From contig JAJYHZ010000001.1 in assembly GCA_021796335.1 (NCBI GenBank), forward strand, positions 144,360 through 208,359: a stretch of DNA of 64,000 nucleotides. The letters are read 5' to 3'. Both the position numbers and the translations under genes were made by a program. Below the pieces are notes generated by a model. It was not told the DNA's origin. It did not search any database and saw only the letters and a program-made list of their open reading frames with translations. Each line of letters starts with the position of its first letter. Within the stretch, counting starts at the first letter, position 1. This document shows, piece after piece, positions 1-64,000 of the stretch. This DNA is from a bacterium. Lineage in GTDB: Bacteria > Patescibacteriota > Minisyncoccia > UBA6257 > UBA9933.

Positions 1-7
1 ATTTATT

Positions 8-40
8 AAAACCCGTCCCGCTAAGCGGACGGGTTTTTGG
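8..40. terminator. GC-rich hairpin (acccgtccc-gctaagc-ggacgggt) with U-runs on both sides; bidirectional intrinsic terminator for a gene upstream of the window
   Basis: Inverted repeat read directly from the sequence, followed by ttttt on + and flanked by an A-run (T-run on -). Confidence 0.5.
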
Positions 41-121
41 ACAAGTATTAATCTGTGTGATAACTTATAATCAGAAATTTTATCTAAAAATAACCGAAAA
101 ATCTGAAGGAGGAACAAGTCA

Positions 122-889
122 ATGATTGTCAAAGAAGGGAATTATGTCGAAGGTCGCCGCATCGAAGACGTATGGAGAGACTTGCTGTGGCTCACCGTCA
201 TGAAAGGTTACGATTTTGTGGTAAAGGGAGGGAGCTATGTCGGGCAGATAAGAAAGCAGCTTGATCTAGTTTCTTTTCGTATCACAAATCCCGGAGAACG
301 TCCGCTTGCACCCATAATGACCGGCGGCCGTAAGGCACCGACATCGGATGAGGCGATCGATATGTACTTCGCCAACTATCTAATAGATACAACGTTGGCT
401 GAAAACGAGCAGTACAAATATTCGACCTACATCAGTCCGCAAGTGGACAGGATAGTCGAACTCATCCTCAAATCCATAGGCGGAACCAATCAGGCCTGCA
501 TCTCGGTCGGAGACGTTGGATCGGTAAACTTACCTGACCCTCCTTGCCTGAGGGTGATGAGTTTCAAGGTTGTGAAGGGTAAGTTGAACTGCTCGGTTTT
601 CTTCAGGTCATGGGACCTTGTTACCGGTCTTCCGCAGAACATCGGAGGGTTTCAGCTTATGAAAGAGTTCGTTCTCTCTAAACTGAAGGAAAACGAACTT
701 AATCTCCAGGATGGCGAGATGATTGGCTATAGTGATGGTCTTCATATTTATGAGCAGTATTTTGAGTTGGTAGACGGCCTCACTGTGGACAAAATCCGCA
801 TAGATCCCGAAGTGTTAAAAGATCAGCAAGAGTTTTTGGCAAGCAATGAATATAAAGCCGTAGTTGCCAAGAACGCTACCGCTATGTAA
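122..889 (+). CDS. thyA: Thymidylate synthase (ThyA fold), divergent
   Basis: The LPDPPCLRV...FFRSWDLVTGLPQNIGGF stretch matches the ThyA core (PPC catalytic Cys, R-S-x-D, Asn of the PFNI-like motif that selects dUMP). Strong RBS ggagg 9 nt upstream. The N-terminal half is divergent from E. coli ThyA. Confidence 0.65.
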   Translation: MIVKEGNYVEGRRIEDVWRDLLWLTVMKGYDFVVKGGSYVGQIRKQLDLVSFRITNPGERPLAPIMTGGRKAPTSDEAIDMYFANYLIDTTLAENEQYKYSTYISPQVDRIVELILKSIGGTNQACISVGDVGSVNLPDPPCLRVMSFKVVKGKLNCSVFFRSWDLVTGLPQNIGGFQLMKEFVLSKLKENELNLQDGEMIGYSDGLHIYEQYFELVDGLTVDKIRIDPEVLKDQQEFLASNEYKAVVAKNATAM

Positions 890-919
890 ATATGTAAAAT
901 TGTGTTAACTATAAAATAA

Positions 920-944
920 AAGGGGGCAATCGCCCCCTTTTAAA
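920..944 (+). terminator. Intrinsic terminator after the thyA-like gene (agggggc-aatc-gccccct + T-run)
   Basis: Perfect 6-bp GC stem, 4-nt loop, then ttttaaa. Confidence 0.6.
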
Positions 945-985
945 TTCGCTTTGACAAAAAAATTTTTGAATCTATTATTAACTTA

Positions 986-1474
986 ATGGAACAAAATTCA
1001 TCTCGTCCCACCTGGGATGAATATTTTATAAACCTCATTCAGACAATCGGCACTCGGGCAACTTGTGATCGGGGAAGATCGGGCTGCGTCGTTGTTCGAG
1101 ATAAGAGAATCTTGACGAGCGGATATGTCGGATCCCCGATTGGCACAAAACATTGTGATGACGTTGGCCATGAAATGCACTCTGTTATTCACGAAGATGG
1201 AACTCAAACTCGCCATTGCATAAGGACGGCTCATGCGGAGCAAAATGCTATTGCTAATGCCGCGCGCTTTGGCGTAGCCCTTGATGGCTCAACTTTATAT
1301 TGCAAAATGACGCCTTGTTATGCTTGCGCCAAAATGATTATTAATGCGGGAATTAAACGCGTTGTTTGTGAGAAGGATTATCATGCCGGCCAACGCAGTA
1401 AGGAAATTTTTCGAGAAGCTGGCATAGAATATAATTTAGTAAATAATGAAGTCCAAACCTATGCCGACATGTAA
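986..1474 (+). CDS. dCMP (deoxycytidylate) deaminase
   Basis: HAEQNAI and PCYACAKMI zinc-binding motifs of the cytidine/dCMP deaminase family; size 162 aa. Confidence 0.85.
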   Translation: MEQNSSRPTWDEYFINLIQTIGTRATCDRGRSGCVVVRDKRILTSGYVGSPIGTKHCDDVGHEMHSVIHEDGTQTRHCIRTAHAEQNAIANAARFGVALDGSTLYCKMTPCYACAKMIINAGIKRVVCEKDYHAGQRSKEIFREAGIEYNLVNNEVQTYADM

Positions 1475-2045
1475 TAACTCCAAAATAATTGCGCTCCTCG
1501 GCCTTCCGGGATCGGGCAAAACAGAAGTCATAGATTATCTTATCAAAAAATATAATTGGCCAAAGGTCTATTTTGGCGATGTTACATTTGACGAAATAAA
1601 AAAAAGGAAATTAGAAATTAATGAAAAAAACGAACGATTTGTTCGGGAAGACCTTAGAAAAAAATACGGGCAATTATATTACGCTAAACAGGTCATTAAA
1701 AAAATCAAAAAAATAAATTCAAAAACCATTCTTGTTGAAAGCTTATATTCCTGGGATGAATATTTGCGATTTAAGAAAGAATTTAATAATTGCTTTATTG
1801 CGATTGCTATATACTCGTCACCCCAAACCCGTTATAACAGATTAAAAAACAGGCCAATTCGGCCATTGACCCCTCAAGAAACCCAGGGTCGGGATTATTC
1901 CCAATTGGAAAATCTTAAACAAGGAAGTCCTATTGCCTTGGCAGATTTTACCATAATTAATGAAGGAACAAAAAGTGAGTTAATAAATAAAATAAATAAG
2001 ATTATTAAAAACTATTTTAATGAAACTCAAAATTCAAAAAATTAA
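1446..2045 (+). CDS. P-loop nucleoside/nucleotide kinase (Walker A GLPGSGKT); possibly a dNMP or dephospho-CoA-like kinase
   Basis: Walker A motif near the N-terminus; ~190 aa; embedded between dCMP deaminase and dUTPase. The start codon is ambiguous (Met at 1446 or 1461); it overlaps the deaminase 3' end. Confidence 0.5.
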   Translation: MKSKPMPTCNNSKIIALLGLPGSGKTEVIDYLIKKYNWPKVYFGDVTFDEIKKRKLEINEKNERFVREDLRKKYGQLYYAKQVIKKIKKINSKTILVESLYSWDEYLRFKKEFNNCFIAIAIYSSPQTRYNRLKNRPIRPLTPQETQGRDYSQLENLKQGSPIALADFTIINEGTKSELINKINKIIKNYFNETQNSKN

Positions 2046-2448
2046 TTCGGAAGCTGTTTTGCCGAACTTTGCCAAACCCGGTGATGCTGGATTAGATTTT
2101 TATTCGGCAGAAAATATTACTTTAAAACCTGACCAGCGACAAGCAATAAGAACCGGAATTAAAATGGAAATTCCTGATGGCTATGTTGGCTTAATTTGGG
2201 ACAAAAGCGGCTTATCTATAAATAGTGGTTTAAAAGTAATCGGCGGAGTAATCGATTCCGGTTATCGGGGCGAAATTAAAATCGGGTTATTGAATATAGG
2301 AAATGAAGGTTTTGAAATAAAAGCAAAAATGAAAATAGCTCAGATGTTAATTCAAAAAGTTGAATACCCGGAAATAATAGAGGAGGCTAATAGCCTCAGC
2401 AAAACCAAAAGGGGCGAGGCCGGCTTTGGTAGCACGGGCATAATTTAG
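2020..2448 (+). CDS. dut: dUTP diphosphatase (dUTPase)
   Basis: The AGLDFYS, GLIWDKSGL and IDSGYRGEI motifs are typical trimeric dUTPase motifs; 142 aa. Confidence 0.9.
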   Translation: MKLKIQKINSEAVLPNFAKPGDAGLDFYSAENITLKPDQRQAIRTGIKMEIPDGYVGLIWDKSGLSINSGLKVIGGVIDSGYRGEIKIGLLNIGNEGFEIKAKMKIAQMLIQKVEYPEIIEEANSLSKTKRGEAGFGSTGII

Positions 2449-2478
2449 GTTTGTGTTAATGTGTTAAATTGTGGATAA

Positions 2479-2516
2479 CCAATCAAATTTTGAGCGATCG
2501 CTCAAAATTTGATTGG
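2479..2516. repeat. Perfect 38-bp palindrome ccaatcaaattttgagcgatcgctcaaaatttgattgg (17-bp arms around GATC)
   Basis: The reverse complement equals itself; it lies between dut and the r-protein operon and has no T-run after it. Confidence 0.9.
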
Positions 2517-2559
2517 GGCTGGTTTCGGTTTATTCGGTTAATCCCGTATCGCGGCGTCA

Positions 2560-2588
2560 TTGACAGCCAAATTACTATCTGTTAATAT
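2560..2588 (+). promoter_or_regulatory. Sigma70-like promoter candidate (TTGACA, 17-bp spacer, TAATAT) for the rplC operon
   Basis: Consensus -35 and a near-consensus -10 with ideal spacing, ~135 nt upstream of rplC. Confidence 0.45.
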
Positions 2589-2684
2589 TTTTAAGTATAA
2601 AAATTTATTATAGATGTTGCATTTCTGTTGCGCATATACTACAATTTTTATCACGCCAAAATAATTCTAAAGATTTAGCTGAAG

Positions 2685-2722
2685 AAATAAATGAGGGGCT
2701 AAATCCCTCATTTTATTTGCAT
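2685..2722 (+). promoter_or_regulatory. Leader stem-loop (aaataaatgaggg-gctaaat-ccctcatttt-atttg) ending 2 nt before the rplC start codon; possible attenuator or translational operator
   Basis: ~10-bp stem plus extension, followed by a T-rich tract; it occupies the position where an RBS would be. Confidence 0.4.
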
Positions 2723-2723
2723 C

Positions 2724-3323
2724 ATGAAATTTATTCTCGGCAAAAAAATAAAAATGACTCAAATTTGGAAAAATGACAAGGTTGTTCCCGTAACCTTAGT
2801 TCAAGCCGGTCCGGTAACTGTTACTCAAATCAGGTCAAAAGATAAAGACGGCTATGAAGCTGTTCAGGTTGGCTTTGATGCAACCAAGAAGAAATTGAAT
2901 AAACCGGAAAAAGGTCATTTAAAAGATCTGGGAAATTTCCGACATTTGAAAGAATTCAAAGCAAACAAAGAATACAAAGTGGGCGATGTTCTGAATGTTG
3001 CCCAATTCGTTGAAGGAGACAAGATTAGAATAAGCGGATTTAATAAGGGTCGCGGTTTCCAGGGCGGAGTCAAAAGGCATAATTTTGCCGGCGGGCCAAA
3101 AACCCACGGCCAAAAAAACAGATTTCGAGCCCCTGGTTCAATTGGATCAACCGCTCCGCAAAGAGTTCTGCCGGGACTAAAAATGGCCGGTCACATGGGA
3201 GTTGAAAGAACTACGATTAAAAACGCCAGAGTTATTGATACTGATAAAGAAAAAAATATTTTGATGATCAAAGGGCCTGTTCCTGGCATGAAGGGAACAT
3301 TATTAGAAATTACCGCCAACTAA
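2724..3323 (+). CDS. rplC: 50S ribosomal protein L3
   Basis: MKFILGKKIKMTQIW...VTLVQAGP N-terminus and overall L3 conservation. Confidence 0.95.
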   Translation: MKFILGKKIKMTQIWKNDKVVPVTLVQAGPVTVTQIRSKDKDGYEAVQVGFDATKKKLNKPEKGHLKDLGNFRHLKEFKANKEYKVGDVLNVAQFVEGDKIRISGFNKGRGFQGGVKRHNFAGGPKTHGQKNRFRAPGSIGSTAPQRVLPGLKMAGHMGVERTTIKNARVIDTDKEKNILMIKGPVPGMKGTLLEITAN

Positions 3324-3341
3324 CGACTAAGAGCTATTTCA

Positions 3342-3980
3342 ATGAAAGTAGAAATTTTCGACAAACAGAATAAAAAAAGCGGAGAAATTGCCTTATCAGA
3401 CAAGGTTTTTGATGTTGAGTTGAATAAAAATCTGATTCACCAGGCGATTACGACTCACATGGCCAATTCCAGAAAGCCCTGGGCGCACGTCAAAGACAGG
3501 GGAGAAGTTTCCGGAGGAGGCAAAAAACCATGGAAACAAAAAGGAACCGGCCGCGCGCGACACGGATCAATCCGCTCTCCGTTATGGATCGGCGGAGGAG
3601 TGACCCATGGACCCAGAAACGAAAGAGATTTCTCCAAGAAACTTAATAAAAAAATGAAGCAATTGGCGACTTTTATGGCCTTATCCCAAAAATTGAGGGA
3701 TAAGGAATTGATAATTGTCGACGAACTGGGTAATTCTAAGAAAACAAAAGATTGGACAAACATTTTGAAAAATTTTATTGATTTAAGAACAAAAACCGCA
3801 TTAATCCTGGAAGCGGCGAATAAAAACAGCGCCAAGGCCATTTCCAATATTAAAAATATCGATACATTGTGTCCGAAATCCTTAAATGCTTATGACTTAT
3901 TCAGGAGTAAATATATTATTTTAGAATCAAAAGCAGTCGAAGAAATCCAAAATCACTACAAAAATATTTCTAATTCCTAA
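3342..3980 (+). CDS. rplD: 50S ribosomal protein L4
   Basis: GGGKKPWKQKGTGRARHGSIRSP motif. Confidence 0.93.
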   Translation: MKVEIFDKQNKKSGEIALSDKVFDVELNKNLIHQAITTHMANSRKPWAHVKDRGEVSGGGKKPWKQKGTGRARHGSIRSPLWIGGGVTHGPRNERDFSKKLNKKMKQLATFMALSQKLRDKELIIVDELGNSKKTKDWTNILKNFIDLRTKTALILEAANKNSAKAISNIKNIDTLCPKSLNAYDLFRSKYIILESKAVEEIQNHYKNISNS

Positions 3981-3997
3981 TTATCCTAATTTCTAAA

Positions 3998-4345
3998 ATG
4001 GCTACCAAAAAGCAAAAAATTGAAGACGTAAAAAATGAAAAGAATCTTGTTGCCGCGAATGATTTTTCCAATGTCTTTGCCGTAAAAAATCCGTGGGTAA
4101 GCGAGAAAGCGTATTCGCTGTCGCAGCTTGGGCAGTATGTTTTTTTGGTTAATCCGCAAACGAATAAAAACGAAGTTAAAAAAGCGGTTAAGGTGATTTA
4201 TAAAGTGGATCCGATTTCCGTCAATATCGTAAATCTTCCCGGGAAATCGAAAAAATTCGGGCAGATTAAAGGCAAGAAATCCGGATATAAGAAAGCAATT
4301 GTAAAACTAAAAGAAGGCCAAAAGATCGATATCATGCCCGCGTAA
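3998..4345 (+). CDS. rplW: 50S ribosomal protein L23
   Basis: Position between L4 and L2, size, and L23-like sequence. Confidence 0.85.
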
Positions 4346-4350
4346 AAATT

Positions 4351-5172
4351 ATGAAAAAATATACACCGACAACCGCATCAAGAAGGCAAATGACTAATGT
4401 CGATTACGATCAGATCAGTAAAACCAGGCCAATAAAGAGGCTGACTGTTCGCTTGGCGAAAAGAGCCGGGAGAAATAATCAAGGCAGGATCACGACTCGG
4501 CATCAGGGCGGCGGGAATAAAAATCTTTACAGGATAATTGATTTTAAACAGAACAAAGTGAATATTCCGGCAAGGGTGGAGGCTATTGAATACGATCCGT
4601 ACAGGACCGCCTTTATCGCCAGAATTATTTATAAAGACGGCGAAAGAAATTATATCTTGGCGCCCAAAGATTTGAAAATTGGTGATGAAATTGTTACATT
4701 GGAAAGCGCGCCGCTTAAAACCGGAAATCGATTGGTTTTAAAAAATATTCCAGTCGGTTACTTTGTTTACAATATTGAGCTGAAACTTGGGAGAGGAGGG
4801 CAAATAGCCAGATCGGCTGGCGCGTATGCCCAAATATTGGCTCAAGAAGGAAATACAACCCATTTAAAACTTTCTTCCGGTGAAATCCGAAAAGTTCTGG
4901 GAAATTGTTTTGCTTCAATCGGTCAGGCTTCAAATATTGAACATAATTTGGTTAATATTGGAAAAGCCGGTCATACACGACATCTTGGAATCAGGCCGAC
5001 CGTCCGTGGCACTGCCATGAACCCCGTTGATCATCCTTATGGCGGCGGCGAAGGCAGACAAAGAAGAGGCACAAAGAGACCAAAAACCTTGTGGGGCAAA
5101 GTTACCGGAGGCAGAAAAACAAGGAAGAAAAAGAAATGGTCAAATAAATTAATCGTAAAAAGAAGGAAATAA
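4351..5172 (+). CDS. rplB: 50S ribosomal protein L2
   Basis: [16 protein letters not shown] and [11 protein letters not shown] motifs; basic C-tail. Confidence 0.95.
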
Positions 5173-5178
5173 AAAACA

Positions 5179-5481
5179 ATGAGCAGATCAAGTAAAAAAG
5201 GTCCATATGTCGATTCGAAACTGCTGAAAAAAATCGCCAATTTAAGGCCGGGCGGAAAAGAAATAATTAAAACCTGGTCTCGCGATTCTGAGGTTTCACC
5301 GGAAATGATCGGATTTACTTTTGGCGTTCATAACGGGAAAGACTTTGTAAACGTAAGAATCACCGAGGATATGGTTGGCCACAGATTAGGAGAATTTTCA
5401 TTGACCAGAAAATTCGTTCGCCATGGAGGTAAAATGCAAAAAGAGCTGGAAAGAAAAGCAGCCGCTCCCGGAGGTAAATAA
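5179..5481 (+). CDS. rpsS: 30S ribosomal protein S19
   Basis: [13 protein letters not shown]-terminus, typical of S19. Confidence 0.93.
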
Positions 5482-5504
5482 ATCGTTAAAATCAAAAGAT
5501 CAAA

Positions 5505-6050
5505 ATGACCAACAGTAAAGAAAAACAATTGCAAACAGCTCAATTAAAGCACCTGAGAATGGCTCCGCGCAAAGTGCGTCTGGTTGCTGGTTTACTCAAG
5601 GGTATGTCTGTTAATAATGCCGAAGCGCAGTTATTGGTAAATCCGAAAAGAGCGACAGAGCCGCTGTTGAAGTTGTTAAAATCAGCAATTTCTAACGCTA
5701 AAAATCAGCAAATGGACGTTGAGAAGCTTTTTATAAAGGAAATCAGGGTTGACGGCGCGCCAATGTTAAAAAGATGGTTGCCTCGAGCGCAGGGACGAGC
5801 TACTCCTATTCAAAAAAAAGGAAGCCATATCACAATTATTTTGGCGGAGTCTGAAAAAATTAAACCCTCCAGATTTAAAATTGCGGAAGTAGAAAAACCG
5901 AAAAAATCCCAAAAAGCCGACGAGCATGAACATGAGCATGAACACGAGCATGTCCATGACCATGAATATGAGCATATTGAGAAAAAAGAAAAATTAACCC
6001 AAGACGGCAAAGGATTTTCCAAAAAAATATTCAGAAGAAAGGCAGTATAA
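5505..6050 (+). CDS. rplV: 50S ribosomal protein L22 with a ~60-aa C-terminal extension containing a His-Glu repeat (HEHEHEHEHVHDHEYEH)
   Basis: The L22 core (RMAPRKVRLVAGLLKG) plus a tail encoded by an imperfect cat-gaa/cat-gag hexanucleotide repeat at ~5920-5975. Confidence 0.9.
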   Translation: MTNSKEKQLQTAQLKHLRMAPRKVRLVAGLLKGMSVNNAEAQLLVNPKRATEPLLKLLKSAISNAKNQQMDVEKLFIKEIRVDGAPMLKRWLPRAQGRATPIQKKGSHITIILAESEKIKPSRFKIAEVEKPKKSQKADEHEHEHEHEHVHDHEYEHIEKKEKLTQDGKGFSKKIFRRKAV

Positions 6051-6119
6051 TAATTAAATTATCAGATTTTAGTCTTTAGTATTTAAAATCTAACTAATAA
6101 TAACTAAAAATTATTTCAA

Positions 6120-6827
6120 ATGGGTCATAAGATTAAACCAACTTCATTAAGGATCGGAGTTATCAAAGATTGGAATGCGCGATGGTTCCCGAAGAAACGG
6201 AATTTCAAAACTCTTTTAGAAGAAGATGTTTTGATTCGCAAAATTATTGACGATAAAATTTCTCAGGCTGAAATTGACAGAATCTCTATTGAAAGAGTTG
6301 GCGATTCCGTAAAAATATTCATCAAAACCGCCAAACCGGGCTTGATTATCGGCCGTGGCGGAAAAGGAATTGAGGACTTGACTAGATTGCTGGAAAAGAA
6401 AATCAATAATATCCGTGCTTTGAAAAAAATAAAAAAATTGGGCGGATTAAATTTAAATATCGAAGAATTGAAAAGAACTGAAATTTCTGCCGGTGTCATT
6501 GCCCAAAATATCGCGAAAGATTTAGAAAGAAGAATGCCGTTTCGCAGAGTTATTAAAAGGCAGTTGGATCAGATTTTGCAGTTCCGTGGCGTCAAAGGTG
6601 CTAAAATCAGGGTTTCCGGACGCTTAAATGGAGCTGACATCGCTCGAGCCGAAGTGCTGTCAAAAGGAACAATCCCTCTTCAGACACTCAGAGCCGATAT
6701 TGATTATGCAGAAGGAACTGCATATACGACGTACGGAACTATTGGAATAAAAGTTTGGATTAATAAAGGGGAAATATTTAACGAAAAAGGCGAAGCTGAA
6801 CAAAAAGGAAGAAATAAAAATAGCTAA
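6120..6827 (+). CDS. rpsC: 30S ribosomal protein S3
   Basis: MGHKIKPTSLRIGVIKDWNARWF N-terminus; KH domain. Confidence 0.95.
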   Translation: MGHKIKPTSLRIGVIKDWNARWFPKKRNFKTLLEEDVLIRKIIDDKISQAEIDRISIERVGDSVKIFIKTAKPGLIIGRGGKGIEDLTRLLEKKINNIRALKKIKKLGGLNLNIEELKRTEISAGVIAQNIAKDLERRMPFRRVIKRQLDQILQFRGVKGAKIRVSGRLNGADIARAEVLSKGTIPLQTLRADIDYAEGTAYTTYGTIGIKVWINKGEIFNEKGEAEQKGRNKNS

Positions 6828-6842
6828 TAGCTGATAACTAAC

Positions 6843-7253
6843 GTGTTAATACCAAAAAAAGTAAAACATAGAAAATGGCAGAAGGGACGCTCAAAAAGCA
6901 GAACCGTTGAAACCAGAGGAACTCAATTGGAGTTTGGCGGCTATGGATTGCAAGCAATGGAGAGTGCCTGGATGAACTCCCGCCAGATAGAAGCGGCCAG
7001 AAAAGCAATCGCGTTTTTTACGAAAAAAGGAGGAAAGACTTGGATTAGAATTTTTCCCGATAAGCCGATTACCAAAAAACCGCCGGAAGTTACATTGGGA
7101 GGCGGTAAAGGATCCGTCGATCATTATGTTTTCCCTGTTAAGCCCGGAAGAATATTGTTTGAACTTGATGGATTGAGAGAAGAAGATATTGTCAAAGCGT
7201 TGACCAGAGCCGGCCATAAACTTCCGGTTAAAACCAGGATAATTAAGAAATAA
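6843..7253 (+). CDS. rplP: 50S ribosomal protein L16 (GTG start)
   Basis: [17 protein letters not shown]-terminus. Confidence 0.93.
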
Positions 7254-7337
7254 TGACGATAATGCCTGCCTGAATATCGAAGAGGCGGGTAAATATAATT
7301 GTATATCATTACTGCGACGATTAAATAAACTTGTATT

Positions 7338-7535
7338 ATGAAAAATAGCGAATTACAACAATTAAAAAACAAATCAATTGCCGAACTTCAAAAAGATTTA
7401 TCTGAGAATAAAATTAAACTTAGAAGCTTGAAATTTGATTTGGCAGCTGGTAAGGTGAAAAACGTTCAAGAAATAAGAAAAATAAAAAAACTGATTGCGA
7501 TGATTTTAACATTGTTAAATAGCCAGAAACAATAA
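7338..7535 (+). CDS. rpmC: 50S ribosomal protein L29
   Basis: Small helical protein with the L29 pattern LQQLKNKSIAELQKDL. Confidence 0.85.
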   Translation: MKNSELQQLKNKSIAELQKDLSENKIKLRSLKFDLAAGKVKNVQEIRKIKKLIAMILTLLNSQKQ

Positions 7536-7537
7536 TT

Positions 7538-7768
7538 ATGAAAAGAAGATTACAGGGAACCGTAGTTTCCGACAAAATGAATAAGACTAGAATTGTTGCG
7601 ATTACCAGGCTAAAAGAGCATTTAAGATATAAAAAATATTTCAAAACCACCGAAAGATTTAAAGCGCATGATGAAAAAAACGAATTCAAATCGGGCGATG
7701 TCGTGATTATTGAAGAAACCAGGCCACTATCAAAAGATAAAAGATGGAAAATTATTAGCAAATTATAA
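7538..7768 (+). CDS. rpsQ: 30S ribosomal protein S17
   Basis: RLQGTVVSDKMNKTRIV...GDVVIIEETRPLSK pattern. Confidence 0.92.
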   Translation: MKRRLQGTVVSDKMNKTRIVAITRLKEHLRYKKYFKTTERFKAHDEKNEFKSGDVVIIEETRPLSKDKRWKIISKL

Positions 7769-7785
7769 ACCATCAACTAAAGGCG

Positions 7786-8154
7786 ATGATTCAAGAAAGA
7801 TCATTATTAAAAGTTGCAGATAACAGCGGTGCCAAAATAATCCGATGCTTTCGGATTTTGGGCGGCACAAAAAGACGATACGCAAGGCTCGGCGATGTTT
7901 TTATAGCGTCAGTCCAGATCGCGGAACCGCGCAAAGCCGTTAAGAAAAAAGACAAAATCAGAGCGGTTTTAGTCAGGCAAAGCAAGGTAACCAAAAGACC
8001 GGATGGCACGTATTTCCGATTTGACGAAAACGCCGCCGTTGTCGTCAATGCCAAAAATGAACCGGTTGCGACAAGAATTTTCGGCCCTATTCCGAGAGAA
8101 TTAAAAGAAAAAGGTTTTGAAAAAATCGTAACAATGGCGGAGGAAATAGTGTAA
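7786..8154 (+). CDS. rplN: 50S ribosomal protein L14
   Basis: MIQERSLLKVADNSGAK N-terminus. Confidence 0.95.
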   Translation: MIQERSLLKVADNSGAKIIRCFRILGGTKRRYARLGDVFIASVQIAEPRKAVKKKDKIRAVLVRQSKVTKRPDGTYFRFDENAAVVVNAKNEPVATRIFGPIPRELKEKGFEKIVTMAEEIV

Positions 8155-8231
8155 TATAATCCAAATTAACCAATGTTATCCGAATAAATATTTGTAAATT
8201 TAGATGCAATTCGTAAGTTGGGATTACAATA

Positions 8232-8537
8232 ATGAAAATAGTAAAAGGCGATACAATTAAATTAATTAAAGGAAAAGACAGAGGAAAAACCGGAAAGGTT
8301 TTAAAAGTAATACCGTCAGATGACAGGATTCTGGCGGAGGGTTTGAATATGTACAAAAAGCATGTTCGGCCGAAAAAACAGGGTGAAAAAGGGGAAACGG
8401 TTATTATTCCCAGGCCGTTTAACGCAGCAAACGCCATGGTTGTGTGTTCAAACTGTGATAAACCAACCAGAATCGGCTATGCGATCGAAAACGGCAAAAA
8501 ACAACGGATTTGCAAAAAATGTAAAGCGAGAATATAA
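8232..8537 (+). CDS. rplX: 50S ribosomal protein L24 (KOW) with a C-terminal CxxC...CxxC zinc-ribbon-like tail
   Basis: KIVKGDTIKLIKGKDRGKTGKV KOW motif; the C-terminus reads CSNCDKPTRIGYAIENGKKQRICKKC. Confidence 0.88.
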   Translation: MKIVKGDTIKLIKGKDRGKTGKVLKVIPSDDRILAEGLNMYKKHVRPKKQGEKGETVIIPRPFNAANAMVVCSNCDKPTRIGYAIENGKKQRICKKCKARI

Positions 8538-8538
8538 A

Positions 8539-9096
8539 ATGAGGGAATTATTATTAAAAGAAAAATATTATAAAGAAATTGTTCCGAAGCTTAAAGAAGA
8601 ATTGAAGCTGAAAAATAATTTAATGGCGCCTAAAATCAATAAGGTTGTCGTTAATATCGGCATTGGCCGAATGAGTCAGCAGGCGAACTTCCAAGACAGG
8701 ATTTTGCCGGAAATTATCAAAGATTTGACAATCGTTACCGGACAAAAGCCGAAGCCGACTACCGCCAAAAAATCGATTTCCGGATTCAAATTGAGACAAG
8801 GCCAGATTATCGGATTGAAAGTTACTTTAAGAAGGTCACGAATGTATGATTTTATGGATAAGATCATTAAAACGGTTTTTCCCCGAGTTCGCGATTTTAA
8901 AGGTATCGATTTGAAAAATATCGACAAAAACGGTAATCTTTCAATCGGCCTCAAAGAACACGTGGTTTTCCCTGAGATTAGTCCTGAAACGTCCAAAGTT
9001 GATTTTGGATTGGAAATAACAGTCGTCGCAAAGGCTCGAAACAAGGATGAAGCAATCAAGCTATATCGATTAATCGGCATTCCACTGAAAAAGTAG
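8539..9096 (+). CDS. rplE: 50S ribosomal protein L5
   Basis: The ATG at 8539 immediately follows the L24 stop. The upstream in-frame extension (from 8362) overlaps rplX and is judged artefactual. Confidence 0.92.
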   Translation: MRELLLKEKYYKEIVPKLKEELKLKNNLMAPKINKVVVNIGIGRMSQQANFQDRILPEIIKDLTIVTGQKPKPTTAKKSISGFKLRQGQIIGLKVTLRRSRMYDFMDKIIKTVFPRVRDFKGIDLKNIDKNGNLSIGLKEHVVFPEISPETSKVDFGLEITVVAKARNKDEAIKLYRLIGIPLKK

Positions 9097-9144
9097 TTAT
9101 TATAAATAATACTGCTAATTACTAATAATTAAAAAATATTTAAA

Positions 9145-9330
9145 ATGGCAAAAAGATCAGTCGTGGCAAGATCACAAAAGAAACCAAAATTTTCAACGCG
9201 TGCAGTTATGCGCTGCTTTAAATGCGGGCGAAAACGGGGATACATAAGGGATTTCGGCCTCTGTAGAATTTGTTTTAGGGAGATGGCCTCAAAAGGTGAA
9301 ATTCCGGGAGTAAAGAAGTCGTCATGGTAA
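9145..9330 (+). CDS. rpsN: 30S ribosomal protein S14 type Z (zinc-binding)
   Basis: 61 aa with [10 protein letters not shown]...CRIC, the short zinc-ribbon S14. Confidence 0.92.
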
Positions 9331-9389
9331 AATATTTATTATTTTTTACAATAACTAACCGCTAATTACTAACAACTAAAAACTATTTA

Positions 9390-9770
9390 ATGTATATAGA
9401 ATTATTAAACAAAATTAAAAACGCTCAACTAGTAAAAAAGGAATCGCTAAAAGTTCCTTTCACCAAGAATAAAGAGAGAATTCTGGAAATTTTGGCGTCA
9501 AAGGGATACATAGAGTCATTTGATAAAAAAGGACGGGGTCCGAAAAAGATTCTAAGCATTAAGCTGAAATATGATGACGGAAAAGGCGTGATTAACGGAT
9601 TTAAATTTATCAGCAAACCTGGCCAAAGAATATATATTGGCTATGAAGAAATTAAATCGGTGAAAAGCGGTTACGGATCATTGGTTATTTCAACGCCCAA
9701 TGGAATTATTACCGGGCCTGAAGCCAGAAAAACCAAAGTCGGCGGCGAAGCGCTTTTCCAAATATGGTAG
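9390..9770 (+). CDS. rpsH: 30S ribosomal protein S8
   Basis: S8 conservation and the position after S14. Confidence 0.9.
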   Translation: MYIELLNKIKNAQLVKKESLKVPFTKNKERILEILASKGYIESFDKKGRGPKKILSIKLKYDDGKGVINGFKFISKPGQRIYIGYEEIKSVKSGYGSLVISTPNGIITGPEARKTKVGGEALFQIW

Positions 9771-9871
9771 TAAAATATTTATTATTTCTTAGACCTTAGT
9801 TATTAGAAATAACAAATAACATTCAAACAATAACTAACCGCTAATTACTAACATCTAAAAAACTATTTAAA

Positions 9872-10438
9872 ATGAGTAAAGTCGGAAAAAAACCAATTTT
9901 AATACCTGAAGGAATCACTGCTGCAGACGACCGGGGAATTTTGATATTCAAAAAAGGAAACGAGGAAGTTAAAATATCCGTTCTCCCTTACGTTAAAGTT
10001 GAAATAAAAGAAGAAACCGATGAAAACGGTAAAAATTTAAGAACTGTAAACTTTTCAACTCATAGTGGCATTAAACAGGCCAGAGCTAACTGGGGCACTA
10101 TTCGAGCTCTGACAAATAACATTATCGAAGGCCTGGAAAAAGGATTTAAAAAAGCTTTAGAAATTGAAGGAATCGGATACAGGGCGATGATGGACGGCGA
10201 AAACCTTGTTTTAAATATCGGGTATTCTCATCCCGTTAAATACAACCCCAGAAAAGGAATCAAAATTTCAGTTGAAAAAAACGTCATTACTGTCGCCGGT
10301 ATGGATAAATCCTTAGTGGGGCAAACCGCGGCTGAAATCCGAAAAATCAAAAAGCCGGAACCGTATAAAGGAAAGGGAATTAGATATCAGGGCGAAATCA
10401 TCAGAAGAAAAGCCGGAAAGAAAACCGGTACCAAATAA
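9872..10438 (+). CDS. rplF: 50S ribosomal protein L6
   Basis: MSKVGKKPILIPEGI N-terminus. Confidence 0.93.
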   Translation: MSKVGKKPILIPEGITAADDRGILIFKKGNEEVKISVLPYVKVEIKEETDENGKNLRTVNFSTHSGIKQARANWGTIRALTNNIIEGLEKGFKKALEIEGIGYRAMMDGENLVLNIGYSHPVKYNPRKGIKISVEKNVITVAGMDKSLVGQTAAEIRKIKKPEPYKGKGIRYQGEIIRRKAGKKTGTK

Positions 10439-10444
10439 AAACCG

Positions 10445-10807
10445 ATGAATAATAAAAAAATATTAAACAAAATAAGAGAAAAAAGATCCGCCCGTTCAAG
10501 AGCCAGGATTTTTGGCACCGCTCAAAAGCCGAGGTTGTCAGTTTTTCGCAGCAATAATTTCACCTATGTCCAATTGATTAACGACTCGGACGGAAAGACT
10601 TTGGTTAGCGCCTCAACAAGAGAATTAAAGAAAAAATCAGAAAAAAATACCAAAACTCAGGAAGCGATTTCGTTAGGTTCTTTGATTTCAAAAAAAGCAT
10701 TGGAAAAAAATATCAAATCGGCTGTTTTTGACAGAGGAAGCTATAAATATCACGGTCGCATAAAAGCAGTGGCTGAAGAAGCCAGAAAGTCGGGACTAAA
10801 AATATAA
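10445..10807 (+). CDS. rplR: 50S ribosomal protein L18
   Basis: RLSVFRSNNFTYVQLINDSDGKTL pattern. Confidence 0.9.
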   Translation: MNNKKILNKIREKRSARSRARIFGTAQKPRLSVFRSNNFTYVQLINDSDGKTLVSASTRELKKKSEKNTKTQEAISLGSLISKKALEKNIKSAVFDRGSYKYHGRIKAVAEEARKSGLKI

Positions 10808-10825
10808 AATTTAAAAATTTTTAAC

Positions 10826-11302
10826 GTGGAACAAAAATTCAAGCGAGAAAAAATTAAATCGGAATTTAAAGAAAAGATTCTAGACTTAAGGCGAGTTACG
10901 CGTGTCGTTGCCGGAGGCAAAAGAATGAGCTTTCGCGCGACGGTTATACTCGGCGATGAAATGGGCAGAATTGGCTTGGGTATCGGAAAAGGACTCGATG
11001 TCGCTCAGGCAGTTGATAAGGCAAAGGCCAAGGCCAAAAAAAACATGCTTGCGGTTAATTTGAAAGGAAGAACCATCCCTCATGAAATTGAAGCCAAATA
11101 CGGTGCAGCTTCTGTCATTATTAAACCTGCCAAACTGGGTCGCGGCCTTAAAGCTGGCGGTGCTACCCGAAGCGTTTTATTTTTGGCGGGCATTAAAGAT
11201 GCTACCGCAAAAATCCTGGGAACCACAAAAAACAAATTAACCAATGCGACTGCAACGATAGAAGCTTTGAAATCTATAAAAAAAATTAAAAAAAGTTCAT
11301 AG
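10826..11302 (+). CDS. rpsE: 30S ribosomal protein S5 (GTG start)
   Basis: RVTRVVAGGKRMSFRATVILGD motif. Confidence 0.93.
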   Translation: MEQKFKREKIKSEFKEKILDLRRVTRVVAGGKRMSFRATVILGDEMGRIGLGIGKGLDVAQAVDKAKAKAKKNMLAVNLKGRTIPHEIEAKYGAASVIIKPAKLGRGLKAGGATRSVLFLAGIKDATAKILGTTKNKLTNATATIEALKSIKKIKKSS

Positions 11303-11383
11303 ATTTATAAAATTAGTAAGGTTTATAAAGTAAATACATTAATATTTAACATTATAGCTTTAAAAACTTTATAAACTGAATGT

Positions 11384-11806
11384 ATGCAACTACATCAAAT
11401 TGAAAAACCGAATAATTTAAAAAGCCCAAAGCGAGTCGGTCGCGGAGGAAAACGCGGAACTTTTTCCGGCAAGGGAACAAAAGGGCAAAAAGCCCGCGCC
11501 GGTCATCGCATTCGACCCGCCATTCGTGATTTAGTTATCAGAATCCCTAAATTAAAAGGATTTAAAAATAAACCGCTTATTTCCGCTCCGATTGCGGTCA
11601 GTTTAAAAGATATTGAAGCGAAAGTTTCGGAAAATACGATTACGCGCGAATCTTTAATTAAAGCCGGACTCTTAAAAAAATCAGAAAAAAGGGTTAAAAT
11701 CCTCTCAAACGGGGAACTTAAAAAATCACGCACCTTTAAAGGCCTTAAAGTTTCTAAAAATGCAAAAGAAAAAATCGAAGCAGCTGGCGGTAAGGTTGAG
11801 GCCTAA
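11384..11806 (+). CDS. rplO: 50S ribosomal protein L15
   Basis: RVGRGGKRGTFSGKGTKGQKARAG motif. No L30 ORF fits in the 81-nt S5-L15 spacer. Confidence 0.92.
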   Translation: MQLHQIEKPNNLKSPKRVGRGGKRGTFSGKGTKGQKARAGHRIRPAIRDLVIRIPKLKGFKNKPLISAPIAVSLKDIEAKVSENTITRESLIKAGLLKKSEKRVKILSNGELKKSRTFKGLKVSKNAKEKIEAAGGKVEA

Positions 11807-11836
11807 GGGTTGTTTTGTGTTTTTATTTAAATAAAC

Positions 11837-13105
11837 GTGGATAAAATATTAAAAATTTTTAAAATCAAAGAGGTTCGCAATAAAATTCTGATCGTTGCCG
11901 GTCTTTTGGTTGCCTTTCGCGTTTTAGCCGCCATTCCCATACCCGGGATTGATGCGGTCCGTTTGAGGGAATTTTTCAATTCCAGTCAACTTTTCGGATT
12001 TCTCGGACTGATGACCGGAGGTACTCTCAGTAATGTCTCGATTATCATGCTGAGCGTCGCTCCATACATCACTGCAACGATTATTATGCAGCTTTTAACC
12101 ATGATATTTCCCAAATTAAAGGAAATGTATTATGAAGAAGGAGCTGCAGGTCAGGCTAAATTTAACAGAATCTCCAGATATATAACCGTGCCATTAGCCA
12201 TGCTTCAGGGCTATGGCTTTCTAAATTTATTGGTATCAAAAGGAGCGCTCGCGCCCCTTGGTTTCTTTGATTTGATAAAAAACGTAATTATCATTACTGC
12301 CGGTTCTATGGTGGTTATGTGGCTTGGAGAACTAATTACCGAACAAAAAATCGGAAACGGAATTTCTCTCATTATTTTTGCCGGTATTGTCAGTCGCTTG
12401 CCCGGTTCCATTATTAATGCCTACCAACTGCTTAGTTCTGATGCTAGTCAGCTTCCGACCTATATTGCTTTTGTGATTATCGCAATTATTGTTGTCGCCG
12501 GAGTCGTTTTAGTTAATGAAGGCGAAAGAAAAATACCGGTTTCCTATGCCAAACAGATTCGGGGCAGCAAAATGTACGGGGGAGTTTCCAGTTATCTGCC
12601 CATTAAAGTCAATCAGGCGGGTGTTATTCCCATTATTTTTGCAATTTCAGTTTTGCTTTTTCCGCAGTTTATTGCACAGATTAGCGCTATTTTTTCCAAA
12701 ACTTTTTCCGTGAAAATGATTGATTTTGTGAATAATTTTATGAATCCGCAAACAATTACCTACGGTATTATTTATTTTCTCCTCGTATTTCTTTTTACGT
12801 ATTTTTACACAGCCATTACTTTTGACCCGCAGGAAATTTCCAAGAATTTACAGAGGTCGGGCGGATTTATTACCGGAATCAGACCCGGAGAATCGACCGC
12901 AGTCCATCTTTCTAAAATCATAAGCAGAATTACTCTTTGGGGAGCTATTGCTTTAGGTTTGATTGCTATTCTTCCCAATATTCTTCAATTGATAACCGGC
13001 GTTTCAATTTTAACCATCGGTGGAACAGCTGTTTTAATCGTTGTTGCTGTTGCACTTGATACGATCGATCAGATTAACTCCCAGCTGTTGATTCGCGAAT
13101 ACTAA
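11837..13105 (+). CDS. secY: Preprotein translocase subunit SecY (GTG start)
   Basis: 10-TM pattern and SecY signature segments (GIMPYITA-like, GTAVLIVV). Confidence 0.92.
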   Translation: MDKILKIFKIKEVRNKILIVAGLLVAFRVLAAIPIPGIDAVRLREFFNSSQLFGFLGLMTGGTLSNVSIIMLSVAPYITATIIMQLLTMIFPKLKEMYYEEGAAGQAKFNRISRYITVPLAMLQGYGFLNLLVSKGALAPLGFFDLIKNVIIITAGSMVVMWLGELITEQKIGNGISLIIFAGIVSRLPGSIINAYQLLSSDASQLPTYIAFVIIAIIVVAGVVLVNEGERKIPVSYAKQIRGSKMYGGVSSYLPIKVNQAGVIPIIFAISVLLFPQFIAQISAIFSKTFSVKMIDFVNNFMNPQTITYGIIYFLLVFLFTYFYTAITFDPQEISKNLQRSGGFITGIRPGESTAVHLSKIISRITLWGAIALGLIAILPNILQLITGVSILTIGGTAVLIVVAVALDTIDQINSQLLIREY

Positions 13106-13173
13106 ATCCGTCATTATTTGGGAATTAGAAATTTTTTGTTGAAAATCCGTAGATCTTCAAAAAAATCTAAAAT

Positions 13174-13893
13174 ATGGCGTCCAAAAACAAAAAAAATTCT
13201 AAGCTTGCTATTATATTTTACGGTTCCCCCGGTTCGGGGAAAGGAACTCAAGCAAAATTATTAGCCGACAAACTTGGTCTCTATCATTTCGACACAGGTG
13301 ATTTTTTGAGGAAGATTCTCAATAATCCGGTTTTGACAAAAAATAAAGAGATTATTAAAGAAAGAAAGTTAAACAGATCGGGGAAATTAAATAGTCCTTC
13401 TTGGGTTTTGAAGATAATTTCCAAACAGGCCGAAACAATTTCCAAATTGGGCCAGTCAATCGTTTTCAGCGGATCGCCGCGCACTCAGTATGAGGCTTTT
13501 GGCGTCGATCCGGCCGGCAAGTACAAGCCAACTGCTGGTTTGCTCAAAATTCTTGAGAAAGAATACGGTAAAAGGAATATTTTTATATTCGATTTGGAAA
13601 TTCCGGAATCGGAAACCGTAAAAAGAAATTCCAAACGGACTACGTGTACGGTTTGCAAAGCGGCACTTATGGCAGAATTTTCCAGCGTAAAAAAATGCCC
13701 GTTTTGCGGAGCTCCTGTTGAACATCGAATTGATGATGATAAAAATATTATAACTGAGCGCCTGAAAGAATATCACAACAGGACATTCCCGATTATCGCC
13801 GAAGCCCGAAAGCGCAAATACAACATCATTAAAATTGACGGCACTCCGCCTCCCTTTGAAATCCATAAAAAAATAATTTCTTATTTCAGCTGA
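13174..13893 (+). CDS. adk: Adenylate kinase with a Cys4 zinc lid
   Basis: IIFYGSPGSGKGTQA Walker A; the lid carries CTVC...CPFC. Confidence 0.9.
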   Translation: MASKNKKNSKLAIIFYGSPGSGKGTQAKLLADKLGLYHFDTGDFLRKILNNPVLTKNKEIIKERKLNRSGKLNSPSWVLKIISKQAETISKLGQSIVFSGSPRTQYEAFGVDPAGKYKPTAGLLKILEKEYGKRNIFIFDLEIPESETVKRNSKRTTCTVCKAALMAEFSSVKKCPFCGAPVEHRIDDDKNIITERLKEYHNRTFPIIAEARKRKYNIIKIDGTPPPFEIHKKIISYFS

Positions 13894-14651
13894 TGGTAAA
13901 AATTTATTCACAGGAACAAGTTGCAAAAATAAAACAATCCGGCCGAATATTGGCGCGGATTTTAAAAATCCTCAAAAACGAGGCGAAAATAGGAATTTCT
14001 CTCAAATATTTGGACAATCTTGCTTTCCGGTTGGCTAAAGAAAGTGGCGCCGAACCGGCTTTTTTCAACTATCAGCCGGATGGAGCGGAGTATCCATATA
14101 TGGCTTCTGTCTGCACTTCCTTGAATAATGTTATTGTCCATGGTTTCCCAACTGACTATAAACTGGTATCCGGGGATGTTTTAAAAATTGATTTCGGGAT
14201 CAAATATAAGGGATATTATTCCGATTCCGCCGCTACGATTATTATCGGAAAAAGCTCGCCTGTTGCAAAAAATCTATCCAGAGCAACACAAAAAGCCTTG
14301 GAAGAAGCTATTAAAATCGCCAAACCAGGAAGTCATTTGGGCGATATTGGCTGGGCAATCGAAAAAACCGCCAAGAAATATAAGGTAAGAGTAATAAAAG
14401 GATTGACAGGCCACGGCGTCGGATTAAATCTTCATGAGGATCCCATTATCTACAACTATGGCAATAAGGGGGAGGGGCTTGAGCTTAAAGCCGGCATGGT
14501 TTTAGCTATTGAACCGATGTTTTCCGTCGGAACAAACGATACGATTCAGTTGAGGGATGAAAGCTGGGCCACTCGTGATAATTCTTTATCGGCCCATTTT
14601 GAACACACTATTGCAATTACCGAAAAAGGTTCGGAAATTCTTACAAAATAA
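13893..14651 (+). CDS. map: Methionine aminopeptidase type I
   Basis: Metal-ligand motifs (DFGIKYKGYYSD, HGVG, EHTI). Confidence 0.9.
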   Translation: MVKIYSQEQVAKIKQSGRILARILKILKNEAKIGISLKYLDNLAFRLAKESGAEPAFFNYQPDGAEYPYMASVCTSLNNVIVHGFPTDYKLVSGDVLKIDFGIKYKGYYSDSAATIIIGKSSPVAKNLSRATQKALEEAIKIAKPGSHLGDIGWAIEKTAKKYKVRVIKGLTGHGVGLNLHEDPIIYNYGNKGEGLELKAGMVLAIEPMFSVGTNDTIQLRDESWATRDNSLSAHFEHTIAITEKGSEILTK

Positions 14652-14757
14652 TCGAAATTTTTTAAACAAACTTTAAATAAAATTTTTTCGATCCCGTATA
14701 TCGCAGGCAGGCGCAAAAGAAATTCATCCGTTATCCGCAGAGAAATTTTTAAATATT

Positions 14758-15600
14758 ATGGAATCTAAAATTACTAAAATAAAATTTTATAAACGCACCG
14801 GCAACATACTTGCAAAAAGATGGGAAATTAAAATAAAAAAATGGCTTGAAGAAAAACACCCCGAAATAAAAATAACCGGAATATCTCCGGATGCAATTAT
14901 AGCTCTTGGCGGTGACGGAACGATTTTGGAAGCGGCCCGCAAATGCGTTGCCGCTGATGTTTTACTCGTCGGTTTGAATCTCGGCACAGTCGGATTTTTG
15001 GCATCAGTCTACGATTCAGAAAAATTTTTTTCTTCCTTGGAAAAGATTTTTTTGGGAAAGTATTTTATCAGCGAACGGATGATGCTTGATATTAGAACTT
15101 TCCGGAATAAAAAAACAGTCTTTGAAACAAATGCCTTAAACGAACTTGCCATTATTAATCCGCTGGGTATGGTCGAAACCGAAGTTTTCGCGCATGATTT
15201 TCAATTGCAAAAAATCAAAGGAACTGGTGTTATTATAGCCACCCCGACCGGCTCGACCGCTCTAAATCTATCCGCTCACGGGCCTGTCGTTATGCCGGAA
15301 TTGAAAGCATTTATCATAACCGAACTACTTGATCACAATATCCCCACTCCGAGCATGATTTTAAATCCGGATCAAGTAATAACCGTCAAAATTGCAAACT
15401 TCAGAAAAAAACATCTTCTGAAAATTTCTGATTCTAATATACCGGCGGAAGTAATATTGTCCGCTGACGGAGAAATAGTATTCTCCTTGGAAATTGGAGA
15501 TAAAGTTGAGATCCGGCAATCTTCGCATTTTGCCAAATTTTGCGAACTGGGAAAATACGGTTTTTTAAATCGCCTTCAGGAAAAATTTGACTTTAAATAA
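14758..15600 (+). CDS. nadK: NAD+ kinase
   Basis: GGDGT motif and NAD kinase-like C-terminal barrel. Confidence 0.85.
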   Translation: MESKITKIKFYKRTGNILAKRWEIKIKKWLEEKHPEIKITGISPDAIIALGGDGTILEAARKCVAADVLLVGLNLGTVGFLASVYDSEKFFSSLEKIFLGKYFISERMMLDIRTFRNKKTVFETNALNELAIINPLGMVETEVFAHDFQLQKIKGTGVIIATPTGSTALNLSAHGPVVMPELKAFIITELLDHNIPTPSMILNPDQVITVKIANFRKKHLLKISDSNIPAEVILSADGEIVFSLEIGDKVEIRQSSHFAKFCELGKYGFLNRLQEKFDFK

Positions 15601-15717
15601 AATAAAAGATTATTTCAAATCAATATGTCGAATTTGTTGATTTAAAAAATAATTTGATATATAATTTTATTTAACTGGAACAATATTGATACTCGGACAA
15701 ACTATTAAAAATTTAAA

Positions 15718-16467
15718 ATGAAACCGTATTTATCCATAATAATTCCCGCGTATAATGAAGCAAAAGTTCTGCCGATCACTTTATTAGATATCAATAAGGC
15801 TCTTAGTAAAGCAGATTTCACTTATGAGATTGTCGTTGTCGATAATAATTCAACTGACCATACCCGTGAGATTATTCAGCGCTTACAGGCAGGCATAAAA
15901 GAGTTGCGCGTCGAAGAATGTGTTGAACAAGGCAAAGCTAATGCCGTAAAAACCGGAATGCTGAATGCTAAAGGCGAGATTAGATTATTTATGGATGCCG
16001 ATAATTCAACCGACATTGATCAATTTTTTCAAATGATCCCTTACTTTAAACAGGGATATAATGTGGTTATCGGTTCTCGCGATATCAAAGGAGCGAAACT
16101 TATTCCTCCTCAGCCGTGGTATAGGCGAATTGCCGGGGATATGGGAAACATAGTCATTCAAATTCTTCTTCTTTGGGGAATGTGGGATACACAATGCGGC
16201 TTTAAGGCATTTACTGAAAGAGCGGTTAATCAGGTTTTCCCGCTGGCTAAAAATAAGCATTGGGCATTTGATGTCGAGATCCTCTCGTTGGCAAAAAAAT
16301 TTGGATACAAAATAAAAGAAGTTCCAGTTATCTGGAAAAACAGTCCGTCTCACAATATCCATGTTTCAACTTATTTTGAATTTTTAATTGACGTGTTCAA
16401 AATAAAATGGCGGATAATGACCTTCAAAAAAAGCTATAATTTAAAAGAAATTGCGAAACCGGTTTAA
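15718..16467 (+). CDS. Family 2 glycosyltransferase (dolichyl/polyprenyl-phosphate sugar transferase-like)
   Basis: SIIIPAYNE...VVDNNSTD...DAD GT-A fold motifs. Confidence 0.8.
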   Translation: MKPYLSIIIPAYNEAKVLPITLLDINKALSKADFTYEIVVVDNNSTDHTREIIQRLQAGIKELRVEECVEQGKANAVKTGMLNAKGEIRLFMDADNSTDIDQFFQMIPYFKQGYNVVIGSRDIKGAKLIPPQPWYRRIAGDMGNIVIQILLLWGMWDTQCGFKAFTERAVNQVFPLAKNKHWAFDVEILSLAKKFGYKIKEVPVIWKNSPSHNIHVSTYFEFLIDVFKIKWRIMTFKKSYNLKEIAKPV

Positions 16468-16621
16468 TTCGATTAAATTTAAAAGCACTCGAATTTTCCT
16501 CATAAAATCAAGTATTTTATGAGGTTGCAATTCTCCTAAAAACCTATAAAATCAATTAAGCTTAAAAATCGAAATTCGAAGCAGAGTTAAAATTCTGTTC
16601 GTTTGAGAGTTAGGCGCAACA

Positions 16622-17077
16622 ATGAAACACTACCTGTCAAAAGAAAAATTTGAAGAATTAAAAAACGAACTTGAAACACTTAAGAAAGAAGGCCGTGCCG
16701 ATATCGCCGAGCGTTTAAAAAGAGCCAAAGAATTCGGAGATCTTTCCGAGAATGCGGAATATTCCGAAGCAAAAGAAGCTCAATCCAAAATAGAAGCCAG
16801 AATAATCGAACTGGAAAATATTCTAAGAAACAGCGATATTATTAAAAAAGGCGGCAATAAAGGAATTATTGAAATTGGCGCAACTATAACTGTTGAAAAA
16901 AGCGGGAAGAAAATAAATTATACGATTGTCGGATCCAAAGAGGCCAGTCCGGAAAAAAATCTCATTTCAAACGAATCGCCTTTGGGGCGCGCTTTCATGG
17001 GCAAGAAAGTCGGCGACAAGGTTCAGGTGGAAACCCCGAAAGGTAAATCGGAATATAAAATATTGGTAATAAATTAA
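16622..17077 (+). CDS. greA: Transcription elongation factor GreA
   Basis: N-terminal coiled coil plus the C-terminal FKBP-like GreA domain (GDLSENAEY). Confidence 0.9.
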   Translation: MKHYLSKEKFEELKNELETLKKEGRADIAERLKRAKEFGDLSENAEYSEAKEAQSKIEARIIELENILRNSDIIKKGGNKGIIEIGATITVEKSGKKINYTIVGSKEASPEKNLISNESPLGRAFMGKKVGDKVQVETPKGKSEYKILVIN

Positions 17078-17139
17078 AATACAAATTTGAATTTTTTAAA
17101 TTTTCTAATTTCTAGTAACTAAATACCAATCACTAATCA

Positions 17140-18726
17140 ATGTTTTGGGGAGATAAAATCGTTGAAGAAATTAAAAAAGAATATAAAAATAAGATCGGCT
17201 CAAACGAGCCGCTTATCATTCGTGATGAAAAAACCGCTTCCGGACGCGTCCATGTCGGATCTTTGAGGGGCGTTGCCATTCACGGAACAATTTCCGAAAT
17301 CTTGACTGAACAAAACATAAAAAATAAATTTATTTTTGAAATAAACGATTTTGATCCAATGGACGGTTTACCTATTTATCTTGATAAAGATAAATTTTTT
17401 CCACATATGGGCAAACCGCTATGCAATGTCCCGTCTCCGGATAGTAAGGCAAAAAATTATGCCGAATATTTCGCGCAAGAGTTTGTCGGCGTTATTGAAG
17501 AAATCGGCTTCCATCCCGAGTATTACCGCTTAAGCGATTTATACAAAACCGGAAAATTTAATGGTGCAATAAAGATCGCGCTGGAAAATGCCGGTAAGAT
17601 TCGTGAAATTTATAAAAAAGTTTCCGGACAGGTTAAGTCGGAAGAATGGATGCCTTTGCAGGTAGTTTGTGAAAACTGCGGCAAAATCGGGACTACAAAA
17701 GTCATTAATTTCAATGGTGAAAAAGTTGAATATATTTGTGAGAAAAATATGGTGAGATGGGCGGAGGGCTGCGGATGCCGCGGCAAAATTTCTCCGTTTG
17801 ACGGGAATGCCAAATTGCCTTGGAAAGTCGAATGGGCTGCCAAATTTTCCGTTTTGAACGTCGATATTGAAGGCGCCGGAAAAGATCATTCGACCAAAGG
17901 CGGATCGCGTGAAATCGCAGATGCGATTTCCAGGGAAGTTTTCAACCGAAAACCGCCCTTTAATATTTCCTATGAATTTTTTTTGGTTGAAGGCAAGAAA
18001 ATGTCATCTTCAAAAGGAGCCGGTGCTTCTTCCCGGGAAATTGCGGATTTACTTCCGCCGGAATTGGTCCGATTGCTTTTAATCGGGAAAGATCCGAAGC
18101 GTGTTATTGATTTTATTCCAGACGGAGACACTATCCCGGTGCTTTACGATACTTATGATAAAATGGCCGGACTATATTTTCAAAATATTAAAGATGATTT
18201 CAATCGCGCGTTCATCTTAAGTCAAAAATCGGAAAATCGCGGTAATATAGAAGAAATTTTTTTGCCCAGATTTTCCCAAATCGCGTCCGCAGTTCAGATG
18301 CCGCATGTGAATTTATATGAAGCGGTTGAAAAAATGAAAGGTGCTCCGCTAACCGGTTTGGATAAAAAAGAAACTGACTGTCGGGTACAATATGCTCAAA
18401 ATTGGCTTAAAACTTATGCTCCCGATGACTTCAAATTTAAGCTACAAGAGCAAATTCCCGAAGCCGCAAAACAATTCAATAATAAACAAAAGCAAGCCCT
18501 CAAGCTTTTATTGAATTACGTTAAATCCCAAAAAGAATTGGATGGTCAGGTACTACATACTCATCTGCATGAAATAAAAAGCGAGACTGGGATTGTCCCG
18601 CAAGAATTATTCAGTGCAATTTATATCAGTTTTTTAAATAAGCGAAGTGGTCCAAAAGCCGGGTGGTTTTTGAGCGTTTTGGATAAAAAATTCCTTGAGA
18701 AAAGATTGGAAGAAGTTATTAAATAA
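17140..18726 (+). CDS. lysK: Lysyl-tRNA synthetase, class I (archaeal-type)
   Basis: HIGH-like HVGS and the KMSSSKG motif; Cys-rich insertion (CENCGK...CEKN...CGCRGK); ~528 aa. Confidence 0.7.
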   Translation: MFWGDKIVEEIKKEYKNKIGSNEPLIIRDEKTASGRVHVGSLRGVAIHGTISEILTEQNIKNKFIFEINDFDPMDGLPIYLDKDKFFPHMGKPLCNVPSPDSKAKNYAEYFAQEFVGVIEEIGFHPEYYRLSDLYKTGKFNGAIKIALENAGKIREIYKKVSGQVKSEEWMPLQVVCENCGKIGTTKVINFNGEKVEYICEKNMVRWAEGCGCRGKISPFDGNAKLPWKVEWAAKFSVLNVDIEGAGKDHSTKGGSREIADAISREVFNRKPPFNISYEFFLVEGKKMSSSKGAGASSREIADLLPPELVRLLLIGKDPKRVIDFIPDGDTIPVLYDTYDKMAGLYFQNIKDDFNRAFILSQKSENRGNIEEIFLPRFSQIASAVQMPHVNLYEAVEKMKGAPLTGLDKKETDCRVQYAQNWLKTYAPDDFKFKLQEQIPEAAKQFNNKQKQALKLLLNYVKSQKELDGQVLHTHLHEIKSETGIVPQELFSAIYISFLNKRSGPKAGWFLSVLDKKFLEKRLEEVIK

Positions 18727-18727
18727 T

Positions 18728-19324
18728 ATGATTACAGTAAAAGAAAATTTAGGGATTGATTATTTGCAAGCTCAAGAACTGCTTGAAAAATATATTTCAA
18801 ATAAAAATACCAGACTGCATTCGATTGAAACCGAAGCAATTATGCGGAAATTGGCAAAGCATTTCGGCGAGAATGAAGAAGAATGGGGGATTATCGGTTT
18901 GCTTCACGATATTGACTGGGATCTTACAAAAGAAAACACAATTGAACATTGCAGGAAATCAATCGAAATTCTAAAAAATGCCGGTGCGACAAGTTTCTTA
19001 ATCGAGGCGGTTATTTCTCATGGCTATGGAAATAATTTATGCGGAGCTCCTCAAGACAAGCAGCGAAAAACAACGCTTCAATATTGTCTTGCTTCGGCCG
19101 AAACCGTTACAGGATTAATAATTGCCGCTTCATTAATGCAGCCGGAGAGAAGTGTTTTAAATTTGAAATTAGAATCCTTAAAGAAAAAATTCAAAGACAA
19201 AAAATTTGCTGCGAATTGCAATCGTGATGTTATTTTAGAATGCGAAAAAACCGGCGTCCCGCTCGATGATTTTCTCAAATTAAGTCTGGAATCCCTACAA
19301 GAAATAAGCGATAAATTGGCCTAA
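18728..19324 (+). CDS. HD-domain phosphohydrolase
   Basis: H...HD (LLHDIDW) metal-binding motif. The ATG at 18728 abuts the lysK stop. Confidence 0.7.
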   Translation: MITVKENLGIDYLQAQELLEKYISNKNTRLHSIETEAIMRKLAKHFGENEEEWGIIGLLHDIDWDLTKENTIEHCRKSIEILKNAGATSFLIEAVISHGYGNNLCGAPQDKQRKTTLQYCLASAETVTGLIIAASLMQPERSVLNLKLESLKKKFKDKKFAANCNRDVILECEKTGVPLDDFLKLSLESLQEISDKLA

Positions 19325-19438
19325 TTTCCCGTTTATCATATCCTTCCAACTTTCTATTTTCTGAATTATACTTTAACTGTATTGCATTTATTTAATTCTC
19401 CTAAATCCCAATTCTAACTATTAAAATTCTATTTAAAA

Positions 19439-21184
19439 ATGACTCCTACCGAGCAAATAAAGGAAAAAATCGATATAGTGGACTTTATAAAGGGGTATAT
19501 TGAATTAAGGCCGGCCGGAAAGTATTTCAAGGCGAATTGCCCGTTTCATCAGGAAAAGACGCCGTCTTTTATAGTTTCGCCTGACAGGCAAACTTGGCAC
19601 TGCTTCGGGTCATGCGGCGAAGGCGGCGATATTTTCAAATTTTTAATGAAATACGAAAATATTGAGTTTTACGAAGCTTTAAAAATTCTGGCCGAAAAAG
19701 CCGGGATTGAGCTTAAAAAAATCAGTCCCGTCGATCAAAAGCAATTCGGAATTTTATACGATATAAACAATTCCGCCAAAGATTTTTTTAAAAAAAAATT
19801 GCTCGCAAATAGTCGCGTTAAAAAATATTTGGAAGAGCGTGGTCTTAAAGATAAGGCCATTAATGAATTTGAGATCGGATTCGCACCGCAAGCTTATGAA
19901 GAGCTCACGCTGGATTTGATTAATTTGGGTTATGACATCAAAGATATCGAAAGAGCTGGATTGAATTTTAAAAGTGAAAAAGGAAATTATATCGATAGAT
20001 TTCGCGGCCGAATAATGTTTCCAATTTTCAATCATTTCGGGAAAATTGTCGGATTCAGCGGAAGAATCATGCCGGAATATGACAATGGCGAAACCGGAAA
20101 ATACATCAACAGTCCTGAAACCGCAATTTACAACAAATCGAAAATTCTATACGGATTCCATAAAGCGAAAAACTTTATTCGTCAGGAAAATCAGGCGCTT
20201 TTGGTCGAAGGTCAGATGGACTTCCTAATGAGTTATCAGGACGGAGTCAAAAATGCGGTCGCTACCTCGGGAACCGCTTTAACCGAAGATCATCTTCGCG
20301 CTCTTCGCCGCCAAACCGATAATCTTATTTTTTCTTTTGACAGCGATGAGGCCGGTTTAAAGGCTGCCGAAAGAAGTATTGATTTGGCCGACAATTTGGA
20401 TTTTAATGTTAAAATCCTGACTTTACAGGACAGTAAAGATCCGGCTGAAACTGTTTTAAAACACCCGGGTTTAATGGTTGATTTAGTAAAAAAGTCCAAA
20501 CCCGTAATGGAATTTTATTTCGATCGTTATATAAATAACAAGCAGCCCGCTGGCTCAAGCGGAAAACCGGATATTGGCGAGTTTAAAAAAAATCTTCGCA
20601 TTGTCCTCTATAAAATTAAAAACTTAATAAGCCCAATTGAACGCGATTATTGGATAAAAGAACTTTCGTTATTGGTAAATATAGGCGAACAAGTTCTTGT
20701 CCAGGAAATGACGCAATTGTCCGAAATAAAAAAAGAAAATCGGACAGAAAAAAATTTAATAAACAATCAATTGCAAATCACCGCTCCGACCAGGCGGGAT
20801 TTGATCGGCGAAAGGCTGATCGCCTTAACTATTATTAAGGATTCTTTAAAAAACAAAATGGAAGAATATTTCCAATATTTGCCTGAAAAATTCCAAAAAA
20901 TATTTAATTATTGCAGTAAAAAAGAGCCGTCGGATGATTCCGAAATTGCGCGATTAGCCGATGATCTTGTTTTACGCTCCAGTCTGGAAATCGAAAAAAC
21001 AGATATGGAGAAAATTGATGAAGAATTCTCCGATCTTCTAAAACAATTAAGAAGCGAATCATTAAAGGAAAAAAGGAATGAATTAATGCGTGCAATAAAA
21101 GAGGCGGAAAGGAAAAAAGATGAACAAAAATTAAGCGAAGTTCTGAAACAATTTGACGAATTGTCAAAATTGCTTCAGAATTAG
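19439..21184 (+). CDS. dnaG: DNA primase DnaG
   Basis: CHC2 zinc finger (CPFHQEKTPSF...WHCFGCGEGGD) and TOPRIM (LVEGQMDFL...DSDEAG). Confidence 0.92.
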   Translation: MTPTEQIKEKIDIVDFIKGYIELRPAGKYFKANCPFHQEKTPSFIVSPDRQTWHCFGSCGEGGDIFKFLMKYENIEFYEALKILAEKAGIELKKISPVDQKQFGILYDINNSAKDFFKKKLLANSRVKKYLEERGLKDKAINEFEIGFAPQAYEELTLDLINLGYDIKDIERAGLNFKSEKGNYIDRFRGRIMFPIFNHFGKIVGFSGRIMPEYDNGETGKYINSPETAIYNKSKILYGFHKAKNFIRQENQALLVEGQMDFLMSYQDGVKNAVATSGTALTEDHLRALRRQTDNLIFSFDSDEAGLKAAERSIDLADNLDFNVKILTLQDSKDPAETVLKHPGLMVDLVKKSKPVMEFYFDRYINNKQPAGSSGKPDIGEFKKNLRIVLYKIKNLISPIERDYWIKELSLLVNIGEQVLVQEMTQLSEIKKENRTEKNLINNQLQITAPTRRDLIGERLIALTIIKDSLKNKMEEYFQYLPEKFQKIFNYCSKKEPSDDSEIARLADDLVLRSSLEIEKTDMEKIDEEFSDLLKQLRSESLKEKRNELMRAIKEAERKKDEQKLSEVLKQFDELSKLLQN

Positions 21185-21202
21185 CAGCATACCAAAAATC
21201 TT

Positions 21203-22459
21203 ATGGCGAAAAATAAAAAGAAGGAAATCATAAAAACGGCTAGTAAAAAAGGAATAAAAAGATCTCCGAAAACAAGCAAAAAAACCACCAAAAAAACAAA
21301 AAAACCCGTTAAGCGCGGTAAGGCTGTTAAGGCGGCAAAACCGAAAAAACAAGCGAAAAAAACCGCTGTTGAAAAAGAACTGACCGGAGTCGACAAGGAA
21401 ACCGTCGATGAACTGGTTCAAAGAGGAAAATCCCGCGGTTTTGTTACTGATACTGAAATTCTTCATTATTTCCCGAAAATTGAGGATGATATTTCTCAGC
21501 TCGAAGAGATTTACGATTATCTTGAAAAAAATAATATTAAAGTTATCGAAACCGCTGCCTTAATCGAACTTCCATCAGAGGAAGCCTCCAAAAAAGAATT
21601 AGAAGAAACGGCTTTATTAAATATAGAAGAACATCCCGACACCGTTCAGCTTTATTTAAAAGAAATTGGGCGATATTCTTTGCTTACCGGAGATGAAGAA
21701 AAAGATTTAGCCAAAAGAGCGGAAAAAAACGATGAAGCGGCCCGCCAGAGACTGATTCAGGCTAATTTAAGGCTTGTAGTTTCCATCGCGAAACGATACG
21801 CCTATCGCACAAGCCAGATGGGAATTTTGGACTTAATTCAAGAGGGAAATATAGGTTTATCTAAAGCGGTTGATAAATTTGACTATCGAAAAGGCTTTAA
21901 GTTTTCAACTTACGCAACCTGGTGGATTCGTCAGGCCATTACCCGCGCCCTGGCCGACCAGTCTAGGACCGTTCGAATTCCGGTTCACATGATTGAAAAT
22001 ATCTCGAAATATACCCAGGTTAAAAGGCGATTGATGCAAGAGCTCGGCCGCGAACCGTTGGCCGAGGAAATAGCTATTGAAATGGGAACGACTGTTGATA
22101 AAGTTTATAATCTTCAAAAAATTTCCCAGGAAGTTATTTCGCTTGAGGCTCCATTGGTTGAAGATAATGATGAGGCAACATTGTCCGATTTGATTCCGGA
22201 TGATAAGAATCTTTCTCCGGTTCAATCTTCCGAATTGGCGCTTTTAAAAGAAAAAATTCGTGAAATTTTAATCGATCTTACTCCTCGCGAGCAGGAAATT
22301 TTGAAATTGCGATTCGGTCTAGGTGATGGGATTACTCATACACTTGAAGAAGTCGGCAAAAAATTCGGCGTTACCCGCGAACGTATCAGACAGATTGAGG
22401 CAAAGGCATTGGAAAAAATCAAAACCCACGGCAAGGCCCGCGAATTGGAACAATACTAA
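21203..22459 (+). CDS. rpoD: RNA polymerase sigma-70 factor RpoD with a lysine-rich N-terminal tail
   Basis: Region 2 ([13 protein letters not shown]) and region 4 ([19 protein letters not shown]); first ~55 aa are K-rich. Confidence 0.92.
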
Positions 22460-22537
22460 AAATAGTTGTCCGTTCGCAATTTTTTTGAATTTTTTAAACT
22501 ATAAACTAAAATCTAATAACTAAAAAACTATTCTATA

Positions 22538-24460
22538 ATGACAGCACAGGAACTTCGAAAAAAATATTTGGATTTTTTTAAATCCAAAGGTCATACAATT
22601 ATCCCGTCCGCATCTTTAGTTCCGGCTGAAACCGATGCCTCGGTGCTTTTTACGACTGCAGGAATGCATCCCTTGGTGCCGTTTTTATTGGGAGAACCGC
22701 ATCCGGGCGGTAAACGTGTTGTAAACGTTCAAAAATGCGTTAGGACGGGGGATATTGATGATGTCGGAGATAATCGCCATCTTACATTTTTTGAGATGAT
22801 GGGAAATTGGAGCTTTGGCGATTACTTCAAAAAAGAAGCTATTGAATGGAGTTTTGAATTTCTAACCGGTAAAGAATGGCTTAATTTAGATCCGAAAAGA
22901 ATCTATGTGACTGTTTTTAAGGGTTATCCATCGACAAACTCAGAACAAGGAATTCCTCGCGATGAAGAGGCGATTAAAATCTGGCAAGAAACTTTTTCTA
23001 ATTCTAAAATTGGAATAAATGCGGAAATCGCCGACGATGATGGAATTATTAAAAATAATATTCGAATTATTCCTTTGGGATTGGATGATAATTTTTGGAT
23101 CGCCGGCGCAACTGGTCCGTGCGGAGGAGACACGGAAATGTTCTATGACACACGTCCGTCCAAGGGGAAAATTGACGGACAAAAATTTTCCGATCTGGTC
23201 GACAGCTTCCGTCTGATCGAAGTTTGGAACGATGTTTTTATGGAATTTGAAAAGAAAGCGGGCGGATCGGTGGAAAAATTGGCACAGCAAAATGTGGATA
23301 CCGGAATGGGTGTAGAAAGAACGCTGGCAATTTTAAATGATAAAGAATCAGTCTTTGATACCGAATTATTTCAGCCGATTTTTGAAAAAATTTCCGAAAT
23401 TTCTGATAAAAAATATGAGGGCAATGAAAATTCTTTCAGAATTATTGCCGATCACATAAAATCCGCAACGTTTATGATTTCCGATGGAGTTGAACCAAGT
23501 AATGTTATGCGCGGCTATGTTTTGCGCCGTTTAATTCGCCGCGCTATTCGATACGGAAAGGTTCTAGGAATTGATAATAATTTCACACAGCAAATTTCCG
23601 AAACCGTTATTGAAATGTATAAAACTCCATATTCGGAATTAGAAAAAAATAAAGATAAAATTTTAGAATCTTTAGGAAAAGAGGAAGATAAATTTCGTGA
23701 AACTTTAGAAAAGGGATTAAAAATACTTGAGAAAGAAATCAGGCAACTTTCTTGGAGTGGAGAAAAAGCTCACGACGTGAATGGAATATCAATTTTGGAT
23801 TCAATACCAATCTGGCGAATGAAAAAAAGTAAGGAGAAATTTCCAGGAAAAATCGTTTTTGATTTGTATCAGACTTACGGTTTTCCGCTCGAAATTACTA
23901 AAGAGGAGCTTCAAAAGCAAAACATAGAAATCGACGAAAAAGGTTTTCAAGAAGAATTTCAAAAACATCAGGAGCTTTCCCGCACAGCTTCAGGCGGAGT
24001 TTTTAAGGGTGGATTACAAAGTCAGGACAAGCAAACCACAAAACTTCATACGGCAACCCATTTATTACAAGCCGCTTTACGCGAAGTTTTGGGGCCTCAT
24101 GTTTTCCAAAAAGGAAGTAATATTACGGCGGAAAGATTGCGTTTTGATTTTTCCCATCACGAAAAAATGACTCCGGAACAGATCGAAAAAATCGAGAATT
24201 TAGTTAATGAAAAAATTCGCGAAAGTATTTTTGTTATTTGCAAAGAAACGGACGTTGAAACAGCCAAGAAAGAAGGCGCGATAGGCGTATTTGAGTCTAA
24301 ATACAGCGAAAAAGTAAAAGTTTATTCCGTCGGTGAATTTTCAAAAGAAATCTGCGGCGGACCTCATGTCCAAAACACTTCCGAGCTTGGCCATTTTAAA
24401 ATATTAAAAGAGGAAGCGGTCAGCGCCGGTGTTCGCCGCATAAAGGCGATTTTGGAATAA
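22538..24460 (+). CDS. alaS: Alanyl-tRNA synthetase, short form (catalytic + tRNA-recognition + editing domains, no C-Ala domain)
   Basis: N-terminal AlaRS class II motifs (FTTAGMHP, WSFGDYFK), editing-site HxxxH/CxxxH (HTATHLLQ ... CGGPH); only 640 aa. Confidence 0.88.
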   Translation: MTAQELRKKYLDFFKSKGHTIIPSASLVPAETDASVLFTTAGMHPLVPFLLGEPHPGGKRVVNVQKCVRTGDIDDVGDNRHLTFFEMMGNWSFGDYFKKEAIEWSFEFLTGKEWLNLDPKRIYVTVFKGYPSTNSEQGIPRDEEAIKIWQETFSNSKIGINAEIADDDGIIKNNIRIIPLGLDDNFWIAGATGPCGGDTEMFYDTRPSKGKIDGQKFSDLVDSFRLIEVWNDVFMEFEKKAGGSVEKLAQQNVDTGMGVERTLAILNDKESVFDTELFQPIFEKISEISDKKYEGNENSFRIIADHIKSATFMISDGVEPSNVMRGYVLRRLIRRAIRYGKVLGIDNNFTQQISETVIEMYKTPYSELEKNKDKILESLGKEEDKFRETLEKGLKILEKEIRQLSWSGEKAHDVNGISILDSIPIWRMKKSKEKFPGKIVFDLYQTYGFPLEITKEELQKQNIEIDEKGFQEEFQKHQELSRTASGGVFKGGLQSQDKQTTKLHTATHLLQAALREVLGPHVFQKGSNITAERLRFDFSHHEKMTPEQIEKIENLVNEKIRESIFVICKETDVETAKKEGAIGVFESKYSEKVKVYSVGEFSKEICGGPHVQNTSELGHFKILKEEAVSAGVRRIKAILE

Positions 24461-24461
24461 A

Positions 24462-25178
24462 TCAATTCAATTTCCTTCTATTTTTCTTCGGCAGTGTTAT
24501 TATCGTAGTTTCTTGTCCCACGCCTGGAGCCGCTTCGCTTCGTTTTTTCGCTTCACGGACAACTTGTTCGACGCGTTTTGCCGGAAATGTTTTTTTATAC
24601 CCGGATCCGATTAGATAATACATGGCATGCGCCGCACCGCTTCCTACGGCGACATATCCTAATTCATCGTGCGATGTTGAAATTCCTGGATGGGTTATGC
24701 TGTATATGTGGCAATTCCCGCCGGGGTTGCTTCCCGCAACTATCATTTCGACGCCTATACTGAATGAATCCAATTCATGTTCGATTTTATTGACGACTCC
24801 CGGAAATAATTTTTGCTGTATATCATAATAAGAGTTCAAATTCAAACCTCTTGGCTCTAAAAATGTTTTGGAGAACAAATTTCGCCTGTAATCCTGATAA
24901 ATTTTTCTTGTGCGCTCGACAACGTATTCCGTGCGTCGATGTTCCGGTTTGACATTCGCATCGGATCTGATATCTCTGATAAGCTGATCGACTATTTCAA
25001 AGGCATGCAAAGTATTGCCCGCCGTTAAAATTGCGATATTTTCGGTGGGGAAATATATTTTTCGGACGTCTTCCGTTTCAAATTCATAAGCGATTGGAAT
25101 TGTGGCGGTTATCATCTGATCTGCGGCTAAGATTATTTTTTTCTTGTCTTCTGCTAAGGCGGCGATACAGATGGTCAT
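24462..25178 (-). CDS. Proteasome beta-subunit-like Ntn hydrolase (HslV/Anbu-like)
   Basis: N-terminal Thr directly after Met (MTICIAAL...ILAADQMIT) and a GSGAAHAMYYL motif matching the proteasome/HslV fold; ~238 aa; GC-richer than its neighbours. Confidence 0.55.
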   Translation of the reverse strand: MTICIAALAEDKKKIILAADQMITATIPIAYEFETEDVRKIYFPTENIAILTAGNTLHAFEIVDQLIRDIRSDANVKPEHRRTEYVVERTRKIYQDYRRNLFSKTFLEPRGLNLNSYYDIQQKLFPGVVNKIEHELDSFSIGVEMIVAGSNPGGNCHIYSITHPGISTSHDELGYVAVGSGAAHAMYYLIGSGYKKTFPAKRVEQVVREAKKRSEAAPGVGQETTIITLPKKNRRKLN

Positions 25179-25286
25179 ATATTAATTTTACTACAAACCG
25201 AGAATTTAATGAAAAATTACCGAATTTTTCTATTTACATAAAACTAAATTCATGTATAATAAAACTGTTCCAAAATTGAATAATAT

Positions 25287-25359
25287 TCCCCGGTAGCTCA
25301 GCTGGTAGAGCGGCTCGCTGTTAACGAGATGGTCGTAGGTTCGAATCCTACCCGGGGAG
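25287..25359 (+). tRNA. tRNA-Asn (anticodon GTT)
   Basis: Cloverleaf folded by hand: 7-bp acceptor tccccgg/ccgggga, D-arm tagctcagctggtagagc, anticodon loop cuGUUaa, T-arm gtagg-ttcgaat-cctac. No encoded CCA. Confidence 0.85.
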
Positions 25360-26821
25360 CATCTATAAAACTTAGGTCAGTTTCAGAAAAATTCAGCCGC
25401 GCTTCGCGGAGCGAAGCGTAAGGTTTTGTGGGGGTAAATTCGACACGACGGTTTTTGAGAAAGAGGTTCGAGCCGAAAATTTTTCGGAGGGAGGTCTTTT
25501 TGGCATTTATGTCGTCATTGATTGCGACTTTCGCAAGCAATGACGCGTCTTTTATCCAGTTTCGCATCGGTTCGAGCCACGGGCACTGGCCTCTTTGCGA
25601 TCTCGCCAAAACCTCCTCCAGCGATTTCTTCTCCGACATGAGGGTTTTCTTGCGGGCAAGGTAGGTGTCGTGGTCGATTTCCTGATCCACAAAGAGGTCG
25701 GTGATCCGGTCTATCTTCTGGCGTACGTCGTCGATCTTCTCCTGTAAGCCCCTGACGAGGGTTGCCATCGTGCGGGAGGCGTCTTTTTCGTCTTCGTCCG
25801 CGAGCCGCGACATCTCTCTAGCCCACGCCTCCGGCATGACGTACTGCGTGAGCAGTTCGGAGAGGTCGGCGACAAGAGTTTCTTCCCTGATATATGGTTG
25901 CGAACAGCGGGTCGCCGCTTTTTTGGTACAGCGGTAATAGATATGGCCCTTCTGTTCTTCAGCGGTGATCATGCACCCACACTCGCCGCACCGGAGCAAG
26001 CCGCATAGCGGCTTCGGTTCTTTGTCCGTCTTCTGCGGGTGTCCCCGCCTCTCGATCACGGACTGCACTTTGTCGAACAATGCCTTGCTGATGAGCGGCG
26101 TATGCCTGCCCTCGTATATCTCCCCGCCATAGCGGAAATGACCGTAGTAAAAGGGGTTGGTGAGAATGAATTTTATTTGATCTTTATGGAGCGGATTGCC
26201 GTGCCAACTTTTCACGCCGTTATCAAAGAGAAATTTGGAAATGTCTTCGTAACGAGAGTTGCCTTTGGCGTACAGCTCGATGGCGGCGATAACCGCTTTG
26301 CTTTTCTTCCGGTCAATCACGATGGTCTTCGCTCGCACGTCGTTCAGATATCCCACGGGTGCGGTTCCGGGGAATATTCCCATCCGCGCCTTCTGCCGCA
26401 GCCCTCGGCTCGTATTGGAACTAAGATCGCGGATGAACTGGTTGGCCATGCCAAACTCGACGGACATGAGAAGCACGTTGTCCGGCGGATAGTAACTCTT
26501 TTCGGGCGTGGCGATACGCTGAATAGTTCCCTGTTGGAGCAACCAGCGCACAAGTCCGTCGTCCACCGGATTTCTCGCCAGTCGATCCAGCTTCCAGCAG
26601 ATGACGCCCTGTGCCTCGCCCCGTTGGATACGGTTCATCATATCGTTGAATATCGGGCGTCCGGGCACTTTTGCCGTCCGGCTCTCGGTAAACTCGGTCA
26701 AAATCTCCAACCCTTCGCTTTTTGCAAGCGAGCGTAGTTCCTGTAACTGGCCTTCAATGGAGAGAACCTGCTTGTCCTCGACATCGGTGGATTTTCGGGC
26801 GTAGAGGAAGTAATTGGCCAT
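25298..26821 (-). CDS. Large serine recombinase A (resolvase catalytic domain + recombinase domain + zinc ribbon + coiled coil)
   Basis: YARKSTDVEDKQVLSIEGQ catalytic Ser region, CGLLRCGECGC...YYRC zinc ribbon. Start chosen at MANYFLY (26821). The reading frame runs through IR1-L and antisense through the tRNA, so the true C-terminus is uncertain. GC-rich. Confidence 0.8.
   Translation of the reverse strand: MANYFLYARKSTDVEDKQVLSIEGQLQELRSLAKSEGLEILTEFTESRTAKVPGRPIFNDMMNRIQRGEAQGVICWKLDRLARNPVDDGLVRWLLQQGTIQRIATPEKSYYPPDNVLLMSVEFGMANQFIRDLSSNTSRGLRQKARMGIFPGTAPVGYLNDVRAKTIVIDRKKSKAVIAAIELYAKGNSRYEDISKFLFDNGVKSWHGNPLHKDQIKFILTNPFYYGHFRYGGEIYEGRHTPLISKALFDKVQSVIERRGHPQKTDKEPKPLCGLLRCGECGCMITAEEQKGHIYYRCTKKAATRCSQPYIREETLVADLSELLTQYVMPEAWAREMSRLADEDEKDASRTMATLVRGLQEKIDDVRQKIDRITDLFVDQEIDHDTYLARKKTLMSEKKSLEEVLARSQRGQCPWLEPMRNWIKDASLLAKVAINDDINAKKTSLRKIFGSNLFLKNRRVEFTPTKPYASLREARLNFSETDLSFIDAPRVGFEPTTISLTASRSTS
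25357..25472. repeat. IR1-L: left copy of a 116-bp perfect inverted repeat (starts within the last 3 nt of tRNA-Asn)
   Basis: Exact reverse complement of 29518-29633 by direct comparison; contains the GC hairpin cgcttcgcgg-agcgaagcg. Confidence 0.9.
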
Positions 26822-26880
26822 AGTATTATAATATATTGTAATACTACCATATAATATAACAAGCGATATACTTGTGAGTA

Positions 26881-27087
26881 ATGGGAGTTGAAGCCTCAAA
26901 ACTCGGCAAGAATTTAAAGCGTATCAGAATCGCAAAGGGCATAACACAAGGCGATATCGTCCGCAAACTCGGCGTGGGGCGAGGATTTATAAGCAACATC
27001 GAGAACGGTAAAGCTAACCCGACGCTCACAACAATTACAAAACTAGCAAAGGCGCTCGGTGTTCCTACGGATGAACTCTTAAAATAA
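26881..27087 (+). CDS. XRE-family helix-turn-helix transcriptional regulator
   Basis: LKRIRIAKGITQGDIVRKLGVGRGFISNIENGKANPTLTTITKLAKALGV is a classic HTH_XRE; divergent from recombinase A. Confidence 0.85.
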   Translation: MGVEASKLGKNLKRIRIAKGITQGDIVRKLGVGRGFISNIENGKANPTLTTITKLAKALGVPTDELLK

Positions 27088-27089
27088 TC

Positions 27090-28268
27090 ATGGCGAACAG
27101 CAATCTCACTAACGCGAAAAGGACAAAGAACGACGAGTTTTATACTCAGTACGACGATATTCAAAAAGAAATTGAGGCGTATTTGGAATACGACCCCGAT
27201 GTATTTCGCGGCAAAGTAGTGTATTGCAATTGCGACGATCCATTCGAGAGCAATTTCTTTCGCTATTTCGCGCTCAATTTCAACAAGCTCGGATTGAAAC
27301 AGCTTATCACCACGAGCTACAAACCCTCGCCCGTAGCCAACACGCAATTGGGATTGTTCGGCAATGATAAAACACTCACGAAATCAAAAGGCCGTCCCAA
27401 GATAACTGCCAACAAATTTATTATCAATGAAGTGCGCGACATAGACGACGATGGCGAGTTCAGCTTGATGGATGTTGCCAAGCGGTTAAAGACGAATAAA
27501 CACAACGAATGGACACCGCTAGAAGGCGACGGCGACTTCCGTAGCGATGAATCTATAAATCTGCTGAAACAATCCGACATCGTAGTAACAAATCCTCCAT
27601 TCAGTTTATTTCGCCAGTATATAAAACAACTCGTTGATTATGATAAAAAGTTTTTAATCATCGGCAACATAAACGCGATCACCTACAAAGAAGTATTCCC
27701 ATTGCTTAAAGGGAATAAGGTTTGGCTCGGCGAAAGTATCCATAGCGGCGATCGAGAATTTATAGTTCCACATTATATTTTCAAGGAAATCGGTAATTGG
27801 CGAACTGATGAAAATGGCGTTCATTACGCACGGGTTATGGGCGTTCGTTGGTTTACAAACCTAGACCATGGGAGACGGCACAAATCGTTACCGCTAATGA
27901 CGAAAGCAGAAATTATAAAATTCAGCACCAAAAAACCATTCGAGAGATATAATAACTATGATGCTATCGACGTGCCACTAGTAAAACATATTCCTAATGA
28001 TTATGAAGGCGTAATGGGCGTGCCAATCAGTTTTTTGGATAAATATAATCCTGACCAGTTTGAAATCGTTGGAATGTGTGAAAACGAAGACCTGTATAAA
28101 ATGAAAACGAGAATATATACAAGCGCAGAATGCAAACAAGCCTATTTAGATAAGTTTGGGAAAAAAGGAACCTATGATTTAAATGCAAGCGGAGTGGTTA
28201 TTAAGGACGGCCTACTAGAGAAGGTTTACCAAAGAATACTAATTAGACATAAGAAAAAAATAAAATGA
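27090..28268 (+). CDS. DNA methyltransferase, amino-MTase class (N6-adenine or N4-cytosine), NPPF catalytic motif
   Basis: DIVVTNPPFSLF (motif IV) and an N-terminal DEFYTQ segment; start 3 nt after the XRE stop. Confidence 0.7.
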   Translation: MANSNLTNAKRTKNDEFYTQYDDIQKEIEAYLEYDPDVFRGKVVYCNCDDPFESNFFRYFALNFNKLGLKQLITTSYKPSPVANTQLGLFGNDKTLTKSKGRPKITANKFIINEVRDIDDDGEFSLMDVAKRLKTNKHNEWTPLEGDGDFRSDESINLLKQSDIVVTNPPFSLFRQYIKQLVDYDKKFLIIGNINAITYKEVFPLLKGNKVWLGESIHSGDREFIVPHYIFKEIGNWRTDENGVHYARVMGVRWFTNLDHGRRHKSLPLMTKAEIIKFSTKKPFERYNNYDAIDVPLVKHIPNDYEGVMGVPISFLDKYNPDQFEIVGMCENEDLYKMKTRIYTSAECKQAYLDKFGKKGTYDLNASGVVIKDGLLEKVYQRILIRHKKKIK

Positions 28269-36458: not shown

Positions 36459-36534
36459 TACTTAATTATATTCATATCTGTCCCAATTGTCCATAGATGT
36501 CAAAATAATCAAAATTGCTAATTTCCCTTTATTT

Positions 36535-36834
36535 TTAAGATAAGTTAAGCAATTCATATATGGCTTCTTTTTTAGCACTTTCGTGGCTTAAAAGTGCCTT
36601 TCCCCCGTATTTTTGGTTGTCCTCGGGCATATTTGTAATTGATTCGAGGAATCTTAAAATGTCTTTTTTCTCGTTTTTTTCATAATCCTCTGGATCGACC
36701 AATTTGTTAAACCAGCGGGATATGGTTTGTTTGCTGAATCTCTTACTTTTAATTACTTCAATAAAACAAAGATAAGAGCTGCCATGTGAACATTTTCTTT
36801 TAACTTCATTAAAATTTCGTTGTATCGATTTCAT
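36535..36834 (-). CDS. Hypothetical protein
   Basis: ORF only. Confidence 0.35.
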   Translation of the reverse strand: MKSIQRNFNEVKRKCSHGSSYLCFIEVIKSKRFSKQTISRWFNKLVDPEDYEKNEKKDILRFLESITNMPEDNQKYGGKALLSHESAKKEAIYELLNLS

Positions 36835-36838
36835 TTTA

Positions 36839-37048
36839 TTAAATTATTTTAATCGGCCTTTCAAATTCCTGACAATTATAAATTTCGTTTTTATTTTCAT
36901 AATCTAATTTGGATATCAAATTTTTATTCAGTTTAATTTTTAAATTGGAACAAAATTCTTTACGTTGGTTTTTATCTAATCTTTTGAATTTTTTTATTTG
37001 TCTTTTGAGTTGGATTTTCCGCCAATTTTTCTTTTTTAAATTTTTCAT
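36839..37048 (-). CDS. Small lysine-rich hypothetical protein
   Basis: ORF only. Confidence 0.3.
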   Translation of the reverse strand: MKNLKKKNWRKIQLKRQIKKFKRLDKNQRKEFCSNLKIKLNKNLISKLDYENKNEIYNCQEFERPIKII

Positions 37049-37404
37049 AGTTATTAATTCAGCCGCTCTCTTTTTTTAAAAACTTATAAGAGAAGGGAAG
37101 GATTATTTATATATGTTATATCTGGGTATTGAGATTCAGATCCTCTTGGAGTTGTTCCTTTCCTTGTTTAATCTGTTCATTTGAGCAAACGAGATTTAAT
37201 TCGTTTGAGTAAAAGCTTGGATTAAAAAGAATTGGGCAATCGGGTGAAAACTTCCATCTCAATTATTCCCCGTACTTCCGTTTTTCTTTTTAGATACGGT
37301 CAGCGGCGGAAAGATGAAAGAAAAAGAGTTCCCATACCTCCTCCTCCTTACATCAATCTCAAAACTTGCTTGATATAATTTTTAATTGGGTTAAAAACCC
37401 TGAT

Positions 37405-37686
37405 TTAATCTTGTTTAGAGATCAAATCACGATTCTTAACCATAAATTGTCTATAATCTCTTTTGAGGCAAATCTGGGTTAACCTCAATAAAGCACTACC
37501 AATCTCATTAATTTGTTCATCGGTAAAATTTTCGGTATATTTTCCAAACTCTTTTATTAAAATCTCCCTCAATCCTATTTGAGCCTCCTTAGATATCATA
37601 AAATAAAAAAGAAAAAGCGCCCCCGTTTGAGAGCGCTTGCGATTAGCTTTAGCGTTTGGAACATTATAGCATATTTCATCTTGCAA
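37405..37686 (-). CDS. Hypothetical protein
   Basis: ORF only. Confidence 0.35.
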   Translation of the reverse strand: MQDEICYNVPNAKANRKRSQTGALFLFYFMISKEAQIGLREILIKEFGKYTENFTDEQINEIGSALLRLTQICLKRDYRQFMVKNRDLISKQD

Positions 37687-37947
37687 TACAAGCCCGTGTA
37701 CTTAGACAAATAAGGATAATAAAGATAATTTTTATCCACTTTAAACAAAAGTAAATTTATTGTTTAATTATTATTAACAACTTAATATGCCTAAACCATA
37801 TTTAAAAAATTATGGCATAGCACAAAGACCAATGAAGCATATAGAACCCGTCATGGGGTTGCTTCATTGGCCATATTGGGAAACCAATATGTCTGGCAAA
37901 AGCCGGAGACTCGTGGCGGGTTTTATGTTTTATAAAATAAAAAATTT

Positions 37948-38715
37948 ATGCTTATAAAAACAAAAATACAAAAATTAATTTTATTAATAGGGGGTATTTT
38001 AATATTTTTACAATTAGATAATGTCAGTTATTATCGAACCACTAAAGCTTTATTAAATTCTATTAGTATTGCGGTTATAACTTTTGTTTTATTAATTTTA
38101 TCCAAAGATTATGAACCAAAATTCCATTTAAAAATTTGGAATTTTATAAAAAAACATAAGTATATTATTTTAATCGTTAGTTTAATCGTTAGTTTTATTT
38201 GGGGAATTAAATATTTAAGTGAATGGTATACACAAGAACAAATTAATGAACAATTTCATAATTCAGAAATTGTATACCAGAATTGCTTGGACAAGGTTGC
38301 AAATCAAGATAATGAAATTCAAAATGAAATAAATACTTATATTGATACAAATCTTCCTATAATACAACAATATAATTTACAGCACTATGGCGGATTATAT
38401 AACTTTTCCTGCATTACATATAATAGTCCCAATTGCTCTCAAGTTGAGAAAAAATATAATTCAGATATTGATCAAATTAGACAACAAAGCTATTTTGAAC
38501 AATGGTCAGATGCTAATAGACCTGGTTATAGTGATAAGGTGGGATTTTGGGAGGTATATTTTATGAAATGGATGATGGATAACCACCCTGAATTTTGCGA
38601 TGAATATAATCCAGGGCTTATTAGGGATTTTGTAAATAAAAAAATGAAAATAATTAATTCAAATCCCAGTAATCAGAGTTCTGGGGGAATTTTTATTCCT
38701 TTTTATGGGAAGTAA
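37948..38715 (+). CDS. Membrane protein, hypothetical (N-terminal TM helices)
   Basis: ORF; hydrophobic N-terminus; very AT-rich. Confidence 0.45.
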   Translation: MLIKTKIQKLILLIGGILIFLQLDNVSYYRTTKALLNSISIAVITFVLLILSKDYEPKFHLKIWNFIKKHKYIILIVSLIVSFIWGIKYLSEWYTQEQINEQFHNSEIVYQNCLDKVANQDNEIQNEINTYIDTNLPIIQQYNLQHYGGLYNFSCITYNSPNCSQVEKKYNSDIDQIRQQSYFEQWSDANRPGYSDKVGFWEVYFMKWMMDNHPEFCDEYNPGLIRDFVNKKMKIINSNPSNQSSGGIFIPFYGK

Positions 38716-38756
38716 CCACCACGTACTAGCCATTAATTTAGATTTCATATAATTTT

Positions 38757-39122
38757 ATGAGTATAGAAAAAGCTCAAAAAATTTTTCAAGAATGGAAAAA
38801 TTATATAGAAATTCATACAAAGCTTTCTACTATTTTTGAAAAAATTCCAGAATCATTTTTGCCATATCCAGTTAAAATTCTCGAAGAAGCACTAAATATC
38901 ATCGCAGAAGATTATTTTAATAAGGGAAATTACAGAATGAGTGATAATATAAAAGAACTATTAAGCGACCTCTACATTTATACAAAAGACGAGGAAGCAA
39001 TAAAAACAATCATTAATAGCTTTTCCCAAGAAAATTTAGAAATAATAAATTTACACTTTGCGCTTTTAAAAGAAGTTCGGGATAGTTGGTTAAAATCTAA
39101 ATATAAAAATAACTATTTGTAA
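38757..39122 (+). CDS. Hypothetical protein
   Basis: ORF only. Confidence 0.4.
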   Translation: MSIEKAQKIFQEWKNYIEIHTKLSTIFEKIPESFLPYPVKILEEALNIIAEDYFNKGNYRMSDNIKELLSDLYIYTKDEEAIKTIINSFSQENLEIINLHFALLKEVRDSWLKSKYKNNYL

Positions 39123-39143
39123 TATGGCTATAAACACAAAAAT

Positions 39144-39899
39144 ATGAAGAAAGATATCCTTAAGTCGCTTTATATATTTTTAGGAATTACTGGCGGGTTT
39201 GTTATTGCGGCTATTATTAACAACACACTCAATAATACAGACGGATATCAATCAGAAATACAACAACAAACACAGCAGGGTGCAATACAACAAGTTAATA
39301 ATTTAAATCCAATCTCAACATCAAGTCTTGAAGTTCCCACTACTACATCGGCCTCTCACTTATCTTGCGATTATTCTCAATGGAAAAAAGCACTTAGTGA
39401 ACGAGATGGTGTAATTTCTCAATTAAATTCCGAAATTAATAATTATGTATCTGCAAATAAAGAATGGCAAGGTCAGGGGAATGAATGGCAAGTAGAGAAA
39501 GCAAAATATGATACGGCAATTAGTTCTTATAAAACATCTCTTAATGAATTACTTAATAAATACATCGATATAAATCAAAAATATTCTTCTTTGGTTAATA
39601 ATTGGAATGATTTAGTAGATAAATGGAATAATCTAATTTCTATTCAATCGCAAAATAATTATAATAATTCACTTTATACTCAAAATTTAGAAAATATTTC
39701 CCAACCATCCAATAGTAATTGTAGTAATTATTTAAGTAATCCCAATCTTCCACAATCTGTTGCAGATAGGCAATATGCTCAATGCTCAGGAATATCTATA
39801 ACGGTTGATCCTTTGACTTGTGAACATTATTTATATGATAGCGGCTCATGGCAACAAAAATTTCTTAATTATCAATCTTGTTTATCAGGAAAATTATAA
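39144..39899 (+). CDS. Membrane-anchored N/Q-rich coiled-coil protein
   Basis: N-terminal TM helix, then N/Q/W-rich heptad-like segments (NEWQGQGNEWQVEKAKYD, NNWNDLVDKWNNLIS). Confidence 0.45.
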   Translation: MKKDILKSLYIFLGITGGFVIAAIINNTLNNTDGYQSEIQQQTQQGAIQQVNNLNPISTSSLEVPTTTSASHLSCDYSQWKKALSERDGVISQLNSEINNYVSANKEWQGQGNEWQVEKAKYDTAISSYKTSLNELLNKYIDINQKYSSLVNNWNDLVDKWNNLISIQSQNNYNNSLYTQNLENISQPSNSNCSNYLSNPNLPQSVADRQYAQCSGISITVDPLTCEHYLYDSGSWQQKFLNYQSCLSGKL

Positions 39900-39905
39900 A
39901 TTTTT

Positions 39906-40160
39906 ATGAATTTATACTACAAAAGAATAAAAAATGGATTAAAGGAAAAAGAGCCAGAAATATTTGTTATCCTAATAATCATTTTTATTATCATTATTAT
40001 TTTAATTAAATTTTTAGATAATAAACCAGTAGTAAATCAAAATATACCATTAAAAACACAAATTTATATACCAAAACCAGGAGCTCAACCCCTAAACAGA
40101 CCTATGTGGGATTACTTTAATAATACAACTACGCCAACCGAGCCAACAATTAATTTTTAA
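39906..40160 (+). CDS. Small membrane protein
   Basis: ORF; poly-Ile TM segment. Confidence 0.35.
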   Translation: MNLYYKRIKNGLKEKEPEIFVILIIIFIIIIILIKFLDNKPVVNQNIPLKTQIYIPKPGAQPLNRPMWDYFNNTTTPTEPTINF

Positions 40161-40223
40161 AAATACTAATTCTTCTTACTAATAAATTATTAAAATAAAA
40201 TTTCTCTATTTTTATAGAAAGAT

Positions 40224-40556
40224 ATGTTTAAAGAAACAAAAAAAAGTATTAAAATTTATTTTATTTTTGTTGGTATTTTGGGCTTATTAATTGGCCTTAG
40301 TTCGATTGGAAATAATAATAATTATATCTTTGGCTTTATTGCCCTACCCTCTCTCTTTTTTATTTATTTTGGGTTCAACTTCTATTATTATTTAAAAAAA
40401 TCACCTAAAATTTTAATAAAATTTGTTTTTATTTCATTTACTATAAATATAATCATAAGTTTAATAGACCAACAATATTTTGGGGTTATTATTTTTATTC
40501 TATTAGGCTGGTATCTTATTCATAATATAAAAAGAATTTCCTTAAAATCAAATTAA
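40224..40556 (+). CDS. Small membrane protein
   Basis: ORF; 3 TM helices. Confidence 0.4.
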   Translation: MFKETKKSIKIYFIFVGILGLLIGLSSIGNNNNYIFGFIALPSLFFIYFGFNFYYYLKKSPKILIKFVFISFTINIIISLIDQQYFGVIIFILLGWYLIHNIKRISLKSN

Positions 40557-40618
40557 TATTTACTAAATGAAATATTAGACTATAATAATTTCCTTTCTGG
40601 TGGATTGTAAAAAATTTT

Positions 40619-40936
40619 ATGTTAGATAATTTAAAAGATATTTATCACGAAAAGAGCTTGTTCCCTAAAATAATGATATTTATAGTTTGTGGTGGATTTT
40701 TTAATTTTTTAGAACAAAACCTATTCAAATTAGTAAAAATTAAATTTGATCGCGATGGATTTATTTCATTAATACTATCAATTTTATTAATTTTATATTT
40801 GCATTATTCAAAACCATCACCAGATAAAATAAAAACTTATAAATTAAATTGGATTAGTGAAATATTTATAACAATATTAATGGTAATATTTTTCATTTGG
40901 CTTATTCAAATAGTAGCTTTGAGTGATATTAAATAA
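40619..40936 (+). CDS. Small membrane protein
   Basis: ORF; 3 TM helices. Confidence 0.4.
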   Translation: MLDNLKDIYHEKSLFPKIMIFIVCGGFFNFLEQNLFKLVKIKFDRDGFISLILSILLILYLHYSKPSPDKIKTYKLNWISEIFITILMVIFFIWLIQIVALSDIK

Positions 40937-42029
40937 ATTAAGTCATTTAATTAAATTGAAAAGAAAAATATTAAAAATATCCGGCGTTCTTATAATAATT
41001 TTTCTTATACTTGTTTTCCCAGCTAAATTTTTCACAAATAAAGAAAAGAATTTAAAAGGGCAAAATAAATCCATCTCAAACTATTTAAACACTTCCGTCT
41101 GGCCAATAAATAATTTAGCCAAAATTGCAAATAATTTTTACAAAAATAAAGATTATTCTATTTCTGCCAGTAGTACCAATTCAAAGCCCCAAAATAACAC
41201 CAATTCCGAAATAAGTCCCATATTAATAACAGCAAAAAGTCTTATAGCTCTAAACTGCTATGCCAAGTCCAATAATTTAACTATTACTCAAAAATATGGA
41301 GATAGCCGAGGAGATATTAAGTGGATGTTAGGCAGTGGCGTCTTAATTAATCCTCAGGGTTATATCCTAACAGCAAGGCACATCGTTGATCCTCAATGGG
41401 AAGTTTCCTCTTACGGCACATTTTTATCCGCTAAAGAAAGAAAACTTGATAGCCAGCTAATTTTTGATTATTGCGAAGTTAGTTTTCCGATTGATGATAC
41501 AAATTTACCAACTACTAAACAAATAAGAACCCAAGATCCTCATATCAAATTAACTCGCCCCTTTCCCTACATCGCCACTTTATATTTTACCCCATCAAAA
41601 GAAAATCTAAGCGGCTGGGAATACAACAATCTTGATTTTGCAATTCTCAAAATCAATCAATCTAATTCTTATTCTTATAATCCGGCTATTTACTCGCAAG
41701 TGCCTCAGGATTCCGATCAAGTTATAACCTATGGATATGCGCCAAGCCCAGATATACCATTTAACGAATTTTATATAGAAGGGTCGGCTGGAATAGTAAA
41801 TACATATTATGGCGGTGATCAATATTTTTTACACAAACCTTTTCAATTTGGATATACGGCTAAAAATATAAAATCTGGCAAATCAGGATCGCCAATATTC
41901 TGGAAAGGATATGTTGTGGGGATTGAAATTGCTGGCGATAATAATCCTCCTGATTATGCCTTGGGTATTCCAGCAATCTATCAAATCTTAAAAGACAATA
42001 ATTTGGATTGGATTTTATTGAAAAATTAA
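40923..42029 (+). CDS. Membrane-anchored trypsin-like (S1/HtrA-fold) serine protease
   Basis: GSGVLINPQGYILTARHIV (His), DFAILKI (Asp), GKSGSPIF (Ser) catalytic-triad motifs; N-terminal TM helix. Confidence 0.65.
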   Translation: MILNKLSHLIKLKRKILKISGVLIIIFLILVFPAKFFTNKEKNLKGQNKSISNYLNTSVWPINNLAKIANNFYKNKDYSISASSTNSKPQNNTNSEISPILITAKSLIALNCYAKSNNLTITQKYGDSRGDIKWMLGSGVLINPQGYILTARHIVDPQWEVSSYGTFLSAKERKLDSQLIFDYCEVSFPIDDTNLPTTKQIRTQDPHIKLTRPFPYIATLYFTPSKENLSGWEYNNLDFAILKINQSNSYSYNPAIYSQVPQDSDQVITYGYAPSPDIPFNEFYIEGSAGIVNTYYGGDQYFLHKPFQFGYTAKNIKSGKSGSPIFWKGYVVGIEIAGDNNPPDYALGIPAIYQILKDNNLDWILLKN

Positions 42030-42406
42030 TTATTTTCATTATTCCGACTAAGTCCGCCATATATTGGAATTAAAGGAATGGGATTTTGTTTTAATTCATC
42101 AGCCTTTTCACTTTTATCAACAAAATAACCAGCTCTATCTAAAATATCTTTACAGGCATTAAGTCTAACATTTTCACTTTTTGCTTCTTTTGCCAATTTA
42201 TAAATTATAAGTATCGCATCTTCAGCTTTTTCTTTTAAATAATCTTTAATCGCAGGCTTTTGCAGGTTTTCTGTTCCTATTGAATGGGCTGTATTGCGAT
42301 TTTTGGCATTGTAAGCTCTGGCAGCCGATTCCGTGGCATTTCCTGTTTCAAGATAATTATTTACAAAATTTTGTTGTTTTAATGTTAATTTTCCCATAAT
42401 TTCCAA
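42026..42406 (-). CDS. Phage terminase small subunit-like protein (TerS, HTH)
   Basis: LTLKQQNFVNNYLETGNATESAARAYNAKNRNTAHSIGTENLQKPAIKDYL matches the terminase small subunit N-terminal signature. Confidence 0.65.
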   Translation of the reverse strand: MEIMGKLTLKQQNFVNNYLETGNATESAARAYNAKNRNTAHSIGTENLQKPAIKDYLKEKAEDAILIIYKLAKEAKSENVRLNACKDILDRAGYFVDKSEKADELKQNPIPLIPIYGGLSRNNENN

Positions 42407-42412
42407 ATAATT

Positions 42413-42442
42413 TTAGGTTCTAATTGTTTCCAACATGCGGAG
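42413..42442. repeat. Direct repeat copy 1 (ttaggttctaat-N6-caacatgcggag)
   Basis: Matches 44670-44699: two exact 12-mers with identical 6-nt spacing. Confidence 0.7.
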
Positions 42443-42626
42443 CCAACACACAACTCAATCCCTTTTCAGGAAAATTTACGCGCGCTGCGCGAAGCGCAGC
42501 ATAGTGTTCGACGGGGGTTTCCGACACTTTTTTGTTTCGCAAAGTCAAATCCGCCCCCCCTTTTTTTAAAAATCAGTTTTCTAGTTTTCCAACTATACAT
42601 ATAATTAATGTTTCTTAAAAAAAATA

Positions 42627-43097
42627 ATGATGAATATTCGCCCCAAAAAAGAAGATGATGATTTAGCAATTAAAGAAATTTACTCGTTGTATTGGACAGA
42701 CAAGTATTTTCTTAAACATACATTAGAAAGATTAAAAGATTCTTTAGATCCCTTAGCTCCTAAAATTAGTTATTTTGTAGCGGAAGAAGATTCTGTAGTT
42801 GTAGGGGTTATTGGATTCCGTGGTGCACCTTTACATATGCAATTTTTTTCAAAAACATCAAATCCTGCAGAACTTTATATCTTAGCAGTCAAAAATCAAA
42901 AATTTGGGGTAGGAAAAAATCTTATTAAAAAAATAATAAGCGAAACCAAAAAATTAGGATACACTGAAATTGTGCTTTTTAGCTCTGTTTCTTTTAAGAA
43001 TTCTTGGTCTTTTTATGATCATATGGGATTCGAGAGAGTTGAATCTGCGATTGCACCTAATGAAGAGCAGGGACAAACTTGGAGAGTAGAATTATAA
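42627..43097 (+). CDS. GNAT family N-acetyltransferase
   Basis: VGVIGF...QKFGVGKNLIKKI...GFERV acetyl-CoA binding pattern. Confidence 0.7.
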   Translation: MMNIRPKKEDDDLAIKEIYSLYWTDKYFLKHTLERLKDSLDPLAPKISYFVAEEDSVVVGVIGFRGAPLHMQFFSKTSNPAELYILAVKNQKFGVGKNLIKKIISETKKLGYTEIVLFSSVSFKNSWSFYDHMGFERVESAIAPNEEQGQTWRVEL

Positions 43098-43374
43098 CAG
43101 ATTGGCATTTTAATTATTAAATTCGAAAAATATTTCATTTGAGAATGCTTCAGGTATAAAATATTAGTTTTGATATTCAAATTCCTTTAAAACACATGCT
43201 TATTCCAAAGATTATCCATGTAATCTTTATTTGAGCTGTTCCATATCCTTTACATAACCCCAGAAGGTTGACAAATGATTTTAAGTCTTGTATGATTAAA
43301 AAACTTAGTAAGGAACTCCTTTAAACCGCTGATAAATCGTATTAATAGAGGTTCTCACTGGGACAACTAATAAT

Positions 43375-44673
43375 ATGAGAAAAAATAACAAGCGTGTTTT
43401 TTTCGGCCCTGCCAGAAATTTCAACAGGCCTAAACCCTCATTTGGGCGTAATTTTAAAAACAATCGAAAAGCAAACTTTACCAAAAGTCTATTTATTGAT
43501 GAATCGAAATTCATTAATAAAGCCATTGAAAATAATCTCTCTGAATTTATTCCTAAGCATAAATTCACTGATTTTAAAATCAGTGAAAAATTAAAGCAAA
43601 ATATTCTAAAAAAGGGATTTGAAAAGCCAACGGCTATTCAAGATCAAACTATTCCAGAAGTTCTAAACGGTAAAGATGTTATTGGTTTAGCTGATACCGG
43701 TACTGGTAAAACCGCCGCCTTTTTAATCCCATTCATCGATAAAACAATTCGCAATAAAAATCAAAAAGTATTAATCATGGCTCCTACCAGGGAATTAGCC
43801 ATCCAAATCAATGCGGAATTTATGGAACTGGCCAAATTTCTTGGCATTTTTTCTGTCACTGCCGTTGGTGGCGACAGCATTGGACCCCAAATTTCACAAA
43901 TCCGAAGAGGATATCATTTTCTTATCGGAACTCCTGGCAGAATAAAAGATTTGGCCAAAAGAAATCTAATTCGTTTTGATGGTTTTAAAAGCGCTATTTT
44001 AGATGAATCTGATCGTATGCTAGATATGGGTTTTATTAAAGATATGAAGTTTATTTTGAATCAAATGCCCAAGGAAAGGCAAACTCTGCTATTTTCTGCT
44101 ACTTTATCTCCAAAAATTGAAAACTTATCTCATCAGTTTATGCATGAGCCGCTTAAAATTAAAACTAAAATTCGCGAAACTTCTGCAAACGTTGACCAAG
44201 ACATTATTCGCGTAAACTCTAATGATGAAAAAATTGAAATTCTTCATAACCTGCTCATCGATAAAAAATTTATGAAAGTTTTGGTTTTTGTTAAAACAAA
44301 AAGCGGTGCAGAAAAACTTGAAATGGATCTTGGAAGAAGAGGATTTAAGGCGGCTTCCATTCATGGAGATAAGAGGCAGCCACAAAGGCAAAGAGCCCTT
44401 AAGTTATTTAAGGAAGACAAGGCTCAAGTTTTAGTGGCAACAGATGTGGCCGCTCGAGGCTTAGATATTTCCGAAGTTAGTCATGTTATTAATTTTGATA
44501 TTCCAGCTACTTATGAGGACTACATTCACAGAATTGGCAGAACGGGTAGAGCGGGGAAAAAGGGAGCTGCCTTAACTTTTATTGGCCAGAGAATCAAAAC
44601 AAAGCATCACAATTTTTCCCAAAGCAAGAGAGGGTCTCACAGATTTTCATCTGTCCGTGCATATAATAATTAG
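43375..44673 (+). CDS. DEAD-box ATP-dependent RNA helicase (DESD variant) with a basic N-terminal extension
   Basis: Q-motif, ADTGTGKTAAF, PTRELA, DESD, SAT, HRIGRTGRAG motifs. Confidence 0.88.
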   Translation: MRKNNKRVFFGPARNFNRPKPSFGRNFKNNRKANFTKSLFIDESKFINKAIENNLSEFIPKHKFTDFKISEKLKQNILKKGFEKPTAIQDQTIPEVLNGKDVIGLADTGTGKTAAFLIPFIDKTIRNKNQKVLIMAPTRELAIQINAEFMELAKFLGIFSVTAVGGDSIGPQISQIRRGYHFLIGTPGRIKDLAKRNLIRFDGFKSAILDESDRMLDMGFIKDMKFILNQMPKERQTLLFSATLSPKIENLSHQFMHEPLKIKTKIRETSANVDQDIIRVNSNDEKIEILHNLLIDKKFMKVLVFVKTKSGAEKLEMDLGRRGFKAASIHGDKRQPQRQRALKLFKEDKAQVLVATDVAARGLDISEVSHVINFDIPATYEDYIHRIGRTGRAGKKGAALTFIGQRIKTKHHNFSQSKRGSHRFSSVRAYNN

Positions 44674-44699
44674 GTTCTAATCCCACTCAACATGCGGAG
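44670..44699. repeat. Direct repeat copy 2 (ttaggttctaat-N6-caacatgcggag), overlapping the DEAD-box stop codon
   Basis: See copy 1. Confidence 0.7.
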
Positions 44700-44777
44700 T
44701 CGTACAAAACCCTTTTAAAAAACGGGTGTTTTTATACCCTAGTAGGATGCTAGGACTTCAGATATAATCTTTTAAAT

Positions 44778-47381
44778 ATGGAACAATGGCCTAAATATAA
44801 AACCGAAAAAGAAATTGAAAAACAGGTTAAGGATGCGGAAGATAACTTAGGAACCGAATTAGTTCCAGAATTAATTGATTATAAAAATTTATCCCTAAAT
44901 GAAATAAAAGAAAAATTTCCAGAAAGATATAACACTTATCTGCGTATCTTGCGTTCAGAAAGAAACAATAAAGAAATTGAAGAATCAGAATTAAACGAAA
45001 TGAGAGAATGGATACAAGCTCTAAATAATCTCGATCACTATATTATTAAACATAAAAATAATCACGAAGAAAGGATTCTTCGTGAAAAGCAGTTTGACGT
45101 CTTTAAAGACATAAGAAAATCATTGGAAGAAGGTAAAAAGGAGGGCTATGTAAAACTTCCAACTGGAGTTGGTAAAACAGTTTTATTTTCTCAAGTTGTT
45201 GAATCAATGGGAATTAGAACCCTTATTATTGTTCCCTCAAAAATTCTTATTAATCAAACAGGTCAGCGATTAGAAGAATTTACAGATCTTGAATTTGGTA
45301 AATATTACCAGGAAGAAAAAGATTTTTCTAAATCAGCAACAACAATAACTTATCAATCATTAATTAGGGGTGTGGAAAATGGAGAAATTAACCCGGATGA
45401 TTATAAACTTCTTATCCTTGATGAGGCGCACAAGGCTTTAGGAGAAAAAACTTTGAAAATTATTCAAAGATTTAATTCGATAAAATTAGGATTTACAGCA
45501 ACGCCAGAATATTCAAAAAATAAGCGTTTAGGAGATTTACTTGAACATGAAATTCATAATATAAGTGTTGTTGAGGCTGTTCAGGAAGGCCTTATAAATC
45601 GCTTTAAATCTGTAGTTGCGCGCACAACAACAGACATTTCCAATGTTAAGATAAAAAATGGAGAATATGACAAAAAAGAGCTTGAAACGGTCGTAAATAA
45701 TCATGCCAGAAATTTAGCTGCCGTTGATCTATATAGAAAATCATTTAATAACCTTAGTACGATTATTTATTGCAGTGGAGTCAAGCATGCCCAAGATACT
45801 TCGGATTTATTCAGACAAAATGGGATTCAAGCTGAAGTTATTTCTGGCAAAACAGATAAAGAAGAACGAGAGATAATCTTAAATAAATTTAGGGATGGCG
45901 AGATTAAAGTGCTTTGCAATGCGAAAGTTCTCGTTGAAGGTTTTGACGAACCCAGAGCAAGTGTTGCCTTCAATCTTCAGCCAACGCTTTCAATAGTTAT
46001 TGCAGAACAACGGGCCGGAAGAGTATTACGTTTAGATAAAAATAACCCAGAAAAATGGGGTGTTGTAGTTGATTTTATTGATGCAAACGCAAAAGTCCCT
46101 CCAATAATTTTCGCAGAGGTGGCAGGATCAAGCGAGGCGACTGAGTATAAAGTCAGTAATGCCATTGAAAAAGAAAGAGAAAAAAAAGTGATTCAAACAA
46201 CCAAGACAAATCAAAGCGATTTTGAGCAAGATGAATTTGAAAATTTAAAAAATATAAAAATCGAAGGATTAAAAGTTATTGTTGATGCTCAAGAAATATT
46301 ACGAATTGCAGCTGATCAAAAGAATGAGAGAGAAAAATTATTTTCTGAATTTCCGCAAGACTGGCTACCCTTAAATCAATTAATAGAAGAATTAGGGGTG
46401 GCTCGCAAAACAGTTACGGATTATGTTGAACAATATCGAAATAATCATCCAGATTGGTTCAAAATGGGAAAATTTAAATCGGGAAAATTAACCGAAGGTT
46501 ATCATCCTAATCTAGTTGCTTTAATCAGAGAAAAATTTAAAGAAAATTTATTATTAGAGAATTTACCAAATGATTTTTTGACTCCAAATCAAATAATTGG
46601 GAAATTTAAAATAAACCGAGAACGAAAAACAATCGCAAATTATGCCGAAAAATATCGAAATGATCATCCTGAATGGTTCAAGGTTGGGAAAAAGATGGGG
46701 AATAAAGTTGAAGCCTATCATCCAGATTTAGTTAAAATTATAAGTGACTATTTTAAGGATAAAGAACTACCAACTAATTGGATAACATCAAGTCAACTTA
46801 GCAATTTGTTGAAAGTAACGGAGCCGTTAATTCGAGCTTATGCCGAAAAATATCGAAATAATCATCCTGAATGGATTAAAGTTGGGAAATCTGGAGTTAG
46901 GGATGCGATTGCATATCACCCCGATTTAATTGAAAAAATAAAAAAACACCTTTTTGTCGAAGAACTTCCCGACAAATGGAAAACGGCAAGTCAGATATTA
47001 GGCGAGCTAAAATCAAAAGCAAGTGCAAGTCTTCAAATGATAAAATACCTTGCTGAACAATATCGTAATGAGCATCCAGATTGGTTTAAAACAGGGAAGA
47101 TATATTCAAAAATTACCGAAGGATATAACCCAACCTTAGTAGAATTAATAAAAAATCATTTATTAACTCTGGAGTTTCCGGATGGATGGAAAACAGCAAG
47201 CCAAATAAGATATAAAACTAAAACTGATATTTATAAAATTCAAGATTATGTTGAACAGTATCGTAATAACCATTCAAACTGGTTTAAAATGGGAAGAGTT
47301 AGAGGGAAATCAGCTGAAGGTTATCATCCTGATTTAGTAAAAATTATTGAAGAATATTTTAAAAGGAACAAAAATCCATAG
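44778..47381 (+). CDS. SF2 helicase (ResIII/DEAH-like N-terminal ~500 aa) fused to five tandem ~70-aa C-terminal repeats
   Basis: Walker A TGVGKT, DEAH, TATPE, QRAGRVLR motifs. The C-terminus carries 5 repeats of Y(A/V)E(Q/K)YRN(N/D)HP(D/E)WFK.GK...(E/A)YHPDLV..I with period ~200-218 nt from ~46380 to 47345. Confidence 0.8.
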   Translation: MEQWPKYKTEKEIEKQVKDAEDNLGTELVPELIDYKNLSLNEIKEKFPERYNTYLRILRSERNNKEIEESELNEMREWIQALNNLDHYIIKHKNNHEERILREKQFDVFKDIRKSLEEGKKEGYVKLPTGVGKTVLFSQVVESMGIRTLIIVPSKILINQTGQRLEEFTDLEFGKYYQEEKDFSKSATTITYQSLIRGVENGEINPDDYKLLILDEAHKALGEKTLKIIQRFNSIKLGFTATPEYSKNKRLGDLLEHEIHNISVVEAVQEGLINRFKSVVARTTTDISNVKIKNGEYDKKELETVVNNHARNLAAVDLYRKSFNNLSTIIYCSGVKHAQDTSDLFRQNGIQAEVISGKTDKEEREIILNKFRDGEIKVLCNAKVLVEGFDEPRASVAFNLQPTLSIVIAEQRAGRVLRLDKNNPEKWGVVVDFIDANAKVPPIIFAEVAGSSEATEYKVSNAIEKEREKKVIQTTKTNQSDFEQDEFENLKNIKIEGLKVIVDAQEILRIAADQKNEREKLFSEFPQDWLPLNQLIEELGVARKTVTDYVEQYRNNHPDWFKMGKFKSGKLTEGYHPNLVALIREKFKENLLLENLPNDFLTPNQIIGKFKINRERKTIANYAEKYRNDHPEWFKVGKKMGNKVEAYHPDLVKIISDYFKDKELPTNWITSSQLSNLLKVTEPLIRAYAEKYRNNHPEWIKVGKSGVRDAIAYHPDLIEKIKKHLFVEELPDKWKTASQILGELKSKASASLQMIKYLAEQYRNEHPDWFKTGKIYSKITEGYNPTLVELIKNHLLTLEFPDGWKTASQIRYKTKTDIYKIQDYVEQYRNNHSNWFKMGRVRGKSAEGYHPDLVKIIEEYFKRNKNP

Positions 47382-47664
47382 TTGCAATGGCAATGCTATC
47401 ATTATATGCCATATCAGAATTCGAACCGGAGGTGTTGAGATATTTTTATAATCTTTGTAAAAACCGCAAATATAAAGTCTCGTTAGAAATCGAATTACGG
47501 TTAGAGGCACTTGGTTTACCGAGGCTGGCAAGGCTGTCCCAGTGGCTCGCAATGTGTTGCTTTCAGCAGCAGAGATGAAACAAGGAGAAATTCAACTCAA
47601 TAATCCCATAAAAACCCATTAAAAAACCGAGGGAGGGAGGTTTATTATATCACTGGAACGAGCC

Positions 47665-47877
47665 TTGAGGTACATACTAAGAGAAAAAGAAATAAGACTT
47701 GACCAACTCGAAGGTATGGGAGTTACCACAGAACAGCTTATTACTGCTCTCAATAAAGAAGGCTTCACTTTTACTTCTAAGGATTACAATGATGATGGCG
47801 AAGAAAAATCAAGTGAAATATGGTTGGACCTTGAGCGAATAGAAGAGGATGATGGTCCTGGTGGAATAGATTATTAA
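47665..47877 (+). CDS. Small acidic hypothetical protein (TTG start)
   Basis: ORF only, followed by the terminator candidate. Confidence 0.3.
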   Translation: MRYILREKEIRLDQLEGMGVTTEQLITALNKEGFTFTSKDYNDDGEEKSSEIWLDLERIEEDDGPGGIDY

Positions 47878-47894
47878 CACAGCTTCAAAAAAGC

Positions 47895-47937
47895 AAAGAG
47901 GACCTTGATGATAACTTCAAAGAGGTCCTGTTTTTTA
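47895..47937 (+). terminator. Intrinsic terminator candidate (aggacc...ggtcct + tttttt)
   Basis: Stem-loop followed by a T6 run. Confidence 0.45.
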
Positions 47938-48069
47938 TACAAAACTATAAATAGCTAAAATCTTTCTTAATTGCTTTCTAATTCTCAGTTCCATTTGCGT
48001 GGATCAAAGCGAGTATTCTAGGACTAATAAATGCAAAAGACTCCGTTCTGTTCCTTTATTCATTAATAT

Positions 48070-48104
48070 ACAAAATAAAAAAACCCTCCCCATGAGGGGG
48101 AGGG
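48070..48104 (-). terminator. Intrinsic terminator for the minus-strand gene (ccctcccc-atga-ggggaggg; T-run on minus strand)
   Basis: Perfect 8-bp GC stem flanked by an A-run on +. Confidence 0.6.
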
Positions 48105-48158
48105 AAGGGGCGCTGATAATTTAAGAATAAATCATCAAAACGCTGGGCCCCTGTTTCA

Positions 48159-48362
48159 TTATTTAATAAAATCGCCTTTGGATATTTTATCCGCAAGGTC
48201 ATCCTTGCTAAAGGCGATTACATGTTTAACCTCTCCGGTTTCAGTATTTTTGACGGTGTAGTCATTACTCTCCGGCACAAGGCCAAGAGTAAATGCACTA
48301 GCGAGAGCTGATTCGGTGGTTGTCTCTTCATGTGTGACTTCCCACTTGTTGTCATTGCCCAT
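48159..48362 (-). CDS. Small hypothetical protein
   Basis: ORF with a downstream hairpin terminator; RBS aggaggtgg upstream on the minus strand. Confidence 0.45.
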   Translation of the reverse strand: MGNDNKWEVTHEETTTESALASAFTLGLVPESNDYTVKNTETGEVKHVIAFSKDDLADKISKGDFIK

Positions 48363-48556
48363 CAGATTCCACCTCCTTTCTTTTAGCCAATATAGATATG
48401 GCTTTGATTTTTTAAAAACCTATATTTAGGATATCCCGTTGCAAATATTTGTCAAATGTTGTGGTAATGTGTACGTAAATTATTTTCATTTGACTAAATC
48501 TCTAACACCTGGTATGTTTTAGCCAGGACAAAAATAAAATATAAAAAGGAGGTTTT

Positions 48557-48793
48557 GTGAGATACACACTCGAATATAATATCGCTGGCGAGGGATGCAG
48601 TGGTCATGGCAGCTGCAGTTTCGAAGCTGAAAATGATGGAGAAGCTGTTCCCAGGGCAAAAAACATTAGCAATGAAAGAAGAACTATATTAAAAGAAATA
48701 AATAGCAATATCGATATCATTCCTCTTCGACTTATCAAGGCTGGAGTCGATATTGAAATAACATTATCAAAACCCAAACACAGCTATCGATAA
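48557..48793 (+). CDS. Small hypothetical protein (GTG start, Cys/Gly-rich N-terminus)
   Basis: aaaaaggagg SD 7 nt upstream. Confidence 0.4.
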   Translation: MRYTLEYNIAGEGCSGHGSCSFEAENDGEAVPRAKNISNERRTILKEINSNIDIIPLRLIKAGVDIEITLSKPKHSYR

Positions 48794-48816
48794 TAAATAG
48801 AAAGTGAGGTGAACAG

Positions 48817-49194
48817 GTGAAATCTATTGGAAGACACCATCAAACAGAAGCTGTAGGACAGAAAGACATAAATGGCTTTTTCATGGTTCGTTGCCTGGAT
48901 TGTGGTACTTATGCTCATGCAATTGATATATCAACGGCGGAAATTCACCTGGCCATGACTGCATGTGCGCCCAATTGTACAAATTGCAATAGTCTGCGCC
49001 ATAGCTATGACCGTAAACCAGCTGTTCCTGAAGGAGGAAACTGCAATGATATTCTGCACGAGTGTCCTCATGATGGAAATAGATGGTGGCAGAGTAATGA
49101 TCACTTCCATCTTTGGCAGCAGGTTACTGATCTAAGAGAATGGGAGGGGTTACTCCGAGAGTACGGTAAAAAATATCCTGATCTGGTCGATTGA
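48817..49194 (+). CDS. Cys/His-rich hypothetical protein (GTG start)
   Basis: gtgaggtg SD; 10 Cys and many His, suggesting metal binding. Confidence 0.4.
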   Translation: MKSIGRHHQTEAVGQKDINGFFMVRCLDCGTYAHAIDISTAEIHLAMTACAPNCTNCNSLRHSYDRKPAVPEGGNCNDILHECPHDGNRWWQSNDHFHLWQQVTDLREWEGLLREYGKKYPDLVD

Positions 49195-49336
49195 TATAAT
49201 TTAATCTGATATGGATTATAAGAGGGAACAATCCTTTAAGTTGTAGTTCCCTCCCTTTCCGAACTCATTTGCAAAGGCGATTTCAGAAAGGGATTTTATC
49301 CCAAGTAGAACATAAAAAACTGAAAATGAGGTATAG

Positions 49337-49597
49337 ATGAATACAAAAGTTCATCAAGTATTAGGGAAAGACAGAATAAATTCCATCTGCGATAGTTTCT
49401 TGCTGACAGAAGAAGATAAAAAGATGGTGGATGTAATTCTGGAAAATTGGGAAAACCTTATTGGTAATCCCATAAAGAAGATGGCCATTGCAATGGAAAT
49501 AACAAAGGACGTCGGTGTCTCTACGACCAAAAAGATCATTTTTGCCATAACAGAAATATCGTTTCAATTCTTGGAAATGCAGATAAAAAATAAATAG
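49337..49597 (+). CDS. Small hypothetical protein
   Basis: ORF; aaatgaggt SD-like. Confidence 0.35.
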   Translation: MNTKVHQVLGKDRINSICDSFLLTEEDKKMVDVILENWENLIGNPIKKMAIAMEITKDVGVSTTKKIIFAITEISFQFLEMQIKNK

Positions 49598-50039
49598 GAC
49601 CGAAGGAGGTGAATTAAATAGCAATGATTATTCCATGTTTTATAACTCAGGAATATTTTGACTTATGCGTTATGGATTATGAGCTTTAAAAAAACTGGAA
49701 TCCTAAAATCGGAGATTGGTATTTCTGTTATGATCTGATGAAAATAATGCAGATTACCAATCTGAATAACTATTACTCTGGCTGCCTTCTGATCATGACA
49801 AGGATTCCAATGGCCATTGGACTTGTGATATTTATATCCCCGTCACTGCCTGAATTATTCGAATAAAACTATGGGCACCTACCTGCGAGCAAGGGCCTTT
49901 TTCTTTTTGTCCCTACTTTACGACTCCGACTCTTGACAAATAATTTCATATATGTATAATTATCATATAAATATTGTTCTTTTATTCCCTGCGGTTTTTT
50001 ACCGCAGAAAGGAGGACCCAATAATTATGAGGGTTTGAC

Positions 50040-50071
50040 GCCTCCCTAGACAACTAGCGGAGGCTTTTTTT
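50040..50071 (+). terminator. Intrinsic terminator (gcctccctag...ctagcggaggc + T7)
   Basis: Stem-loop plus T-run. Confidence 0.55.
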
Positions 50072-50189
50072 ATTATCGACGAATTAAATTATCTTAATAA
50101 TGGAGAAAAAATGATGATTTTATTTGGATTGATATTATAAAATATTATGGTAATCTATAAATAAAAAGTGATTAAGTAATTTAAATAAT

Positions 50190-50669
50190 ATGCACGAAAA
50201 AGATATATTTGCCGCCAATCCAGACAAAGCACATTCCAGAATAGATATCAATGCTTTTATAATGGAAAGCTTATTTTTTATTTTAACTTTAATATGGACA
50301 TTAAATCCGAATAAATTCAATATATACATAATTACGCAAATAGTAATAGGTATTCCATTTGTATATGTGTCAAGTCTCGCTTATTCTAAAATCGGCTATT
50401 GGAAAGAAACAAAATTATGGGATATGCTTGGCTGGTTCACGCATAATACCAGTAATATTTTTATTTTAAATGTTGTCGGATTGATGACGAGCAGTTTTAA
50501 TAAAAATTTATCTTTTTTGTATTTTGGGGTAGTAATAATTTTAATGGCAATTTATTCCAGTATAAACTTGGTTTATAAACCGAAATCCTTAAAAGAAAAA
50601 TCATTTAAATTTCTTTACTTTATTTTAATTTTATTTCTTGGAGGAATTCTGCCTGTAATTTTATTATAA
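50190..50669 (+). CDS. Integral membrane protein, hypothetical
   Basis: 4-5 hydrophobic helices. Confidence 0.45.
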   Translation: MHEKDIFAANPDKAHSRIDINAFIMESLFFILTLIWTLNPNKFNIYIITQIVIGIPFVYVSSLAYSKIGYWKETKLWDMLGWFTHNTSNIFILNVVGLMTSSFNKNLSFLYFGVVIILMAIYSSINLVYKPKSLKEKSFKFLYFILILFLGGILPVILL

Positions 50670-50924
50670 AATTTATTATATTATAGCTAGAATAATAATT
50701 AAAAAATTTGAAATAAAATAATAGAGAGGGCTGCTAAATTTTTATAACAGGGCGGACCAAATCCGCCCTTTTCTTTTTGCAATAATATAATTTATAATAA
50801 GTCAGGTCTTGATTAAATTTTATAAAGAAAGGGGTATGGTCATGCTTACAGTTGATTTGTCCATAAACCAGTTTAAAAAGGGAAAAAAATAAGGGAGGAA
50901 TATGAATCTCCCAAGGTCGTATAT

Positions 50925-51191
50925 GTGGCTACTGTAAAAATATCTAAAAAAGTCAGAATGCCTGTTAAGGCAATTCTGACTGATAGAAAGAAAAATGAAT
51001 TACCTGTAGACATATACTATGACGTCAAAAGAAATACGGCATATTGCGTCATAACGCACGCCAGAAAGGATATTGTATTCACGCTAAAAACCAATCCTGC
51101 ACTTGACGAACTATCAAGTGCTCAGGGACGAAATGATAAAACCGGCGAATGGATGAATTGGTCTGCCTACCTTATGGTTATTGGCAGGTAA
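50925..51191 (+). CDS. Small hypothetical protein (GTG start)
   Basis: ORF only. Confidence 0.3.
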   Translation: MATVKISKKVRMPVKAILTDRKKNELPVDIYYDVKRNTAYCVITHARKDIVFTLKTNPALDELSSAQGRNDKTGEWMNWSAYLMVIGR

Positions 51192-51266
51192 GACCAGTTT
51201 TATAAATATTAGGAGGCCCACAATTTCTTGGGCCTCATTCTTTATAAGGGATAAGGGGAGAAATAT

Positions 51267-51665
51267 ATGGAAGATTATGAAAAAGATTTAAATGATCTTG
51301 ACCCTTGGAAAAATTTCCATAGAGAATATTCGGTAAAGATAAATGGAAAGAAATTTAAAATAAAAAGTTACGGATTCTGCGTGTGGAATAAGGTAATTTT
51401 CCTTTGGGACGACGGAAAAGAATTTTATCGTTTATCCCGCAACCTTAAATCTCCGAGAGACGATAAAGGTATCTCCAGACGCGAATATTCCAATAATAAG
51501 TTGATAAGGATATATAAAGGCCCGCAAAACTGCTTTATAGAATTAATCGAATTTATACTGAAAGGAGGCGATTTAAATACAGCCAAAAAATTGCTTAAAT
51601 TCTGCAAAAAGACCTTCGACAATTACCTGCGGCTTTTTAAATCAGCCTTTGAGTCAGAAATATAA
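51267..51665 (+). CDS. Hypothetical protein
   Basis: ggggag SD; terminator at 51691-51720. Confidence 0.4.
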   Translation: MEDYEKDLNDLDPWKNFHREYSVKINGKKFKIKSYGFCVWNKVIFLWDDGKEFYRLSRNLKSPRDDKGISRREYSNNKLIRIYKGPQNCFIELIEFILKGGDLNTAKKLLKFCKKTFDNYLRLFKSAFESEI

Positions 51666-51690
51666 TAACTTGTCGCCCCTCAAAATATCA

Positions 51691-51720
51691 ACCTGCCTAA
51701 TAAGGCGGGTTTTCTTTTTT
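51691..51720 (+). terminator. Intrinsic terminator (acctgcc-taataa-ggcgggt + T-run)
   Basis: Stem-loop plus tttcttttttt. Confidence 0.5.
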
Positions 51721-51852
51721 ACCGGCCGGCCTCATAATTTCAAGGGTTTATTTTAAATAATTCTATTTAAAAACAAAATAAAAATATTAAAAAAAATTTC
51801 TCATATTTAATCACATTTAACATTAATTTCTAAATAAGCTATAATTCATATT

Positions 51853-52188
51853 ATGAACATAATCACATTAATCGTATATCCTGCTAAAGAATTGGAAAGC
51901 ACAAAACAAATATTCAGCAATTTTTTGGGAGTGGAACCATATGTAGACGGACCTTATTATGTGGGATACAAAGTGGGCGATATGGAAGTTGGGCTTGATC
52001 CTAATGCCCAAAATGCCGGTCCTATAATTTATATTGATGTCACCGATATTAAAGCTTCATTGCAAGAAATGATAGCCGCGGGCGCAACTCTGCAACAAGA
52101 TATTAGAGATGTGGCTCAGGGATTATTAATCGCAAGCGTTAAAGATAAAAATGGAAATATCCTGGGCTTTAGGCAGTTCCCCAAATAA
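51853..52188 (+). CDS. VOC/glyoxalase-family protein
   Basis: Paired beta-alpha-beta-beta-beta glyoxalase-like pattern (GYKVGDMEVGL...NGNILGF). Confidence 0.55.
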   Translation: MNIITLIVYPAKELESTKQIFSNFLGVEPYVDGPYYVGYKVGDMEVGLDPNAQNAGPIIYIDVTDIKASLQEMIAAGATLQQDIRDVAQGLLIASVKDKNGNILGFRQFPK

Positions 52189-52287
52189 AATTACGCCTTA
52201 TTTTTACCACCACCGCATAACATTTTTCATATTTTGATATAATTAAAATCATAAAGGTCAATTAATATCTTTATCCCCGTTAAAAAT

Positions 52288-52443
52288 ATGGTAAGAGGAA
52301 ACTTCATCGGTGCGGCAATTATCACAATAATTTATACGATCTATATTCTGGTACATCCGCTTGCGACAAAGACACAAACAGTATTAATATTGGTCGTGCT
52401 TAACGCTTTAACCATTATATTAATGGCTTTTGCATTCAAATAA
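52288..52443 (+). CDS. Small (51 aa) membrane peptide, hypothetical
   Basis: Below the ORF-track threshold; two hydrophobic segments; found by manual reading. Confidence 0.25.
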   Translation: MVRGNFIGAAIITIIYTIYILVHPLATKTQTVLILVVLNALTIILMAFAFK

Positions 52444-52602
52444 GTATTATTTGAACAGGCGGTGGTCTTTTTTATGCCATTGATGGTTTTATGAAAAATT
52501 TTGAAATTTAAAAAGGTGTTGACCGTGCCGAGCTAGAACGGTCTTTTATTTTTGGGAAAAACGAAAATTGTTAATTTCTTACAGTTTGATTATACTTTGA
52601 TT

Positions 52603-52872
52603 ATGAAAAATAAATGGGTTGTTTTCGGAGTCTTAATCGCGATAATCGTTATAGTCGCCCTTGGAATAAACCAAATTTTAATTTTGCGAAACGCCCATAG
52701 CACATTCGATAATTACTATGCTTTCAGAGGTTGTACCCGACTAATCAGCCAAACCGATAACTATGGAACATGCGAGCTTGCTTCCGGTAAAATCATCAAA
52801 ATCGTAAAATTCCGGGATAAATGGTATTTAGAGGGAGATTTGCCAAGTTGCTGGTCTAATTTCTGTTTCTAA
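52603..52872 (+). CDS. Small secreted/membrane protein (start revised to MKNKWVVFG)
   Basis: The track ORF starts at 52552, but a hairpin terminator (52529-52557) and a tatact -10-like box precede the ATG at 52603, which gives an N-terminal TM segment. Confidence 0.4.
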   Translation: MKNKWVVFGVLIAIIVIVALGINQILILRNAHSTFDNYYAFRGCTRLISQTDNYGTCELASGKIIKIVKFRDKWYLEGDLPSCWSNFCF

Positions 52873-52949
52873 CTGTCGAACCGTATCACCTAATACAGAA
52901 GAAAAAGCGCTTCGAATTATTAAAATTTAGAATTCGTAAAATTTATCAG

Positions 52950-53420
52950 ATGATAAATCAATTAATCATTTTTAGTGCCAAATATCTTTATTTATTGGTT
53001 ATTGCCATAACTGTTTTATTTTTTATAAAACAACCTCGTGATATCCAAAAACAACTTCTTATTTTTGGAATTATAACTTTGCCTGCCGCATATATCATCG
53101 CCAAACTGGCAGGATTTTTATATTATGATCCAAGGCCGTTTATACAAGGAGGGTTTACGCCTCTCATACCGCATGCGGCAGACAATGGGTTTCCTTCGGA
53201 TCACGCCTTATTAAGCGCTGCAATTTCAACTGCGATTTCTCCTTTCAACAAAAAAATCTCCGTCATTCTTTGGATATTAACCGCAATAATAGGCTTATCA
53301 AGAGTTCTCGCCGGAATTCATCATCTTATCGACATTTTTGGAAGCATCATAATTTCAGTAATTGCGGGATATCTTGCCTATCAAATTATAGAGAAGAAAA
53401 AAACTGTCGAGGTGAAATAA
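52950..53420 (+). CDS. PAP2-family phosphatase (undecaprenyl-diphosphatase/BcrC-like)
   Basis: PSDH and SRV..G.HH..D motifs. Confidence 0.75.
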   Translation: MINQLIIFSAKYLYLLVIAITVLFFIKQPRDIQKQLLIFGIITLPAAYIIAKLAGFLYYDPRPFIQGGFTPLIPHAADNGFPSDHALLSAAISTAISPFNKKISVILWILTAIIGLSRVLAGIHHLIDIFGSIIISVIAGYLAYQIIEKKKTVEVK

Positions 53421-53481
53421 GGCTTAGGAATAATATAGAATTTGTCTTTTTCTTTTTATAATGTATACTGTAGGGGAGTAT

Positions 53482-53745
53482 ATGAAAAAACCGGCGAAAA
53501 ATAATACAGATTCGCAAATAATCAGAAAATTATCCCGAATAGAAGGGCAGTTGGAAGGTGTCCGCAGGATGATTATAAACAATCGGGAATGTATTGAGAT
53601 TATCCAACAGATCATGGCGATTCGCGAGGCTCTCGGAGCTGTCGGTATCGAATTATTAAAAGAAGATTTTATATGTAAACGGAAAAATAAAACAGAAATT
53701 GATTCAAAATACTTGAAAACGCTCTTCAAGATGAACAAATATTAA
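53482..53745 (+). CDS. CsoR/RcnR/FrmR-family metal- or formaldehyde-sensing transcriptional repressor
   Basis: RIEGQLEGVRRMI...CIEIIQQIMAIREAL matches the DUF156 pattern; conserved Cys in ...NNRECIEII. Confidence 0.7.
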   Translation: MKKPAKNNTDSQIIRKLSRIEGQLEGVRRMIINNRECIEIIQQIMAIREALGAVGIELLKEDFICKRKNKTEIDSKYLKTLFKMNKY

Positions 53746-53766
53746 AATCAAATAATTTAAAACAAT

Positions 53767-54096
53767 ATGAGTAAAGTCATAACTTTAACTGATAAAAATT
53801 TTAAAAAGGAAGTTTTGGAATCGGAAGTTCCCGTTTTAGTCGATTTTTGGGCGCCGTGGTGCACTCCCTGCCTTATGATGGCTCCAGTTTTGGAAGAAAT
53901 TTCCGAAGAATTGAACGGAAAATTAAAAGTTGCCAAACTGGATGTTGAAAATCCGGCTCATGAACAATTAGCCATGATGTATCACATTCACAGCATCCCG
54001 AATATGAAGCTTTTTAAGGCGGGACAAATCACTCAGGAATTTATAGGATTCAGACCAAAAAAAATGTTCCAGGAAGAATTGCTTAAAAATCTATAA
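53767..54096 (+). CDS. trxA: Thioredoxin
   Basis: FWAPWCTPC active site; 109 aa. Confidence 0.85.
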   Translation: MSKVITLTDKNFKKEVLESEVPVLVDFWAPWCTPCLMMAPVLEEISEELNGKLKVAKLDVENPAHEQLAMMYHIHSIPNMKLFKAGQITQEFIGFRPKKMFQEELLKNL

Positions 54097-54097
54097 A

Positions 54098-55036
54098 ATG
54101 GCGGAAAATAAAATCTACAATCTAGCTATTATTGGCATAGGCGCTGCAGGATCTGCTGCGTCAATTTATGCTTCGCGTTATGGCATCAATCATATTATTA
54201 TCGGAAACATTTTAGCCGGACAGATCCCCGAAGCACATAAAATTGATAATTATCCAGGCGTCGAAGATATAACCGGAATTGAACTTGCCAAAAAAATGGC
54301 GGCTCATGCGCAAAAATACGGAGCTGTTCCAATCTCCGAAACGGTAAAAGACATTTTTAAGGCAGAACAGGGCTTTGAAATTGAGCTTCAATCGGGAAAT
54401 AAATTACTCGCCCGCGCCGTTCTTTTGGCAACGGGAACACGAAGGAAAAAATTGGAAATACCGGGTGAAGCGGAATTTTTGGGAAAAGGAATTTCTTATT
54501 GCGCGACTTGCGACGGATTTTTCTATAAAAATAAAGTCGTTGCCGTTATCGGCGGAGGAGACAGCGCGGCTAGCGCCTCTTTATATTTGTCGAATATAGC
54601 CTCAAAAGTTTATTTGATTTACCGCGGCGAAAACTTAAGGGCCGAACCTTATTGGCAGGAATCAATAAAAAAAAGCGGGAATATTGAGGTTATATATAAA
54701 ACCAATGTCATTGAATTCAAAGGAAATGAAATAGTTAAAAATCTGGTTTTGGATAATGCCCACAAAAACAATTCCGAATTGAAAATCGACGGCGTTTTTG
54801 TCGAAATCGGATCAAATCCAAATATCGGCTACGCAAAAAACCTGAGAATTGCCATTGATTCAAGCGGCCATATCGAAGTTCAGCCGGATGGCTCCACTTC
54901 TATCGAAGGTGTCTGGGCGGCAGGGGACATAACAACCGGATCCGATAAATTCAGGCAAATTATTACTGCCGCAGCGGAAGGTGCTATTGCAGCCAGAAGC
55001 ATTTTTAATTACTTAAAAGTGAAAAATTTTCTTTAA
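54098..55036 (+). CDS. trxB: Thioredoxin-disulfide reductase
   Basis: FAD GxGxxG (IIGIGAAGSAA) and the CATCDG redox site. Confidence 0.9.
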   Translation: MAENKIYNLAIIGIGAAGSAASIYASRYGINHIIIGNILAGQIPEAHKIDNYPGVEDITGIELAKKMAAHAQKYGAVPISETVKDIFKAEQGFEIELQSGNKLLARAVLLATGTRRKKLEIPGEAEFLGKGISYCATCDGFFYKNKVVAVIGGGDSAASASLYLSNIASKVYLIYRGENLRAEPYWQESIKKSGNIEVIYKTNVIEFKGNEIVKNLVLDNAHKNNSELKIDGVFVEIGSNPNIGYAKNLRIAIDSSGHIEVQPDGSTSIEGVWAAGDITTGSDKFRQIITAAAEGAIAARSIFNYLKVKNFL

Positions 55037-55068
55037 TATTTCGCGGATATGCCCAGTTTTTTAAAAAA

Positions 55069-55093
55069 ACCGCGATGCCATGCGGTATTTTTT
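55069..55093 (+). terminator. Intrinsic terminator after trxB (accgc-gatgccat-gcggt + T-run)
   Basis: Hairpin plus tattttttaaaa. Confidence 0.5.
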
Positions 55094-55343
55094 AAAAGCA
55101 TAAAGCCTAGACATATCCATACCCAAAATAACCTGAGCGTAATCCAATAAACCGAATGATTTATGACGGGCAGTTTAGTGCGATTTTCACGCTCTAAATA
55201 CTCAAAATAGCCGAAGTTCAAGCATAAGCTCGAGAAGCGCTTCACTTAAATATTGAAATTTGGTATAATTTAATTAATATAAGTCTCTTTAAATAATTAT
55301 CTTCGCCGATCGTAAACGGCATACTTAATAAATTTTAACCAGA

Positions 55344-56282
55344 ATGAAGCATGTAAAAATTGCAGCTTTAATTTTGATAATCGCCATCATCTTGGGCGGA
55401 GTTTATATTTTTAAAAAAAATAACCTGCAGACAAATTTATCCGTAAATAACCGCGGCATTGATGCGCCGACTTCAAACAATAACGATAATAATCCGCAAA
55501 ACCAGGTTATCAAGCCGAATACAAACAATCAGAAAAATGCATCGTCTCAAATTTTAAAAAATTATAATTCGGCGGAAAATGGATTAAAAACGCAAAATGC
55601 CGATATGCCGTTAAATAACAATATTCAAATTAATAACGAATCTAATTTGAATGATCCTAATTTTTCGAATAATCAAAATACAACGACAAACGACACCGTT
55701 GAAATTCCGAAAAAACAAATTTTTGCCAATTTAGTGCAGCATTTGAACAAAAATATAATTGATTCAAATCAGGATTTCACTTCCGCCAATTCCGTTCTAA
55801 GCGCAAATACCTCTACGGAATCAAAATCTATTACTAACCTTATTCCGAACAGCTTATTTGCAACAACAACAAGTAATAATCCCGCCAATTGGGAAAAAGG
55901 AAACTGGGGAATAAATAGCGCAACTTTTACTTTGGCAATCGGACCAAATGATGAAAATGCGCTCGAAGTCGAACTGACCTCTTACACATCTGGCGCTGCC
56001 AGATGGTATTTTTCGCCGGATATTATGGTCAAACCCGGAACCGCATATACTTTTTCCGATGTTTATATTTCAAATATTCCCACAACCGTTGAAGCAAGAT
56101 ATAAAATGATTGACGGCAGTTTTGAATATTACGTAATCGGCTATTTTAATTCCGCGTCGTCGTGGAGCACTAGTACGGTTGAATTTACCATTCCGCAAAA
56201 TGTCCAATCGATAACAATGCTTCCCACGATTGCCAAAATCGGCTGGCTGACAATGAGCAATCCCAAGCTCTATAAAAATTAA
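55344..56282 (+). CDS. Secreted/membrane-anchored N/Q/S/T-rich protein
   Basis: N-terminal TM helix; low-complexity N-rich middle; beta-rich C-terminus. Confidence 0.45.
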   Translation: MKHVKIAALILIIAIILGGVYIFKKNNLQTNLSVNNRGIDAPTSNNNDNNPQNQVIKPNTNNQKNASSQILKNYNSAENGLKTQNADMPLNNNIQINNESNLNDPNFSNNQNTTTNDTVEIPKKQIFANLVQHLNKNIIDSNQDFTSANSVLSANTSTESKSITNLIPNSLFATTTSNNPANWEKGNWGINSATFTLAIGPNDENALEVELTSYTSGAARWYFSPDIMVKPGTAYTFSDVYISNIPTTVEARYKMIDGSFEYYVIGYFNSASSWSTSTVEFTIPQNVQSITMLPTIAKIGWLTMSNPKLYKN

Positions 56283-56511
56283 TACATTACTGCTTTCACA
56301 TAAACCTTTTCACAAGAACAAATCTGATTATAAGCCTATTTTTAATAGGTTCTTTAATAATCTTCCGTTTTGAATTTTATGAAAATATTTCCGCGAACAA
56401 AAGAATATTTAAGAATATTCTATCTGCTATTAAGTTTGGCAGCCATTTAGCGGAACGATTCTTTTTATTTCTGTTATAGCGGCTGGACACGATTTCCTTC
56501 GTTTTTCGGAA

Positions 56512-56931
56512 GTGATTTTAGCGGTCTCCGCCGCATTTTTTATCGCATATTTTTTAAATTACTTGGTCGGACGGTATGGGTTTTACGGATTTCTATCGAA
56601 ATTGGGATTTAAAAAGCTGATTTCGTCGGCGAAACGTAATTTAATGAAAAATATTTTCACGACGATTCTTTTCAGTTATTGGGATCCAAACGTGGCTTCG
56701 ATAACGGCAACCGCCGCCGGAATTCTGCATATTCAATTAAGAAAATTTTTATTTTATTCTGCACTCGGAATAATCGTATGGAACGCGATATGGGGAATTG
56801 TATTTTTTTTTCTCGGAAATTTCGCCTTAAACTTTCTCGATATAAAGTATGGAGCAATTATTTTCGCGATTTGGATTGCATTTCTTTTCATTAGAAATAT
56901 TTATGATAAACGAAAAATAGGCCGAACATGA
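56512..56931 (+). CDS. Integral membrane protein (DedA/SNARE-associated-like), hypothetical
   Basis: Hydrophobic helices; weak resemblance only. Confidence 0.4.
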   Translation: MILAVSAAFFIAYFLNYLVGRYGFYGFLSKLGFKKLISSAKRNLMKNIFTTILFSYWDPNVASITATAAGILHIQLRKFLFYSALGIIVWNAIWGIVFFFLGNFALNFLDIKYGAIIFAIWIAFLFIRNIYDKRKIGRT

Positions 56932-57530
56932 GCAAGAAATTTATCAAAGCCTCCTTTTATTTATTCGTTTTTGCGGGAATTTTTTTATTGATTGCAAAAA
57001 AGCAATGGTTCCCCGAATTTTATACACCGTGGTATATGGGGATCGCGTCTTTCCTGTCCGCTTTTATGATTTTACTGCCATCCTTTTTATTCCCGGCTGC
57101 CGATGCCGAAAAGAAAACCGCCGTAGGGAAGATACAAATTACTGTTGCAATTTCTTTAATCTTAAATGCCGGCGGGGCATTAGGCCTTTTTGAAATGTAC
57201 AAATCGGGAATCCAGTACGACAAAATCCTTCATTTTATCATCCCTTTTTTATTTACTGTCAATTCAACTTCATTTTTCAGCATTTATTACGATAAACCGT
57301 TTAAGAAAGCGCTTTTAATTTCTATAATCCTTGTAGTCATCGGCAATTTTAGCTGGAAATTATATGAATTTTTATCCGATACTATTTTCAAAACGCAATC
57401 GCTTACAAACGACAGTTCGAATGAAATTCTGGATATCGCCTGGGATTTAATCCTCGGATTTTTGGGAATTTTTATAGCTTGTCTTTATTTGGTTTACGAT
57501 GAAAAAGCGAAACGAAAAAATCCCCAATAA
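56928..57530 (+). CDS. Integral membrane protein, hypothetical
   Basis: 5-6 hydrophobic helices. Confidence 0.45.
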   Translation: MSKKFIKASFYLFVFAGIFLLIAKKQWFPEFYTPWYMGIASFLSAFMILLPSFLFPAADAEKKTAVGKIQITVAISLILNAGGALGLFEMYKSGIQYDKILHFIIPFLFTVNSTSFFSIYYDKPFKKALLISIILVVIGNFSWKLYEFLSDTIFKTQSLTNDSSNEILDIAWDLILGFLGIFIACLYLVYDEKAKRKNPQ

Positions 57531-57873
57531 TCCCGCCCTTAATAAAATTCGCAAAAAATGCTATAATTAATTAAATACTATCCATCCTATATTTATCCTT
57601 CCATTATTCTTCTGATTTAAAACACGGAACACAGCCGTCGCTTCCGATAGCTTCAGTTGATAATAAAAATAATTTCTCCTATATGGCTATCAATTTAAAC
57701 AAAATAAAAGCCGAAGAACTTGAAAAATTGCCGGGCATCGGCAGCGACCTTGCGCAAAAAATTATAGAAACCAGTTAAAGATTTCGGCGTAAATATAGAC
57801 AATGGAGAAACTCAACTGGAATAAATTTTAAAAAAAGCTTTTTAAAAAAGGTCGAAAAAAAATCTTTAAAATT

Positions 57874-58260
57874 ATGAACTACTCAAAGATTGGAATTTTT
57901 GCCGTTTTTTTTATAGCGCTTGCAATTCTGGCTTTTACTGAGTTTTCGCCGACGTCTGCTCAGACTTTCTTAGCCTGCAGTCCCGCCGTGGCCACCGCGA
58001 CAGTTGGACAATCATTTATGTTTAGCGCAACGGGCGGAACTGGTTCGTACACATGGTCGGCTCCGGATCTTACGCTTGTTAACCCGACCGGATCCGGATT
58101 TACCGTTAATTACGCCACCCCCGGAGTAAAAACAATTACCGTTACAAGCGGCACTTCTACTGCAAATTGCATTCTGAACGTTTTAGCGGCTGCAACAACA
58201 ACCACTACGACAATAGGATTACCAGGCACCGGCGGAGGGGGCGCAGCACTCTTTCAATAA
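57874..58260 (+). CDS. Secreted Thr/Gly-rich protein with a C-terminal LPGTG sortase motif
   Basis: Signal peptide, then ...TTTTTIGLPGTGGGGAALFQ at the extreme C-terminus. Confidence 0.55.
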   Translation: MNYSKIGIFAVFFIALAILAFTEFSPTSAQTFLACSPAVATATVGQSFMFSATGGTGSYTWSAPDLTLVNPTGSGFTVNYATPGVKTITVTSGTSTANCILNVLAAATTTTTTIGLPGTGGGGAALFQ

Positions 58261-58263
58261 CAA

Positions 58264-58908
58264 ATGAAAAACAGGTTCAAAAAAATTGCTTGGATAGTAT
58301 TTGCTGTCTTGCTTTTTGGCTTAATGGCTTTTTTTTCTTTCCAATCAAAAACGCCAAAAAACTTGCCGGTTCAAATCGGCAGCGACACCGCCGAAGGCTC
58401 TTCCGCAACCTCAACCGTGCCTTGGCGGTCGAAAACGGATATTCCGGAATTTCAAAACTTGCCTAGTAATTGGCCGCAAAGATTAATCATCCCGTCGATT
58501 AAAATCGATACCACCTTTCAGTATGTCGGACTGACCGGAAATAATAATATCGGAACACCGACGAACTATTATCAAGTGGCATGGTTTAAATTGAGTTCCG
58601 TTCCCGGAGAACCCGGAACCGCCGTCATCTCCGGCCACCTGGACACAATAAATTCGCCATACGGAATATTTTACAATCTAGATAAATTGAGTTTGGGAGA
58701 TGAAATTGAAATCGAAAATAAACAGTCCCAACTTTTCCATTTTATAGTAAGTGACATAAAAACCATTGATTATACGAGTTCATCCGAACAACTGATGCAG
58801 CCATCCGACCAAAGCCGCATAGTTTTGGTAACGTGTGCGGGTAATTGGATAAAAAGCCAAAAAGTTTACGACAAACGCTTGGTTGTATTCGCTCAACTGG
58901 CTCAATAA
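58264..58908 (+). CDS. Sortase (transpeptidase) family protein
   Basis: N-terminal TM, His in AVISGHLDT, catalytic Cys in IVLVTCAGNW. Confidence 0.75.
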   Translation: MKNRFKKIAWIVFAVLLFGLMAFFSFQSKTPKNLPVQIGSDTAEGSSATSTVPWRSKTDIPEFQNLPSNWPQRLIIPSIKIDTTFQYVGLTGNNNIGTPTNYYQVAWFKLSSVPGEPGTAVISGHLDTINSPYGIFYNLDKLSLGDEIEIENKQSQLFHFIVSDIKTIDYTSSSEQLMQPSDQSRIVLVTCAGNWIKSQKVYDKRLVVFAQLAQ

Positions 58909-58944
58909 TGCTAATGTCGACAAGCAATCATAAAAATAATTTCC

Positions 58945-59139
58945 ATGAAAACAATTGCGGATAAAGACCTCGGAATGGATTGTAATTTCATCGCAAGAGG
59001 GGAAACCGAAAACGAGGCGATAGATAAATTAAAAGAACATATGGAAACGGCTCATTCCGAAGAAATGGAAAAAATAACATCCGGCAAATCGGAGGATCAG
59101 ATAAAAAAGGAATTCAGAAAGTACGTCAAAGAAGAATAA
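58945..59139 (+). CDS. Small hypothetical protein
   Basis: ORF; terminator at 59149-59180. Confidence 0.4.
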   Translation: MKTIADKDLGMDCNFIARGETENEAIDKLKEHMETAHSEEMEKITSGKSEDQIKKEFRKYVKEE

Positions 59140-59148
59140 ACTTCCAAT

Positions 59149-59180
59149 AAAACACGCAATGCTATTGCGTGTTTTATTTT
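59149..59180 (+). terminator. Intrinsic terminator (aaaacacgcaat-gct-attgcgtgtttt + T-run)
   Basis: Perfect 12-bp stem plus tatttt. Confidence 0.65.
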
Positions 59181-59220
59181 GCTTTAAATATTCAAATAGG
59201 TTAAAATTTTAACCAATAAT

Positions 59221-60330
59221 ATGGTTAAAAAAACGATTTTCTCCATAATCCTTTTGATTTTTTTAGTTGTTATTTTCGGATTTTTTTACCAGAACTTCCG
59301 CATTAATCATCCGGAAATATCCATTTCCGATTCCAATGCCGCTATAAAAAATATTGAAAGCGAATTCATCCAAAACAAGCCCGCTTCGAAAGCATTTCAA
59401 AATCCGACTGAAGTAAAAGCTTTATATATGACGGCAAACAGCGCCAGCATGCAATCCAGGGTCGATGAAATAATAAATCTGATAAATCGCAAAGAAATTA
59501 ATGCTATTGTGGTGAACGTAAAAGACGAAGATGGCGGGATTTTCCTTTCTGATTCTACAAAAAATCTGGTTGATAGGCTTAATGAAAATGGGATCTACTC
59601 GATTGCCAGGATAGTAGTATTTCAGGATAAGAAATTGGCCGAAGAAAATCCAAACGTAGCCTTAAAAACAAAAAGCGGCAAAATTTGGTACTCAAAAGGC
59701 CAATATTGGGTTGATCCGGAAAGCAAAGAAGTCTGGGATTATAATCTCAATATTGCCGATAAAGCGCTTGATATGGGATTCCGAGAAGTTAATTTTGATT
59801 ATATGAGATTTCCTTCGGACGGAGCGGTATCCGATATTGTTTATCCTGTTTATAACGGCAAAACTCCCAAAGAAGACGTTATTGCCGGTTTTACGCAATA
59901 TCTTTATTCAAATATAAAAAAATCTCATCCTGACGCCGTTGTTTCCGCGGATATTTTCGCATATACATTCTTGAAAGACGACCTCGGAATAGGCCAGCGC
60001 CTGACAAAAATTGCAAAAAATTTCGACGTGATTTGCCCCATGGTTTATCCTTCGCATTACAGCCCAGGCGATTTCGGTTTTAAAAATCCGGCCGAAGAAC
60101 CTTATCAGGTTATCTTAAAAACCATAGAAGCGGGCAAGAAAAAACTCGACCAGGCTGGAGAAACGGTTAAAATCCGACCATGGCTTCAAGATTTTAATTT
60201 GGGAGCCGATTATACTCCGGAGATGTTCAGAAAAGAAGTCCAAGCCGTATATGATTCCGGGCTTAAAAACGGCTGGATGGTTTGGAATCCTTCAAATATC
60301 TACAGCCCTGATTATTTTTTAAATAAATAA
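59221..60330 (+). CDS. Putative glycoside-hydrolase-like (TIM-barrel, GHL/DUF4015-like) exported protein
   Basis: N-terminal TM/signal; EVNFDYMRFP motif recalled from putative glycosyl hydrolase families. Low certainty. Confidence 0.4.
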   Translation: MVKKTIFSIILLIFLVVIFGFFYQNFRINHPEISISDSNAAIKNIESEFIQNKPASKAFQNPTEVKALYMTANSASMQSRVDEIINLINRKEINAIVVNVKDEDGGIFLSDSTKNLVDRLNENGIYSIARIVVFQDKKLAEENPNVALKTKSGKIWYSKGQYWVDPESKEVWDYNLNIADKALDMGFREVNFDYMRFPSDGAVSDIVYPVYNGKTPKEDVIAGFTQYLYSNIKKSHPDAVVSADIFAYTFLKDDLGIGQRLTKIAKNFDVICPMVYPSHYSPGDFGFKNPAEEPYQVILKTIEAGKKKLDQAGETVKIRPWLQDFNLGADYTPEMFRKEVQAVYDSGLKNGWMVWNPSNIYSPDYFLNK

Positions 60331-60450
60331 AAATTATTTGCATCGTAATTTTTATCCTGATATAATTTATATTTAATAGAACTTCCTGGTCAAATTTATT
60401 TTAATTCTTTTTTTAAAAATACCGTCAAGGCCTGGTTTAGCAAGAAATCT

Positions 60451-60789
60451 ATGATGAATATAAGAAATATAAACGCTTCCGAAGCGAAGCAATTAATAGA
60501 TGAAAATAAAAACAATTCCGAGTTCGTAATTATGGATGTCCGCACTCCGGAGGAATATAATGCCGCTAAATTGAAGAATTCCATAAATTATGATATTTAC
60601 GGCCGTGATTTCGTAAATAAAATTTCCGAATTGGATAAAAATAAAATTTATTTTATTTATTGCCATTCCGGAAACCGCAGCTTTATGGCGGCAAATATAA
60701 TGCTTAAACTTGGATTCCAAAATGTTTATAATTTGGAAAATGGTATCATTGAATGGGATAATTTGAATTATCCGCTTGTTTTTCAATGA
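60451..60789 (+). CDS. Rhodanese-domain sulfurtransferase
   Basis: Active-site loop CHSGNRS. Confidence 0.8.
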   Translation: MMNIRNINASEAKQLIDENKNNSEFVIMDVRTPEEYNAAKLKNSINYDIYGRDFVNKISELDKNKIYFIYCHSGNRSFMAANIMLKLGFQNVYNLENGIIEWDNLNYPLVFQ

Positions 60790-61895
60790 GTTTAATCTCA
60801 ATAGTTAAAAAAATAATTCTAATTTTTCTTGTGGCTGGAATCGCCGTTTTCGGTTTTTTTATTTTTGGTAAGAAGATTAATCTGGGTCAAAATTATCAAA
60901 ACCTTTCGCAGAATCCGACAAACTTCCCGACCGGGGAATTAACTAAATTACTTGATCTGCGCAGCAACAGCAAAAGCGACTTTTATCAAACGAATTTAAA
61001 ATGCCAGATACCGGTTAAATACAGCATCGGCTATTTTGATCCTCGATTCGGGATTTCCCGTCAAGAATTTTTAACCGCGATTGATAAAGCTTCCGCAATC
61101 TGGGAATCCGGAACCGGAAAAAAACTATTCGAGTATGACCCCAACGGCCCCCTGAAAATAAATTTGGTTTTTGATGCAAGACAAGAAGATACAAGCATTT
61201 TAAAAATCGTAGGAACAGAAATAACCGCCGATCAAAATAATTACAATGCGCTCAAAAACGAATACGACTCGACAATATCTAATTATAATACCGAATCAAG
61301 TAAATATGCCGATTTAAAATCGCAGTACAATCAAGCCTATCAGCAATATGACAATCTTTCGCAGCAATACGGCCAACAACTTCAAAATTTAAATTCCCAA
61401 ATCGATTATTGGAACAGCCAAGGAGGCGCGCCTCCTAAGGAATATGACAAACTAATAACCGAAGAAAACTCCTTAAACTCTCTTTATTCAAGATTAGAAG
61501 ATCAGAAGCAAGTAGCCAATCGACTTGCCGACCAAGTTAATCAAGAACAATCGGCGGTAAACGATCTTGCATCTCAAGTAAACAATTTAGCGGGCATTTT
61601 AAACCGCCTGGCGGATAAAATGAATCTGCAAATAAACAAATACGATTCTGTTCAGACGGATATAGGGACAAGTTTTACACAAGGCCTTTACCATTATGAC
61701 AGCGAAACCGGAGCTGAAATAAATATTTACCAATTCTATGATCAGAATAATGATCTGGTCATAGTCCTGGCTCACGAACTGGGGCATGCTTTGGGCTTGG
61801 GACATGTCAGTGACCCGCAATCAATAATGTACTATTTAATGGGCAAGCAAGAATTCAAATTGACTCGGGAAGATTTACTTGCATTTAAAAAATAA
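60786..61895 (+). CDS. Membrane-anchored metzincin-like zinc metalloprotease with a Q/N/Y-rich coiled-coil linker
   Basis: HELGHALGLGH (HExxHxxGxxH) followed by a Met-turn-like SIMYY; N-terminal TM. Confidence 0.7.
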   Translation: MSLISIVKKIILIFLVAGIAVFGFFIFGKKINLGQNYQNLSQNPTNFPTGELTKLLDLRSNSKSDFYQTNLKCQIPVKYSIGYFDPRFGISRQEFLTAIDKASAIWESGTGKKLFEYDPNGPLKINLVFDARQEDTSILKIVGTEITADQNNYNALKNEYDSTISNYNTESSKYADLKSQYNQAYQQYDNLSQQYGQQLQNLNSQIDYWNSQGGAPPKEYDKLITEENSLNSLYSRLEDQKQVANRLADQVNQEQSAVNDLASQVNNLAGILNRLADKMNLQINKYDSVQTDIGTSFTQGLYHYDSETGAEINIYQFYDQNNDLVIVLAHELGHALGLGHVSDPQSIMYYLMGKQEFKLTREDLLAFKK

Positions 61896-61925
61896 TGCGG
61901 TAATAATTAAATAAATAACTGACGT

Positions 61926-62441
61926 ATGAAAAATTCGCTTTTAGCCGCCATTGCTATAATAATTTTATTCGGAATCGGATTTTACTTTTACGAAAAAACT
62001 GATTTCAATCAATCGCATCCGATGAATCAAATTCAACCGCAGAAAGAATCGCAAAATCAAACAGTCGCAGCCGAAAATAAAATAAATAATCAAATAAATA
62101 TGGAAAATAAAACAACTGGCGACGGATTGCAAATCCAGATATTAAAACAAGGAACCGGTGAATCGGCCAAAAAAGGCGATACGGTAACCGTTAATTACGT
62201 CGGCACCCTGACAAACGGAACAAAATTCGATTCCAGCATAGACAGAGGACAGCCGTTTTCATTTATTCTGGGAGCGGAACAAGTTATTAAAGGATGGGAT
62301 AAAGGAGTCTTGGGGATGAAAGTCGGGGAGGTCAGAAAATTAATTATTCCGCCCGAACTCGGTTATGGTTCTAATACGGTTGGTCCGATTCCCGCAAATT
62401 CCACTCTCGTTTTCGAAGTAACGCTTCTTAAAATAAATTGA
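61926..62441 (+). CDS. FKBP-type peptidyl-prolyl cis-trans isomerase (exported)
   Basis: GDTVTVNYVGTLTNGTKFDSS...ILGAEQVIKGWDKGVLGMKVGE. Confidence 0.88.
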   Translation: MKNSLLAAIAIIILFGIGFYFYEKTDFNQSHPMNQIQPQKESQNQTVAAENKINNQINMENKTTGDGLQIQILKQGTGESAKKGDTVTVNYVGTLTNGTKFDSSIDRGQPFSFILGAEQVIKGWDKGVLGMKVGEVRKLIIPPELGYGSNTVGPIPANSTLVFEVTLLKIN

Positions 62442-62610
62442 TTTTTACTTGTATTTTTTTGCATATTTTGCTAAACTTTTAAAGCGCACCTGAAAGAAAC
62501 CTACGCTCGAACGCTCGAAGCATTGACTTCCTAGAACATTCGAAGTGCGAAATCCCACACTTAATTCTTAAGTTTTGGGATTTATTTAGCGCCCGCAAGG
62601 GCTTTTTATT

Positions 62611-64000
62611 ATGAAAATAAAAAATGTCGCAATCATCGCACATGTTGACCATGGCAAAACAACTTTAGTTGACGCCCTGCTTCGCCAATCCAAAACTAAA
62701 TTAAACAAGGACATTGTCGACGCCGTCTGCATAATGGACAATAATGAATTGGAACGCGAAAGAGGAATAACTATTTTTTCCAAAAATGCATCGGTCAAAT
62801 GGGGCGATACGAAAATAAATATTATTGATACTCCCGGACACGCCGATTTCGGCGGTGAAGTTGAACGCGTCTTAAAAATGGCGGACGGCTGTTTGCTTTT
62901 AATAGATGCGAAAGAAGGCCCCATGCCGCAGACCCGTTTTGTTTTAAAAAAAGCTCTTGAACTCGGACATAAGATAATCGTTATCGTGAATAAAATCGAC
63001 AAACCCGATGCCAGGCCCAACTATGTTCTGAATAAAACTTTTGACCTGTTTATCGAATTGGGAGCGGATGAAAAAACCATCGAATTCCCGGTTATTTATG
63101 CATCTTCAAAGCAAGGGAAGGCCGGATTAGAACCGGCCATTGATAAAATGTCCGATATTTCACCGATTTTCGACGCCATTGGAAAATACATTCCGGATCC
63201 GGCCGGTGATCCCGAAAAACCGCTGCAAATATTGATAACTTCGATTGCCGCCGATAATTTTAAAGGAAGAATTGCGATTGGAAAAATTTATAACGGGAAG
63301 ATAAAAGCAGGACAAAATATTGCACATCTGAATCGCAGCGGCAAAATTCAAAAATACCGTCTGGTTTCATTGATGACTTTCAGCGGCTTGGAAAAAATTG
63401 AAGCTCAAGAAGTCGAAGCGGGGGATATTGTAGCGATTGCCGGGATTCCCGATATTACTATAGGCGAAACGATCGCCGATACAGAAAATCCCATTGCTTT
63501 GCCATTGCTTAAAATCGAAGAACCGACTGTTAAAATGAATTTTTCTATAAACGATTCTCCGTTCGCCGGCCGAGAAGGAAATTTTACGACTTCGCGGCAA
63601 ATTCGTGAAAGATTATTTAAAGAATTGGAAACTGACATGGCTTTGCGAGTCGAAGATAGCGAAAATGGAGACTGGATTGTGTCCGGAAGAGGCGAACTTC
63701 ATTTGGCGATTTTAATTGAAAGAATGCGCCGCGAAGGATACGAATTTCAGGTTTCCCGTCCGCAGGTGATCATTAAAGAAATCAACGGAGTAAAAATGAC
63801 TCCGTATGAAATGGTGTTCATCGAAGTTCCCGAAGATTATTCCGGAGTTGTAATCCAAAAACTCGGTAGTCGACAAGGAGAGCTTAAAAATATGCAAACT
63901 GAAAACGGAACAGTTAATATGGAATTCTTAATTCCGACCGCCGGTCTTCTCGGTTATCGCAGCGAATTTTTGACCGATACCCGTGGTCTCGGAATTATGA
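62611..64000 (+). CDS. typA: GTP-binding protein TypA/BipA (3' partial, runs off the window)
   Basis: [45 protein letters not shown] G-domain motifs. Not in the ORF track because it has no stop codon within the window. Confidence 0.88.
   Translation, partial: [463 protein letters not shown]

Follow-up and report, generated by a model that had tools for sequence, protein, structure and literature searches.

We report here that a gene in a 64,000-nucleotide stretch of Patescibacteria DNA (the window, analysed at its full length) encodes a protein in which an SF2 motor core is followed by five tandem copies of a repeat predicted to fold as a winged helix-turn-helix (wHTH) domain. The gene product is best explained as a DNA motor driven by ATP and belonging to the XPB/RadD branch of SF2 helicases, as judged from its sequence relatives, and the repeats would probably tether this dsDNA translocase as a covalent DNA-binding array of the BldC/Xis-like, head-to-tail kind. 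The repeat family and the architecture are new, and both lie inside a known fold class. The features of the gene are collected in Table 1.

Table 1. Features of the helicase-array gene, in window coordinates (E-values from the HMM of the repeat unit)
Feature	Residues	Position	Strand	Remarks
Whole gene	1-867	44778..47381	+	867-aa XPB/RadD-like SF2 ATPase with C-terminal array of five predicted winged-HTH units; stop codon included; ORF list, Pfam ResIII and Helicase_C
N-terminal helical extension	1-100	44778..45077	+	Predicted helices 10-24, 40-62, 69-94 (full-length AF2 model)
SF2 motor core	101-458	45078..46151	+	Pfam, NCBIfam, PDB sequence search, Foldseek, phrog_16
Linker, predicted disordered	459-484	46152..46229	+	pLDDT < 50 (full-length model); between motor and C-terminal module
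Neck, predicted helix-strand-helix	485-525	46230..46352	+	H479-491, E498-501, H504-521 (full-length model); immediately precedes array
Repeat unit 1	526-592	46353..46553	+	E 2.9e-26; b-H-H-hairpin-H in full-length model
Repeat unit 2	597-664	46566..46769	+	Found by unit HMM; unit chosen for stand-alone model
Repeat unit 3	665-730	46770..46967	+	E 5.3e-21; same fold in full-length model
Repeat unit 4	731-799	46968..47174	+	E 2.9e-19; same fold in full-length model
Repeat unit 5	801-867	47178..47378	+	E 1.2e-25; same fold; its C-terminal helix is the protein end

An HMM of the repeat unit was used to delimit the array and found five contiguous units of 66-69 residues across residues 526-867, each with an E-value of 1e-19 to 1e-26, in agreement with an earlier note on this DNA, which had described five tandem C-terminal repeats on an SF2 helicase. 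The same HMM found no further copies in the six frames of the whole window. The five units are 36-50% identical as protein and 58-67% identical as DNA, and Tandem Repeats Finder did not detect them in the DNA, the copies being too diverged. The codons for YRN begin at 46434, 46653, 46851, 47061 and 47259, 1-3 nt from the positions at which the earlier note had seen the DNA recur. Its 29-nt DNA motif was matched three times at three or fewer mismatches, against none expected from shuffles; the remaining two copies have diverged further. The motif YRNxHPxWF, which it had called strictly conserved, was slightly overstated; YRNxHxxW is invariant in all five units, but unit 3 reads WI and unit 5 reads HS.

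That these repeats are an artefact of assembly or annotation can practically be discounted. Gene and flanks are the same at every base in the ENA and Logan assemblies, which are independent, and the 867-residue protein is identical to P0020 in public assemblies. The reading frame from 44778 to 47381 is without interruption, the copies are too diverged at the DNA level for assembly collapse or expansion, and the same repeat is carried by 47 of the best 120 helicase homologues, with the architecture present in dozens of orthologues. Misassembly, which had been named at the outset as a finding that would overturn the repeats, is thus excluded by the identical assemblies, the diverged DNA copies and the homologues with the same repeat.

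The helicase core was found to be complete, as had been claimed earlier, with Walker A (PTGVGKT, residues 128-134), DEAH (215-218), TATPE (240-244) and QRAGRVLR (411-418) all intact in the translation. Pfam ResIII (residues 101-244, 85.8 bits) and Helicase_C (residues 323-419, 62.8 bits) both score over their cut-offs; the two RecA-like lobes and motifs I, II, III and VI (arginine finger) of the SF2 superfamily are present, and the core is confidently modelled by AF2. The nearest NCBIfam models were the RadD/YejH equivalog NF053632 (91.9 bits, cut-off 720), which takes in the zinc-finger and C-terminal domain, and the XPB equivalog NF045503 (74.6 bits, cut-off 610), which takes in the XPB-specific DRD, RED motif and thumb; the protein falls far below both cut-offs. 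A PDB sequence search with the motor returned XPB-II at 1e-23, and its Foldseek neighbours were XPB-II, RadD and TFIIH XPB, the XPB match covering only some 390 core columns at 26-27% identity and the RadD match only the core at 20-21%. In PHROGs, the motor matched the DNA helicase family phrog_16 with 247 bits. Thus XPB (archaeal XPB-II, TFIIH XPB/Ssl2) and RadD share all SF2 motifs with this protein and give the best sequence and structure matches of its motor core. In contrast to them, its accessory domains are a helical N-terminal extension, a neck and the predicted wHTH array, and neither a Bax1-like partner nor the RadD zinc-finger/C-terminal domain was detected.

The N-terminal extension is acidic (pI 5.2) and is kept in orthologues, and homologues cover 95-100% of residues 1-531. 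The neck opens with IKIEGLKVIVDAQEILRI and has the consensus IxGLKVIxDxxEVMxI (alignment A2); it is common to orthologues with either repeat type, those with the Pfam INT_rpt arrays considered below included.

Structure prediction, which had been proposed as a check on the repeats, gave a winged HTH in a single unit and in all five units of the full-length model. Unit 2 modelled alone (pLDDT 90) has the element order strand, helix, helix, hairpin, helix (H7-14, H20-31, E38-43, E46-51, H53-67), and the full-length model (pLDDT 85.4, although with a pTM of only 0.60) repeats the same unit fold five times. The predicted models have the features of the wHTH fold class, and the repeat module is, on these models, a divergent member of that class and not a new kind of domain, its topology fitting the MerR/Xis type best. 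No significant match was returned by Foldseek for the single unit against the PDB, and its non-significant top list consists of winged-helix regulators throughout. A profile of the unit searched against PDB sequences returned only the designed HTH repeat 8vd6, over the HTH segment, and chance matches. The profile retains the classic HTH signature L-A-x-x-L-G-V-S-x-x-T-I, and faint precomputed matches on relatives were to HTH_AT3G52170 and WHD_BrxR.

The earlier note had not recognised the repeat as a known domain. This holds in that Pfam, NCBIfam, PHROGs and PADLOC contain no dedicated family for it; however, the predicted fold belongs to a known class. There was no significant sequence-level match to MerR_1, HTH_17 or any solved wHTH domain: MerR_1 (PF13411) reached an E-value of 0.076-0.12 and 13 bits, its cut-off being 21.6, and HTH_17 (PF12728) did not match. 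The protein also lies under the gathering cut-offs of HTH_28 (PF13518) and HTH_29 (PF13551), which multi-copy relatives pass by summing weak per-unit matches (HTH_28, P0145 with 41.0 bits against 25; HTH_29, P0141 with 38.6 and P0111 with 29.7 bits against 28.1). The C-terminal coiled coil/effector region of MerR is absent, since each unit ends after one helix of 13-15 residues and the next unit follows directly, and no long coiled coil is seen in the predicted models.

The closest counterparts are the MerR-like, HTH_17-type proteins BldC, lambda/Pukovnik Xis and RdfS, which are of the same size class (BldC 68 residues, the present unit 66-69) and share its predicted element order of a short strand, a two-helix HTH, a beta-hairpin wing and a C-terminal helix. 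On DNA, RdfS, Xis and Cox assemble into head-to-tail filaments (PMC11963761), a line-up that a tandem array has by construction. The present modules, which probably bind DNA too, differ in that they are linked covalently to one another (five here, as many as 15 in relatives) and to an ATPase motor, in that helix 2 and the wing are separated by an additional conserved insert, YR..HPEWF, and in lacking a sequence match to HTH_17 or MerR_1. The DNA-binding domains of pSK1 Par and RacA, which are MerR-type winged HTHs that serve in partition and chromosome anchoring, are only 11-17% identical to the present unit and, unlike it, occur singly per chain with coiled-coil multimerisation. More remote parallels are found among other repeat proteins. 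The helicase-associated (HA) domain PF03457, a helical repeat of about 70 residues on actinobacterial helicases, likewise adds short repeated helical modules, presumed to bind nucleic acid, to helicases; its motif is different, however, the present unit has a beta-hairpin wing, and PF03457 was not listed for the protein even at E <= 10. Topoisomerase V with its tandem (HhH)2 domains and the TALE repeats are cases of an enzyme or effector with a long array of small DNA-binding modules, the former an analogy for avidity and processivity and the latter for a modular code, although their folds are unrelated to the present unit and TALE repeats are near-identical save for two residues.

The pattern of conservation was then analysed in 1074 units of the repeat family. 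The conserved YR..HPEWF and EHYHPDLV are spaced as residues of a buried core, turns and caps would be, and not as those of a ligand-reading surface, and I23, A27 and Y30, at positions of buried periodicity, are conserved. Hypervariable sites are positions 20/21, where helix 2 begins, and the tip of the wing. Positions 24, 25, 39, 42 and 46 are Lys/Arg in 41-53% of units; these variable and basic positions are located on the predicted recognition helix and wing. The array has a charge of +15 and a pI of 9.4, in contrast to the remainder of the protein, which is acidic or neutral. Acidic units (pI < 6) make up about 21% of those in the family, and thus not every unit need touch DNA. The earlier note had suggested a modular nucleic-acid or ligand recognition array with the aromatic/His/Arg motif at its centre. 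A nucleic-acid array is favoured by the predicted winged-HTH fold, the basic array and the repeated fusion to two families of DNA translocases; the motif itself, however, patterns as core, turn and cap and not as the part that reads a ligand.

A profile search for the repeat retrieved 798 cluster representatives at 50% identity, 314 of them with E <= 1e-30, and the labelled members are Patescibacteria without exception. This is a sizeable family without a dedicated Pfam or NCBIfam model, to which a predicted fold and a likely role can now be given. Its proteins contain 1 to 15 copies, spaced with a mode of 68 residues and in 84% of cases within 64-71 residues, and this points to regular arrays whose units are not separated by flexible linkers. 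Four architectures were found: an XPB/RadD-like helicase with a C-terminal array, as in the present gene; an N-terminal array with an SNF2 ATPase and a methyltransferase; a domain of about 245 residues followed by an array, which is the commonest; and the array alone. The repeat is thus fused to two unrelated SF2 DNA-translocase types. The 245-residue N-terminal domain had no Pfam and no PDB sequence match. A search of the genome collection with the whole protein returned a single relative, labelled Candidatus Saccharibacteria. The phage and plasmid collections held no match to the array, so that the link to phages, which the earlier note had proposed to look for, did not emerge. Gene neighbourhoods are not conserved and offer no functional clue. 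No literature was found on the present repeat or on the function of INT_rpt.

Orthologous helicases carry either the present array or arrays of the Pfam repeat INT_rpt (PF14882), and at least 16 switches between the two types were counted on a tree of the helicase core. INT_rpt occupies the same C-terminal place in these orthologous Patescibacteria helicases, in 2-7 copies after the same neck, and its unit is of similar length. Its consensus is different (F.s.eeLkkeV...GIkS..eY..yk.h.gWPs.P...Yk..W.gW.dFLG), and in hhalign, where the HTH-like parts of the two units aligned, the probability that they are related was only 14%. The window protein has no Pfam match to INT_rpt, and a local INT_rpt-like HMM found none in the window. 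INT_rpt is itself uncharacterised, and its repeated exchange with the present array hints at its function.

Taken with the intact motor, the regular spacing and the filament precedent, the predicted fold, HTH signature, basic charge, variable recognition helix and wing, and fusion to DNA translocases lead us to propose a DNA-binding array. The flexible linker and conserved neck would connect the C-terminus of the motor to five MerR/Xis (HTH_17-like) modules, and the array may lie head-to-tail along dsDNA with about one module per helical turn, by analogy with the separate BldC, Xis and RdfS monomers in their filaments. The outcome would be a high-avidity, possibly DNA-bending anchor of some 45-55 bp. 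The motor could act on the DNA beside this anchor, being held or targeted there, or it could use a fixed point against which to reel, twist or open DNA. XPB in TFIIH is a dsDNA translocase that works against a fixed anchor, as is proposed here. The helicase-array architecture involves no new principle, but MerR/Xis-type winged helices, known as monomers that polymerise on DNA, would here occur also as long covalent arrays on DNA motors. Patescibacteria have very reduced genomes and a poorly understood DNA metabolism, and a widespread motor with swappable, putatively DNA-anchoring cassettes gives biochemists a concrete object of study in them.

Other roles for the array were weighed against a DNA anchor. 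Each unit could read a short DNA element, so that the array addresses the motor to specific direct-repeat loci; wHTH domains read bases at the sites of the hypervariable positions 20/21 and wing tip, the units of a single protein differ from one another (36-50% identity), copy number ranges from 1 to 15, and BldC protomers each read one 9-bp direct repeat (PMC5859096). Such a code nevertheless seems unlikely. No positional orthology of units was found between orthologous arrays and units appear homogenised within proteins, a pattern that speaks against targets conserved over long periods for individual units; base-specific contacts are few in MerR, BldC and Xis proteins (PMC5859096, PMC11963761); the exchange of whole arrays for INT_rpt fits a generic role better; and the window holds no candidate tandem DNA target. 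We give slim odds to the fuller form of this idea, in which arrays of 2-15 units are a programmable, direction-reading code that directs motors of the XPB-like and SNF2-methyltransferase types to particular direct-repeat loci of Patescibacteria genomes; were it true, bacteria would possess a winged-helix equivalent of TALE arrays that evolves through the shuffling of units. It is improbable, too, that the array binds RNA or serves RNA or ribosome metabolism, with the protein an RNA helicase or RNP remodeller. Some winged-helix domains do bind RNA or proteins, the gene next upstream in the window encodes a DEAD-box RNA helicase and one orthologue adjoins rpsL/rpsG, yet this neighbourhood is not conserved, DEAD-box families score far lower for the motor than the dsDNA translocases XPB/RadD, type IV restriction and phage DNA helicases, and the other enzymatic partner of the repeat, the SNF2 ATPase, is of a dsDNA translocase family.

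We also doubt that the units form a scaffold for oligomerisation or partner recruitment without contact to nucleic acid. That the residues conserved most strongly do not obviously face DNA, that acidic units occur and that repeat-only proteins exist would suit such a role; the net charge of the present array, the canonical HTH signature and the consistent fusion to DNA motors do not, and no conserved partner gene was seen at ten loci with members of the helicase, SNF2 and N-domain types, the three architectures that have more than one domain. An anti-phage or restriction-like system with the array as target recognition is suggested by PADLOC matches of the motor to PbeA (80 bits) and to type IV methyl-directed restriction enzymes (75 bits), by SauUSI among its nearest solved helicases (PDB sequence search and Foldseek), by one orthologue amid recombinase, relaxase, HTH and PLD genes, and by the fast evolution and swapping of the array between orthologues. 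The PADLOC matches are confined to the generic helicase core, however, Pfam, NCBIfam and the full-length AF2 model gave no nuclease domain in the 867 residues, no conserved partner genes were found at the ten loci, several orthologues lie amid housekeeping genes, and the repeat is missing from phage and plasmid collections, which makes a defence role very improbable.

In Pfam, NADH_dh_m_C1 (PF15088, mitochondrial NDUFC1) nominally reached 34 bits with the array alone, over its cut-off of 27, and 25.8 bits with the full protein. It was treated as a chance match inflated by the repeats, since matches of 21 residues (profile positions 3-23) to the repeated YRNxHPxWF sum up and the region is predicted to be a soluble wHTH.

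An unbroken ORF at 44778-47381 on the + strand encodes a protein of 867 aa, in whose translation all four SF2 motifs named in the earlier note could be read: Walker A PTGVGKT (aa 128-134), DEAH (215-218), TATPE (240-244) and QRAGRVLR (411-418). Pfam placed ResIII at aa 101-244 (85.8 bits) and Helicase_C at 323-419 (62.8 bits). The five tandem C-terminal repeats were likewise recovered, an HMM of the repeat unit locating them as contiguous units that make up the final 342 residues, each with an E-value of 1e-19 to 1e-26, and finding no further copy in the window, whichever frame was read. With up to 3 mismatches allowed, the DNA motif said to recur in the repeats occurred three times where 0 were expected, and the YRN codons lay within 1-3 nt of where it had been placed. 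Tandem Repeats Finder missed the five repeats on DNA because the units are only 36-50% identical pairwise in protein and 58-67% in DNA. The motif YRNxHPxWF had been called strictly conserved, which was slightly too strong, since unit 3 departs from it with WI and unit 5 with HS. Misassembly was excluded, since the gene, together with over 6 kb of flanking DNA, was identical in one ENA and one Logan assembly and the same helicase-repeat architecture was found again in orthologues; the chance that the repeats are an artefact is negligible.

Positions of the five C-terminal repeat units of the helicase
Unit	Residues (aa)	Window position	Strand	Located by
Unit 1	526-592	46353-46553	+	unit HMM
Unit 2	597-664	46566-46769	+	unit HMM
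Unit 3	665-730	46770-46967	+	unit HMM
Unit 4	731-799	46968-47174	+	unit HMM
Unit 5	801-867	47178-47378	+	unit HMM

That the repeat lacks a known domain model was borne out by the curated libraries: searches of Pfam and NCBIfam gave HTH matches that were all sub-threshold. The sole nominally supra-threshold Pfam match, NADH_dh_m_C1 (34 bits, array alone), was rejected because its score adds up 21-residue matches to the recurring YRNxHPxWF stretch. A confident AlphaFold2 model of unit 2 (pLDDT 90) contained a one-residue strand at the conserved W-x-T, helices at 7-14 and 20-31, a beta-hairpin at 38-43/46-51 and a helix at 53-67. This predicted order of strand, two-helix HTH, wing and helix is that of the MerR/Xis (HTH_17-like) type and not of the three-helix ArsR/MarR type. 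Each of the five units had this fold in the full-length model (pLDDT 85.4, pTM 0.60), in which aa 459-484 were disordered and a conserved helix-strand-helix neck at 485-525 preceded the array. Listed alongside the model of unit 2 are P1 ParA, RacA, several MerR-family regulators, GlnR/TnrA, TipA, and mycobacteriophage and Tn916 Xis. Foldseek with a single unit returned no significant match (best E 0.1), its top list consisting likewise of winged-helix regulators throughout. The classic signature L-A-x-x-L-G-V-S-x-x-T-I was present in the unit profile, and many-copy relatives exceeded Pfam cut-offs for HTH_28 (P0145, 41 bits) and HTH_29 (P0141, 38.6 bits; P0111, 29.7 bits), with faint precomputed matches to HTH_AT3G52170 and WHD_BrxR on relatives. 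At the sequence level the unit belongs to neither MerR_1 nor HTH_17; it lacks both the coiled coil and the effector domain of MerR, and is neither the integrase repeat unit INT_rpt (PF14882) nor the helicase-associated domain PF03457. With hhalign, the unit and INT_rpt reached a probability of only 14%, over the HTH-like part, and the two may or may not share an origin. The unit thus constitutes a new repeat family inside a known fold class.

A profile built from 66 units, drawn from the window and the first 19 homologues, was searched against 1.84 billion cluster representatives and yielded 798, 543 and 314 members at E-value limits of 1e-3, 1e-10 and 1e-30, respectively. Where sources give names, these were Patescibacteria/CPR (Nomurabacteria, Colwellbacteria, Magasanikbacteria, Pacebacteria, Kerfeldbacteria, 'Patescibacteria group' and one 'Saccharibacteria'), labels that would place the window in this group too; the array had no match in phage and plasmid collections. 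Proteins carried 1 to 15 units (mode 5), and start-to-start spacing was so uniform (mode 68 aa; 64-71 aa in 84%) that the array is regular and without flexible linkers. Four architectures were seen: a ~245-aa N-terminal domain followed by 4-15 units, the commonest among the matches listed; a ~520-aa XPB/RadD-like helicase with 2-10 C-terminal units, as in the gene studied here; 5-14 units at the N-terminus, then ~1000 aa comprising an SNF2-family ATPase and a Methyltransf_11 domain, exemplified by the giant proteins P0148, P0196, P0231, P0141 and P0248 (1100-1830 aa; loci L010 and L011); and proteins made of repeats only. The joining of MerR/Xis-like winged helices into long covalent arrays carried by DNA motors is a new architectural variant.

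The ~245-aa domain, carried by P0001, P0003, P0005, P0007-P0009, P0012, P0015, P0140, P0142-P0144 and others, is the repeat's commonest partner and has the motifs IPRtxyLxEvLsel, GxNxPxMMRxxSY and VNDEEGNATFV. It had no match in Pfam, PDB sequences or PADLOC, and none that was informative in PHROGs; its role, if known, could reveal what the arrays are for. No partner gene was shared among the neighbourhoods of the helicase, SNF2-type and N-domain-type members. At locus L003 (8726-9103), two extra units lie in a small ORF right after helicase P0028, and at L008 (7662-7802) the truncated fifth unit of P0001 carries on in another frame, either through frameshifts (real or sequencing errors) or as split arrays.

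The motor was nearest to archaeal XPB-II (phmmer 1e-23; Foldseek identity 26-27%), with RadD, TFIIH XPB and the helicase of the type IV restriction enzyme SauUSI as other near relatives, and its core matched phrog_16 'DNA helicase' (247 bits). For RadD and XPB, the protein fell well short of the NCBIfam equivalog cut-offs; the motor belongs to the SF2 superfamily without being an equivalog of either. There were more than 224 helicase homologues, the best 120 being 40-60% identical over N-extension, core and neck. Among these 120, the tail was this repeat in 47, an INT_rpt-type array in 54, a third kind of repeat in one, a hybrid in one and unclassified in 13. C-terminal arrays of INT_rpt type were borne by the orthologues P0030, P0034, P0036, P0041, P0055 (65 bits), P0071, P0073, P0097 and P0122, while P0039 ends in a third repeat type (T.EELK.FC...I.S..EY) and P0043 in a hybrid of two types. 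When 87 cores were placed on a neighbour-joining tree, at least 16 switches between one main tail type and the other were needed; shuffled labels needed 28 on average and never fewer than 21. Tail type is therefore partly inherited yet repeatedly exchanged. Units were 37-50% identical within one array, as against ~20-47% between orthologous arrays, and showed no positional orthology between the latter though the cores were 53-60% identical, so the arrays evolve by expansion, contraction or homogenisation.

The array was the sole basic part of the protein (pI 9.4, net charge +15), the N-extension, core and linker having pI 5.0-6.7. Across 1074 units, the conserved positions either showed buried-face periodicity (L10, I23, A27, Y30, L55, I59) or followed that of turn and cap residues (P1, G3, W4, H34-P35-E36-W37-F38, E49-H50-Y51, P53), and Lys/Arg reached 41-53% at positions 24, 25, 39, 42 and 46. 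Conservation was lowest at positions 7-9, at 20-21, where helix 2 begins, and at the wing tip (43-48). In wHTH proteins, helix 2 sits in the major groove. That the array reads sequence as a modular code is improbable, and a programmable code of the TALE kind slightly more so. Binding of RNA by the array, or its service as a protein scaffold, is similarly unlikely. A defence function is also unlikely; the PADLOC matches (PbeA, type IV REase) are limited to the helicase core.

Filaments whose subunits follow one another head-to-tail on DNA are formed by RdfS, by the Xis proteins of lambda and Pukovnik, and by P2 Cox (PMC11963761). We propose that the array works like BldC/Xis-type wHTH filaments and like the DNA anchors pSK1 Par and RacA, its five covalently joined units aligning head-to-tail on duplex DNA. 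It would then be a multivalent anchor of some 45-55 bp by which the XPB/RadD-like motor is held or targeted. As XPB-type motors are dsDNA translocases that work against a fixed point (TFIIH), such a motor, once anchored, could act on neighbouring DNA by reeling, twisting or opening it. A generic DNA tether is the reading we hold to be probable; that this array also occurs fused to SNF2 ATPases fits it, and so does the fact that INT_rpt arrays are interchangeable with it.

Directly upstream of the gene, on the same strand and 104 nt away, lies a canonical DEAD-box RNA helicase (43375-44673, +; DEAD 160.8 bits, Helicase_C 117.8 bits), an adjacency not seen at the orthologous loci examined. Directly downstream, a 5.5-kb run (47400-53000) of a dozen short ORFs (51-159 aa) without Pfam matches ends at a PAP2 phosphatase gene (52950-53420). 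A small ORF at 42026-42406 (-; locus L001, 3249-3620), flanked by genes for a trypsin-like peptidase and a GNAT acetyltransferase, has a precomputed match to Terminase_2 (phage terminase small subunit) and could be what is left of a prophage. The Rfam LOOT RNA motif (RF03000) is matched over its full length at 37788-37907 (+; 84.6 bits, gathering score 46.4), within very AT-rich sequence a short way upstream of ORF 37948-38715. GC content shifts sharply in the window, from 0.44-0.48 at 24-34 kb, a stretch that starts at a tRNA-Asn (25287-25360), to 0.27-0.30 at 36-42 kb and ~0.37 elsewhere, and these shifts may mark islands of foreign origin.
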